Of a stretch of DNA of 64,000 nucleotides, positions 1 through 64,000 are shown in pieces. The translations under genes and the position numbers were made by a program. Position 1 is the first letter of the stretch, and each line of letters begins with the position of its first letter. Below the pieces are notes generated by a model that saw only the letters and a list, made by a program, of their open reading frames with translations, was not told where the DNA came from and searched no databases. Origin of the DNA: Curvularia clavata (Eukaryota); assembly GCA_023920165.1 (NCBI GenBank), contig CP089279.1, positions 744,001 to 808,000 on the forward strand, in the 5' to 3' direction.

Positions 1-155
1 GGGCCTCTCGTCTGCCCTGGTATTGTTACAAGCGCATCCTTGGCTGCATGCGCATTTATGATACAGCTGCCGATCGTATTTCAACTCTCTCAGCCTTCAA
101 CTATATAGATTGGATATGTATACGGTCGTAATATGCGGCATAAGGTTCGTTCTGC

Positions 156-439
156 TTAGAAGAGCTTCGAGACGTACTCGACGAGATGAGGCGCTGCGGT
201 TGATTAGCTCAAATTGCGCTTGCACAGCTCTCCACGTAATTTCTTACAAAAGTACAGAACAATCGCGCTGGCTGCAGTCCACTTGATATCTGACATGGTC
301 TGCGCTTCGGCTGCAGCAAGCTCCTGCTTGGAAGGCTGTGGTGGTGCTGCACCGATTGTCAGTGACATTCCGTCCCCGCACCAGCAATCTCGCGTTCTCC
401 TCTTGCTATTCGACCAGAGCGTGACTAACCTCCGAACAT
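156..439 (-). CDS. TOM5: Mitochondrial outer membrane translocase subunit Tom5 (48 aa, 3 exons: 439-430, 346-248, 193-156)
   Basis: Absent from the ORF track. Manual splicing over two canonical introns (GTTAGT..ACTGAC..GCAG 429-347; GTAAGA..GCTAAT..GCAG 247-194) gives MFGAPPQPSKQELAAAEAQTMSDIKWTAASAIVLYFSPHLVEYVSKLF*. This matches the fungal Tom5 pattern (MFG start, E-L-x-A-A-E-A, LY-x-SP tail anchor). Confidence 0.9.
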
Positions 440-1581
440 TGTGTGATGATGTGGGTTTGATACAAGAGTTTTGCGAGTTTTGAAGTTTACTTGATCAGAT
501 CGTGTCGCAGATGACGTTCTCAAAGTACGTGAGTATGCAAAAGTTTAGGACCGTCGGAGTTTGGGCGCCGGATGCTGCCGACAAGGTAAAGGTCACGTGA
601 AGATATGCACGATGCATTTGCATTGACAGACTTGCTTTGCTTCTACCAAGCTCCTTTCCTCCTCGCCTGAATGATCGACAGGAACCAAACTTTACAGCCA
701 GGCCCCTCGAAATCACGCCTATACGTTGTGTTTAGCTCCGATGGTGTCCTCGGGACTGAGGACGAGCGGCCTAAATCTCACAACATCAACCAAAGAAACC
801 AGCTAGATGCCTCTTCTCGTAACCGCATGTACTTATCTCCTGTTCTTGTATTCATAATTCGTCTCAAAGCACCAAATATTTCCTGGACCGTCTTGACCAA
901 CTTTGAAAAGAAACATCATCTCCGTTTGTTTGGTGCTTTCTTGGCTACCCCTGTCTGTTAAATCTCTCGCCCTGTCTCCTGTCAGCAAGCTCCCTGTCTA
1001 ATGTACATATACGGAATGGGCCAAACGATCGACCTGCCCGGTAAACAAAGCAAGTTCTTACCGATTGTTTGCAATTTATTGAGTGTCCGCCTGTGATGGA
1101 GGTACTTGTATTTGCCACGCGTATCGCATCATAAAGACTCTACTGACAGCGACCAACTGTTCTACTCTTCCAACAGCACAAGCCGACATTCTCTGAACTT
1201 TAAACAAACCTTGCATAACTTGGAGCGCCGACCTAATATCCAGGGTTAGTTAGCATTGATCGCCATCCCGCCCTCAACAGTAAACGATTGTTTCGTCGCT
1301 GACATGACGCCACTATGCTGCGCGGCTCCAACCCGAACTGATCATATTGCGCACATAAGCCTCTCTAGACTATTGGTCCATTCCACACATGGGGGGATGA
1401 TCTTCATGCCCCGGCTTGCTCACTAGACCCTATGACGCTAATGGGTATGCCGGGGGTATCTTTTAGCTTGGAGTCGCCGTCCGCCTGGAGGTATATTGTA
1501 TTAATATACCGTAGTCGGTCTTACACGTTCCGTAGGACCCTCCTTATTGCCACTCGGTGCTTGTTGTTGCAGTGGTCGGAG

Positions 1582-4193
1582 ATGCTCTATCTTACAACTG
1601 CCCTGCTGAGCGTCTACTCGACGTGCGCGTTCGCACTGCATGCTCCATATGCTCACGAACCTGTGCACATTGCCGCTCGTACAGAGCCCCATGCTCATGC
1701 ACATGTGAAGCCCAGGCAACAGGATACTTCCAAGACGACATGTGCCCCTTATTGGATGGAAGACATCAAACATCAGGGCATTGCCAGTTTCAATCCTAAC
1801 CCGAATAACTACACCGTCTTTCGAAATGTCAAGTCGTTCGGCGCAAAAGGAGATGGAGTAACGGACGACACTGCGGCTATTCAGCGCGCCATATCCGAGG
1901 GCAACCGATGTGCGCCTAACTCTTGCTCAAGCTCTACTACGACCCCAGCTGTTGTGTACTTTCCAGGCGGAACATACTTGATATCTAATACCATTTACGA
2001 CTATTACAATACTCAGGTATAGTGTCCATAACCGTTTTATCGAGAATGTATTTGCCTAACATGTCCAGATCGTTGGAAACCCCAACTGTCTTCCTACTAT
2101 TCGTGCTACTGCCAACTTTTCATCCCCCGGCGGAACAACAATCATCGATGCTACTGGTTATGGATCTACAGTCACTTTCTACCGCCAGATTCGCAATCTC
2201 GTCATTGACACCACCCAACTATCTGCCAACTTCTCAGCTGTCTTGCTCCACTGGCCAACTGCACAAGCGACCAGTATCCAAAATGTTGTATTCAATATGA
2301 ATGCCGAAAACGGGACAACACATATGGGTCTCATGATTTCTTCTGGATCTGGTGGTTTTTTGACTGATCTCACTTTCAACGGAGGACGCCGGGGCTTCCT
2401 GGCTGGCAACCAACAGTTCACCACTCGGAATCTTACGTTCAACAACATGGACACTGCAATCGAGATGTGGTGGGACTGGGGCTGGACATACAAGTCGGTA
2501 TCTATCACAAACTGTCGCGTCGGCTTGAACATTACCGCGGGTGGCTCTTCAGCACTCAACATAGGATCCATCACGCTGATCGACAGCGAAATCAAAAACA
2601 CACAGATCGGCATCGCCACTGCCAGAACCGACTACTCTCAGCCTGCTGCTGCCGGAGCCATTTATATGGAAAACGTTAAATTCGAAAACGTGCAGGATGC
2701 TGTGTTTGGACCCAATGGAACCTACTTGGCAGGATCTTCTGGTGCCTCTATAATCGATGCTTGGGCTGATGGGCACCGGTATCTACCTCAAGGGCCCATC
2801 AATGCTCGTGGTCGTCTCACACCTACGGTACGACCTGCTGATTTGGTAGATGCCCAAGGAAACTTCTATGAGCGATCAAAACCCCAATATGGAGATGTGC
2901 CATTGTCGCAGTTCTTGAGTGTCCGCGACCTTGGCGCCAAAGGAAACGGTCGTACGGACGACACTGCCGCTCTCAATGCTGCTATCCTCAGAGCTAAAGA
3001 AGAAAACAAGATTCTGTTTCTGGATGCAGGATACTACAGAGTCACTTCCACTATACACGTCCTTCCCGGCTCCATCATTGTCGGTGAACCGCTTACAGCA
3101 GTAATTCTATCCTCTGGCTCGTTCTTCAACTCCATGGACCAACCTCAACCGGTTGTAAGGATTGCCACCCCAGGCGAAAAGGGGCGCGTTGAGATTTCCG
3201 ACCTCATCGTCAGCACGCAGGGCCAGCAGGCTGGCGCCATTCTTTACGAGTACAATCTCGGCACATACGACGAAGAGCCAGCCGGTCTCTGGGATGTACA
3301 CGCACGTATTGGAGGATTCGCTGGATCTGAGCTGCAAACTGCGCAGTGCAAGAAGACGTCTGACGTGGAGATCACCGAGGACAACCTGGCCAAGCAGTGC
3401 ATAGCCTCTTATATGACAATGCATGTCACGAAGTTTGGCGCTGGGCTTTACATGGAGAATAACTGGCTCTGGACTTCTGACCATGAGCTTGACGGCGATG
3501 AGTCTCAACTAACCCTCTATGCTGGTCGAGGATTGCTCGTTGAGAGCATCAACGGGCGACTATGGCTGTAAGTTTCTCATAGGTTCTCTGTCTTCAAAAG
3601 AAAGCTAACGAGAACTCCAAAATAGTTACGGCACATCAGTCGAACACCACACGCTCTACCAGTATCAGTTCGTCGACACTCGCAACATCTTCATGGGGCA
3701 AATTCAAACCGAAACGGCCTACTACCAGCCCAACCCCAACGCCACCATTCCCTTCCCCAACAACCCCGTCCTCAGCGACCCCGACTTTCTGTCTTCTCCT
3801 CCACCCTCTGCGCCACCCTCTTCCTTCCTCCCCCTCCCTAACAGCACACAAACCACAAACTCGAGTACCCCAAGCCCAAATACAGCATCCGGCTGGGGTC
3901 TCCGCATCCTCCGCAGCAACAACATCCTTGGCTATGGCATAGGACTCTATTCTTTCTTCAACAACTACAGCACGAACTGTTCCCGCATCGATGCTCAAAC
4001 AGCTTGTCAGCGGCGCATCCTGAGCATAGAGGGTGCCACTCATTCGTACGCTATCAATCTGTATAACTTGAATACGGTGGGCGCCACGCAGATGATTACA
4101 AGAGATGGTGTGGATATCGCAGACAGTGCGGACAATAATAGTACATTTGTGGATACGATTAATGTGTATAGAATCGATGTGTTTGGGTCATGA
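1582..4193 (+). CDS. Secreted GH55 exo-beta-1,3-glucanase (pectate lyase-like beta-helix)
   Basis: Signal peptide MLYLTTALLSVYSTCAFA; YW-x-E-x-IKHQG; two GAKGDG/GAKGNG-x-TDDTAA repeats; GTSVEHH-x-LYQYQ catalytic region. Introns 2017-2068 and 3568-3625 join the ORFs in frame. Confidence 0.93.
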
Positions 4194-4926
4194 AGGGTAG
4201 AATGCTGGTATCAGTGTCTAAATATAGAAGATGGAAAGGTGGATTTACGTGTGCTTTATCCGGTTTGTCTGTTTCTTGTACACATCTTTCAGCAGACGTA
4301 TTATTTTACGCACATTTCGTTGCTCTGTGTCTAGCGCGGGTTTCCACTGGGTCTACTGTATGGGCTTATGGTGTACATGTGCTTTGACGACTTTGTTCTT
4401 CAAGAGAGTGGTTCAATATAAAGATTGTCCGGCGTACCGTTACCTGGGCTTTTATTTGCTCACAGGTTAAGAATAAGATCAACGGATCACTTGAACAGGG
4501 TTACCAGTGTGTAGCATTATACTGAGCTGTGTACGCATATTCAAATTTGGAAGAATTCAATCGTTGCCAATTCCGGGCAAGTTATTCTTCTTCAGTAACG
4601 GCCGGCTATTTGCATGACAAATACTTCTGGCTTGATATGTCTGGACGCATGTGAAGAGAGAAAGGCCAAGGGATTAGGATTGAAAGTATGAATGTCAATG
4701 CATAAGCTATAGTGTACAGTACAGGCTTTTCAAACTGGCCAACCTCGTAAACAATCCCCATACGCAAAATAACGCCCGCTATGCATTCTCTCCAGATAAC
4801 CCCAATCGCACATGTGAAAAACTCATAGAGATTCCCTCACATAAAAGCTATAGTTCTAATGAAAGCCAAGGATGAAGAAACGAGAAAGGGTATGTAAAGA
4901 CCACATCTGCTCGGTAGGATGTTGAC

Positions 4927-6385
4927 TCAACGCCTGCCACCACGACCGCCCTTGATTTGCTTCATGATGTCGACGTTGGTCGAACGATTTCGAGCATTCT
5001 CGTTGAATACAACGTTGCTCTTGGGCGCAATGGTATATGTGGTGGGACCAGACTCCATGCGAGCACGTTGGAAAGCACGAGGAGCTTCGAGTGCCTTCTT
5101 TCGGCTGGCAGCGATGGCGGCTTGTTGGCTGTTGACGGCCCTGTCTCCAGTGTTGACTTGACTGTAGAAATATCAGCACATGTGTACAATTTATCAAACA
5201 GGCTGAAGCATACCTTGGATCGTAGTCAGCCTGGGCGAATTCTTTCTTCCTGTAGTCGTCTGTGCGCCTGAGGATGGGCCGAGTCCAGTCAGTAAAGAGA
5301 CGCTCGGCTTGTCGCTTAATGGATAACTCCGGCTTCTTGCTCTTGATATAGAACATGATCACTTTGCCAATACCAGATGCGACAAGCGTGTCTTTGTTCA
5401 CAGGGAGCTTCGCCAATGAAGCAAAGAGGTCCTTCTGAATATCATACGCGGGCAGACTGCCGTCGCTTAGGGGCTCCAGGAAGAAGCGCACGGATTCGAG
5501 CAAGTTTACTTCAGGGTCCACGATAGTATCCCTCAAGTTGGTCCTGTTGAGCAGAGCCGTGACTTCAGGCAAAAGCTTGAGCTTGTGTCGCGCGGGCTCG
5601 TTGCGCTTCCTGCCCTCATTGTCGGCCTCGGCAGCTTGCGCCATACGACGTCGCATTTCCTCGATTTCCTGATCAGCCATTTGTTCGAGATCGATTCCGT
5701 CCTTCTTGCGACGGCGGTTCGAGCTACCCTTGACAATGCTGTCAATCTGGGCGTTTAGGGCTCTTTTCCTTCCTAAACAAAGAATCAGCATACGCGCCTA
5801 GTCAGTTCGATTGCTGAAGCACTTACGTTCTTCTGGAGTGAGGTTCTCGTCTGGGTCGGCTTCCGGGCTGACATCCCGTACTCTGCCTGCTTTCTTGGAT
5901 CGCTTGCTACGCCTCTCGCCCTCAACAATGTCTCCGTCTTCATCACCATCCTTGTTCTTCTTCCTGCGAGGCTTGTCTGCCCTCTTTTTCTTCTTCTTAG
6001 GCTCTTCGCCTTCACCCGCAGTGCGCTTGCGCTTGTGTACACCAATCTGCTTGACATTGTCTTCGTCAATGATCTGGGCTGGGCGCTCGTCAATGGCGAC
6101 ATTGTTGATGTCAAAGTCGCCAAACTGCTCGTCCATCTGGTCATCGTCAAGCGCCTCGGAAAGCACCGACTCGTTGTCGGACAGGCCAGCTTCGACGTCA
6201 TCCTGGTCGGGCATGTCTCCAGGTCGGTCCTCTGTCACCTCCATATCTTGATCTGGGTCTCCGATCGGGGGGTTCGGAGTAGAGTTCTCCTCATCAATCT
6301 CGGGGCGCAGAGGATCGGCTGGATCGTTGCCAGCTTCAGGGAGCGGCGACCGCGAGTGCGACCTGGTAAACTCGACGTCCTCCAT
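4927..6385 (-). CDS. IWS1: Transcription elongation factor Iws1/Spn1 (TFIIS N-terminal-like domain)
   Basis: Acidic N-terminus; FLEPLSDGSLPAYDIQ, SGIGKVIMFY and WTRPIL motifs. Introns at about 5773-5826 and 5162-5213; last exon ends KQIKGGRGGRR* (TGA 4927-4929). Confidence 0.92.
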
Positions 6386-7203
6386 CCCTTGTGCCCGAAT
6401 TAATTTATCCCAGTTGCAGTATCGGCCGAGTAGCGCGAGTTTCGGGGAATGTTCAGCAGGTATTGATCGCGGTAAGAGTGGTGGGGCGCGAATGGTGATC
6501 AAAGTGATTGCCAAAGGAAAGTCGGAGACGGAGCGCGACTGCGACATGACGCGCGGCGATACTATCTCCCGGGCCGGTCTTGGCATTATAGTTCGCGGAT
6601 TCCTGTCAACGTCTCCAGCCGCTCACCTCCGTCCTCGTCCTTATGCACCCTTTTGCCTGAGCACCACCCTCAGGCCCACAACGCCATCCGCCCTATTTAC
6701 AGCGACGAGTGTTTCACACTGAGCACACCTGATTCTCACTGCCGCTTCACAAAAGCAGGTACTTACGATACCGGCGATACCTTTCGCAACCTTGGCGTCG
6801 CTGTCGCAGCACCTGAGAGTCGCTTCAGGATCTTGTTGACGATCGTACCACAGTCGCGCATTGCTGACAAGCTCTTGGCTTGAAGGAGGGAGGACATACA
6901 GACAGAAGGAGGATTGCAGTAGCTGGAGGAGAGCGAGTTTGTTACTGCCTAGCTGTACCGGCGCAGTCTACACTGCGTCATTTGGCGCGGCCATAGCTAG
7001 TATCCAACAAGCACTGTCATTACGTGTGTTCGTCGAGAGCGAGGAAGCATATCGTCTATCTTGTTCATCTGTCATCGACATTGGCAGTGTTGGTCCTTTC
7101 CGATCACAAAGCAAGCTGCTTGCTCTGCCCACTGCGCGCAACATCACCCCCTCTGACACAGCACATATCCTTTTTGCTCTAACCCAAAGCACGCTTGCCC
7201 ATT

Positions 7204-9427
7204 ATGTCTCTCCCCGCTGCTGAAGTGGCAGCCGATTTTCGAGATGCACTCCAAGATTTGAGGATGAACAGCAGGCCCGAGATTAGCAATCTTACCCTCA
7301 TCGCCAAAGAGAACACAGAGTATGCCGAAGCTATATCCAACGAGCTCCAGAAGCACATCCAGTCGGTGAGTCTTGAACACATGCCTCGATGGGGTGATGT
7401 GACATTATCCTCTTGTTCCCCGTTATGTTTCTGATGCTGGTGACTAATCGGAATAGACTCGTCCTGAATGGAAACTTCCCGCTCTTTATGTGCTTGATTC
7501 AATTGTCAAGAATGTTGGAACACCATATACCGTTTACATTGGCCGCAACCTGTACAGAACATTCATGGATGCTTATCTTGTCATGGACCAAGCCACTCGC
7601 AAGAACATGGAGGGCTTGTTGAAGACGTGGAAGATGCCTGTGCCTGAATCTATGGACCCGCGCCCAGTGTTCTCAGCCGACGTGACGCAAGATATTGAGA
7701 ACGCACTGGCTAAATTCCATGCAGCTCAACAGCAGGTACGGCCGCAACACGCGCTTCCACCTCGTCCTCCGTCACTCAACGTGGCCTGGAGAGGTACATC
7801 AACACCGCCGCAGAACGGTCCACGCTACGCTGCTCCCAATGACCCGCGTGCTCGACCAGTGAGTCCTCATCCTTTAGACATACAATGCCGAATATTAATG
7901 GTCCATCCTCAGTCATACCCGCCGACCCCCCAATATGGACCCCCATCACATGCCCCTACACCACCACTTCCATATGCACAACCTCAGCCACCTGCTTCAC
8001 CCATGTCGTCCATTGATCTTGCTGGATTGAAGGCGGAGGTCACTCAGTTGATTAGCACTACACAGAGTACATTCGCACAAAATCCAGCTGATGCTGCCTT
8101 GCGCACTAAGTTGTCAGCTTTATTATCTCTCAAGCAGATATTGGACACACAGACTCTACCTCCACAGCAACTGGAAGCTGTGCGTCAACAGATTCGAGCC
8201 TTGGCACCTCCGCCCGCTCCAACGCCCACATTTGCACCTTCAACACCAGTGTATCCCCCCCAGCAGGCACCGACACCTAGCTACCCTACTCAATTCCCTC
8301 CTGTGACTGCTTCACCGGTCAGTGTCCCACCAAATGTGGCACAGCTTCTTGCAAACTTTAGGCCACCGCAGTCAACTCCGCAGCCTGCATCAACTCCGAA
8401 CCCACCAGCTTTGAGCCTGGCAGAGTTGCTGAAGCGTGTGTCATCACCTGCGCAACCAAATTCAGTACCTGCACCGGCTCCATTCCAACCACCGTTTCAA
8501 GGCTTTCCACCGCCTGTTTCTACCCCAGTACCCGTGCCCCAATCTGCTCCCCCAGCTCAGTCCAGTACGCCAACCACCAACCTGGCCGAGTTGCTTGCCC
8601 AGTTCAGCAAGCCTGCTGCTGCACCACCTCCAGTTCAGCCCCCGCCTGTCCAAAGCACTCCCATACCTCAATTGCCAGTACAGCCTGCGACCGCAGTCCC
8701 AGCCCTTGGTAGCGCGGAATGGCTCCTCAAAGCCTTGAGTAGTGTATCCGGTGCTCCATCCGTAAACGTAGTTTCTAGTGCACCTATACCAACAACTGAA
8801 CAGGCAGCGGCACCGGTTGGCTTGTTGGATCAGATTGAGCTCACAACGGCATCGATGAAGATACCCCGTCTACACCTAGTTTCCCGTCTCTATGAAGCCA
8901 AGCCTAACATTTGCGCCACCTGCGGTCGGCGCTTTGAAAGCACGCCTGAAGGAAAAGAAAAGAAGGCTCGCCACATGGACTGGCATTTCAAAGTCAAGGA
9001 CCCCGATGCGGCCAAGCGAGGTGTGCATCGCAGCTGGTACATTCCCGAGAAGGAATGGATCGAGTACCACGAAGCCGATGAAACCGCTCCAAACCAGTCC
9101 AGCCACTCCTCGTCAGCTAACAACGCTGGCAAGCCGAAGAAACAGACCAAAGACCGGTACGTTAGTGTTCCACAGGATGTCACACTGCAACAAGCGCCTT
9201 GCCCAATCTGCCAAGAAAAGTTTGAAACGCAGTGGAATGTGGAAGCGAATGATTTCGTTTGGATGGATGCCCTGAGCGTTGGTGGGAAGGTATATCACGC
9301 CACATGCTTTGAAGAGTATAGCAAGGGAATTGGTATTGAGATGCCTGGAACTCCAGACTCTGTACTTGGTAAAAGAAAGGCAGATTTGGGAACGAATGGA
9401 GAAGGCAAGAAAGTCAAGGCTTACTAG
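7204..9427 (+). CDS. PCF11: mRNA cleavage/termination factor Pcf11 (CID domain, Pro-rich linker, zinc-binding C-terminus)
   Basis: CID motif KLPALYVLDSIVKNVG; CATCGRRF..HMDWHF; RSWY; CPICQEKF..YHATC. Intron 7366-7456 and probable in-frame intron 7859-7912. Confidence 0.93.
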
Positions 9428-10075
9428 GCGTACTGGGCGTGACTTTTGATGCTCATGGCCCAAAACTAAAGGTTTCTCCTGGCGTGGCTGAAATTTGCTT
9501 CATGTCTAGCGTGGCGTTGGGTGCTCTATGTCAGCATTTTTCTTTATTTCTTTGAATAGCTATTGTCATCATAGTCGAGGCGTCTTGGACGTGCTCAGGC
9601 GAGTTTGTAGTTTTCGGGAAATTCTTGTCAATCAAACTATCTTTATAATATTCGTCATGCACCGCGGATCTCACACAGCACTGCTTTACGATTCCGAATC
9701 ATTGATTGGATTGGGATAGGATTGAATCAGGGAACTGAACAATACCAAAATACATGTTTGTCTGCGGCAGATACAAATATATGTTGGATGTGCAAGGACG
9801 TTAGAGTGGTTCCTGTGCAGCGGGTATGACACTTGAGAATTAGGGCTATTTTAGCACTTTTGTAATGCCAAGACAAGTGCTTGTAAGTTCTGGTGTTAAT
9901 TGGAGTCATCTTACGTGGATCGTACAGCGGGGCTAGTGACACCAGGAAAAAAGTCTGTCCCGCTAGTACACCAACCATAGATTATCAGATGGAGTATCTG
10001 ATATTTCCCGTTGAGATCATTTTAATTATTAATATATTTTTTATGAATGTAAGATTTTCCATCAAATCAGTAACC

Positions 10076-10179
10076 GCCCGGCTAGCTCAATCGGTAGAGC
10101 GTGAGACTCTTAGCTTTCACGTCCTAAACAGACTCGATTGGTTATCTCAAGGTTGTGGGTTCGACCCCCACGTCGGGCT
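10076..10179 (+). tRNA. tRNA-Lys(CTT) with 31-nt intron (10113-10143)
   Basis: Acceptor stem GCCCGGC/GTCGGGC, D arm TAGCTCAATCGGTAGAGC, anticodon arm TGAGA-CT-CTT-A[intron]A-TCTCA, T loop GGTTCGA. Mature length is 73 nt, followed by T-runs (Pol III terminator). Confidence 0.95.
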
Positions 10180-11009
10180 TTCTTTTTGTTTTTTTTACTT
10201 CGGCTTTCCAAAGCTCAGAAACTTTTTTTGGCTGTTGTTTCGAATCGTGAGGTGTGGGTAGTGCAAACTTGTCCCTTCACCACGTTAAATGAAACCCTGC
10301 GCACAAGACTCATGGTGTAACAACAACATAATATGAGACTTTTGTTTTTGCAAGAATAAATTCTGAAAAGCACGTAGTATTTATATTCTAGAGAGGTCAC
10401 GCACCGGAAGTGACAGCTGGTAAGCTTTCAGGCCTTGTGTTCTTATAATATTCTTATTACTATCCTAATTGCAGCCCAAGTTAGTATTTATTTGAATGAT
10501 GATCAGTGAGTAATAGTGCTTTGCCATGGCGTGGTGATGGGGTGGACTGAGGTCCCAAAGTTTGTGGTCTAACGTGTACGTTGACTGAATCAACGATTTT
10601 GCGCAAAGTACAAATGTGTTCTATTTTGTTAGTTTTTGCATTTCCAAAAAGACACAAAAGCGATAGTGTTCTTGAATCCGTCCATGATGAGCGCTTTTCG
10701 GTAGTGGTCGGCAAATAGCTTCAAACCTCAAGTACGCGAGTCGTTGGGTAGGCTTACTCTAGGGCTCCAAGATAAACTGCTGAAAGGGAGGACTCTCCTA
10801 GGTCTTAAATCACAAATTATATCCATTGGAGTGTTAACAGCAAAATACTAGATTTTTCTCGAAGGGAAGATACGAAGCTAGTGGCGTAATATATCCCATT
10901 CTAACGGTCATTATGCTGTCTACCTGCAGCAAATGCCCATCTAATGCTACTGCTCGTCTATGACATCTATACTCACACATGCAGATTACTCTAGACAACC
11001 CAATACCAT

Positions 11010-12095
11010 CTATCCTCTCGCTTTAGCCTTCAGCCTCAGCGTCCCCTCCTCCTCTCCGTTCTCTTTCTTAATCTGTGCCTCAATCACCCTCCCGATGTTC
11101 CGCCCATCCTGCATGACACCGCCTCTAAGCAGCTCTGTAATTACCCGCCCTCTAACCAACGTCTCTTCCACGACACCCTCCACTTGCTCAGGTCCCACAC
11201 GTCCATACCATACACCCGCTCCCTTCAGCTCGTTGCTTGCCATAGCAGGTGGAATATACATGATAACGTTGCCTGCATACTTGTGACCCCCAATATGACT
11301 TATCAAGCCCACATCAGCGTCTATACTCTTGCGCTCCAACTCCTTGCGGAACGCAGATTGCAGCATTGGCCCCAAGATGCCACAGCGCTGGTCGCGACCA
11401 CCATGCCCACAGATCAGGATCGTAGGCTTGGTGATATCCTGGGCTTTTGGCAACTCTGCGGCTCTTGTCTCATCTCGCGTGAGACTAGCTTTCTGTGCAG
11501 GAGACAGACCATCGTGCATTGGGTGCAGGTTCCTCGCTTTCAGATATGCAGTCGCAAAGTCGGAAAAGGAAGCACTGGTATGCGGAATGCTTGGTATGCG
11601 CTTGAAACTTGGGAATAGCAGCGCGGTAGTGGTGTTGGGGGTCTCACTTTTCGGTAATGAGGAGGCCGTGATGAGGACGTTGGTGAAAGGCTAAATTGCC
11701 TCATCATTAGCATTCTTGAAGGTATTTTTGCCTCGAGTGTTCCAGGAAAGAGAAGAGAAAAACGAACCTACATCGAATCCTGGTGCACCTTTACCAATTA
11801 CACCTTTCAGTCCTTTGACAAAGTCCCCCGTCTCGCCTTCTTCCTGCTCAATATTGCTTGTCCAATCTTCTTTGCCAGTACAGAATACAACTTGTTCTGA
11901 ATACGAAGCCATTGTGTTTAGCAGTGGGGTCTTGCGATCAATATCTAAGTCTGGAGGCGCAGAGGCGCATTCGCAGGTTGGCGACGGACATGATGAGATA
12001 TACGGTATAGGCGATGATTGGAGGCGCGCGCGCGTTGTGGAAAAGGACCGGAAAGCATGCCCGGGAAGGACCCGAGAGAGCCGAGCTGCTATCAT
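11010..12095 (-). CDS. Aim32/Apd1-type thioredoxin-like (sucrase/ferredoxin-like) 2Fe-2S protein, probably mitochondrial
   Basis: Arg/Ser-rich presequence; CGHGGRDQRC (C-x8-C) and HIGGH motifs; WYGRV. Intron 11691-11771. Confidence 0.85.
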
Positions 12096-12504
12096 TTGTT
12101 GTAGAGTTTGTGGAGTGCTGGGTGTTTGGAACTTGGGCGTGGGCCTGGGAATTTGTTATAGGTAGGGCGCTCGGAATGGATTCCGCGGCGATGACGCTTG
12201 AAGGCTCGGACATAGCGGACGTAGGGTCGGCTTTGAACGTAGCGCCGGGCAGGGAGTTCTATTAGGACAATGAGCGTTGAAACATGATGTGTTATATTGA
12301 ATTGTTGGAAGGCATTGATAGCATATGCAGGATCCTAAATATCCTACCTTACGGTTGCATTGTGGACCCGAGTGCCACCGTTAAACATGATATATAATGC
12401 AGTTCCGCCATTACATACGACAGAGGGGCATGGCTCATAAATTTTGACGTCTAGTTACGCCTACTATACAATGTGACACTACCAAAGTCATCTATCATAC
12501 ATAT

Positions 12505-15500
12505 CTATCCCGTCTTTTCCGCCTTCGGTCGCCTAGGCCCAACAAAGTTACAAAGGGCGCCCCCGTTCACAGCAATTACCTTCCAGCCCTCAGGCACTCT
12601 TCCATCAAAATCACCGCTAGCTTCATTCGATGCACTGGCCTTCCAGATCTTGCCTGTCTCCCTATCAAACCACTCCTTTCCTTCTTCCGTCTTCACCAAC
12701 TCACTCAGCACAAATTCCGCTACAGCTTTGTTATCCTTGGGGTTGATCGCACTGGGGAGCTTTGGGATATCAGCCTCGAACTTGCGTTTTCCGTCAACTT
12801 GAACTACGCATTTGCGTGTGGTTGTGAGTAGCGGGATAACTGCTAGGTCGGCTGTAGGGAAACCTGTTGCGAAAATTGTTGGAATGTTCTTGTCATTCTC
12901 CTGAGATTCTGTGCAGGTGTTGAGCAAGTACCATGCTTCCTCTGCTACGCCAGGCGCAATGGGAGCCATCATGCGTACGAGGTGTGCAATAGAGTACCAC
13001 TTCAAGTACGGTGTGATGGTAGAGGCGTGAGGTGCATCCCAGATCGTGTTTGTTAGCGTCATGAGGTCGCTGATGATGGTGTTTAGGGAGTACGTCTGCG
13101 AATAGGATTCGGTAACGCTTGCGATAGTCTGCTGTGTCTTGATCCACAGTCTCGCCTCTTCTGACTTGAGTACGGATACCAAGCTCTCGCGCGAGGCAGT
13201 CTCGGGGCTATTGGTTCCTGGGAGCTTCTGTAGGATACGCAGCAGAGTCTCATCAATGTTGGTAGGTACAACGAAGCTCTCCAAATCATCGTCAGGTAAC
13301 CATGAAGCAGACGATAACTTGATAACTCGATGAAGCCAGCGTTGCACACCAGTGATCTTTTTCTCGTCATATTCTAGCACATCACTTACAGGTGCTTGGA
13401 AGAGCATATGTGCTCGAGTTGCGTCTGCGCCATACTTGGCAATCGTTGCCCCGGGATCCACGCCGTTGTACTTGCTCTTGGACATCTTCTCGTAGCTAAC
13501 ATTCGGCGTCTGGCCAGTGGCTTTGATAAGAGGCTTGGATGGATTGGTCAAATCGACTTCGTCTGGCCGAAGGAAGCGACCGTTTACCGGGTCAGTAAAA
13601 GTCTCTCCGTGTACCATGCCCTGGGTGATGAGACGAGTGAAGGGCTCGCCATTTGTCAAATAGCCCTTCGGCCATGTCGGAGTTGTAGCAAGGAATTTCG
13701 AGATGAAGCGAGCATATAGGAGGTGGAGGATAGCGTGTTCCACCCCACCGACGTAGAGATCTACGGGCATACCGCTGTTGGCCTTGACGGGGTCGACCAA
13801 AGCGTCAGTATTCTTTGGATCTAAGAATCTGAAAAAGTACCAAGACGAGTCCATGAAAGTGTCCATCGTGTCAGTCTCGCGCTCAGCAGCAGAGCCGCAT
13901 TTCGGGCACGTGGTGTTTTTCCAGGCCTCGTCGTCTTCGAGCGGATTTCCCTTGCGACCTTCAAAGAAGCTATCGGGTAGATTTGGCAATTGGACTGGAA
14001 GGTCCTTGTCGGGAACCGGCACAGCACCACAAGAGTCACAATGAATAATGGGAATAGGTGCACCCCAATACCGTTGGCGACTTATGAGCCAGTCCCGGAG
14101 ACGCCAGTTCGCAGTTATCTGGGCTTGTTTGCCAGTGCTGAGGATGGCTTGCACGACTTCACGGGCAGCTTGCTTGGAGGTCATGCCACCAAAACGCTCA
14201 ATGTCAGCAGCAACGAATCCTTTTTCGGTGATGGGCACATCTTGGCCGCTTCGTGGCACGAGAGGAAGAGGCAGTGTACCCTTTTCAGTAGCCACGACTA
14301 CTCTTATAGGCTCATCGCCAACATTGGTTCGCCAGAATGCGTGATCTCGCGTATCGTGGCCAGGTACACCCATGACAGCACCAGAGCCATAATCGTCGAG
14401 TACGTATGGGGCCACGTAAACCGGAACAGTAGGCCCAGTAGCACCGTTGATATGAGCTAGTGGATTCTTCGCCACGATACTCTGAAGTAGAAAACCTTCT
14501 TTGGTATCGGGAGGCAAGTCCTTTGCTCGTTCTATGAATGCACGAAGTGACTCGTCGCTGGCAGCTAGTTCTTGGACGATAGGATGGCGCAAAGACAGAG
14601 CAATATACTGCACTCCAAACAATGTGTCGGCTCTGGTTGTGAATACATCCACAGGCTCGAAGCACATATCGCCATCTGTTGACACAATGTCAAACCATAG
14701 CTTTGCACCCTCCGACTTGCCGATCCAGTTTCTCTGCATGGCCAGGACCTTTTCAGGCCATCGCTCGTTTCTTGCAAGAGCATCTAGGTCTTTCAAAAGA
14801 GGCTCCTGAAACTCTTTGATTTTTAAGAACCATTGCTTCAGCATGACCTTGTCAACCTTAGCACCCGAGCGCCAGGAACAGCCATTGGCGTCTACTTGTT
14901 CGTTGGCAAGGACGGTCTTGTCGACAGGGTCGTAGTTCACAAGAGACTCGGCTTGGTATGCGAGGCCGCGTTCGTGGAGCATGAGGAAAATTCGCTGAGT
15001 GTGTTTGTAGAAGGCAGGGTCACATGTTCGTATTTCCTATGTAGAAATGGATCAGCGCCCGTGCTGTCTGTTCGAAGGATATTCCATACAGCGTCCCAGT
15101 CCCAACGACCGCCCATTTCCTTCATCTGGGTTTTCATAGCCTCGATATTTTGCAGCGTCCACTTCTCAGGATGCACGCCTCGCTCGATTGCGGCGTTTTC
15201 AGCCGGCAAACCAAAGGCGTCCCATCCGATAGGATGTAGGACCTTGTAGCCTTGCATGTGCTTGAACCTGGCCAGCACATCGGAAATGGTGTATACTCGT
15301 AGATGGCCGAGGTGGAGGGTGCCCGAGGGATAGGGAAACATGGGCAACACGTATGCGTTGCCGCGGTCAGAAGTGCGCAATTGGTGCCATTGTGAAGACA
15401 GCTCGTCCCACCGTGATTGCCATTTAGCTGTCAGCTCCTCCAAGCGCACGTTGTCGGCTCTGGTCTTCCTGCTTGCTGTGCTCGCCCATCGCGACGAGCC

Positions 15501-15575
15501 CGTCGGCGTGTAGTGGATGGCGGGGCGGCGGACGAGGGCGCGCCAGGCCACGGATTGCAGAAGTCGGCCTCGCAT
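12505..15575 (-). CDS. NAM2: Mitochondrial leucyl-tRNA synthetase
   Basis: [13 protein letters not shown] (HIGH-like), [41 protein letters not shown] and KMSKS motifs; presequence; intron 15037-15089. Confidence 0.95.
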
Positions 15576-15941
15576 CGCCTACCAGATCGGCGCATATGGA
15601 CGTGGAATTGGCGTAGGAACCATCATCTACTTCATTAGTTAGATCCCAATGGATGCACGTTCACTGCTCCCACATTCCCACATTTTTTGGGGCCTGCATG
15701 TCTCTAGCGCGGCGGGAGCTAATCCCATGACGGCATTAGAAGCTCCGTCGTTTCAACCGCGCATGCCCGCTCCGCCATTCATACACCGCAGCTTCGCCAG
15801 CTAAACTACATATCGCACAAAGGGGTGCTGGACACTGCCCCTGGACACTGCTTGGCCCTGCTTCGCATCTTACATCCTATCTCCATGGCGAGCACGTAGA
15901 CGTGCGCATTTCTCCCAATCTCTCTACACTCCCCGGGCACC

Positions 15942-17866
15942 ATGGCCGGCCGCTATTCCAACCTGCCACCACCCCCGTCCCGCGATTCACTCGAACTTGC
16001 CTCGCTCGCCTCGTCCTCACACGCCTCCAACCGCTCCTCGCACGAGTCTTCGTCCTCGGGCGCGCCCTCTTCGCGCAGACTGTCTTTTGATGACGAGGAT
16101 CCCTTGTCCGAATTGAACCCTGCCGGCCATGATCCAAACAGGCCACGGCACACGCGCTCCTACAGTGTCTCTTCCGCCTTTGATTTTGCTCCCAATCTCT
16201 TTCCCCTCTCCAGCACCGCCCAGGGATACACAGCGTTAGGCGCGCCTGCCAACCCGGCCTTGGATCCATCGAATGCGCTCAATGGAGGCTCCTTGGAGAA
16301 AAACAAAAGTTTAACATATCTTAATGGACTGTCCCTGGTCATTGGACTCATAATAGGAAGCGGTATCTTCTCCTCACCCTCGCAAGTCAACAAGAATGCA
16401 GGATCGCCTGGCGCGTCGCTGCTGGTCTGGCTTGTGGCTGGAATATTGGCATGGACAGGCGCAGCAAGCTATGCTGAGCTCGGAGGTGCAATCCCTCTGA
16501 ACGGTGGCGCACAAGTCTACCTGTCCAAAATATTCGGCGAATGGGCGGGCTTCTTGTTCACTTGGTGCGCAGTCATGGTGCTGAAGCCGGGCTCGGCAGC
16601 CATCATTGCAATCATTTTTGGTGAATACGTGGTGCGCGCAGTCATTGGAGCCGAAGCTGTAGACGCGGGTACGTGGTTGAACAAGAGCGTGGCGCTGGTG
16701 GGACTCGTGATTGTCACACTGCTCAATTGTGTGTCCACAAAGCTGGGTACACGGAGTGCCGATGTGTTCATGTTTTTGAAGTTTTTCGCGCTGCTGGGAG
16801 TCACTGTGATCGGCATCGTGGTTGCAGCAACTGGTTTGTCGTACAAAGGAAACGCCAATGAGGACTGGAAGCACCACGGCTGGTTCGAAGACACGAGTGA
16901 AAACGTCAGTAATTGGGCTGTCGCACTGTACGCTGGGTTGTGGGCATTTGACGGCTGGGACAATGTACGTCCCTCCTCCACTAAATCATTGGTATCTGCT
17001 AACACTTGCAGGTCAACTATGTCACAGCTGAATTCAAGAACCCAACCCGCGACCTCCCCCGTGTCATCCATACCTCGCTCCCGCTCGTCATACTTTGCTA
17101 TATCCTTGCCAACATATCCTACTTCCTCGTGCTACCCGGCTCCGTCATCGAGTCCTCTAATACCGTCGCTGTAGCCTTTGGATCGCAAGTCTTCGGCCCC
17201 GTCGGTGCCCTGATACTTGCCCTCTTCGTCTCAGGCTCATGCTTCGGCGCATTAAACGCAACAACATTCACGTCTGGCCGCCTCGTATACGCTGCCGGCA
17301 AGGAAGGCTATCTTCCCTCTCTCTTTGGAAATATTGGACTCGGAAAAAACCACCGCGCCATCCGGCTACACACCCTTAATGCAAACCAAGGAAAGAGCAA
17401 GATACCCAAGAAACTAATACAATGGTTTGCAGACGAGGATGCCGGCTTCTTCTTCACACCCATATCCGCCATGTTGCTTAATGCCGCACTCACCGCCATT
17501 TACATCCTCGTTGGTTCCTTTGACACGCTAGTCACCTTTTATGGTGTTGCCGGCTATGCGTTCTACTTCCAGACTGTGCTCGGCCTAATTATCTTGCGCG
17601 TCCGCGAACCCGATCTCGAACGACCGTACAAGACGTGGATAACCACGCCCATCATCTTCTGTTGTGTCAGCTTATTCTTACTCAGCAGAGCTGTGTTCGC
17701 AGAACCTCTCCAAACCCTGCTCGTTGTAGCTTTCATGGTTATAGGACTGGTAATATGGTTTGCATGGGTAGGCAGACGCAGGACTAAGGAGAACACCAGG
17801 TTTCGCATGCCTGATGATGATAATGAAAAAACGGGCTGGAAGTTCTGGCAGCGTTGGAGAAGATGA
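15942..17866 (+). CDS. APC-superfamily L-type amino acid permease (Mup1/LAT-like)
   Basis: IIGSGIFSSP, SYAELG, LWAFDGW and RPYK motifs; many TM segments; intron 16965-17011. Confidence 0.9.
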
Positions 17867-17882
17867 TGATGATGATGATGAT
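17862..17882 (+). repeat. (GAT)7 microsatellite overlapping the permease stop codon
   Basis: agatgatgatgatgatgatgatc read directly from the sequence. Confidence 0.9.
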
Positions 17883-19397
17883 CTTGACGACTTTTGTTGT
17901 TTGGCTCATTACTAGTTGAGCTTTTTTGATCGTTCCTCATCTTCTTATCGATCCAATCGCCCTTTTTATCACTACGTAGAAAACGCAACGAAGAAATGAT
18001 AATACCTGTATTTCTATCCTTCTGTCTGTCAAAGCACGCCAGTATCTTCCCATCTGACCGCATGCATACATACCTCCCTCCCACCCACCAATCGCCCACA
18101 AGTCTCACCGAAAGCACTGCCTCACCAGCCGCCCTCATCCTACCTACCCTCCCCTTCCCTTGTTTCAAAAAGTATTGAAAAAAAGGTGATCCTCGTCCCA
18201 TTCGGTCCGTGGTGCTTGGGTGTATGTGGGGCACTAGCCTGTCACTGTGTCTCTCTTTCCGCGTCTTTTCTTGATACAGCGTATGTATAGACAGTTAACA
18301 CAGACCCAGATCTTCCCTGGAGCCGTTCACACAAAATGGCGTGTCTTTGTTTTGAGAACCCTGGATCATGGGTGCTTCTTTTGCTTCCTTGATTGCTTGT
18401 TTTTGAGCACCCTGAGGGATGGGCTGGGTCGAGAGGCAGATAGGTAGGCAGGCAGATAAACAGACAGACAGACAGGCAAGATGAGAGGGAAGAAGGAAGA
18501 AAATATCTCCCTGTTTCAGCTCTTTCGCCTATGTACGTGATTGCATCTTGCATAGTCTGAAGACGTGATATGGAGAAAAACAACGCACAGTTCGAATGTC
18601 ATCACATTTACACAAGCCTGTCAAGTTTTGTCTTTCTTTCCATAGATCGTATGATTCTGCTATGTGAAAATGGGTGTTATTCTAGCAACTAAGAAAAGCC
18701 GGACTGCGATATGGATATACAAAACGCTGCAAACCAAACAAGAGTCCGTTGTGGTATTTGATTCCTCCATTTGATGGTGATTAACGAGCTCAATGAAGAG
18801 CTAGAGGAGAGGGGGCAAAAATGAGACATGGAGAAAAAGAAGTAGGGTACTTGAGGGGGAGGTTAAGAGAGGAAAAAAAGGGAAGAGGGAGGCTCGCTCA
18901 CGATAGGGGAGTGACATGAAAGAAAAATGAGTGGATGTACTGTGCCAATCCGTAGAGGGGGAATAAGGGGATCATAGTGCGCAGCACCAGACAAGTCGTA
19001 AAGGAGTGATCGTATCGTGAGCGGACGTAACTGAGGGACAAAGCGTCTGCACCCAGGCGTCATGCCATCCTGCCATGATGCACTTGCGTGCCCAAGGCAG
19101 GCTGTGACGCAGGTAGCTGGCCTGTGCGAGGCGCGGTGTCGCAGGGCATGAACATGGGTTCCATATGAAACCGAAGCCGTAACGCCTGTGGTGGGTTCGG
19201 CCCTAGACACACCAAAGGGCGCGGCAGGCCCAACGGACCTCCTCTCTAGGGATAGCGAGAATAAAAGAAAATGAAAACAAAACCAAAACCTGAATACATC
19301 CTAGTAATCATACAGCGGCTCGTAGCCAATTTCGGTATAGAGATAGAAAGAAAAGACGCTCCTCCTCATGTTTCAAGCAGAGCGCTGGCCGAAACAC

Positions 19398-21652
19398 TCA
19401 GATCCAGCCCTTGGTAGGCGAGGCGCCGCGTTGCATTGTGCCTGCGCCAAGTGGGATACGCGCCGTCGGTGATGGGGCTGCACTGTATGTGCGGGTGAGC
19501 GGGCTGGCGGAACCGGGTGTACTTGGCCGTGATGCCGTCGTTGGTGAGGCAGCAGATGTACTAGTGGGTGTGATAGGGTTCATTCGGAGTCCGCTTACAC
19601 AGGCTGGCGGGGGGACTGCGGGCTGTTTAGGAGGTTCTGAGTGGAGGAGGGGGTCTGCCGATCGAGGTGGTGGGGATTGCAGTACCTTCTCACGTTGAGC
19701 TTTCAGGTATTCACTTGAATTTGCTGTAGGTGCGAGAGGGAATGCTGGTGTTCGGTTCAGGCTGTTTGCCCTAACTGGCGGTGAGGAGTCGTCTCGTGGA
19801 AGTGGTTGAGAAAAGGTACGAGGACTGAGTGTCTCTTCTGACGGCGATGCATTGGGCGTGGAAGTTCCTTGAATTGGGAGACCCAGAGACTCCTTGGTAA
19901 CACTTCGCTCCAGTGGTGGCATGTCTCGCTCTACTCGAGTGCATTTGGCTGCTGCAAGTGTGGCAGGGGCGACTGAGAAGCGAAGGCCAATCTGAACTGT
20001 TGCGCTGCTGTCGGTGCTAGCAATGCGTTTATGTCTTTCGGCGAATGGAAGCTTTGGTTTGGTGAGGAAGTCAAACGCATCGCTAACATTAGTAACTGAG
20101 CCTCGTCGGGTAAAGCGTCGTAGCGCAAGCTTGGAAACTGAGGCAGGGTCTTGTACAGCATTGGGATCGTAGACAGTCGCTGGAAGGCGTGGTACTTCTT
20201 CAGCTCGCGTAGGAAACAAAGAGTAGCTCTGTTTGCGCTCAGAACGCATGGCGTCTTTCTCCAGCATCGGGGGCAAGGGCCAATCCGTAGGGTCGATTTG
20301 GCCTCCTGACTTGGCTGACGACGGTGTCAGGGCACGCTCTGGGCGCTCAAAGTACTCCGGTTCGAAGTCATTGCGATTCTTCTCGGGCCCAACATCAATC
20401 AAGCCCTGTAGACTATGCAGACGCTGAGTTGTTTGGAGTGCCATTGGTCCACTGATCTGCATCTCTAAATCGCTAGGACCAAAGAACCGGATCTTTGGGC
20501 GGCGTTGTTTGGCAGGGCCTTTTAGTTCCTCAATGGGACGAATGACCATGCGTGTTGCGTTTGTACGGAGGAAGAGATGGAAGAAGGTAATAACCATGCC
20601 GGAGGAGAATAGCGAAATCTCGGCGACCCGGGAAGCTGCCAATGCCTTCATGAACTCTCTTTGGAGCGATTGAACTTCGACTGGGATGACGAGTGTCTAA
20701 AAAGATTAGAAGAGGCAAACTTGAATCATCATACTAACTCACATAGATCAGCGCAGTGACTACCAGGAAATAAGTCATGCGTGAAGCCGAGATGCGCTCG
20801 TTATGGTCCAGATCCGGTGTTCTCATTAATTGGATGCTGATGAGCGCTGCCACAAGCAACAGAAGGAAGACTAGCGTAGAGAGGATAGACAGCATGAGGA
20901 GATCGTATCGCATAGGAAACCAGATCAGACTGCCAAAGCAAGTCCTGGACATTGGCCAGACGACAGTTGGTACCCATGTGAACAGAAGCATAAGCGATAC
21001 AACGGCAATGCATATCGATGTATTCCAGTTGCCACGGGGGGCAAAACGCTCCTGCCGATATGCTCTGATGAGTGTCTCAACACCGAAGACGAACGTGATG
21101 TACCCGATGAGAAAGATGGCTGTCATGGTCAGTCCCTGTCTCAATCAGTCGAACAAGATGCAACATACCAGGAAACGTGAGCATCGCTAGGCCTCGACAT
21201 TGTCTAGAAAACACACTTTGGAGGGTCGTGCCCTGTACTGATACGAAGATAATCTGCTGTATGACGGCACCGCAGGCCAAGGTGAGTGGAAAGGTCTCGG
21301 CGGGATGGACATTGTGAAGGGCGTTGAATCTCCTGCAACCCGGTCAGTTCCTGCCCATGTTTCTTGAACGCTGTACTGACTTTTTCCTTGGTAAGACCTG
21401 AAGAGCTGCTGCTCGTCGTGCGTCGGAAATGATTCGATGAACCGTCAACAACGTTAAGGCAAGGCTGAAAGCTCCGAGGGTCAGATGGGTTGTGCGGAGC
21501 GTCTGGACTTGCTGCAGCTGTAGCGATGCGATCAAATTCCTCGTCGTGTTGGTTTGCGTCCAGGGAACTTGTCGAACGGCGGAAGTGTTCAGGGTCAAGT
21601 TGAAGTGGGAGCGGGCCTCAAGATGGGGAAAGTAGTCTGACCATGATCCCAT
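19398..21652 (-). CDS. Uncharacterised seven-transmembrane protein with long Ser/Pro-rich cytoplasmic tail
   Basis: Four exons joined in frame by introns 21333-21380, 21120-21168 and 20697-20742; seven hydrophobic segments followed by a long low-complexity tail. Confidence 0.75.
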
Positions 21653-23571
21653 CTTGCCAGCTCCAAGTACAACAGGTGTGTAGAAGGAAAGAAGTTTTCT
21701 CGCTGGTAACCAGCAGCGGCTAAAGAAAGGAAAGTGACTAGGTATTCATGGAGACTGCGTAACTGACGTCGTTAACGAAAGAGAAACCAGCTCGGGGAAA
21801 AGAAAGGAACTGCCTAAGCCTGCCAGCAGTGCAACAAAAGAAGGGGAAAGAGTGTGAGCATTAGACGTAAGAGAGGAGTGACGGGCATGAGACTCCAAAC
21901 GGTATATGACAAAACCACTGGGCGGTAGCAGCAGTGCACGGTTTCGGCATGGCGGTCCTAAGGCGTCTATTCGGTCACTTGCTAGGAGGGCCCGCATTGG
22001 CAATGGCTGGGTCTTGCCATATTACAGGTCGCATCTTCCCGTGCGCGCGCGCTGATTGAGGTGGAGTTTCACCCTCATGCGAGCCACGTGTGCTAGGGAA
22101 CCAGGGAAGCGGAAGCAGCGAGACCCGTGCAGACAAGATGACCCCTGACCCTCGCTGGCCACTATGGGAAGGTTGGCCTTTTGGAGACAGCTTGACATCC
22201 TGGTCTCTGCTGTCAACCTCATCCGACAGGCAGGTGGATAACTGGGTAGCTAAGCAGCCCTTAGTCAGACGTCGTGACTCCACGCTGCTGTGCATGGTCG
22301 CCACTCCTGCAAGGTCAGCTCTGGGCGAGGAGACCCCACATTGGTCAAGTTGAGTGCAGTAGTCTTCTACCAAAACCAGCGGTTGCTTTCAGAATCACAT
22401 CTGGCTGCTGGCACATGGTTCTATAATTGGTCTCGAGAAAGGGACTATTTTAGATGTGCAGAAGCGCTGGTGTGGGTGAATGGACCAGAGTCGGTGGTGG
22501 TGGTGAGGTCGTTGAGGTCGGACTAGAGTTCTGATGCTTGCTGGGTTTAGGTTGTGCCGCAGATCCTCGCTTGCACCCTGTCCGAGACGTGAACAACTCC
22601 AGAACCCTGGTCGGATCAACGGCTGCCGGGGAATGCCTGCAGGAGCATGACACAGTGCGTAGCGAGCATGGCCAGCCAAAACGTACAAGCAATACATGTC
22701 CAGAACCTCGTAGGAGGAGCCAGGCCTCCAGGGCGCATCCCGCGTTGAGTCCAGGCTTCGAGATGGATCACTACAGATCCTTTGGAAAACATTCGAGAAG
22801 CTAAGATTGCAGGATTGCGGAGACTACGCCACGCATCCAGTGTAGAAGAGGCTGTGCAAATGGATCACAGGACGCGCCGACATCTATCATCACGTCCATA
22901 AGATATGGTTGACTACTGACACCCTGAATGAGGACGTGAACGGCACCCGACCTTGGACTGAGCGTGTGGAGAATGATACTCTAGCGTCTGTCACTGAGTC
23001 GCCACGGTTCATCTGTTAGTTGTAAGCGGAACAGATAGCACTCTCGTAGCTCCCTCGTAATGGCTAGGCAATATCATTGTTACTTTTCCCTCTCGCTGTG
23101 CCAAAGATAACCCGATCACAGTCGCCATGCGCCTCCAATCTGGGCATCTTCCCTGCCCAGAGCACGTAAAAGCCTGGGCTGATTTGCTGGTCTTGACGCA
23201 AAGGGTAGTGCATGAAGTGCGCAGGAGCACGGCGAGCATGGCATACCTAGTCACCACACCTCAATGTCTAAGCACCTACCAAACTTACTTCAGCCACGAC
23301 AGAATCACGCGGGTTGTGGCGTAGAGGCCTGCCTCAGGTTGGCTGCTGATCATGCAATCGATAATCCAGAATACTACAAGGGTCGTGGTGATGTGGATAC
23401 TGTGACTATCAGAAAGGATGAATTGAGTATGTATAACTTGTTTTGCTGAAGGTCAGTATCCTGAATAATGCAAATGTAACAGAAAGACAATGAATGGTAT
23501 ATCAGGACTTTGCCTGCTCGAAGATGATATGCAAAACTTTTCTTTTCGCTTGGTCTTGCGCAAAGCCTGAC

Positions 23572-25056
23572 TTATGTCGACTTTGCGTATTCTTCGAGAT
23601 ATGAAACGAGCAGCTTCGCACCGTCTAGCGAGACTGCATTGTCTGGAGCACGATTCAGGTTAGCTCGAGTCATTGGAGTAGTACTTCACTGGGCCGTATT
23701 CCGGCTGGAGCACATCCGCACATCCGCATGTCAGCTCTTCCTGAGCTGTGGACATGACAGGGAGCATATCACCCCGCAAAAAATACGGACCAATGCGTGA
23801 TTTGCAGCGCGATCAATGCCACAAAAGTGGTAAATGGAAGAGCACTTACAGTTACTGGCGCGGATACCACCTACGCTCCTGTGTCCCTTCAAACCTAGCA
23901 GACCTTTCTTCTCAGCACCTGCAAGGAAAGCCTTTTCTTTGTCTTCAGCTCCACCATGGACCCTGAAGCAAATGTTCATCCTGCTGCGTGCTGACTTATC
24001 AGGAACAATCTGATAAATTTCTGGGTACTTCTCAAGTGTCTCATAGATAAGCCGGGCCTTCTCGTTGGAGATTTCTTCCTGCCCACCAATGCGCTTAGCC
24101 CCATATGAGTTGACAAGTCCAGACATGACCTGGCCAGCCACCCAAACATCAAAGATGGGCAAAGTGTTATACAGAGAGTTGTTCTTCGCAATGGTAGGGT
24201 AATCGAGCACAATGGGACCGACTGCCAAGTTGAGCTCTCTCAACAGGTCTGGCGAGGCCGGGGTCGAGTGAGGCGGAAGAAGCGACTTCCGCATGATGAC
24301 GATCGCGATGCCAGTATTTCCGATATTCTTCTGGGCGCCACCGAAGATGACTGCATACTTGCGCACGTCGACTTTGCGGGAAATGAAGTTGGACGACATG
24401 TCGGCACAGACTAAAGGCGCGTCATCACCCTCAAGGGTGCTCGGGAACGAGGGGAACTCGACTCCGTCGACAGTCTCGTTGTCGCAGTAGTAGACAAATG
24501 CAGGCCCGCCCCTTGAGCGCGGCGTGAGGCTCCATTGGTCTTCAGAGGGGATCTTGCCAAACTTGCCATTGTTGGCCATGCGCGCGTCGACAGCCACGTT
24601 AACGTGCTTGGCTCCTACAAGACGGGCAGCTTCTTGGGATGCTTTGAGCGACCACGAGCCAGTGACGAGGTAGTCAAGCTTGAGCTCTTCATCCACAACC
24701 TTGCGAAGCCTCTTCAAAACTTCGTCTTTGTTGTCGCCCACCTCTTGCGCAATCTTTGCGCGCTGCTTCTCTACCCATATCGACACCAAATTGTAGACAG
24801 TCGCGCTGAATTCGCCGCTACCGCCGCTTTGGAGGAAAAGGATCTCGTAATCGTCGGGAATTTCCAGCAATTGGCTGAGCGCCTGTTTGGTCTCTGCGAG
24901 GATCTCATTGGCCTCGGGCGAGCGATGAGAGATCTCACAGAGGCCAATGCCTTTGTCTCTGTAGTTCAGCAGCGCCTGCGAGGCTCTTTCGAGGACCTCG
25001 GTGGGGAGGGGTGCGGGGCCAGCCCCAAAGTAGGTGACGTCGGAGCGATTGACCAT
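23572..25056 (-). CDS. SER1: Phosphoserine aminotransferase
   Basis: FGAGPA, EISHRS, NETVDGVEF, DMSSN, GAQKN (PLP lysine), NTLP and GHRSVGGIRASNYNA. The last exon YNAVSLDGAKLLVSYLEEYAKST* follows a 207-nt intron (23643-23849). Confidence 0.95.
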
Positions 25057-25186
25057 GGCGGCGAGCGAGAGAATTGGAGAATTGGTAGTGTTGGGCACAG
25101 GACTGGAGTGAGAGAGGTTGTAGTGAGTTGAGCAAAAGAGGGGCTGTCTGTATAAGAAAGTCTTGTGTTGAATCGCGTCATATGAA

Positions 25187-25192
25187 TGACTC
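25187..25192. promoter_or_regulatory. Possible Gcn4/CpcA-type element (TGACTC) in the shared SER1-LYS4 divergent promoter
   Basis: ATGACTC lies between two amino acid biosynthesis genes. The motif is short and could occur by chance. Confidence 0.35.
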
Positions 25193-25515
25193 CAATTTCA
25201 CCAGGCCAGTCATCCATCCATGGATCCATCCGATCTCGGGCCAGCCTTCAGTCTGGCTCTGGAGCATCTCACCGGCGGTCCAACAAGTTAATTACTCCGC
25301 ATTGAATGCTATAGTGTGTATCCCGCGCGGGAGCATGCATCATGTACAGCGGTTGAGCGTTTGCGGTTGTGTCCAATGGCAGGCGCAGGGAATCCGATGA
25401 CTGTGGCCGGTTTCGGTGGAAGGCGCGGTGGGTCGGAATTTTTGGTCCAAACTCTGGGGAAAAGACGTCTGTCACCATCGCCGCCGCCGCCGTGTCCGTC
25501 TCTCTAGCACAAGCA

Positions 25516-28081
25516 ATGGCAATGTCGTTACGGGCAGCGCGCCTGCTGGGCCGCAGGCAGATAGCAGTATGTTCTCCGGCACACCCCAAACTCCTCCATC
25601 TGACGTCGCATCCAGCCTCGGGTGAGCGTTGCTCTCCGCGCCTCTCCGCAACCGACTCGATTCCACGTCGCCCCGCGAGCCTTCTCTGTCTTCGCGAGCC
25701 GACGCGAGGCCCAGGATGTGTTCCCCTCACTGCGGGAGAGCCCAGCCGCCAGCTTCCTCTCGTCGCTCAACGAGACGCCCAAGACTCCCCAGACCCTCAC
25801 AGAAAAGATTGTCCAGCGACATGCTGTGGGCGTTGCGCCAGGCAAGGTCCTTCGTTCGGGCGACTATGTGACGTTGCAGCCGCACAAGTGCATGACACAC
25901 GATAACTCGTGGCCCGTTGCGCTCAAGTTTATGGGTATCGGGGCTACCAAGATCAACGACCCCTCGCAGATTGTCATGACTCTTGACCACGACGTCCAGA
26001 ACAAGTCAGAAAAGAACTTGAAGAAGTACAGCCAGATTGAGGAGTTTGCCAAGAACCAGAACGTTGTCTTCTACCCTGCGGGACGTGGCATTGGGCACCA
26101 GATCATGGTCGAGGAGGGTTATGCCTGGCCTGGCACCCTGGCCGTGGCCTCCGACAGCCACTCTAACATGTACGGTGGCATTGGATGTTTGGGTACTCCG
26201 GTCGTGCGAACCGATGCTGCAAGCATTTGGGCAACCGGCAAGACATGGTGGCAAATCCCACCCGTTGCAAAGGTTACACTCAACGGCAAGATGCCTGCGG
26301 GTGTGACTGGCAAGGACGTTATTGTAGCACTGGCTGGACTCTTCAACAAAGACGAGGTTCTCAACCATGCCATTGAGTTTACTGGAACCGATGAGACTCT
26401 CGGCAGTATCCCCATCGATGACCGTCTTACCATTGCGAACATGACTACTGAGTGGGGTGCTCTGACTGGACTGTTTCCCATTGATGCCACGCTTCATGGC
26501 TGGCTTCGAGCCAGAGCTACACTAGCAGCCATGGGAGAGGGCCAGGCCAAGGACCACCACCAGCAACAGTTCATCCACGAGCGCATTGACAAGTTGTTTA
26601 CCGCCACTGGCATTGTTGGTGAGAAGCTTGGCCATATCTTCAAGCCTGCGCTGGCAGCAGACAAGGGTGCTGTGTACGCTAAAGAGCTGTTCTTGGATCT
26701 TTCTACTTTATCCCCATATGTCTCGGGCCCCAACTCCGTCAAGGTTGCTACTCCTCTGCTGGAGTTGCAGAGCCAAAACATCCCCATCAACAAGGCTTAT
26801 CTCGTATCCTGCACCAACTCCCGTGCTTCTGATATTGCAGCTGCCGCAAACGTCTTCAAAGACGCAGCTATTCTGAACAATGGCAAGATCCCAAAGGTTG
26901 CAGACAACGTCAAATTTTACATTGCGGCTGCCTCTATCCCAGAACAAAAAGCCGCCGAGGAGGCAGGCGACTGGCAGACTCTCCTAGAAGCAGGCGCCGA
27001 GCCGCTGCCTTCAGGTTGCGGCCCTTGTATTGGTCTTGGTACTGGTCTTCTTGAGCCAGGTGAGGTTGGTATCAGTGCAAGCAACCGCAACTTCAAGGGT
27101 CGCATGGGCTCTCCTGATGCAAAGGCATACTTGGCTAGTCCCGAAGTCGTTGCAGCAAGCGCGCTTTCTGGCAAGATTTCTGGCCCTGGATGGTACCAGG
27201 CTCCCGAAGGTTATGAGGGCGTTCGACGAGGAGAAGGCGACGGTATTCCTGCCGAAGAGCGTATGATGACCATCGAAGACATGCTTGAGAAGGCAATCAA
27301 GGATGCTGAGGCTGCCATTGATACCTTTGGCAGCACTGAAACCGAAGCTCAGTCAGCAAACGCATCTGCGTCTGCAGGCTCGGAGGCTGAAACCTTGACC
27401 GAGATTCTGCCAGGCTTTCCGGAAAAGATTAGCGGCGAGATCGTCTTCTGCGACGCCGACAATATCAACACCGATGGTATCTACCCTGGCAAATACACGT
27501 ACCAGGACGACGTAACTCGCGAAAAGATGGCCGAGGTATGCATGGAGAACTACGACCCCAGCTTTGGCCAGGTAGCCAAGGCCGGCGATGTCCTTGTTAC
27601 AGGCTTCAACTTTGGATGCGGTAGCAGTCGTGAACAAGCCGCAACCGCCATTCTGGCCAAGGGCATTCCCCTAGTAGTTGCAGGCAGCTTTGGCAACATT
27701 TTCAGCAGGAACAGTATCAACAATGCCTTGATGGGTGTCGAGGTACCCAAGCTAGCCAATCGTCTCCGCGAGGTCTTTTCATCAAAGGATGCTTCGTCGT
27801 CACAGCAAGCCATCAAGGAGCCCTCAAACAACAGCGAATCGCTCGACTCGCCACCACCAGCGGCCGCCGCTCAGCCCAGCCAAGCTAAGCAGCTGACGCG
27901 CCGCACTGGATGGACTCTGGAGTGGGATGTCCGAAGAAGCACTGTTACTGTCCAGGAAGGACCGAACGGCCCCAAATGGAATGTAAAGGTTGGTGAGCTG
28001 CCACCAAATGTTCAGGAAATCATTGCTCTTGGTGGTTTGGAGAACTGGGTCAAGAAAGAGATTGGCAGTCCTCCATCGTGA
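25516..28081 (+). CDS. LYS4: Homoaconitase, mitochondrial (alpha-aminoadipate lysine pathway)
   Basis: Exon 1 [17 protein letters not shown] (25516-25566), intron 25567-25615; [37 protein letters not shown] and [10 protein letters not shown] motifs. Confidence 0.95.
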
Positions 28082-28276
28082 ACAGCGTAACGTGCGATGA
28101 AGCAGACTTGTAAAACTTTTCTTTATACCCATTTAGAAACGGCATGGGCGGCGTTCAAGAATCGTTCTAAAAAAATACATTACCGTTGAATACATGACTA
28201 CAGCTGGAACGTTGAATTGACCACATTTCTGCAACACCCGAATTCATCTCCAGAACTAACTGCATTTTGGGCTTGA

Positions 28277-29122
28277 TTACCTGTGGTATACAGGCATACC
28301 CTTCTCCCATCCCTTCAATCTACAGCAGTACCACGTGTCAGTCTCACTCGTGCCTTGTCCTGCACCACTTTTCTGATCGATACTCGCATACACGCTCCAC
28401 CCCTCCTCCTCCAACATCTCCATCAACGACATCAGTAGTTCCCTAACTTGCATCGTAGTCTTTCCCGTAGGCGACCATGGGTAGCCATGCAGCTCAAATT
28501 CCCAGATTCCGGGGGCATACTCGCCCTGCTCCTTGATCCAGTCACTTCCTATCCTTCCAGGCAGTGTTGCATAGAGCGAAGCCGGACAATCAATAAATCT
28601 CAAACGACTTTGCCTCGAAAAAGCTATACTGCACCATTCGTGGCGCGCAGGAGGCGGAGACTGGTAGCGGAACAACAGCGTATCTTTATCGGTAGCCGTC
28701 TTGCTGACATCGGTATTCAGCGTGAGGATCCAGCCCCAGGAATGCAATGTCGAGAGGACGCCTTTGACTAGGCGACGGGCTTGTGCGGCATCTTTTCCAT
28801 AGCCTGTCCATGGATAGCCTCCTAGTTTGATCTCGTGCGAGTTTGCATACGGTCGCTCGGAGGAGATGCCTTTGGGCCAGTTGGACAGAATAGCGCTGCG
28901 ACAGGCGGAGATGACAGGCTCTTGAAAGCGAAGAAATCTAATACGGTCCTCCATATGAAGAGATAGGGATGCAAAGCGTGTTGTGAAGGGTGGTGCTGAG
29001 GACGAGGATGCAGATGCGTAAGTTGGGGGTCCAGGGGTGAGTGTGGTGTCGCCTTGGTGTGAATCCATGGACTCATGTTTTGAGTGCCCTGATGGCGATT
29101 TTCCGCGAATCTTGTCGAACAT
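28277..29122 (-). CDS. Fungal hypothetical protein with an internal duplication (L-x-GYPW ... L-x-x-x-GW twice)
   Basis: Intronless ORF of about 280 codons from MFDKIRG; two similar halves (EIKLGGYPW..LHSWGW and EFELHGYPW..LEEEGW). Confidence 0.75.
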   Translation of the reverse strand: MFDKIRGKSPSGHSKHESMDSHQGDTTLTPGPPTYASASSSSAPPFTTRFASLSLHMEDRIRFLRFQEPVISACRSAILSNWPKGISSERPYANSHEIKLGGYPWTGYGKDAAQARRLVKGVLSTLHSWGWILTLNTDVSKTATDKDTLLFRYQSPPPARHEWCSIAFSRQSRLRFIDCPASLYATLPGRIGSDWIKEQGEYAPGIWEFELHGYPWSPTGKTTMQVRELLMSLMEMLEEEGWSVYASIDQKSGAGQGTSETDTWYCCRLKGWEKGMPVYHR

Positions 29123-29716
29123 GATGTTGTTGTGAGTTGGTGAGTTGGGGTTGGAGTAGCAGTTTGGGGCTGTGTATGGAGATGGTGATGGCTTTATATT
29201 CTGGAGAAGATCGCACGCCTGATGTTTATCTGTCAAGGATCTTCACCATCACATGCCCGCTGAGGCAGTGCTTGGGGGAGAGAGGATCTAGCTATATGAG
29301 GTAATAAGTCTTCAGAAGGTAAAGGTATGGTGTCTCTTCGGCGTAACGACCCCACCCTTCTCTGTGTGACTTGGAACAAACGTCAATCAGGTTGTATGAT
29401 TACAATTAGTCATCTAACTGGTTTTTAAAATGAATAAAGTAACTGAAAAAACTATGAAAATGGCACAAGGTTCTCACTAGAATACCATGACCTGGTGTTG
29501 CATGTGTTCCTGTCAGGATGGAATCCCGTCGACTAGCGGGGCTTAGCGGGGCGACACCGGACTGCACTCGCAACTTTTTTTGGTTTTCGCTGAACATCTT
29601 ATCTGTAGCTCCGATTTCTCACTGTTCGGCCGCCCAATTACTCTGCGCTGCAAGTTCCCTCTTCCGCCTAGCCAGTCCTTCGTGATTTTATTTCCTCATC
29701 GCACATTTTCCCTACA

Positions 29717-30878
29717 ATGACGCCATCACCTTCAGAAGCCGTAGCGAAAGTTGCGCAGGCCGCGTCGGGCACCAACTCGTCGGCCAAGGCATACAAGAGG
29801 GAGTCTAACACAGCCAGAGTCCTGGGTGCAGGTACATAAACCTCCCAGCAATTCAATCTTCAAGCCTGACAATTGTAGGATGTGCGGGAATTGCAGAGCT
29901 CATGGTGTTCCATCCGGTCGATACCACGGCGAAGCGATTGATGAGCAACATTGGCAAGGTGCGATACATTGGTACGATGCAGGGCGACACCATCTGACCC
30001 TGCGCATACAGATTGAGTCCGCCTCGCACTTGAACAAGGTCGTCTTCAAGGATATGGCCTCGGCGTCCGTCTCCAGCCGATTCCTGTCTCTCTTCCCCGG
30101 TCTCGGATACGCTGCAGCATACAAGGTACATGACACACTCAGAAGTAGAGGAGGGCTTTAATTGACAATGCTAGGTGCTCCAACGAGTGTATAAGTTTGG
30201 TGGCCAGCCTTTCGTCAGGGACTACCTTGCGCAAAACCACGGTGACAGCTTTGACCGCACATTTGGCAAGGGCAACGGCAAGGCGATCATGCACGCGACC
30301 GCAGGTTCGCTCATCGGTATTGGTGAAATCGTTCTCCTACCTTTGGACGTTCTCAAGATCAAGCGCCAAACAAACCCAGAGGCTTTCCGTGGCCGAGGAC
30401 TGGTGAAGATCGTCTCTGACGAGGGCTTTGGGCTCTACCGTGGTTGGGGATGGACGGCAGCACGTAACGCGCCCGGCTCATTTGCGGTATGTTCACCTAC
30501 CATGCATGAAAAAACAAGGCACAGGGACTGACGTCGTCACAGCTGTTTGGCGGTTCTGCCGTTGCCAAGGAATACCTCTACAAGCTCTCAGACTACAACT
30601 CGGCATCGTGGATGCAGAACTTTGTCGCATCCATCGCCGGTGCTAGCGCTTCGCTCGTTGTCTCTGCTCCTCTGGACGTTATCAAGACGCGTATCCAGAA
30701 CAGGAACTTTGAGAACCCAGAGAGCGGCTTCAGGATCGTTTCCAACATGATCAAGCACGAGGGTTTCACTTCCTTCTTCAAGGGACTGACACCCAAGCTG
30801 CTCATGACTGGCCCCAAGCTCGTCTTCTCCTTCTGGTTGGCACAAACGCTGATCCCTGCGTTTGGCAAGATAATGTAA
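29717..30878 (+). CDS. GGC1: Mitochondrial GTP/GDP carrier (Ggc1/Yhm1)
   Basis: Carrier signatures HPVDTTAKRL, LPLDVLKIK and APLDVIKTRIQ; QRVYKFGGQP; WTAARNAPGSFA; four canonical introns splice in frame. Confidence 0.92.
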
Positions 30879-31472
30879 TTTTGTAGGCTGGGCGTGATGT
30901 GTTTGATGTATGTACTATATGGGAAGCGCGGGGCTATCACTATGGGCGCCTGCGACTGACAGGCTGGGCTGCGTCTAATGTAACGACGTACGATAGACCG
31001 GGCACTTTTGGAAGCGAACTATACATTCTCCATTCTCTCAAAGGCTAGGCTGTTAACCGGTACACATGTGAAACCACGGCGAACCTGCGTCCTTTGTCAC
31101 GTGCGTGCGTCCACCGACACGGCCCCGGCTTATCGCGAGAGCCGTTTTGCTTATTGCAATTTAAGTGGTAACGGACTTCCAGATGGCAAGTCACATGTCA
31201 GACAGTGCTGTCAGTCTCACTAGGGTAGGCTAAGCGGCGCTCAGGCTGCCGTGAATGTGATGTTCTGTTGCGACGATCCGGCATGACCATGGGGCTGAGT
31301 GCCAAGCTCACGCCTCTGGTATCCGCAGGTGTGCACCTCATCCTCCACTTCCTCCACATCTCGTCCACCCCCGACGACGCGCGATACCCCACGATCTACC
31401 TATACAACCTACTTTTCTCAGCCTTCGCCTTCTAGTCCTTGCTTTTGCCATACCCCTTGTAACGCCGCAACC

Positions 31473-32426
31473 ATGAACCCCGAGTGGTACGTAACCTCCG
31501 TGCGAAGCCCACCGCCACAGCCTGAGAGACGATGGCCATGTACCCGGGTATAGAACCATGCTAACTTGAGTTACTACAGAGTGCTCTCCTTGTCCTGCAG
31601 CCCTGCTTCGGCGCTGCCGTCCCCGCTTGCACGAACAGCCCACTGACGCTTCTCGGCACAATAGATACGACTATCTCTTCAAGCTCCTCCTCATCGGAGA
31701 CTCTGGTGTCGGAAAGTCGTGCCTGCTCCTCCGTTTTGCCGACGACACATACACTGAGAGCTACATCTCAACCATCGGCGTTGACTTCGTGCGTCTGCCT
31801 GGACACTCGCTGCTGGTGCCTGCCACGGACTAACATGGACGACTAGAAAATCCGAACGATCGAGCTCGATGGCAAGACTGTGAAGCTGCAGATCGTGCGT
31901 ACACTCGATGAATGTATAGGTTTTGTTTGTGAGTACTAACAGTGTTTCTAGTGGGATACTGCCGGTCAAGAGCGTTTCCGCACCATCACCTCCTCCTACT
32001 ACCGTGGCGCTCACGGCATCTGCGTTGTCTACGATGTCACCGACATGGACTCATTCAACAACGTCAAGCAGTGGCTACAGGAGATTGACAGATATGCTAC
32101 CGAGGGCGTCAACAAGCTGTTGGTTGGTAACAAGTCCGATATGGCGGACAAGAAGGTTGTCGAGTACACCGTAGCAAAGGTACGTCCATGTCTTCGTTTT
32201 TCTATGACTTTGGCGCTTAACACATCAACAGGAATTCGCAGACAGCCTGGGCATTCCATTCCTGGAGACCTCCGCAAAGAGCGCTACCAACGTTGAGCAA
32301 GCTTTCCTTACCATGGCCCGCCAGATCAAGGAGCGCATGGGTACCACAACCGCCAACACCAAGCCCACAGTCCCCATCGGGCAAGGTCAGGGTGTGCAGA
32401 GCGGATCCGGCGGCGGCTGCTGCTAG
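31473..32426 (+). CDS. YPT1: Rab1/Ypt1 small GTPase
   Basis: [46 protein letters not shown] and C-terminal GGGCC. Complex first intron 31484-31664; further introns 31789-31846, 31895-31951 and 32180-32231. Confidence 0.97.
31484..31664 (+). other. Nested spliceosomal twin intron (stwintron, [D3,4]): inner intron 31487-31579 interrupts the outer donor GTG|AGT
   Basis: Two complete branch/acceptor sets (GCTAAC..TACAG ending 31579; ACTGAC..AATAG ending 31664). Of the routes using canonical donors, only two-step excision restores GA|A TAC GAC TAT (EYDY). Confidence 0.85.
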
Positions 32427-33366
32427 AGAAAGGAAGGCAAGAGTTCAAATGTGTCGGAGACACGTATAAGCGTTCAAGGACGAATGAGATACGACGTGGG
32501 CGCCTGATTTTGGGTCTACATGCGATTCCGAGAAGTGGAGTGGTACAACCTTAGTGCGCACTGATACAAGACGGCCGTATTCTCCCCTTTCGTCACACCC
32601 CTCTCCGTCTCCGTATCGGTCTTTGTGCTAGCATGGCGACGCAAACTCGCTTAGAATGGGGGCTCTCGTTTGGATTTCTGGGATATGCTGGTTTCTGCAT
32701 TGCAATTTGTGATGGCCGCTAGGTCCTCTGTTTCCTTCGGTGCGTTCTAGGTGTTCTTAATATGGACAATTATACTTTATCCCAGAGCTTCTTGCTTGCT
32801 TGGCATGCCGATGTGTAATGACGTACTGACACACAGCGGGCATCCTTGTGGTGGCGCCCAAAAGCAAGTTCTTAGTTCACGGTACGGTGCTTTTCTACCC
32901 ATGATAGACCGAGAACCCCCACTTGCTGTATTTGACTTGACCAGAGCAGATGCAGCTGTGTATGTGTTTTTTATGTTTTTTCTTTTTCAATATCAAATCC
33001 GTCTTTGGCGGCACTATAGCTATGTGACATGCGGTGTATGTATAGTCTCGCCCCCTTCCCGTTTCGGGTAACAAGTTGAAAAGTCGGCGCCAACCTATTG
33101 CGCGTCTCTTTCAGGCATCCACGTCGAATACCCGGGTCGAGTTTGGACAACAAGATCGCGTTTTATCGAGTCTTTTCTACTTTGATTTTCTCTCATCCTT
33201 GTCTATTTGCAGAACTGCACTGGTACTTTGCAGCATCTTGTTTCGCACTTCTTACCTGCCTCCCTCATCCTCACGACACCGACATTCGCTTCCGTGACCC
33301 TGCCGTATATCCGTGAATGACGACCTTACTGCGTTTCCGCCCCAACGTCTCATTTTCCACAGCAGC

Positions 33367-34902
33367 ATGTCTATCTACAGCAGCATCTTAAACGCTTTAC
33401 AATGGCTCTCCCAAGAATTCGGTCTCTCTACCATGAGAAAAACCGGCAAAGACGTCTACCTCATCATTCTGGCGCGCTATTTGCGCCTCTTTGCCTACGG
33501 CGCCGTAGCCCTCATTCTCGCGCTTTTCTTCCAAGAGCAAGGCTTCTCCGACGAGCAGATTGGCGCGTTCATGACGCTGACTTTGCTCGGGGACGTGGTG
33601 ATTAGCCTGCTGCTTACGCTTGTTGCGGATGCCTTGGGGCGCAGGCGCACGTTGCTGCTGGGTGCGTTGTCCATGGCGATTTCAGGCGCCGTGTTTGCGA
33701 CTACGAGTAACTATCTGGCGTTGCTTCTCGCGGCCATTGTGGGTGTGATTAGTCCAACGGGAAATGAGATTGGGCCGTTTAGGGCCATCGAGGAGTCGAC
33801 GTTGGCGCATTTGGTGGATGAGAAAGAGAGAGCCGATGTGTACACTTGGTATGTTGTCTTGGCGGTGCTGGGGACGTCGACGGGGCTGGCTGTGGGTGGT
33901 GTTGCGGTCGATAGGTTGTTGGCCAGAGAGGGCTGGACCGCGCTGGATGCGTATCGTGCGATTTTTTGGATCTACACGGCTGTGGGGTGCGTCAAGGCGT
34001 TGATGGCGCTCTCCATGAGCCAGCGGTGTGAGCAGCATGGCAAGATTGATAAGAATAATGATGCTCGTGCATCGGATGAGACTGAACCGTTACTGGCAAA
34101 TGCGGATGTACCAACTCAAGAGGAGGAGCCTGCGAAGCCTGAAAAGAAGAAGAGGTTTTGGCACTCAATCAGTACCATATCGAAACCCAGTCGCATAGTA
34201 CTAGTCAAGCTTTGCAGCTTGTTCTTTCTCGATTCTCTAGGCTCGGGCATGGCTCCTTTCAGTCTGATCAACTACTATCTGGACCGGAAGTTTAACCTGC
34301 CAAAAGGGAAACTGGGAGGCATCATGTCGGCAACTTGGTAAGTCTCAGTACTAAATATTTATGTTCGATTAGCTGACTGATGTTTTAGGTTTGTCTCAAC
34401 GTTTGGTAATGTCTTCTCCTCCAGCCTGGCTAAGCGCCTCGGCTTGATCCAAGCCATGGTATTTACTCATCTGCCATCCTCCGTCTTCCTGGCCTTACTT
34501 CCGGTTCCATCTGGTCTCGGACCAACCATTTTTCTACTTGTGGCTCGCTCTGTTCTCAACTCCATGGATCAAGCACCTCGGTCGGCTTTTCTTTCTATCG
34601 TTGTTCTACCAGAAGAGCGGACAGCGGTCATGGGTGTAGTCAACATCCTCAAGATATTGAGTCAGAGTAGCGGTCCGAGTGTTACGGGCCTCCTTGCCGG
34701 TAACAATCATTTCTGGGTTGCGTTTGTGGCGGCGGGCTGCCTGAAAGCAGTGTATGATGTTTTGTTACTGGTGTTTTTTGGGGGCAGAGTAGAGTCGCGC
34801 AAGCATACGATTACTGAGCAAGATGAGATTAGACAGGACACAGACGGGGCCATAGAGGAAAGTGCGTCTGGGGAACGGACCGAAGTCCAGAGGTCGGCTT
34901 GA
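33367..34902 (+). CDS. MFS transporter, substrate unknown
   Basis: Motif A-like ADALGRRRTLL; about 12 TM segments; intron 34338-34388. Confidence 0.88.
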
Positions 34903-35405
34903 TAGCCCGTGGCATGAGCTCTAGATGCTAAAGGTAGATGCAACTGGTGAGATCGCAGAATAGCAGCTTACAAGCCACTTTACGTTCTAGTAAATTACTA
35001 TTCTAAGACATCTGTAGGTATCACAGCTACTTATTGTTTACTATGTTCTTAGCAAATCCAACGTTACTTTTAAAAGCAACGGTAATTGCCATAACTAATC
35101 ATTTGTTTAATGTTCTCTTCATACTTACGACTCTACTTTCAAAGTGGCTGCAGTTGCTACAGTGGTCTATTGTTTACTGTGTTGAAAGCGTAGGGGATAC
35201 TGGTTTGGATTCTCCGGTCTACTGGTTGTCGGAGAGTGAAGGTAGACGTCGGCGGGTTGACACATGCCCTGCCGAGGGTTGGGGTCAGATTATTACTGTC
35301 AAACTCTATAAGCTTCTTAGCCAAACTACCGATTCAAAAGAAGTGAACCGAGTACTCTGATTACACTCTTTCGCCTTGCAATTGGTTCCTTTCTGCCGAA
35401 GAACT

Positions 35406-36144
35406 CTCCGCTCTGGGGTCCAAAGATAAGGTGCATATTGGGCCAGAAGATTCCATCAAGCCTTCGTCAAGGAACCTCAGGCGACGTCAAAGGTTGGAGG
35501 CTCTACCTCGGCGAACACCTTGGCATGGCTTTTGGGCTGACACGCTACCTGCTGTCCCCCTTGGCGGCAATTCTCTCCGACTCGCATGCGTACTTCTTCG
35601 CCGTGTTTTGCACTTCCCCATCATCACTTCCCCACACTTTCGGCGTTTGCGGGCGCCCCAGAAATGTCTCCCGCTGACTGGAGACCAATGGAATGGTCAT
35701 TCATCAGCGGGCATTCCTCCGCTCATCGGCTTTTGCTCTGCTAGCCAAGCGATATGCATGGATGCGGCACCCGCCAGACATGCCGACGATATCCCCTTTC
35801 CGAGCTTTCACCACGGCCGGTAACAAGTCTAACCGTTTCGCAGATGGTCACATGTCTGCCAGTCCAATCAAGAGCCCATGGCAATCGGGAGAGAACGACT
35901 TGCTCCACTTCTTCGCACGCGACCACGACCCTGGGTAGAGGTCCAACGCTTGGAGCTGCGCTTGGCCCGAACCATGCACTAGACCCCGCAAAAATTTTAT
36001 GCTTAAAGGCCGTCGCATATCCTTACCAGACCCAATGTCACGGTAGCAATCTTCCCCAGATTCCTTCTTTTCCTAGTTCTGTGTGACAGCAGTGTGGAGT
36101 GCGTGTGTGCTGCAGGACCCTCTTCCCCTCATTTACTTCCCCAC
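35406..36144. promoter_or_regulatory. Several CreA/Mig1-type SYGGRG sites upstream of the alpha-glucoside permease
   Basis: CTCCGC 35406, CTGGGG 35413, CCCCGC 35984, CCCCAG 36054, CCCCAC 36139. Consistent with glucose repression, but the motif is degenerate. Confidence 0.35.
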
Positions 36145-36220
36145 ATATTGATTTGCCCTAAAACCTGTCCAACGCCTCCCTCGGTCCGATTGTTGCTGCG
36201 TGGTAAACACTCACTTCACC

Positions 36221-38034
36221 ATGGCGGACGAGAAGGATATCCAACCTACTACTGCGCCTCCGGTGGATCATGATGTCGACCACGATGATCATCACAAGCT
36301 CGCTGCCAACAAGGTCGTCAACGATGCGCGAATGGCGTCGGATAAGGAGCGCAAAATGACCCTTTGGCAGGGTATCAAGCTCTATCCCAAAGCCATTGGC
36401 TGGTCTGTCCTTATCAGCACATGTATTGTCATGGAAGGCTACGACGTCTGTTTGCTCAACAATTTCTTCGGCTTCCCGCAGTTCAAGGAGAAATATGGCG
36501 AACAGCTGCCTGACGGCTCGTGGGAAATTCCTGCACCGTGGCAAGCCGGATTGTCCAACGGAGTTATCGTGGGAGAAATCATCGGATTGTTCTTGAACGG
36601 TTGGATTAGCGAGTGGATTGGTTACCGCTACACGGTCATGGGATGCCTGACTATGATCATGGGCTTTACGGCTATCTTCTTCACGGCGCAGACGGTTGTG
36701 CACCTACTTGTTGCAGAAATTTTGTGTGGTATTCCGTGGGGTGTTTTCCAGACCCTTACCATTACATATGCCTGCGAGGTTTGCCCTGTCGCACTTCGTG
36801 GATATTGTAAGTCAATTCTCTGTTTTTGTGTTAGGAAAATATACTTACATATTAATAGTGACAACTTATGTCAACTTCTGCTGGGGTCTGGGTCAGCTCA
36901 TTGGTATCGGTGTCATCCGTTCTCTCGTCAACCGACCAGACCAGTGGTCCTACCGCATCCCATATGCCCTCCAGTGGATGTGGCCCGTTCCACTCTTGAT
37001 CGGCGTCTTTCTCGCCCCTGAATCCCCATGGTGGCTTGTCCGCAAAGGCCGTCTCGACGATGCGAAGAAATCCTTGCTCCGACTCACCAGCCTCAACCGC
37101 GAGACTGACTTTGATGCCGATGAGACTGTAGCTATGATGGTGCACACGACCGCTCTCGAGGAGAAGATCACCCAAGGAGCATCTTACTGGGACTGTTTCA
37201 AGGGCACTGATTTGCGCCGTACAGAAATCGTCTGCATGGCATGGGCTATGCAAAATCTCAGTGGAAACGCCTTCTCAGGATACTCGTCTTACTTCCTCCA
37301 GCAAGCTGGTCTGTCGCCCTCCACATCTTACGACTTCGCCATGGGACAGTACGGCATCAACATGGCCGGTGTCTTCGGAGCCTGGTACCTGATGAAAGTC
37401 GGAATCGGCCGTCGTACACTCTACCTTGGTGGTCTCTGCGGCCTCTGCGCCATGCTGTTCGTCATGGGCTTCCTGGGTCTCGTACCAAAAGCCGATCGTG
37501 AAAAGGGTGCCATGGCAACAGGCGCCATGATGATTGTCTGGGCCATGTTCTACCAGCTCACTGTTGGAACAGTATGTTACTCGCTTGTCGCCGAACTTTC
37601 AACCCGTCGTCTCGCCATCAAGACTGTCGTCCTAGGCCGCAACTTGTACAATGTAATCGGTATCATAACATCCGTTCTGACACCCTACATGCTCAACCCT
37701 GGAGCGTGGAACTGGTAAGTCTTCAGGAAGACCTTTTCCTTCAACACTTCTTCATACAAATGCCTAACACCAAAACAGGGGCAACTATGCCGGATTCTTC
37801 TGGGGCGGCTCTTGCTTCCTTAGCATTGTCTACACCTACTTCCGCCTGCCCGAGCCGCGCGGCCGCTCCTTTGCCGAACTCGACCTGCTCTTCGAAAAGA
37901 AAGTCAGCGCCCGAAAATTCGCCACCACCCACGTCGACGTCTTCGAGGAGACCCATGTCGAGGGCACCGCCGTCTTCGACAAGTACGAGGAGAAAGTTGA
38001 TGCTGCTGTGAGAACTGAGTCTGTCGCTGCGTAA
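36221..38034 (+). CDS. Sugar porter family maltose/alpha-glucoside:H+ symporter (Mal11/Agt1-like)
   Basis: MEGYD, YACEVCPVALRGY, ALQWMWP, PESPWWLVRKGR, RRTEI and PEPRGRSFAELD motifs; two introns (about 36807-36858 and 37715-37778). Confidence 0.92.
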
Positions 38035-38853
38035 ATTCAAGAAGAGTTTTAATGACGTTTGAAAGATTTAGGGAGCTGTTTGATGGCAAATAGGGACTCG
38101 TTTTCTGCTTTCTCTCGAATATCCCCAGACGAGTAGCAATGGAGCTCTGTATGATGACTTTTTCTGATGATGGCTTTCTCATGAATACGACTGCGTAGTA
38201 AAGCATCCGCTTATATATATATATACATATCCTAGTTCTATGTAATGATACAATTGAGATTTTGTACAAACCGTAATCGTTCTTCATGACAGCTGCTCAC
38301 GTACAGACAAATCTAATGCTGACTTGTTTCATGCTTAGATAAAAACAAACGATAGCATCACACTTTAATCCGAGTTTTACGCAGCAGCATGTAAAGCTGG
38401 CAAAAAACTAACGGATAAACACGCGAAAAGCAGACCGACTCGAACAAGGGGTATATCAACATCACAAGCAAATAGATTAAATTAAGTAGCAACATACGTG
38501 CGACGAGAAGCAAACCATCCATTCCTTTCCCTCCCAGAGTTTTGCACCACCACAAACGACAGGAACTAAAAGCATGCAATGCAGCTTCCTACTTCAAGCG
38601 AATGCTTTACTACAAGAAGAGAATGTCAGAACAAAGGAAAATTACCTGCGAGTCTTGCAGAGACGGAATGACTAGAACAAGGGGGCAGAGAGAGACTGGA
38701 GAACCAACGCTCAAGGGTATGAAGAACTGAGGCGGGCCATGCTAAACATATGTATTCGTACAAGACAAGCAAGAGAGAAAGAGAGAGAGGGAGGGCGATT
38801 CGAAGTGCGCGTGACGATCGTCATGCGTTCACGAAGCAGCCATTTTCCATTTC

Positions 38854-41800
38854 CTAGTTTCCACGCGATGCCAAATGGTCGGCAGCCTGAGTAAAAGCGT
38901 TAGTCTAACTTCTTGTATACATAATGCTAGGGGACAATGTGTACCTTGTTGATATCATAGTCGAACTTCTCGAGGGCATCGAGAGCATCACTTCGGGCAT
39001 AACCCATTCCAGTCAGCTTCTTGAGAATGGGGTCGTCGTGCTCTGTTCCAGTACTGATGGCACGGCCAAGTGCAGGCATTTGGGGCGACGACAATTGCTG
39101 TGACTTGGACGAAGACGCAGCAGCCTCCTCCTTGTCAAGGGTGTCAAAGACAGACTTGCCAAAGTCGGTTGACGCTTGTTGCGAGTGCGAGCCCTTGTCG
39201 GTCTGAGAGGATTCGAGGTTCGAGAAAATGGCATCCCAGTCCTGCGATGAAGACCCGGGCTGAGGTTGCTGGGATTGTCCACCAAAGGTCTGAGATAGGT
39301 GCTCGAAGTCGCTGAAGCTGTCATCGCCGCGTGGCTTACCAGTAGGTGTTTGCTGTGAAGCCATAGTGTTCGACTTGGATGCAGCTGGGGAGTCAAACAC
39401 AGGGTTGAACTCATCAAGTCCGTCACGGTGCTGTGAAGAAAACATGAAATCATCGTCGGCCTTGTCATCCTCCTTAGCATCAGCAAGATCGTCAAAACCA
39501 GCATCAAAGTCATTATCAAAGGCAGGTTTTCCGTGCTGAGCAACATTGCTGGAGGGAGATGGTCCCTTGTTGGACTCATTGCCATATGCCATGCCAGAGT
39601 GATGTTGATCGGAAGGAACAGTGGAAACAGGTGTATCAAGAGGAGGAGGCGAGGTTGTGGCAGACTTGGACGGTCCGCCAAACAGAGCAGCCCCATGGCC
39701 ACCTGGGGGGTTGAATGACCTCTCAGGGCCTTGGGTGGTGTCGGGAGACGCGGCAGAGGTTGGGTTCTCACGGGCAGGAAGAAGCCCACCGAATTCTGGA
39801 GGGAACTGGTTTGAACCACTCCTCGTGGTGTTAACGGTAGACTCATAGGTAGGCGGGGACTTCTGCGCGCCTGGAGAGGGCAGGCCGCTCAAGTTTGAGT
39901 CGAGACGAGTAGTTGGAGGTGGAGCCCGGTAAAGCTCATCGCTGGAAGCAGTGCCCGGGCGCTGTTGTTGCTGAGAGCGCTGCTCTGGGCCAAAGCTAGT
40001 ACGCTTCTGGTTTGGTGATGCGGATGTAAAGTTGTCGTCAAATCCTCGGCCGTCATTGCTGTCGCTGTCGTCATCATGCGCAAGATCCTCAATCGGTGGG
40101 AACTCCTTGTTAAATTTGTTCGAATCTCCTGCGGGGGCGTTTGAGTTCGAAGCGGTACCAGTAGTTTGGCGGCTAGGACCAAAGCCAGCAAAGGCCGCGT
40201 CGAAGTCATCCTTGCCTCCTCGGGGCGGATCGCCAGAGGTGCTGCCGAAGGGGTCTGCGTTGTTTCTGTTTAGACCGCTCATACTACTCTCACCGGTTTT
40301 GTTCTGTTGCAGTGGAGTACCTGAATCTCGAGGGAACGCACCAGGAAGATCCTGTGTTCCAAAGCTGGAAAAGGTGTCCTTGCGGTCCTCAGCCTTCGCA
40401 GTTGAGCGTTGAGTGTCACTGGTGACGCTGGTCACTGGAGAGGTCGAGAAATTGCGGTTGAACAGGGCGGGGTTGAAGTTGTCAGTCTCAGTCCTGTTGG
40501 TATCAGTGCGCTCAACCGAGGGCTTCTCAGCGATTGGGGTGCCAGCGGGAGAGGCTTGCGAGATGGTTGGCGTCTCATTTCCAGGGGCATGAGGGCCGCC
40601 GTGTCTGTTGCCAGAAGCTCGCACAGAAGAGCTGAACGAGTCTGATCGTTGCGTGCCCTCCCTCAGCGGCAAGAATGCAGAGCCAAACTGACGTGACTCA
40701 GGAGGAGCTGGTGGATCGGCAACTCGTGGAGACTCTTGGTAAGAAGACAGAGGAGGTGACGTGGAAGGGGTAGGAACGTCAGGGCCCTCAGAAGAGCGTA
40801 CTGACTGGCCAGACGGGGCAGAAAAGCTAGGTCCTAGGCTTTGGTTCTCAGGACGGAACGACACAGGAGGCGCACTGCTCTGGGGCGTACCAAATGAACC
40901 AAAGACACTATCAAAGTCCTTGTGAGGCCCATCGCGCGCAAAGCCAGATGGCGACATCGTATTCTCAGCAGGCTGAGGTGACTTGCGGAAGAATGGGTTC
41001 GTGCTCTGGCTTGTCGTGGAAGCTGCAGGGCTGGCAACGCCGGATGTCTGGACTGGAGAGCCGCGAGCGGCTTCTTCCTGGGGCCTGCTCAGATCATTCA
41101 TCTCATTCTTCATCTTTTCACGCTCGCTCTCGTTAGTAGCTAACTGCTTCTTGTTGATCGCTACCATGCCCTTCTGCTGTCGGGCATCATTCCTCATCTT
41201 GTCAAGCTGGGGACGGAGCTGCGCAATCTCAGCGTTAAGTTGACGAATGCGCTCCTTCAGGCTGTTGTTCTCGCGCTGGTCAGCCTCAAGTTGACTTCCG
41301 ACTTGACGGTGCTGGGTTTGGAGATCCTGATAAGAACCCTCAATCATTGCAAGATCCTGTTGCAACTTTCGGGTCTCGTTTCGAGAGCTGGCCAGACGAT
41401 CCTCGAGAGCTTTGACTGCCTTGACTTCCTGGTCGTACTGTGTCTTGAACTGCGAGAGACGGAGCTCGAGGTCGCGCTTTTGGGTGTTGACACTGTTGAG
41501 GTCACTTTCCGTTGCCGTCTTCTTGTTCTGGACCTCCTGCATTTGGTTGCGCAGAGTGGTCATCTGGTTAGACATATTGGCCAAGTCAGTCGAATCTTGA
41601 GTCAACTTCTTGTTGACCTCAGGATCAGCCTCACCACCCAACAAGTCATCCATTACAGATGGTGTCGAGTGCTGCGGTGCACCAGAAACTCCCGACTGGC
41701 CAGTGGAGTGTGCAGTCAAAGTCTGACCAAAAGAAGAGCTAGGCATGAACGGTTTGAAGGTAGAGGCAGGGTTTCGCGGCTGAGGTTGGAATGGGTGCGG

Positions 41801-43346
41801 AGAAGTAGGTGAGGCTGCTTTGCTTCCAAATGGATCGCTCTCGAAAGGCTTACTGAATGTAGCTGAACCTCCTGTTGATTGCGGTTGCTGAGGAGCAGGA
41901 GCGGGTGCTGAAAAGGCGTCCAGTCCAAAGAGATCATCAGCAGCGGACTTGGGAGCAGGCGGTGGAGGTGGAGGCGCCACCTGAGGCATAACGACTGGTG
42001 CGGCTTGGTTGGCGGCAGTGCGTAGACTTGGTGGAATCAAGTTGGGTGGCAGGGTAGCGGGAAGTTGATCTCCTTTCCGTTGTTGTCGGATAAGGTACAT
42101 GGCAACTGCGAACTCGTCCTTGGATAGCTGCCCCTCTGAATTGATGTCTGCGAGGTCCCATATAGCTGCAAGAACATCCTCAGGTAGACCCGAATCACTG
42201 AAGAAGCGTACTGCCTGGTCTCCAGTGATGTAGCCGCGACCCATGGTGTCAACGCCCTTGAACAAATTATCATATGATGCCTTCTCTTGTGGGCTGATCA
42301 GCCAGTCACTAACGGCAGGCTGCACAGGCTGGGGAGGCGCGCCGAACGGCTGGCGGCCGAGTGGGCTCGGCTGCCGTGGAGCAGATTGCTGGCCACTGAA
42401 CTGACGTGGGATGGACATGTTCTGGTCGGGGCGTCCCGGTGGTGGTGGAAGTGCACCGCGTCTCGACGCGGCTTCGTACAGGCCTGGAGGTAGCGTGTTG
42501 GGTAGGGCCTTCATGTTTCCTGTACGATACGAAGCAAGAAGATGCATGGCGATGATAAACTCGGTGACATTAAGAGCTCCACGCTGTTCCGTGTCTGAAA
42601 GGTTCCATATCCGGCCAAGGACTTCATTTGGTAACCGCGCCTTCTCAAAGATCTCTTTTGCATTTTCACCTGGAACATGTTAGCGAAAAGCTAGGGCTAG
42701 AGAGACAAGGCAGAATCCTACCTGATAGTATGCCATTGACTGCGCCAGACTTCTCGAACAAGCCCGCGTATTCGGCAGCCTTGGCAGGTACTAGTGGAGG
42801 GACTCGGATTGGGCCGTTGCCGCTCACTTGGGGTTGTATGGGACCAGTGGGTTGCGGGGAGAAGCCAGGGGCAGCGGGAGGAGCGGATGGGGGTGTCAAG
42901 CCCTCAAACTTTGGCAAGGGGGCGGCTACAGGGACGTCAGCGCATACAACAAGAGACATCAGGAGTAGTAGCAGGGGGTCGCACGTCTAAAGGCAAGCTC
43001 GGGAGTAGGGTCTCTGCCAGCCTGGTAGTGTCCAATGAGGCGCAGGACCTGGCAGAAGCCGGCCATGGTCAAGAGACCGCGGTTCTCTGTGTCTGCAATC
43101 TGCCATATCTCACCCAGTACAGCTGGGGCTAACTTGGTCCGCTCGAAGAACTTTACGGCAATCTCGCCTGTTATGACGCCCAGTTTCTCTGTGTCGGCCT
43201 GCTGGAAGAGATACTGGAAGACGCGCTTTTCCTCGGGCGTCAGGTTGAGGATGGGCTGATCTGCGCCGGGTTAGCTATGAGCTTCAACATGTAGCAGCGA
43301 GAAGCGTCGGCATACTCAATTCCCCACTCTGTGAAAGGTCCGCCAT
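38854..43346 (-). CDS. EDE1: Endocytic scaffold Ede1/Eps15 (three EH domains, coiled coil, C-terminal UBA)
   Basis: EH motifs (GEIWQIAD, GRIWNLSD, AAIWDLAD..EFAVAMYLI), coiled coil, NPF motif, UBA LTGMGYAR..ALEKFDYDINKAADHL; four introns. Confidence 0.92.
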
Positions 43347-44130
43347 GGCTGTGTGCGATCAAGCAATGGCTCTAATGGAGGAGAGGCAGAAGCCTAGGGT
43401 GATGAGGCTGAGAGGTCCCAGCAGCGCAGTGTCGTGGAATAGGCGCGGGGAAGCAGGCAACAGGCGGCCCGGCGTGGGAAAGTCGGGGGGCTGGCAAGCG
43501 GAGCCGGCGGCAATGGCTGCTATGCCCAGGGCGGCGTGGATAAAGGACAAAAGATGGCGGGAGGGGGAGAGAAGGCCTGGGCCGAGTGAAGGAGGTCGAG
43601 GATGGGAGTAGCAATGTTGCGACTATGCGATGTGGCAGGGTGAAATGCGCCCAGAGCTGTATCCTCGTCGTCGTGGTCGCTAGGCGGAGGCTACCTGCCT
43701 TAGTGCTGGGTCGATGCGCACCCTCGTCCGCCAACTCACCCATTGGGCGGCCACAACAGCTGTCAGCAACGTATGCGTCCCATGCCGCGGCCAGACCGTG
43801 AATTCACCCTATCATGGTGCTGCACATGACCGACCTCCGCTCAGCAGCAAGACGTGATCACACTGAGAAACAGGCTCCAGGCGCATCCCAGCCACTGCCA
43901 TGTCGCAAGCCCACATACACGTCGATCCATGTCCGAGGCGCCTGTGCATACAATTCGTTCCGTCCCAATGTGATAGGGTATCAATTCGTCTTCGCTACCA
44001 TACACTAACCGTCCCCACGTCATGACTTCATGCTTACAGGTATTGTACAGGTGGAGTGGTGAAACAAAAGCGTACGCATACGCCAGGAATAGACCAGCGT
44101 GGGGGGTGGAAGAACAACACCAACGGCGTT

Positions 44131-45065
44131 TCATCGCCGCTCGTTTTGACCACGACCACTCTTCTCTCTGCTGCATTTTGCAAACGCCAGGCTGGGACTG
44201 CCCTCGTCACGCATTCCCCATGCCCGTCCCAGAAGCCAATCGGTGACGCTGATCACCTTGGCTGTTCTATCCCAGTGCTGCCCTTCTTCTGTATGCTCAA
44301 TGATGTGATTCAAAATCCGTCCTTCCTCGTCAAACTCAAACTTGAACAGCCCAGTGAATTCATGCTGCGGCCTCTTAGATCCAGCTACTATGCTGGTGAT
44401 CTTCTCGACCACATCACTGACCTGGCCATTCTCTTTCTTATCCGACTTGCCACATGTCTGCCATTTGACAATAAGTTTCTCGTTGCGCACATTGCTCGTT
44501 GCCGACCCTCCATTCTTGACCATTCGCTCAGATAGTATCTTGAGTTTGACGTTGCCGAGCACTGGGACCTGACCCCATGCGACCGGTGCCGTCCATAGCG
44601 CTGCTGCGTACGAAAATCTGCCGCTAACGGTGGGCAGGTGTGGATGCGTCGACGGAAACAAGTGGAGGCTAATGTGCGGGGAGAGGATATCCTGAGGAAG
44701 TGGCGATATCAAAAGCGTCGGTAGGCGATCGTGTAGGACTCTAATGGCTGCGATTTCTGTTAGCAACATGTCTCCCCACCAGCTAACTGTGCATGGCGAA
44801 CAAACATACTGTTTCCCAGTTTCAAGTCGCGCTCGTTCATGCGCTTCTTCTCGCACTCGTCAGGCTCAGAATACAATCGTGGCGATGAGCTCGTGAACCA
44901 GTGCCTCGACACCGAAGCCTGTCTGGCGCCGACATCGCTAAGAGTCCGTTTGTACTGCCTGAGCCCCAGTATCCGGGGCGCAGTGAGCGATCTCGCAGTT
45001 GTCGTGGCTTGGAATTGCGTGCGGGCAGACGACGAGAAGAAGCGCCGCATCAGACCGCTGGTCAT
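44131..45065 (-). CDS. Putative mitochondrial protein, C6orf136/DUF2358-like
   Basis: Presequence MTSGLMRRFFSSS; intron about 44749-44809; FTGLFKFEFDEEGRILNH motif recalled for this family. Confidence 0.65.
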
Positions 45066-45564
45066 CTGTGTGGTTTGGGAGATGCGACCATGTGTAGGGA
45101 TAGGCGTGAGTGTCTAGAAATATCTCTGTCGTTCGGTCAAATACGGTTTGCGGAGGATTCGGTGTCTAGGATGACGCTAGTTAACACCGCTCACCATCTG
45201 CCGGGGGGGTTCGGTCGTGACGTAGCGCTAGCGCGACTATCTCCCATACCCCAAAACGTACTTCCCGCTTGTGGCTTACCGTGCTCGCCACACCCAACTA
45301 TACATGCCCCATGTCCCGGTGGGATCTGCTACTCTTCATGCACCAATGACGTTTATAAAGATGGAAGTGCATTTCTCCTCGTTTTCTGCAAGCGAATCCC
45401 TCAAGATCTCTTCACTCGACCTGCCAAACCTTCCGTAGAGCCTCATGTATAGCAGCGGTAAAGACACAACCCCGCAATTGTCCCATTGCTTCCATTGACA
45501 ATCAAGTTCAGGCTAAAATTACTGCAAAAAAGATAATCGCTAGTTAATTCCCACCACTCTCACC

Positions 45565-46482
45565 ATGTCTCCCTCTGGCAAACGCATCGTCTTCACAGGC
45601 GGCTCAGGAAAAGCCGGACGCCATGTAATCCCATATCTCCTCCAGCAAGGCTACCAGGTCCTAAACCTCGACCTGACCGAGTTTCCGGACCCCGAAGCTG
45701 GCGTCTTTACCTTAAAAACCGACCTCACAGACAGCGGCCAAGTCTTCAATGCACTCACTACGCACTTCAACTTTGCCGGCTACGAAGGGCCACACGTCCC
45801 TGGCCCACCAGACGCCGTAATCCACTTCGCTGCCTACGCCCGCAACATGCTGGTCCCAGACAACGAATGCTATGCCGGCAACGTGCGCTCCACCTACAAT
45901 GTCATCGAAGCCGCCTGTAAACTCGGGGTCCGCAAGATCATCATCGCCAGCAGCGAAACCACATACGAGGTGTGTTTCGGGCAGGGCAACCTCGACTACA
46001 CTGCCTTTCCCCTTGTCGAAGATGCAGACGTCAACCCCATGGACACCTACGCCATTTCCAAACTCTGCGGCGAACGCGTAGCTCGAGGCTTCGCCCGCCG
46101 CTTCGACGCAGACATTTACGCTCTCCGCATCGGCAACGTTATCGAGCCCCACGAGTACGCCCGTGATTTCCCCAAGTATATCCAGAACCCTGAGATGCGC
46201 AAGCGAAACGCCTGGGCCTACATTGATGCCCGCGATCTAGGCCAGATTTGCCATTTGTGCGTACAGAAGGATGGTCTAGGGTTCCAGATTTTCAATGCCA
46301 CGAATGATACCATCACGGCCACGTTCCCGACTAAGCAGTTCCTCGAACAGTATGCGCCCAATACACCTGTTACGCGCGAGATGGGCGAGTGGGAGGCGCC
46401 GTTGAGCAATAGGAAGATCAAGGAGGTGCTGGGGTTCAAGGAGGAGCATAATTGGAGGAAATACTATAACCCTGATCAGTAG
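45565..46482 (+). CDS. NAD-dependent epimerase/dehydratase (extended SDR), intronless
   Basis: TGGSGKAG Rossmann motif, HFAA, ASS, YAISK (YxxxK), LRIGNV and YIDARD. Confidence 0.92.
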   Translation: MSPSGKRIVFTGGSGKAGRHVIPYLLQQGYQVLNLDLTEFPDPEAGVFTLKTDLTDSGQVFNALTTHFNFAGYEGPHVPGPPDAVIHFAAYARNMLVPDNECYAGNVRSTYNVIEAACKLGVRKIIIASSETTYEVCFGQGNLDYTAFPLVEDADVNPMDTYAISKLCGERVARGFARRFDADIYALRIGNVIEPHEYARDFPKYIQNPEMRKRNAWAYIDARDLGQICHLCVQKDGLGFQIFNATNDTITATFPTKQFLEQYAPNTPVTREMGEWEAPLSNRKIKEVLGFKEEHNWRKYYNPDQ

Positions 46483-46656
46483 TAGGCTAGAAAGGTAGAA
46501 GATAGATATATGGGCAAATACCAGAAATAAATACATCAGACGAAATGGTTGTTTGTTCACATGAGTGAACCCTATCTGCACCAGGTAGAGATATAAACGT
46601 GTTTTCAAAATAAATCTTCACACAACATCTCGACATGTGATTCTCGTCATATTCCC

Positions 46657-49136
46657 CTAAGCCAGCAGCGCAAAGAGCAAATACGTCTTCTTTGCATACT
46701 CTGCCGCACTCCTCTTCAACCTATTCATCGCCGCATCATCCACACCCTCCACCTGCATCTTCTTTCCCAAAGCCACAGTCCTTTCTTCCCCTCCGGCAGG
46801 CTCAACAAACCGCTGCACATACAGCATGTCGAAGAGCAACTGCTTGAGTCTCTGAGCCTTCCACTCTGACGCCGTTGCATCAGACTCAGCGGTTTCATCT
46901 CCATCGCCTTTCTTTTCTTCGTCTTCTTCCTTGTTGTCTTCTCCCTTCCCAGCACCCTTGGCATCGCCCTGCACTTTGATACCCTCGGCATGCTCCTCAA
47001 GCAATCGCAACACTTCGTGCGCCACACGCTCCTTAATCACAGCCACACTACCCGGAGCCCAGAGATCGCTTCCCACAGCTGTCATGTTCTTATTCAGCTC
47101 TCGCAAGAACCTGAATGCGCTCGGCGATGGCTGGCTAGGTAGCGCTGGGTTTCCTTCCCATAGGATGTGGCTGTTGGACTTGGCCTTGAGCGATTTAGAG
47201 AGCATCGTTTTGTATGCTTCTAGCGTTGGCTGTGCTACGTATGAGGCCAGTGCTGCGTGTAGAGGCTGCAGAGTGTTGGATGTAAAGGGTGACGGAGGAG
47301 GCGTGGCTTTATCCTGTAGCCGTAGACGCGGTATGCGGTCGCCTATCTCTCTAATTACACGAAGGATAAAAGTTGCCTTTTGGACTGAGCTGCGTCCGTC
47401 GTTCTTATTCACGTCCTTGGTGACTGTGGAGAAGCTTCTCCCGAGATTCTGCATCGCTTCGCTCAGTGCTTCCTGTGTGGATGCTTCGAGCAACTTGGGG
47501 TCGTCATCGCTAAGCAGCGTCTGCTTGGAATCGCCCAGGTCGTCATCGGATTCGTCGCCGACATCGTCTTCGAAGTTGTCCTCCCATCGGGCTTCCTTCA
47601 TGCTCTTGACAATGCCTCTGACCTCCAGGACTGACGCCATCCAGTTGTCGAACGCAGATGTGACACTGATGACGGAGTCATCTCGCCCTTGGTAAGTATT
47701 CAGCACAGTGGTCTTGAAAGCATGAGCCCCGTTGCTAAGATCCGTGGCCTTGTCAATCGTATCCCAAAGACTTAGCGCCGAAGTTGATTCAGAAGTAGCG
47801 ACTTTGTCCAACTGAGCCGTAAGCTCTGAAACAACAGTCTGTAAGCCGTTTGTCCGTGATCGCACAATGTCTTCCAGCTTGTCGTTCATCATGTCACGTA
47901 GGTCGTCGAGCACGTTCGCTGACTTGACGCCCGCCATTCGAGAGCCCGACAATATCCATGTTTCAATCAGCTCTTGTCGCAAGTTCGCAACCTCTTGCAG
48001 TCGCTCTTCGCTCTCCAGTGCTTGCTTGACGCCCTTTAAGAAGGCTGCAATGGCATCCTTGGACCAGCGATGCAATATCTTCTCTGCATCTGGCCGCTGC
48101 AACTCGTCGTGACGTGGCCAGGGCGTGTAGTTGCGTACCTCATCGCCAAGCCACTGATCATGCACATCTAGATTCAGCTCATATAGGCCGCGAACATCAG
48201 GGTCCTGGATCAACGGGTGCGTTTTCAGCTTAGCTAGTGCTTCTGCTAATCGTCGCGGGAATATTGTCTGGGTATCGAGACACGTCTGTATGCATAGCTT
48301 GAGCGCGTCGATGCCGTGCTTAGCCAGCTCATCACCACCTGACCTGATGTCGCTATTCATTCGATCTAACCTCATCTTGTGGAAATGGTGTAGTGTCTCC
48401 GTAGGCGTCGAGCTCGTCGCAAGCGCATAGGCGCACATGCTCTCTACCAAAGTTGCTGTTTCACCGCCTGGACTCGACAGTCGCTTGTCGATCCTTCGCA
48501 GGAGCTTTCTTCGTACAGACAGCAGCCTCTCCCATAGTTGATCCACAATCGGAGGCTTCGTTGCGGACTGATTGAGTGCCTTGTGAAGTAGTCGCGAGAT
48601 AACCAGGACCTTCGCGATGAGCAGATATGATCCCTCTCTTTTCATGAGGCGTGTCATGACCAGAGGCGCATTGCGCAAGACTGAGAGTTGGGACGCCAAT
48701 GTGTAGCGCTCCGCATCTGTCTTCGGTCAATCCAATGGCCTCTTCCAATGTAACCGTAAAGACTGACCACGACCCCGTACATGGGTATCCATCTTCTCCG
48801 CATTGTTGGATACCCTCTCCAAGCGCCTAGAGTTGCAACTCTGCCCTACTTTTGAAAGCTTGGTTTCGACTTGATCCATTCGTACTTGCATGTCGATGAT
48901 CGTTTCGGCGGTGTCGAGGAGGTTGCGGTAGCTCGTCCTGCATATTGTCAGTATTGCTTCCTCTATGGCTTTGTTGCACTCGGACATCCATACCCCACGA
49001 GCGACCGCAGCTTCTCACGATTCTCGTCGGCATTGTTGCGGAGCTGATGCTCAAGCTTGCGAACCACAGGTATCGGATACTGGAACGCGTCTTCCCATGT
49101 CTGAAAAGACCGTGGGTCGGGCGCTTCGGTCGCCAT
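46657..49136 (-). CDS. COG1: Conserved oligomeric Golgi complex subunit 1 (Vps51/Vps67 N-terminal domain)
   Basis: EKLRSLVGTSYRNLLDTAETI; helical body; LPSQPSP; QLLFDMLY; two short introns near the 5' end. Confidence 0.8.
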
Positions 49137-49437
49137 TGCAGCCAATTTTCCGAAACGCGCGTGTCGAGTTGCAATGCTGTCACTAAGATGACGCCGCCTC
49201 GAATGCTACGTTCCCACTATACAAGCTTAGTCATCACACCTTCAATTCACGCCCCTATCTTAAAAACAGTCGCTGGAAAAGACGGATTTATTTACATCAA
49301 TATCTTGCTTAGGTCGAGATTCAGTAGCAAAAAAAATTGCATTGGTGTTGAAACCGGAAAAGTCTATCTATCTATCAAAAGATGGTATCAAAGGTTAAGC
49401 TCTGCAACTCCAATTCTATCCAACTCCGTTAATGCAT

Positions 49438-52227
49438 CTATTCTTCCTCCGTATCATCGTTACCCATGCCTCCCTCGGTTCTCCTCCTAAGCTCGCGTTC
49501 TACGGCCCTCAACATAATCTGGGCGTCGTCTAGCGTCAGCTCCTCTCCGCCCCTCATGCTCGCAAGCAGGTCGGCAAATTCAGGGTCATCTGGCTCAATG
49601 ATCTCAACCCTCCTGCCTTTATTCCTTGATTTCGGCGGCGGGAGAGGCATGAAGGCCCTGCTGGTGCTGCCGAACTTGGCAACCATTTCTTCGTATTCGC
49701 CTTCTGGTGTGCTCTGGCTGGTGACCGCTCCTCCAGCGCCGATACGCCAAACATCTTCCTTGTCGTCGGCTTGCAGTTCGTCATCGTCAATTTTGACAGC
49801 TGTTCGTATGACTACACTGAAGTCGCCACCGCCTCCAACGTCGAGGTAGCCGAGAACACCGGAGTAAAGACCTCTTCTTTCACCATTCTCCACGTCCTGG
49901 AGAATTTCACATGATCGTTTCTTCGGCGCGCCAGTCATACTTCCTGCAGGGAGACTCTCAACGAAAGCTTCAAAACCTAAGTAGGGCACTGATTGCTTGG
50001 CGGGCTTTTTGGATGCGTATTCCACAGGCTCTTCCCAGTCATCAGGCGTGGTTGGCTTGTTGGCGCCGCGGGGAACCGCGTCGACAACTGAAACCAGCTG
50101 CCATAGTGTTTCGTACTCCTCGACTTCCATGAGTTGGCTTACACGGACATTCTCAGAGCCGTATACGCCGTGCAGTTGGTGTCGGGTGAGATCGACAATC
50201 ATAAGGTTCTCTGCCCGTTCCTTGGATGAAGATAGGATATCGTGGGCCATTTCCGCCGTAACACCGGGTTTCTTCTGTACCGTACCTTTGATAGGCCGAC
50301 ATTGAGCAGTTTGTGATCTGTCCCAGCTAATATATCTTTCCGGTGATGAGCTCAAGACATGCACGTTGTGTATCCGCATATATGCGCTAAAAGGCGCAGG
50401 GTTTTGACTTGTCAGGCGCTTGTAAAGATTCCAGGAATGCTCGTTATCCTCAGCACGCGAGATTCTGCAGGCTGTCGGCTTGCGGGCACGGATCTCGTTG
50501 CGCGTAGTAAGACAGAGTTCATAACTTTGGCCATCTGCTATGGCCTCTTGGCAGGTGCGAACTTTGTTGGAGTATTCACTCTCGCCGGCTTTAAGTTGTA
50601 TACACGAGTCAATGTACTGGTTCATTGTGCCATGTGTTTCAAACGGATCGACCTCTGCGGTAAATGTCGAACCTGGAGTGCTTTGCTGGGATTTCACACC
50701 AGCATGGTCGTACAATCTCTCCAAAGTCTGCTCAACCCAGTCTTGATCAAAAGCGCCACGGATGCTTTGAACATAGATTTTCTTAACCTGATGGTCAAAG
50801 ACTATACTTCGCGTAATGTACGCAAAGCAAATATCGGGATAGGACGCTTCATCGTGACCATGAACACCAATTGTTTCTAGACCAGCTTCGTAGGACGCGA
50901 AGCCCATCAGGCCTCCCCAGAAAGGTGCCCATGTCGTGCCTTGTGGTGGTGTCGATGGCTGGAGGCTCTTCATGACTTCTCTTACGTAGGGCCACGGATC
51001 GCTCACGGTCCAGTCGGTATGCACTTGACCCTTTCCGTCTCTGAGCTCCATTCTCTTGGATCCGGCGTAGTAATGCAGGCGAAGAGTCTCATCAGGGATG
51101 ACAAAACCAATGATGCTATACCTGCCGGTGCCTACAGCCATGGGAACCAAGTTTGACTGCAGTCCAGATTCAAGCACCATTGCCTCGCCTCTCGTCAATT
51201 CGAACAGCTCACAAACGTCCGCGACTGTGAGTCTGCCACTCCCTGTGGTCGCGCAGTGAACCACAGTAGGGGCTAGGTCTGGCAGTGATTGTCCATCGCC
51301 ATGCGCTATTAACGACGCGAGCTCAAAGGGTGTAAGGGTATCGCTGTCGAGATTTGCTGCAAAGCCAGCAGACGCATACTTGCTCTGGGTTGCAGCACTG
51401 TGGAAACCAAGCTCTTTTCGAAAATCCGCAAATGTCATCGGTGAAGAGGGTGTGTTTGGCAGGAGGGTGTGGTTGGGGACGTTACGGAGCATGCGCTTGC
51501 GGCTCCAGGCCTGGGCATCTTCCCACCAGTTCTGAATAATGTGCTTTCCTTCGTCGTTTGTGCAAATTGACTCAGGGTGGAATTGGACGCCCCAGAATGG
51601 CTTTTGTACATGCTTGACGCCCATGAGCACAGCGCCATTGCGTTCGCTGTCGAAATCCCATGCTAGAGGTTCGAGCTCAGGGCACGTCTCAGTGGGTTCC
51701 CAGAGTTGCGCGGGGTATCGCACAGCTCTTTTACTTTGGATGGGATGATCGAGCTTGACGTGTAGGGAGTGGTATTGTGTGGCCAACAGACGTTCTACAC
51801 CCCGAAATATGGATTGGCCTTTGTGCAGGACGGTGGTTATGATACCATGCTTGGGCTCCTCTAACCGTGCAATGTCGGCTCCGAATGCAAGACACAGGGA
51901 CTGGAATCCTAAGCAAATGCCAAGCACAGGAACAATCTGCTCATCTTGAAGCTTCCAAAGCTCTTTCATCAAGCCAACGTCTTTTTCGCATTTCGCCCAG
52001 CCAGGTCCAGGTCCAGCGATTACACCATCGAAGCTCTTTAGATAGTCCGTAAAGGCAGAACGGTCTTCGTCGGTCTTCACCTTTGTAAGGTTCGGGTCGT
52101 CAATGAAGACTTTGACAACATGCGCGTCCACGTTTTGCTCGACCAGGGCGACTATGTTGTTTGAAAATGAATCGTAGGCGTCCAGGAACAAGATTCTCGG
52201 ACGTTGAGTCAGAATCGCAGGGGCCAT
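49438..52227 (-). CDS. ABZ1: Aminodeoxychorismate (PABA) synthase, fused glutamine amidotransferase and chorismate-binding domains
   Basis: DAYDSFSNN, GPGPG, GICLGFQ, QFHPES, SSSPER, PIKGT, KERAENLMIVDL, GSMTGAPK and GAGGA motifs; ATG at 52227. Confidence 0.95.
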   Translation of the reverse strand: MAPAILTQRPRILFLDAYDSFSNNIVALVEQNVDAHVVKVFIDDPNLTKVKTDEDRSAFTDYLKSFDGVIAGPGPGWAKCEKDVGLMKELWKLQDEQIVPVLGICLGFQSLCLAFGADIARLEEPKHGIITTVLHKGQSIFRGVERLLATQYHSLHVKLDHPIQSKRAVRYPAQLWEPTETCPELEPLAWDFDSERNGAVLMGVKHVQKPFWGVQFHPESICTNDEGKHIIQNWWEDAQAWSRKRMLRNVPNHTLLPNTPSSPMTFADFRKELGFHSAATQSKYASAGFAANLDSDTLTPFELASLIAHGDGQSLPDLAPTVVHCATTGSGRLTVADVCELFELTRGEAMVLESGLQSNLVPMAVGTGRYSIIGFVIPDETLRLHYYAGSKRMELRDGKGQVHTDWTVSDPWPYVREVMKSLQPSTPPQGTTWAPFWGGLMGFASYEAGLETIGVHGHDEASYPDICFAYITRSIVFDHQVKKIYVQSIRGAFDQDWVEQTLERLYDHAGVKSQQSTPGSTFTAEVDPFETHGTMNQYIDSCIQLKAGESEYSNKVRTCQEAIADGQSYELCLTTRNEIRARKPTACRISRAEDNEHSWNLYKRLTSQNPAPFSAYMRIHNVHVLSSSPERYISWDRSQTAQCRPIKGTVQKKPGVTAEMAHDILSSSKERAENLMIVDLTRHQLHGVYGSENVRVSQLMEVEEYETLWQLVSVVDAVPRGANKPTTPDDWEEPVEYASKKPAKQSVPYLGFEAFVESLPAGSMTGAPKKRSCEILQDVENGERRGLYSGVLGYLDVGGGGDFSVVIRTAVKIDDDELQADDKEDVWRIGAGGAVTSQSTPEGEYEEMVAKFGSTSRAFMPLPPPKSRNKGRRVEIIEPDDPEFADLLASMRGGEELTLDDAQIMLRAVERELRRRTEGGMGNDDTEEE

Positions 52228-52952
52228 GGCTCTTTTCCCAGCGCACGGGGAAGCACTCAGCGACTCCTGGATACACACTTTCGAGTTGATAAATTCCTGG
52301 GAGGGCCTCGATGTCCGGGCACCGGGGCTGGAATACTGCTCGTGGTTTTGTCGTATCGTTGGAAAAAGCTGGAATAATTGTCGATAGGGCTGAAGGCGTT
52401 ATTCCGCGATAACTCCGGAGAATCGCCGGAAATAGTCCAAATGGTGCCGGAAGGCCGCCGTTTGAGGCCAGGCGCCAGTATAATCGTCCGAATATGTGGG
52501 CAATGTCCTGCACTGCAGGCTGACGGTTTAGGAGGAGAAGAGGATGGGAAAGAGGAAGTCGGTGAACGATAACTGACCCAACGCCACCTGGATCTGGGGG
52601 CTGATATGATATGCAGGGACTTGGGCCGTGGGGCCGTAAAGCGTTAGAGGCAGTGGTCGGCGTCGGAAAGATACACATTTCCTTGGGAGGGCAATCAGCC
52701 CTGCTGAAACCGGAATGCCGGCCCCCTTACAGAAGTCGGGGGATCGTCTGCGTGACTACTTCTGCCGCGAAAAGGATGCCGCATTGTGGTCTAGTCCATG
52801 TTTCAGAGGCTGTCCACATGCCGCCTACGGGTTCTTTTTGAGGGTGTGGAAGCTTTTGGGTTGCACGCTTGGACCACCACAAAGTTTGTAGTAACCAGCG
52901 CCACGCAGCTCGACCTTCCTCCACCTTGGCCAACAAACCCTCTCCCTTAACC

Positions 52953-53978
52953 ATGTCTTGGTTGAAGCGACGCGCGGGCCCGTTGATCGTGCTCGGGTCA
53001 TCGGCGGTTGGCGGCGCTGTATATCGTCTCGCGAAACCCCCAGATTCGTCCGATGCGACTCTAAACCCCCATACCTTCACGCCTTATACGCTTGTCAGCA
53101 AGCAACCCGTCTCGTCCACCAATGCCATCTTCACATTGCGCAATAGCAATGGCGCATCAGACGCAGAAAGCATAAAGGTGGTGTCGAAGCGCAGTGTTTG
53201 GAGCGTGCAGATTAAGCAACCGCAACTACAGATTGCGCGCGCATACACACCATTGCCTCCGACAACCGATAGCGAGAAGCCTGGCGATGACGACTCACAA
53301 GATCTAAGGCTGCTTATACGCCAAGAAACGGGCGGCGAGGTCTCGACATATCTGCACCGTCTACCAGAGCAATCGACCATCGAACTGCGGGGACCCAACA
53401 CGGAGCTCAAGCTTCCTCACGACATTATAGAGGTTATATTTCTAGCCGGCGGAACAGGCATAGCACCTGCCATGCAGGTTGCTCAGGCGCTGAGACGGCG
53501 GACGGGCAGCAGGATGCACATACTGTGGGCGAACCGACGGCGCGAAGAATGCCTGGGCGGCATCAGTGACGATAGTGGACACGATTATGCCCAGGACCGA
53601 AAAGGGTGGTGGAAGAGTCTCTTCGGTTCCAGTGCCCCAGCGCCGCCTGTAGAACAGCCGAATACTGCGCAGAAGGGTGTCATTGTGGCCGAGTTGGATG
53701 CGCTTAAGAAGCGTTACGAACCTGCCACAAAAGGCTTGTCAATCAATTACTATGTCGATGAGGAGAAGAACTTCATCCAGCCTAGCGAAATAGAGAAGAG
53801 AGCAAGGCGACCAAAGGAGGAAGCAGGGTCGCGACTGATCATTGTATCAGGCCCAGATGGTTTCATCGAACACTGGGCAGGTAGGAAACTCTGGGCCAAC
53901 GGAAGAGAGGTTCAAGGCCCATTGGGAGGACAACTAGGCCGTATGGATTTAGGTGAGTGGAGAGTGGTCAAGTTGTGA
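52953..53978 (+). CDS. Cyc2-like FAD/NAD(P) oxidoreductase (cytochrome b5 reductase family), mitochondrial
   Basis: RAYTP, GEVSTYL, LRGP, AGGTGIAP, SGPDGF and QGPLGG motifs; N-terminal targeting/TM segment. Confidence 0.85.
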   Translation: MSWLKRRAGPLIVLGSSAVGGAVYRLAKPPDSSDATLNPHTFTPYTLVSKQPVSSTNAIFTLRNSNGASDAESIKVVSKRSVWSVQIKQPQLQIARAYTPLPPTTDSEKPGDDDSQDLRLLIRQETGGEVSTYLHRLPEQSTIELRGPNTELKLPHDIIEVIFLAGGTGIAPAMQVAQALRRRTGSRMHILWANRRREECLGGISDDSGHDYAQDRKGWWKSLFGSSAPAPPVEQPNTAQKGVIVAELDALKKRYEPATKGLSINYYVDEEKNFIQPSEIEKRARRPKEEAGSRLIIVSGPDGFIEHWAGRKLWANGREVQGPLGGQLGRMDLGEWRVVKL

Positions 53979-54373
53979 GAACCATTTCTCTTCTGTCATC
54001 TGTCTCCTAGATGTTTCTGCGCCCCCGGGCAACGACCCAGTGACCGTGAACGCGTGACACCTGTGGTCAAATTGACGATCATATATTCTGCTCTAGGATT
54101 CGTGGTGAGTCGGCGGTATGTTCGGGCGGTTATATTCATATCCGATCCCGCAAGCAACAGGCCAGTCACGCTTACCTAGTTGGCCGCTAAGACCAAGGAA
54201 CAGTTCCGCGCGCTGAATAATTCCACCGGTCGCGACTATTACCACGCATATTGATGTGCATTACGGCGGTGTCATATACTTTGACCGTTTTTTTTTCTGC
54301 ATCTTTGTTGTCTTCAATACATTGGATTTTGCTCTCTTTTCTTCATCCCTACCTTGTGCGACTCGTCTGCACC

Positions 54374-56232
54374 ATGGATACAAATACACATGACGAGCTT
54401 GATGCTACTCCATCTCAGCCAATCAGCGAAAAGGATCCGAATGCAAGGCCAGCGTGCTTCGCATCTACCTTTCAAGAATGTTTGTTCGTTATATCAGTAA
54501 CCATGGCTGTCGCCATGACGACCTTCCTGCAAGGCTCGGTCACCGTCATGAGCTCATTCGCAGCCCGGGATCTGGGTATGAGTAATGCAGAGGTCTCGTG
54601 GATGAATGCTTCCACAGCGTAAGCATAATGCTTAGTATGAAGGGCAGATTTCATGGACTAATTCGGCTTGTAGACTCACTGCTGGTTCACTGCTGCTTTT
54701 CTTTGGTAGTGTAGCTGATCTCTTCGGGCGCAAGTTCATGTTTATCGGTTCTATGTTCCTGTTTTCCGTCTTCAGCTTGGGAGCCGGCTTCTCCCAAGAC
54801 GGCATGACCGTCGATGTCCTCTGCGGTGTCCTGGGCATCTTCTCGGCCGCAGCCGTACCTCCAGCTCAGGGTATGCTAGGTGTCATCTACGAGAAGCCTA
54901 GCCAGAGGAAGAACAGAGTCTTTGGCTGCTACAGTGCAGGCAATCCCATGGGCTTTGTTTTCGGAACAATCCTCGCTGGCCTCTTCACCCAAGTATTCAA
55001 CTGGCGGGCCGGGTTTTACCTGATGGCTATCGTATATTTTTGCATCAGCGTCATTGCGGTGTTCACGGTGCCAAATGATACCTCGGCCAAGCAGACGCTC
55101 AATGCAGAAACTATAAAGAAGTTGGATTTACCAGGAACTGCGATGACTATTTTTGGTATCGGCATGTTCTGTGCTGCGCTGAGGTATGCTTGGATGTTGA
55201 ATATCTGGAGATGTGAACTAACATTCCTCAAAGTCTCGGCGGAGGTGCCCCACAGGGGTGGAAGACCCCCTACGTCCTAGTTCTGTTGATACTTGGAGCC
55301 ATTCTGATTATCTCTTTCATCGTATGGGAATGCAGATATCCATATGCCATGATCGATATGAACATCTGGCGTGACCGAGACTTTTCTCTGGTAAGCCTCT
55401 CCATATGCATCCTCTAGCAAAGATTCCCACTCTTGAGACTAATACAATGCAATAGCTGATGAGTATGCTCGCCTTCGCCACCCTCGGCTTCCCAGTACTC
55501 TCCTTCTGGATCGCCCTCTATTTCCAACAGGTACTCGGCTACAATGCCCTCATGACCGGCGTCCACATGCTTCCCATGGCCGTTGTAGGCTTCCTTGCCA
55601 ACGTCGTCGCTGCCTTAATCCAACACAAAGTATCCAACAAACTAATCTTCGGTATCGGAGCAACCTCTCTCACCGTCTCCTTTATACTAGCAGCCCTTCA
55701 ACGCCACGGAGACTCGTACTGGGCATTCGCCTTCCCAGCACTCTGCTTAGTTACCCTCGGCATAGACTTTGAATTCATCGTCGCAAACGTACGTACCGAC
55801 ACTATGATCTTTCAACAAACCCACATGTCCTGACTTTACTTACAGATGTACGTCCTCTCCTCCATGCCCAGCAATAAACAATCCATTGCGGGCTCCCTCT
55901 TCCAAACGATATCGCGTCTCTGCAACGCCGTGGCCTTTGGCATCGCTACCGCCGTTTTCGACGGCGTACAGCAGCATCCATCAAAGTCTGGGTACTATGC
56001 CGGTAACGCTGTAGAGCCGTATGCTGCAGTCTTTTGGTTTGCGGCTGCGGCTGCGTTCCCTGCTGTACTCATGGTTCCATTCTTGAGAATCGGGACGCAG
56101 GGGGGTACGGGGGACAAGAGACGTGTTGAGGATCGGGAGACGGATGTGGAAAAGGGACGGGAAGTAAGTGTTGATGAGGATGACAAGACGGCACGTGTTC
56201 GGGATGTGGAGAAGGGGGAGTTGGATAAGTGA
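54374..56232 (+). CDS. MFS drug:H+ antiporter (DHA2/14-TM, Atr1/Amf1-like)
   Basis: RPACF..QECLFV, GSVADLFGRK, WRAGFY, GWKTPY and LGYNALMTG motifs; four introns, one with an AAG acceptor at about 55233. Confidence 0.88.
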
Positions 56233-56947
56233 GTACAGGCAGAGAGATGCTATGTACTCTGTCGTAGAATATAAACCCAATATTTTTTCTCGTCAATTTC
56301 GTCACCAAGTGCAACACTCAACTTCTACCTTCTGCTTACTCTCGATTCTACATTATAGCGGAAGAATCCCACTATCTTCTCCACAGCATCCCCTTTTTAC
56401 AACTCCCTAATCCTCTAGCGCGCGCGAGAGCGGAATCTAGTAATAAAACCCCAGATTCTATACCAAAGGTCCGCCCCGCACACGTACCATGTCCCCACTT
56501 GGCGTCGGCCAACTAAACAAGTGGCAACATACATAGTTTACCAAACAACGTGGATATTGGTAAATTGGATATACCTTGGAACGATGAACGCCATCCATAC
56601 TATTCATTATATTGTGGATGGGGGATAAAAGATCGGGTGAGGAGAAAGTGAGTTCATCTTCTAGAAGACTGATTGCTGTTTTGTACCGCCCATCTATGTA
56701 CTATTCGTGTGGCTGCTTCATGCGTGAAGAGAAAAAGGGAGAAGAGAAGAGAAAAGAAACGCCAGTGTATGATGGATGGATATCTCGTAAGTAGCTCAAA
56801 AGAAAAGAAAAGGGAAGAAAAGAGAGGAGAGAGAACCGCTCGCTTTTATCGCTTAGCTCCGCCTCTGTGTATGCCTCACGCGGTTAAAAAAAACTCATCC
56901 AGCAAGTCAGCGAAAAGCGAAAAGCAAAGAAAAAAAGTCCAGTCCTC

Positions 56948-57949
56948 TTACGACGTGTCCATACTCTGCACGTCATCACTCTTCAACATCTCAATCTCCC
57001 TCCTCAGCAACTCAATCTCCTTTTCTTGAGCCCGCATCTTCTCCAGCGCCATTTCAATCAGGCGAGCTTTATTCACCGTCCTCTTTTCACCCGCCGCCAC
57101 ACTCGATCTCCTACTCTTATCTGTTTCCAGACTAGCCACATCTGCATCTTTTTCCCTGGTACTCCCACTCTCCCCATCCTCCTCCTTACCCCGCATAACC
57201 ACAAAACACGTAGTTCCACTACCAAACGTGACTTCACCGTCGAGCAAGAACTCCGCCAGATCGACCATTGCATTCTTCATGCGGTCGCGGCGGGCCTGCT
57301 CTGCAGCGCGGTGCGTAGCGCGCTTCATCATGACGCCTGTGGCCATTGCGGTGCTAAAGTGAAGACCCATTTCCAGGTGCTGGCCAGAGGAAATGAGCTC
57401 GTAGTTTGATTTGGAGGCAAGTAGGTCGGCTTGCGAAGTTACGACGCCGCCGGCGCCTGGATGGGGGTTAATGGGGGCTCCTGGGGTGGACGTGGAGGAC
57501 ATACCATTGCGGTCGCTGGGGGCAATGCTACTGCCCCTTCGGGCGATGGGGACTTTGTTGGATGGGATGGAGGAGCCATGTGATATTGATGATATGGTAC
57601 TTGCTGTGTCTGCGGCTATGGAGGGTGATCTTATGGAAGATACAGTTGGCGAAGTGATTGATTGAGATGCTATTGATGGAGTTCTGATTGGTCTTGCAGG
57701 ATGTATCGGTATTTGAGCCGGCTGCATTTGTATTTGTTGCTGTTGTTGTTGTTGCGGCGGTGGCTCTGGTGGTGCCACCTGTGCCTGCTGCTGCATATGT
57801 TGATGCTGTTGCTGAGCGCTCTCCCTGACTGGACTGTATCTCCTTCTCTTTTTGAAAAGTTGTGGCCAGTTTCTACTCAGCGGACCTCGATGCCCGCTGT
57901 CACCCCGTTCGGCAACGAGCGGTCCATTTGGCTGTGGGTAAGGCTGCAT
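56948..57949 (-). CDS. bHLH transcription factor with Pho4/Nuc-1-like basic region and poly-Gln tract
   Basis: KRATHRAAEQARRDRM (H-x3-E-x2-RR basic region), long loop, NKARLIEMALEKMR helix 2 and short zipper; first ATG at 57949. Confidence 0.8.
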   Translation of the reverse strand: MQPYPQPNGPLVAERGDSGHRGPLSRNWPQLFKKRRRYSPVRESAQQQHQHMQQQAQVAPPEPPPQQQQQQQIQMQPAQIPIHPARPIRTPSIASQSITSPTVSSIRSPSIAADTASTISSISHGSSIPSNKVPIARRGSSIAPSDRNGMSSTSTPGAPINPHPGAGGVVTSQADLLASKSNYELISSGQHLEMGLHFSTAMATGVMMKRATHRAAEQARRDRMKNAMVDLAEFLLDGEVTFGSGTTCFVVMRGKEEDGESGSTREKDADVASLETDKSRRSSVAAGEKRTVNKARLIEMALEKMRAQEKEIELLRREIEMLKSDDVQSMDTS

Positions 57950-58869
57950 GATTTGTCCAAGATGGCTGCGAGGCCCGTACACAATAATTTTGTTAGGTTC
58001 TGCGACTTTGCCAGTTTCCTTGATACAATCAAGGTACTAACAGACACCGCTGTGCGTGCGGCTTACGCACAGGGGCCGGGCGGATCGGAGCTGGCTCCTC
58101 CGACCAAGATGTGACAAGAAATAGTGATGGAGCGGAGAAATATGGCCAAGCACGCAGGAAATATAAGTCGGAGAAGGAGAAAACACGGGGCGAGGAGGCC
58201 AGGTCACTGGAGAGTTTGAGAAGGATTGGTTGAGCAGCACACGTAGGGAAGTATGGCGGGCGGGTAACCGTCAGATTGCGAGTGAGGGTGGATCGGCTTT
58301 GGCCTCATCCATGGGGCGAGGAGGCGTAGTAGGAGGCGGAATCTGGAACGATATCCGCACCCATGCTTGCGCGTGGTCCGTTAAAAGCAACGGAGTATGC
58401 AGTGAGAATGGGGTGGAAGTGAAGCTCTGGCTTGGCAGAGGGCGGTGTTGCTGCTAACCCTTGGACGAGGGCAGCCAACCACACAGCGCCCTGCGAGCAC
58501 ATGGCTGCCAAGGCGAGGATGCAGCATCGGAGCGCCCCTGTCTCAAGCCCAGCGCCCTCGAGTGACATTCTCTCCATGGCCATCGACGAGCCTCCACCGT
58601 GGGCCCTAGCCGCATCTTTCCGCTGGAGCTTTGCGGGGTCACCTTCTGCTTCGGGAGCCTCCCGGTACACTTAGCCGTGACCTCGAGAACCATCGACGAG
58701 TCAATCGGCGCTGGGCATCATTGCACGTGCCTCGCACATGCTTGTTGACATGTGGGGGGCTCTTATCGACTGCATCCAGGCCACTGACTCTCGATATCAA
58801 ATTGCAGAGAGTTGAGAAAATGAAACATGAACATTTGCCATCGGACGCGCCCATGACGCTCGCCCCAAT

Positions 58870-60531
58870 TTAACTTGAGCTATTCATCCGACTCACCATC
58901 TCATGGCTCTCGTCACTTTCTTTGCTGTGTCCCCGGGCCCCCGGCACATACTCCAAATCCTCGTCTTCGTCATCGTCTTCGTCCTCAATATCCATGTCTA
59001 GTGCCTCCTCGCTAATCATCTTGGGGTTGAACGAGAACGCCCCTTTGGGTACAAATGTGCTCGTTAAGCCCAACACAGCTATAACAGTGAACTGCACACC
59101 TGCCACGTTGAAGATAGCTCCATGTATCTCGTCGTTGTCTCGGTCCGAGATGCGGTCGATGTAGGTTCCGAGGCACGCAGATGCGATGGCGTAGATGACA
59201 ATATAAGTGCTGTAGAGGAACGCCATCACCGCCCCTAGTGCCGATACGTTTTGTGACTTCGACTCGATTCTAGCAAGCGACGCCTGGATGTAAGCAGCAA
59301 GTGACACGTCTCCGGCAGCCCACCCAAAACTGATGGGCAGGAAGGTCGCTGCCACAATCCACGCCTGGGCGACATCGTTTTGAGGAGGGTGCCAGTACGG
59401 TAGGTACCAGACAATCAGCAGAGTGATTGCGTCTAACCGAAGCCATGGTATCGGCGTCTGCACTGCGTTTGTGAACATGAAGACAAACAGAGCCCCCAAC
59501 AGCTCACCAAAGTTCGACCCTCCGACAATAATTTGTGACCAGGCCGAATTCCCAAGGTACCGTCGCGCGACTGCAGGCGCAATGGCATTCTCCAGGTATC
59601 GGTGAGCGTAGAGTGCAATCGCGTATCCAGGTAATAGCCAGATGAACTTGCGATGTGTGAAGATGAGCTTAGCTCCGGTTCCGACAGACTCAAAGAAGAG
59701 GTAGAAGCCACTAATCACGGCTTTGACGTAGTTGGGCTGGTTTTCTGTACTCAGAGCCCTGGTTTCCCTCGGTATGCTCTCTTCATGAATGAAGTACCAA
59801 AGAATCGCAGCAGCAGCAAAGAAGATGGGTGTGATGATGAAGCTGAAGTTGTTGCCGAAGCGAGGGATTAGAGCCAGTGCCGTACAAAAAGCACCTGCTG
59901 TACCACTGGTTTCGTAGAATATATGAACTAGCGCGTCCATCCGACGAAGCTTCTGGACATTACCGCCTACGAGATCTCGAGGTATGACGCGCCGGATGAG
60001 TTCAACCATGCCGTAGACTACACCACAGACGCAAACTGAACACCGTCAGCACATATATGTTGGAATTTGAAGAGGAGCACCCTTACAAATGGGTATCATA
60101 GAGTCCGTGTTGTATTTGCCGTAGTAGCTGAAGTCGTCCTTGGGCCATCCGCGTGGCACAAACCTGCCACCAGTCGCGGCATCAAGTATGAGCAACAGAC
60201 TGCTCATGAATCCGAAGATGAGTACCGCACACGCGAGGACATTCTTGGTCGGATACCGCTTAATCAGCGGCGCGATAAGGATGGACCCGACACATTGAAA
60301 GGCCTGGTTCAACCCGGTCAGGACACCGATGCGCTGGAAGGTGATGGAGATGTGTGTCGTCTTCTCAAGTTCGTCGTATCGATTTGTTGCAAGTGCGATG
60401 ACGGATCCGTTGAAAGCCTCGAGCCCAAACTTGTACATCATGATGCCGGCGATATATATGGCAATGTTCCGACGTTCAAGAGGCGTGTAGATGTGCCATG
60501 TTTCTCGGACGACAGCGATGGGTCGGACCAT
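58870..60531 (-). CDS. MFS-type membrane transporter, substrate unknown
   Basis: About 12 hydrophobic segments; GCCGCCATGG start context with TATAAA about 85 nt upstream; intron 60036-60086. Confidence 0.82.
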
Positions 60532-61705
60532 GGCGGCGATCAGAGCACGGAAACGTGCGGCAGCAGTGCTACGGAAAGCAAAAGCCAGGCGACAAATGCG
60601 GAGAGACCTTGTTTATACGTCCGCGATGCCGGAACGGTGGTGTTGAAGAGACAGCCAATGGGGGCAAACGGGGTATGCATATGGAGCTGTCGGTACGCTA
60701 CAGAGATATCCGCAAATCTTCACGGATTCCCACACCCGCATTTGTGACGAAGAGGCGTCTCAGGAACTCATTGATTCGTGCCCTTTGGAGATGGCGGTGC
60801 TCTTGTCCTCAAGGCCAAGTTGTACTACTGCACAGCCCTAGTCCAAATGAAGCTCGGCACCTTCGTTTGATGTTGACCACTCAGGGCCCCACGTGTCTGA
60901 CCTCGGCAGACCAGGGGAGTTGCGCAAATATTGAGCATAACATGAACGGTGCAGTGCGGCTGAACGACACTTGCCACTGATCCTTTGCAATATTAGGAGG
61001 CCTGGCATTTTAATAAGAGCAGTTTTTTCCATCCCTCCACGACAAGAATTGAACAACGAAAGACAATCAGTGAAGCCCTCAGTACCATGTTTGCAAGGTT
61101 ACTCTTTCAATGTATTCTTCATCTTTGTACGCTACTTTGATTGTGCATCAACCGCGCTGGGGAGCCTCGGAACGAGTCGAGCGATGGGCCTGGTCTTGGG
61201 GGTTCCTGCATTAGGGTCGTGGATCACTCAACCCCTGGTAATCGAGTGGATTGTGTTGGATGACATACTATGCGGTCTTGATTCAAATTACGATGGATGA
61301 CAGGATCGTTGCATAGGCGCCACACACACAGCAACATGCAAGTATCAGACGCATCCACAGAGATGCTAGATGCTGGATGGCCAGACCGCATAGATCAGGG
61401 GCGAACAAAATAGAACCCCCATGGGGTTTCTGAAAGTCTTCTGTTTCACATCAGTCGAGTAACCAGACTGTGTACGAGTTGTAAGCTGACCTGCTAGTGC
61501 CTAGGGCTTTACATGAATTTGGAATGGTGGGAGCCTTTGGAGGATTTGGCTTCGTCTTCTCCACAAGAATATGAACGAGGATGAATTGGAGCCTGGCAGG
61601 CAGCTGCCAACAGCCAAACCAGATCTTGGTATTCAGAGAAAACGCGTTTTGGCTGTTGCGCGGTATGAGTGCGCTCTTCAGCGCGGAATGGCTCGAGTGT
61701 ATGCC

Positions 61706-62257
61706 TTATTCTGAATCATCCTCCTGATACCGCCTAGCCTCTTTGGCCTTCTCAAGTTTCTCCTCATCCTCGGCTTCTCTCTTTGCAAGGCTCTCGCGCA
61801 TCCTTTCCTCTTGTTTCCTCCAGTGGCTACCTTCCTCGTAGTCTTCGCTGATGCCCAGCGCTTTGCGCAGTCTCTCGCTCTCCTCCATCTTTGCCTTGGC
61901 TAGGTCGTGGACTTGATGTGATTTGAGCCGCTTTGCATTTGGGCCCAAGTCTCTGCTATCTTTGCGTTCTTGGTCTAGTTTGCGACGCAATGCTTCGCAC
62001 TGGTCGTCAATTTCGTCTTCGTCGACCCCTTCTTCTTCCAGCTTGTCTCGCAACTCAAGGACCTTAACCTCAATTTCTCGCTTGGCCTCATGCTCGAGGA
62101 TCTCGGCGTCTGGTTGTCGTGGGCGGTATTTGGCTTGGTCCCAGTCCTTTGGGTAAGGCTGAACCTTGTCGCGTGGTTTGAGGAGTGACCGGTTTTTCTG
62201 TACATAGCCCGAGGTGCCACTGCCTCGTGGCGTGGAAAGGCCTACGTTGTCGGCCAT
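61706..62257 (-). CDS. CWC21: Pre-mRNA splicing factor Cwc21
   Basis: NVGLSTPRGSGTSGYVQKN; EILEHEAKREIEVKVLELRDKLEEEG. Confidence 0.95.
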   Translation of the reverse strand: MADNVGLSTPRGSGTSGYVQKNRSLLKPRDKVQPYPKDWDQAKYRPRQPDAEILEHEAKREIEVKVLELRDKLEEEGVDEDEIDDQCEALRRKLDQERKDSRDLGPNAKRLKSHQVHDLAKAKMEESERLRKALGISEDYEEGSHWRKQEERMRESLAKREAEDEEKLEKAKEARRYQEDDSE

Positions 62258-62527
62258 GATTTGCGATGTGGTCTTGGTCGAGAAGTTTGTATTAGGGTGG
62301 TTAAGACACTGGCCAGGATGGCTGCTAGGCTGCGGAGAGTTCGGAGGTGAGGCATGGTCCAAGCTTGGAGGGCGTGGCGTCCCAGCGCCGGTGGTGACGG
62401 AATTCCCGTTGCCCCACCAAAACTTTTGGTCCGATGTGAAGACTCACGCAGCAATGGAGTCACCACTCTGCCTGGTGCATGTCCACCATTGCCTCAAATA
62501 TATTCCTACATCCATAGACCTACCACC

Positions 62528-63815
62528 ATGAGCGCACAGGAAATAGCAAGCGACAGCGCCTCTGCTGGGCCTGTTGAGATGGGGTACACAGAGTTGCCTT
62601 TTCCCCCAGTCACCAAGCAGCATATCTTGAACTGCTCCTACCATAGTTGGCACCCCAAGTCAGTCAGCCCCTGCCGTCTGCTACTTTATCCATTCTCATA
62701 CTGCCAGATATCGCGCAGTAACGCCCAAGGCACGCCTCGTTCCTCTCCCACCCGCCTTCCTCGAATACCTCCGCTCAGATGGCATCGTCTTGCCTCCCGA
62801 AGACCGCGACGACCCTTCGTGGTCAGACAACGACAGTGGAATCTTCTCTGGCGCTGATAACAATGAAGACGACGCTGAGGAGAGCCTAGATCCTAGCGCC
62901 GAGTGGCGCGATACTCACGAAGCTATTGAGCGCACCATTGAGGAGCTGGGCGGTAGAGTTGCACCCAAGCTCAACTGGAGTGCGCCCAAGGATGCGACGT
63001 GGATAGCGGCAACCAACAGCATGGAATGTCGGACACCAAACGACATCTACCTACTCTTGAAATCCAGTGATTTTGTCACACATGACCTCGCTCATGCCTT
63101 TGACGATACAGCCGATGAATCCACAACACCAGACCCCGCGATACCGTACCATCTTGTGCTACGCAAGTGGATTACCCTCAACCCCAGTGTTGAGTTCCGA
63201 TGCTTTGTGCGCAACCGAAGGCTGATTGCCCTATGTCAGCGCGACCTGAATCACTTTGACTTTTTGTTCAACATGCAGGACAAGCTGCGAGACACGATCC
63301 AGGCCTTTTTCGACGCAAAGCTGCGCGACACATTCCCGGACCCAAACTTTACCTTTGACGTCTACGTTCCGCCACCGCACGACAAAGTCTGGGTAGTCGA
63401 CTTCAATCCATGGGCTGTACGGACAGATCCCCTGATCTTTTCGTGGATGGAGCTGCTCACCATGGAGGTACCCGAGCCAGCATCGACCGGGGAAACAACA
63501 GTGCGTCTGAAAATAGCTCAGCCTGGGGACAAGAGCGACACAGTTCCCGCAGCTCCTGAAGAACCAGAACAAAATGATAGCTCGGATGATGATGATATCG
63601 AGGAGGTATGGCAACCCGAATTCCGGCTGGTAAGGAGAGACGACCCAGAAGCATACGGTTTCACAACTCCACAATATAGCGCTCATAAACTACCCAAAGA
63701 TGTGGTAGACGCGAGCAGAGGAGGCGAAGGACAGATGCGAGAGTTCGCCATGCAGTGGGAGCAGGCTCAGAAGTTGGCGGAGCAACAGAGAGCAGAAGAC
63801 AGCGAGGACGACTAG
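62528..63815 (+). CDS. CDC123: Cdc123/D123 eIF2 assembly factor (ATP-grasp)
   Basis: [34 protein letters not shown] and DFNPW motifs; intron 62659-62707. Confidence 0.95.
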
Positions 63816-64000
63816 ACTGGGGCAGTAGTGGGTCGTGTTACAGCTATCGACAAACAAACATTAGTCGAGCAGAACAACACATGCGCCGGCAAAATGACTA
63901 CTGCTTTTGTCTTGTGAAGAGTCATTACCTCTTACAGCTTGGCGCATGTAAACACCAGCTGGTGTTGCGTGATTGGGCATCCGGGCCATGTGCGCTGAGG

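Follow-up and report, generated by a model that had tools for sequence, protein, structure and literature searches.

Stwintrons, or spliceosomal twin introns, owe their definition and their name to Flipphi, Fekete and co-workers. In PMC7138796, [D1,2], [D2,3], [D5,6] and [A2,3] stwintrons are listed as demonstrated, a first [D4,5] stwintron and the sensu lato types [D6,7] and [D7,8] are added, and two-step splicing is shown by RT-PCR for the types [D1,2], [D2,3], [D4,5] and [D5,6]. The only Xylariales stwintrons of types other than [D1,2] in the accessible text of the 2021 paper are those of bioDA (D2,3) and rtnA (D5,6), and a 2022 stwintron paper describes [D1,2], [D5,6] and [A2,3]. The [D5,6] stwintron of rtnA is reported across nine Pezizomycotina classes (PMC7138796, PMC6616335). 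Nearly all described stwintrons belong to [D1,2], the other types being called rare (PMC12403724). The original prediction on the locus studied here, made from the letters of the DNA, named [D1,2], [D2,3] and [D5,6] as the main known types: all three are published, and the list has to be extended by [D4,5] and by the sensu lato [D6,7] and [D7,8] (PMC7138796). Neither a [D3,4] type nor a case in YPT1 was found in the accessible parts of the stwintron literature, the predicted list of 2013 lying outside the search, and as far as that literature goes [D3,4] is a new split position of the known donor-disrupted class.

Here we describe the first intervening sequence of the Rab1/YPT1 gene in a window of 64,000 nt from Curvularia clavata, the window being the whole stretch of DNA that was analysed. 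This sequence is probably a donor-disrupted [D3,4] stwintron, from which the inner intron leaves first and the outer intron afterwards.

Materials and methods

The RNA data are assembled contigs of four runs (X3, X9, X4 and X8) from four studies, mapped to positions 31350-32450 of the window; the four were chosen from 21 runs found, all 21 of them as assembled contigs. A search of metagenome contigs with the exon-4 peptide yielded 80 loci from a set of 567 confirmed relatives, and 78 of the 80 show a tblastn match to exon 2. The upstream regions of six high-identity loci and 26 further loci were read by eye and all 80 loci were scanned for ATGAAYCCNGA; the loci beyond those read by eye are cDNA-like or of low identity. 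Loci L003 and L005 end too early upstream for judging and were left out.

In the shuffle test, the first 9 and the last 30 nt of each intron were fixed and the interior was shuffled with its dinucleotides preserved, in 5000 trials per intron. The target was a branch element followed by YAG/WGT, placed so that neither of the two resulting units was shorter than 45 nt; here and below, a slash within a sequence or between two coordinates marks a splice joint or the boundary of a unit.

Structure of the YPT1 gene and of its first intervening sequence

The gene has five exons (Table 1), and its mature coding sequence gives a protein of 201 amino acids which starts with MNPEYDYLFK and ends with CC, presumably the Rab prenylation motif. 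The Ras family model of Pfam (PF00071) matches exons 2, 4 and 5, and the comparison of exon 4 with PDB gives Rab-1A (3.7e-40) and YPT1 of yeast (1e-36) as the best matches, the next subfamily, Rab-10 (5e-26), scoring far lower. The identity originally proposed, Rab1/Ypt1, is borne out by the Ras family match, by this best similarity to Rab-1A/YPT1 and by the C-terminal CC. YPT1 is essential in yeast. The aconitase and MFS_1 reading frames which flank the gene look like ordinary neighbours.

Table 1. Positions in the window of the YPT1 gene, of the elements of its first intervening sequence and of the flanking reading frames
Feature	Positions	Strand	Description	Evidence
Aconitase-family ORF, upstream	25622-28081	+	Pfam Aconitase/Aconitase_C	Pfam
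YPT1 exon 1	31473..31483	+	ATGAACCCCGA = ATG AAC CCC GA, phase 2 of Glu codon	Sequence, RNA contigs
Outer intron, split donor, first 3 nt	31484..31486	+	GTG; GTA or GTG in orthologues	Sequence
Inner intron	31487..31579	+	93 nt; equivalent units of 60-183 nt at 6 orthologous loci	Sequence
Inner donor	31487-31492	+	GTACGT	Sequence
Inner branch element	31560-31565	+	GCTAAC, branch A 31564	Sequence
Inner acceptor	31577-31579	+	CAG	Sequence
Outer intron, remainder	31580..31664	+	85 nt	Sequence, coordinate slicing
Completion of outer donor	31580-31582	+	AGT, giving GTG/AGT	Sequence
Outer branch element	31642-31647	+	ACTGAC, branch A 31646	Sequence
Outer acceptor	31662-31664	+	TAG	Sequence
Exon 2	31665..31788	+	Opens ATACGACTATCTCTTC, A TAC GAC TAT ...; P-loop GDSGVGKS	RNA contig joints, Pfam Ras family
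Intron 2	31789..31846	+	58 nt, donor GTGCGT	RNA contig joints, donor census
Exon 3	31847..31894	+		RNA contig joints
Intron 3	31895..31951	+	57 nt, donor GTGCGT	RNA contig joints, donor census
Exon 4	31952..32179	+	WDTAGQE, switch II region	RNA contig joint (cut +2)
Intron 4	32180..32231	+	52 nt, donor GTACGT	RNA contig joints, donor census
Exon 5 to stop codon	32232..32426	+		RNA contigs, translation
MFS transporter ORF, downstream	33313-34341	+	Pfam MFS_1	Pfam

On direct reading, the letters of positions 31473-31680 match the earlier description exactly, with GTG, the 93-nt inner intron and the segment from AGT to TAG in the places given to them. The whole intervening sequence measures 181 nt: an inner unit of 93 nt and an outer unit of 88 nt, made of the 3 nt upstream of the inner intron and the 85 nt downstream of it. 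Coordinate slicing gives GTGGTA as the genomic donor, GTACGT as the inner donor and GTGAGT as the fused donor, in agreement with the predicted assembly of GTGAGT from GTG and AGT on removal of the inner intron.

The donor consensus of fungi is quoted as GURWGY (PMC12403724, PMC7138796). At its positions 4, 5 and 6, the genomic donor GTGGTA disagrees with this consensus, and it lacks the G at position 5 (G5), which is present in all 23 other YPT1 donors of the census (introns 2-4 in the window and in seven related loci); on both counts it is the poor site that had been supposed. The outer donor is split between its nt 3 and nt 4, which corresponds to [D3,4] geometry, and the locus shows the features of stwintron class [D]: a pair of U2 introns, one nested in the other and both complete with donor, branch element and acceptor; an internal intron placed inside the 6-nt donor of the external one; and an external donor which, in a sequence-level comparison with GURWGY, becomes canonical once the internal intron is gone. 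U12-type (minor) introns have RTATCCTT-like donors. The donor region of YPT1 intron 1 reads GTGGTACGTAAC and contains no RTATCCTT-like donor, and no Rfam match that would indicate an RNA hosted by the intron is found at E<=1 within 31000-33000. The second AG (31580-31581) was considered as the inner acceptor and rejected: its use gives the fused donor GTGTGC in the window, but a donor without G5 in L004 or L006.

Splice joints in RNA contigs and products of mis-splicing

Contigs of all four runs contain the joint 31483/31665, which skips 181 nt with GT..AG ends, and four joints are identical in the four runs: 31483/31665, 31788/31847, 31894/31952 and 32177/32230, the last of which corresponds, with the cut moved by +2, to an intron at 32180-32231. 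The GTG at 31484-31486 is therefore intronic, and the mRNA reads GA/ATACGAC (MNPEYDYLF); the GA/A join, proposed earlier as something to be looked for in RNA, is thus found in four of four runs. Each run has one fully spliced contig (n=4); neither the predicted intermediate joint 31486/31580 nor a retained intron is present in any of them, even at the word depth of 1871 reached in X3. Contigs drop rare variants, so this single spliced form argues neither for nor against a two-step route. Among the 80 related loci, the scan for ATGAAYCCNGA gave no partially spliced contig. In contigs of three of the four runs, position 32372 shows C>T, which changes GTC to GTT, is synonymous by frame reading and is probably strain variation.

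In silico translation gives MNPE followed by a stop both when only the inner intron is removed and when the inner donor is joined to the distal acceptor. These translations agree with the earlier claim that the two alternative splices read ATG AAC CCC GAG TGA, and every mis-splice tested in silico stops at codon 5. The idea that ordered splicing might act as a checkpoint is unsupported, as the data only show the tested mis-splices stopping at that codon.

Conservation of the nested signals in related loci

All seven genes with an intron after GA show the nested geometry: the window gene and those of loci L001, L002, L004, L006, L007 and L035. They share a layout composed of GA/GTR/GTAnGn, an nYTRAY element located 12-27 nt before YAG/WGT, a second branch element and a final YAG/ATAYGA, and the same nested layout is shown by L035, a more diverged locus whose N-terminus differs. 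A search for this layout in relatives had been suggested, and GTR/GTAnGn ... YAG/WGT is present in six diverged metagenomic orthologues. The fused donors are, in the above order, GTGAGT, GTATGT, GTGAGT, GTAAGT, GTAAGT, GTAAGT and GTGAGT; L001 has TGT instead of AGT as the downstream half of the donor and nevertheless a canonical fusion. The inner and outer units measure, in the same order, 93/88, 99/136, 183/78, 69/111, 60/132, 81/111 and 63/100 nt, each unit thus ranging from 60 to 183 nt and the whole intervening sequence from 163 to 261 nt. Canonical introns exceeding 160 nt in length are termed rare in A. nidulans (PMC6616335). When the seven regions are aligned with MAFFT, only the ends are invariant and the interiors are unalignable, which indicates that the nested signals were kept while their surroundings diverged.

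Some loci show further particularities. L002 has an extra CAG/AGT (L002:1499-1510) with no nYTRAY within 40 nt; it precedes the predicted inner acceptor by 73 nt and could be an alternative inner acceptor. The outer introns of L004 (1680-1706), L007 (1700-1727) and L035 (1680-1704) lack a well-placed CTRAY, and their nearest outer branch candidates, CTCAC or CTTAC, do not reach the strength of the inner ones. Another relative, L055 (868-900), opens with ATGAACCCAGAGCA followed by GTAAGA and, judged from these letters, may be a different Rab gene with an intron at this same offset.

On shuffling, between 41 and 154 of the 5000 trials per intron (0.8-3.1%) contain the inner signal, with 112 of 5000 for the window intron. 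Multiplied over the seven introns, and with independence assumed, these frequencies give 4e-13, a figure that overstates the significance, as the motif was chosen after the data had been seen and the seven genes share ancestry. None of the eight single introns that other lineages have at the neighbouring position contains the nested signal, against its presence in seven of the seven introns after GA. Without the branch requirement, YAG/WGT occurs once in 2832 nt of control introns and eight times in 1404 nt of nested introns; the control introns are probably those of further eukaryotic groups, in which the branch signals may not be the same.

Relation to the single Rab1 intron of other lineages

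The eight loci of the neighbouring position (L009, L016, L017, L024, L025, L029, L042 and L071) contain a single ordinary intron, located between bases 2 and 3 of a Tyr codon (TA/Y), with a canonical donor, GTRAGT or GTGCGT, and a following exon that starts with Y GAY TAY or Y GAY TTY. Exon 1 is ATGAAYCCNGARTA in L016, L017, L024, L025, L029 and L071 and ATGAATCAAGAATA in L009; L042 has a different N-terminus, but its exon 1 likewise ends in TA. In the nested genes, the inner donor occupies exactly the TA/Y offset, 14 nt from the ATG, and four of the seven keep GAGTA at this position, the letters with which exon 1 ends in L016 and L024. On both sides, the nested genes have their final splice sites 3 nt upstream, GA/ versus GAGTA/ at the donor and /ATAC GAC versus /C GAC at the acceptor, and the sole difference between the mRNAs of nested and single-intron genes is GAA for GAG.

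Read from these sequences, the stwintron would be derived from the old Rab1 intron, the old exon end having given the GTR half-donor; the gain of ATA on the acceptor side is unexplained. It is quite possible, although we stop short of calling it probable, that the YPT1 [D3,4] stwintron is ancient and widespread in filamentous ascomycetes and goes back to a pan-eukaryotic intron of Rab1 placed in the Tyr5 codon, with the former donor turned into the inner donor and the exon-1 end GAG TA as source of the GTR half, while both splice sites shifted upstream by 3 nt and the mRNA changed only synonymously, and that only its split position is absent from the published donor series. If so, an essential gene would naturally depend on splicing in two obligatory steps and would preserve an intermediate of a 3-nt intron shift.

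Proposed splicing route and alternative explanations

In the proposed route, the inner donor GTACGT (31487), a good U1 target which overlaps the weak outer donor, would pair by intron definition with the nearest GCTAAC ... CAG, and the 93-nt inner intron, with its acceptor end at 31579, would leave first. GTG would then join AGT and create the consensus donor GTGAGT directly after exon 1. In the second reaction, GTGAGT would be used with ACTGAC ... TAG (end 31664), and removal of the 88-nt outer intron would produce CCC GA/A TAC GAC (MNPEYDY). The original prediction had called this ordered two-step splicing obligatory. The nested geometry it described is conserved in seven of seven genes together with a poor genomic donor; from that conservation it would follow in which order the reactions take place and that the first one is needed, and the word obligatory has to be read in the same conditional sense.

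The same mRNA would result if the 181 nt formed an ordinary intron that leaves in one reaction, with GTGGTA (31484) as donor, 31664 as the acceptor end and the inner signals idle; such a reaction predicts an outer lariat starting with GTGGTACG. The contigs, which drop rare variants, give only one GT..AG skip of 181 nt, as this explanation expects, and non-consensus donors occur in fungi. We consider it quite unlikely, since it leaves unexplained why a branch element and YAG/WGT are present in seven of seven unalignable introns against none of the eight controls, and has to use a donor without G5, unlike the 23 other YPT1 donors of the census; moreover, from what is understood of splice-site recognition, a much better donor overlapping 3 nt downstream would be expected to compete for U1. 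An error of assembly or sequencing, or a different N-terminus, has nothing in its favour and is rejected as extremely improbable. The same 5' layout (GTR/GTA) is found at six independent metagenomic loci and the mature joint in four of four runs, which makes a sequencing error at 31484-31487 unlikely, and the RNA contigs match the window without indels through the 5'UTR and exon 1. There is no ATG within 31350-31472 and, by reading, no other intron AG restores the frame from the inner donor.

A mixed or uncoupled mode, in which U1 binds the inner donor and cleavage takes place sometimes or always at the GT 3 nt upstream, or in which one-step and two-step routes lead to the same mRNA, has precedents: the [D6,7] sequence of L. 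starkeyi leaves in one or two reactions (PMC7138796), and one-step missplicing of [D1,2] stwintrons is on record (PMC12403724). The published one-step routes, however, use a canonical donor and alter the mRNA, whereas the YPT1 contigs show a single mature junction and a one-step reaction from the inner donor gives MNPE-stop. The conserved inner acceptor also argues for its use, and we regard the mixed mode as unlikely. Two successive reactions, the inner intron leaving before the outer one, thus stay the preferred reading.

Comparison with described stwintrons and recursive splicing

Stwintrons serve as models for the origin, movement and loss of spliceosomal introns, and a [D3,4] stwintron in a single-copy, highly expressed gene would fill a gap in the donor-split series. 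YPT1 would be an easily assayed model, since every tested mis-splice ends in MNPE-stop, and models of intron sliding could be tested on its displacement by 3 nt from an intron position that is widely shared. Programs for gene prediction that insist on a consensus donor may get the first exon of YPT1 wrong.

In the recursive splicing of long animal introns, the first reaction regenerates a 5' splice site for the second one at so-called ratchet points. The ratchet donor starts at the new junction (AG/GTAAGT) in very long introns, whereas in the YPT1 gene of the window the junction falls inside the donor (GTG/AGT) and both units are shorter than 100 nt.

The stwintrons of bioDA ([D2,3], in Sordariomycetes and Botryosphaeriales) and lipS ([D1,2]) resemble that of YPT1 in having a U2 intron nested in the 6-nt donor of another, in residing in a well-conserved gene with a layout conserved over broad Pezizomycotina taxa, and in being located at or beside the position of a standard intron of other lineages (PMC5639578). 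They differ in the split, which falls after nt 3 in YPT1 and after nt 1 or 2 in bioDA and lipS, and in the host, which here is Rab1/YPT1; furthermore, a distance of 3 nt separates the outer splice sites of YPT1 from those of the standard intron, whereas those of bioDA and lipS share its position (PMC5639578). The [D4,5] stwintron of a reticulon-like gene of Lipomyces lipofer and the [D5,6] stwintron of rtnA in Pezizomycotina are, like that of YPT1, donor-disrupted first intervening sequences with units of ordinary size (PMC7138796, PMC6616335). Their fused donors are GUGA/GU or GUAAG/U, with splits between nt 4 and 5 and between nt 5 and 6, against 3 and 4 in YPT1. The splicing intermediates of the reticulon-like gene and rtnA were sequenced, whereas for YPT1 the two-step route is proposed from its anatomy, its mature junction and its conservation. 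In the reticulon-like gene and rtnA the 5' remnant holds most of the donor, whereas YPT1 takes half of it (WGT, including G5) from downstream of the inner intron.
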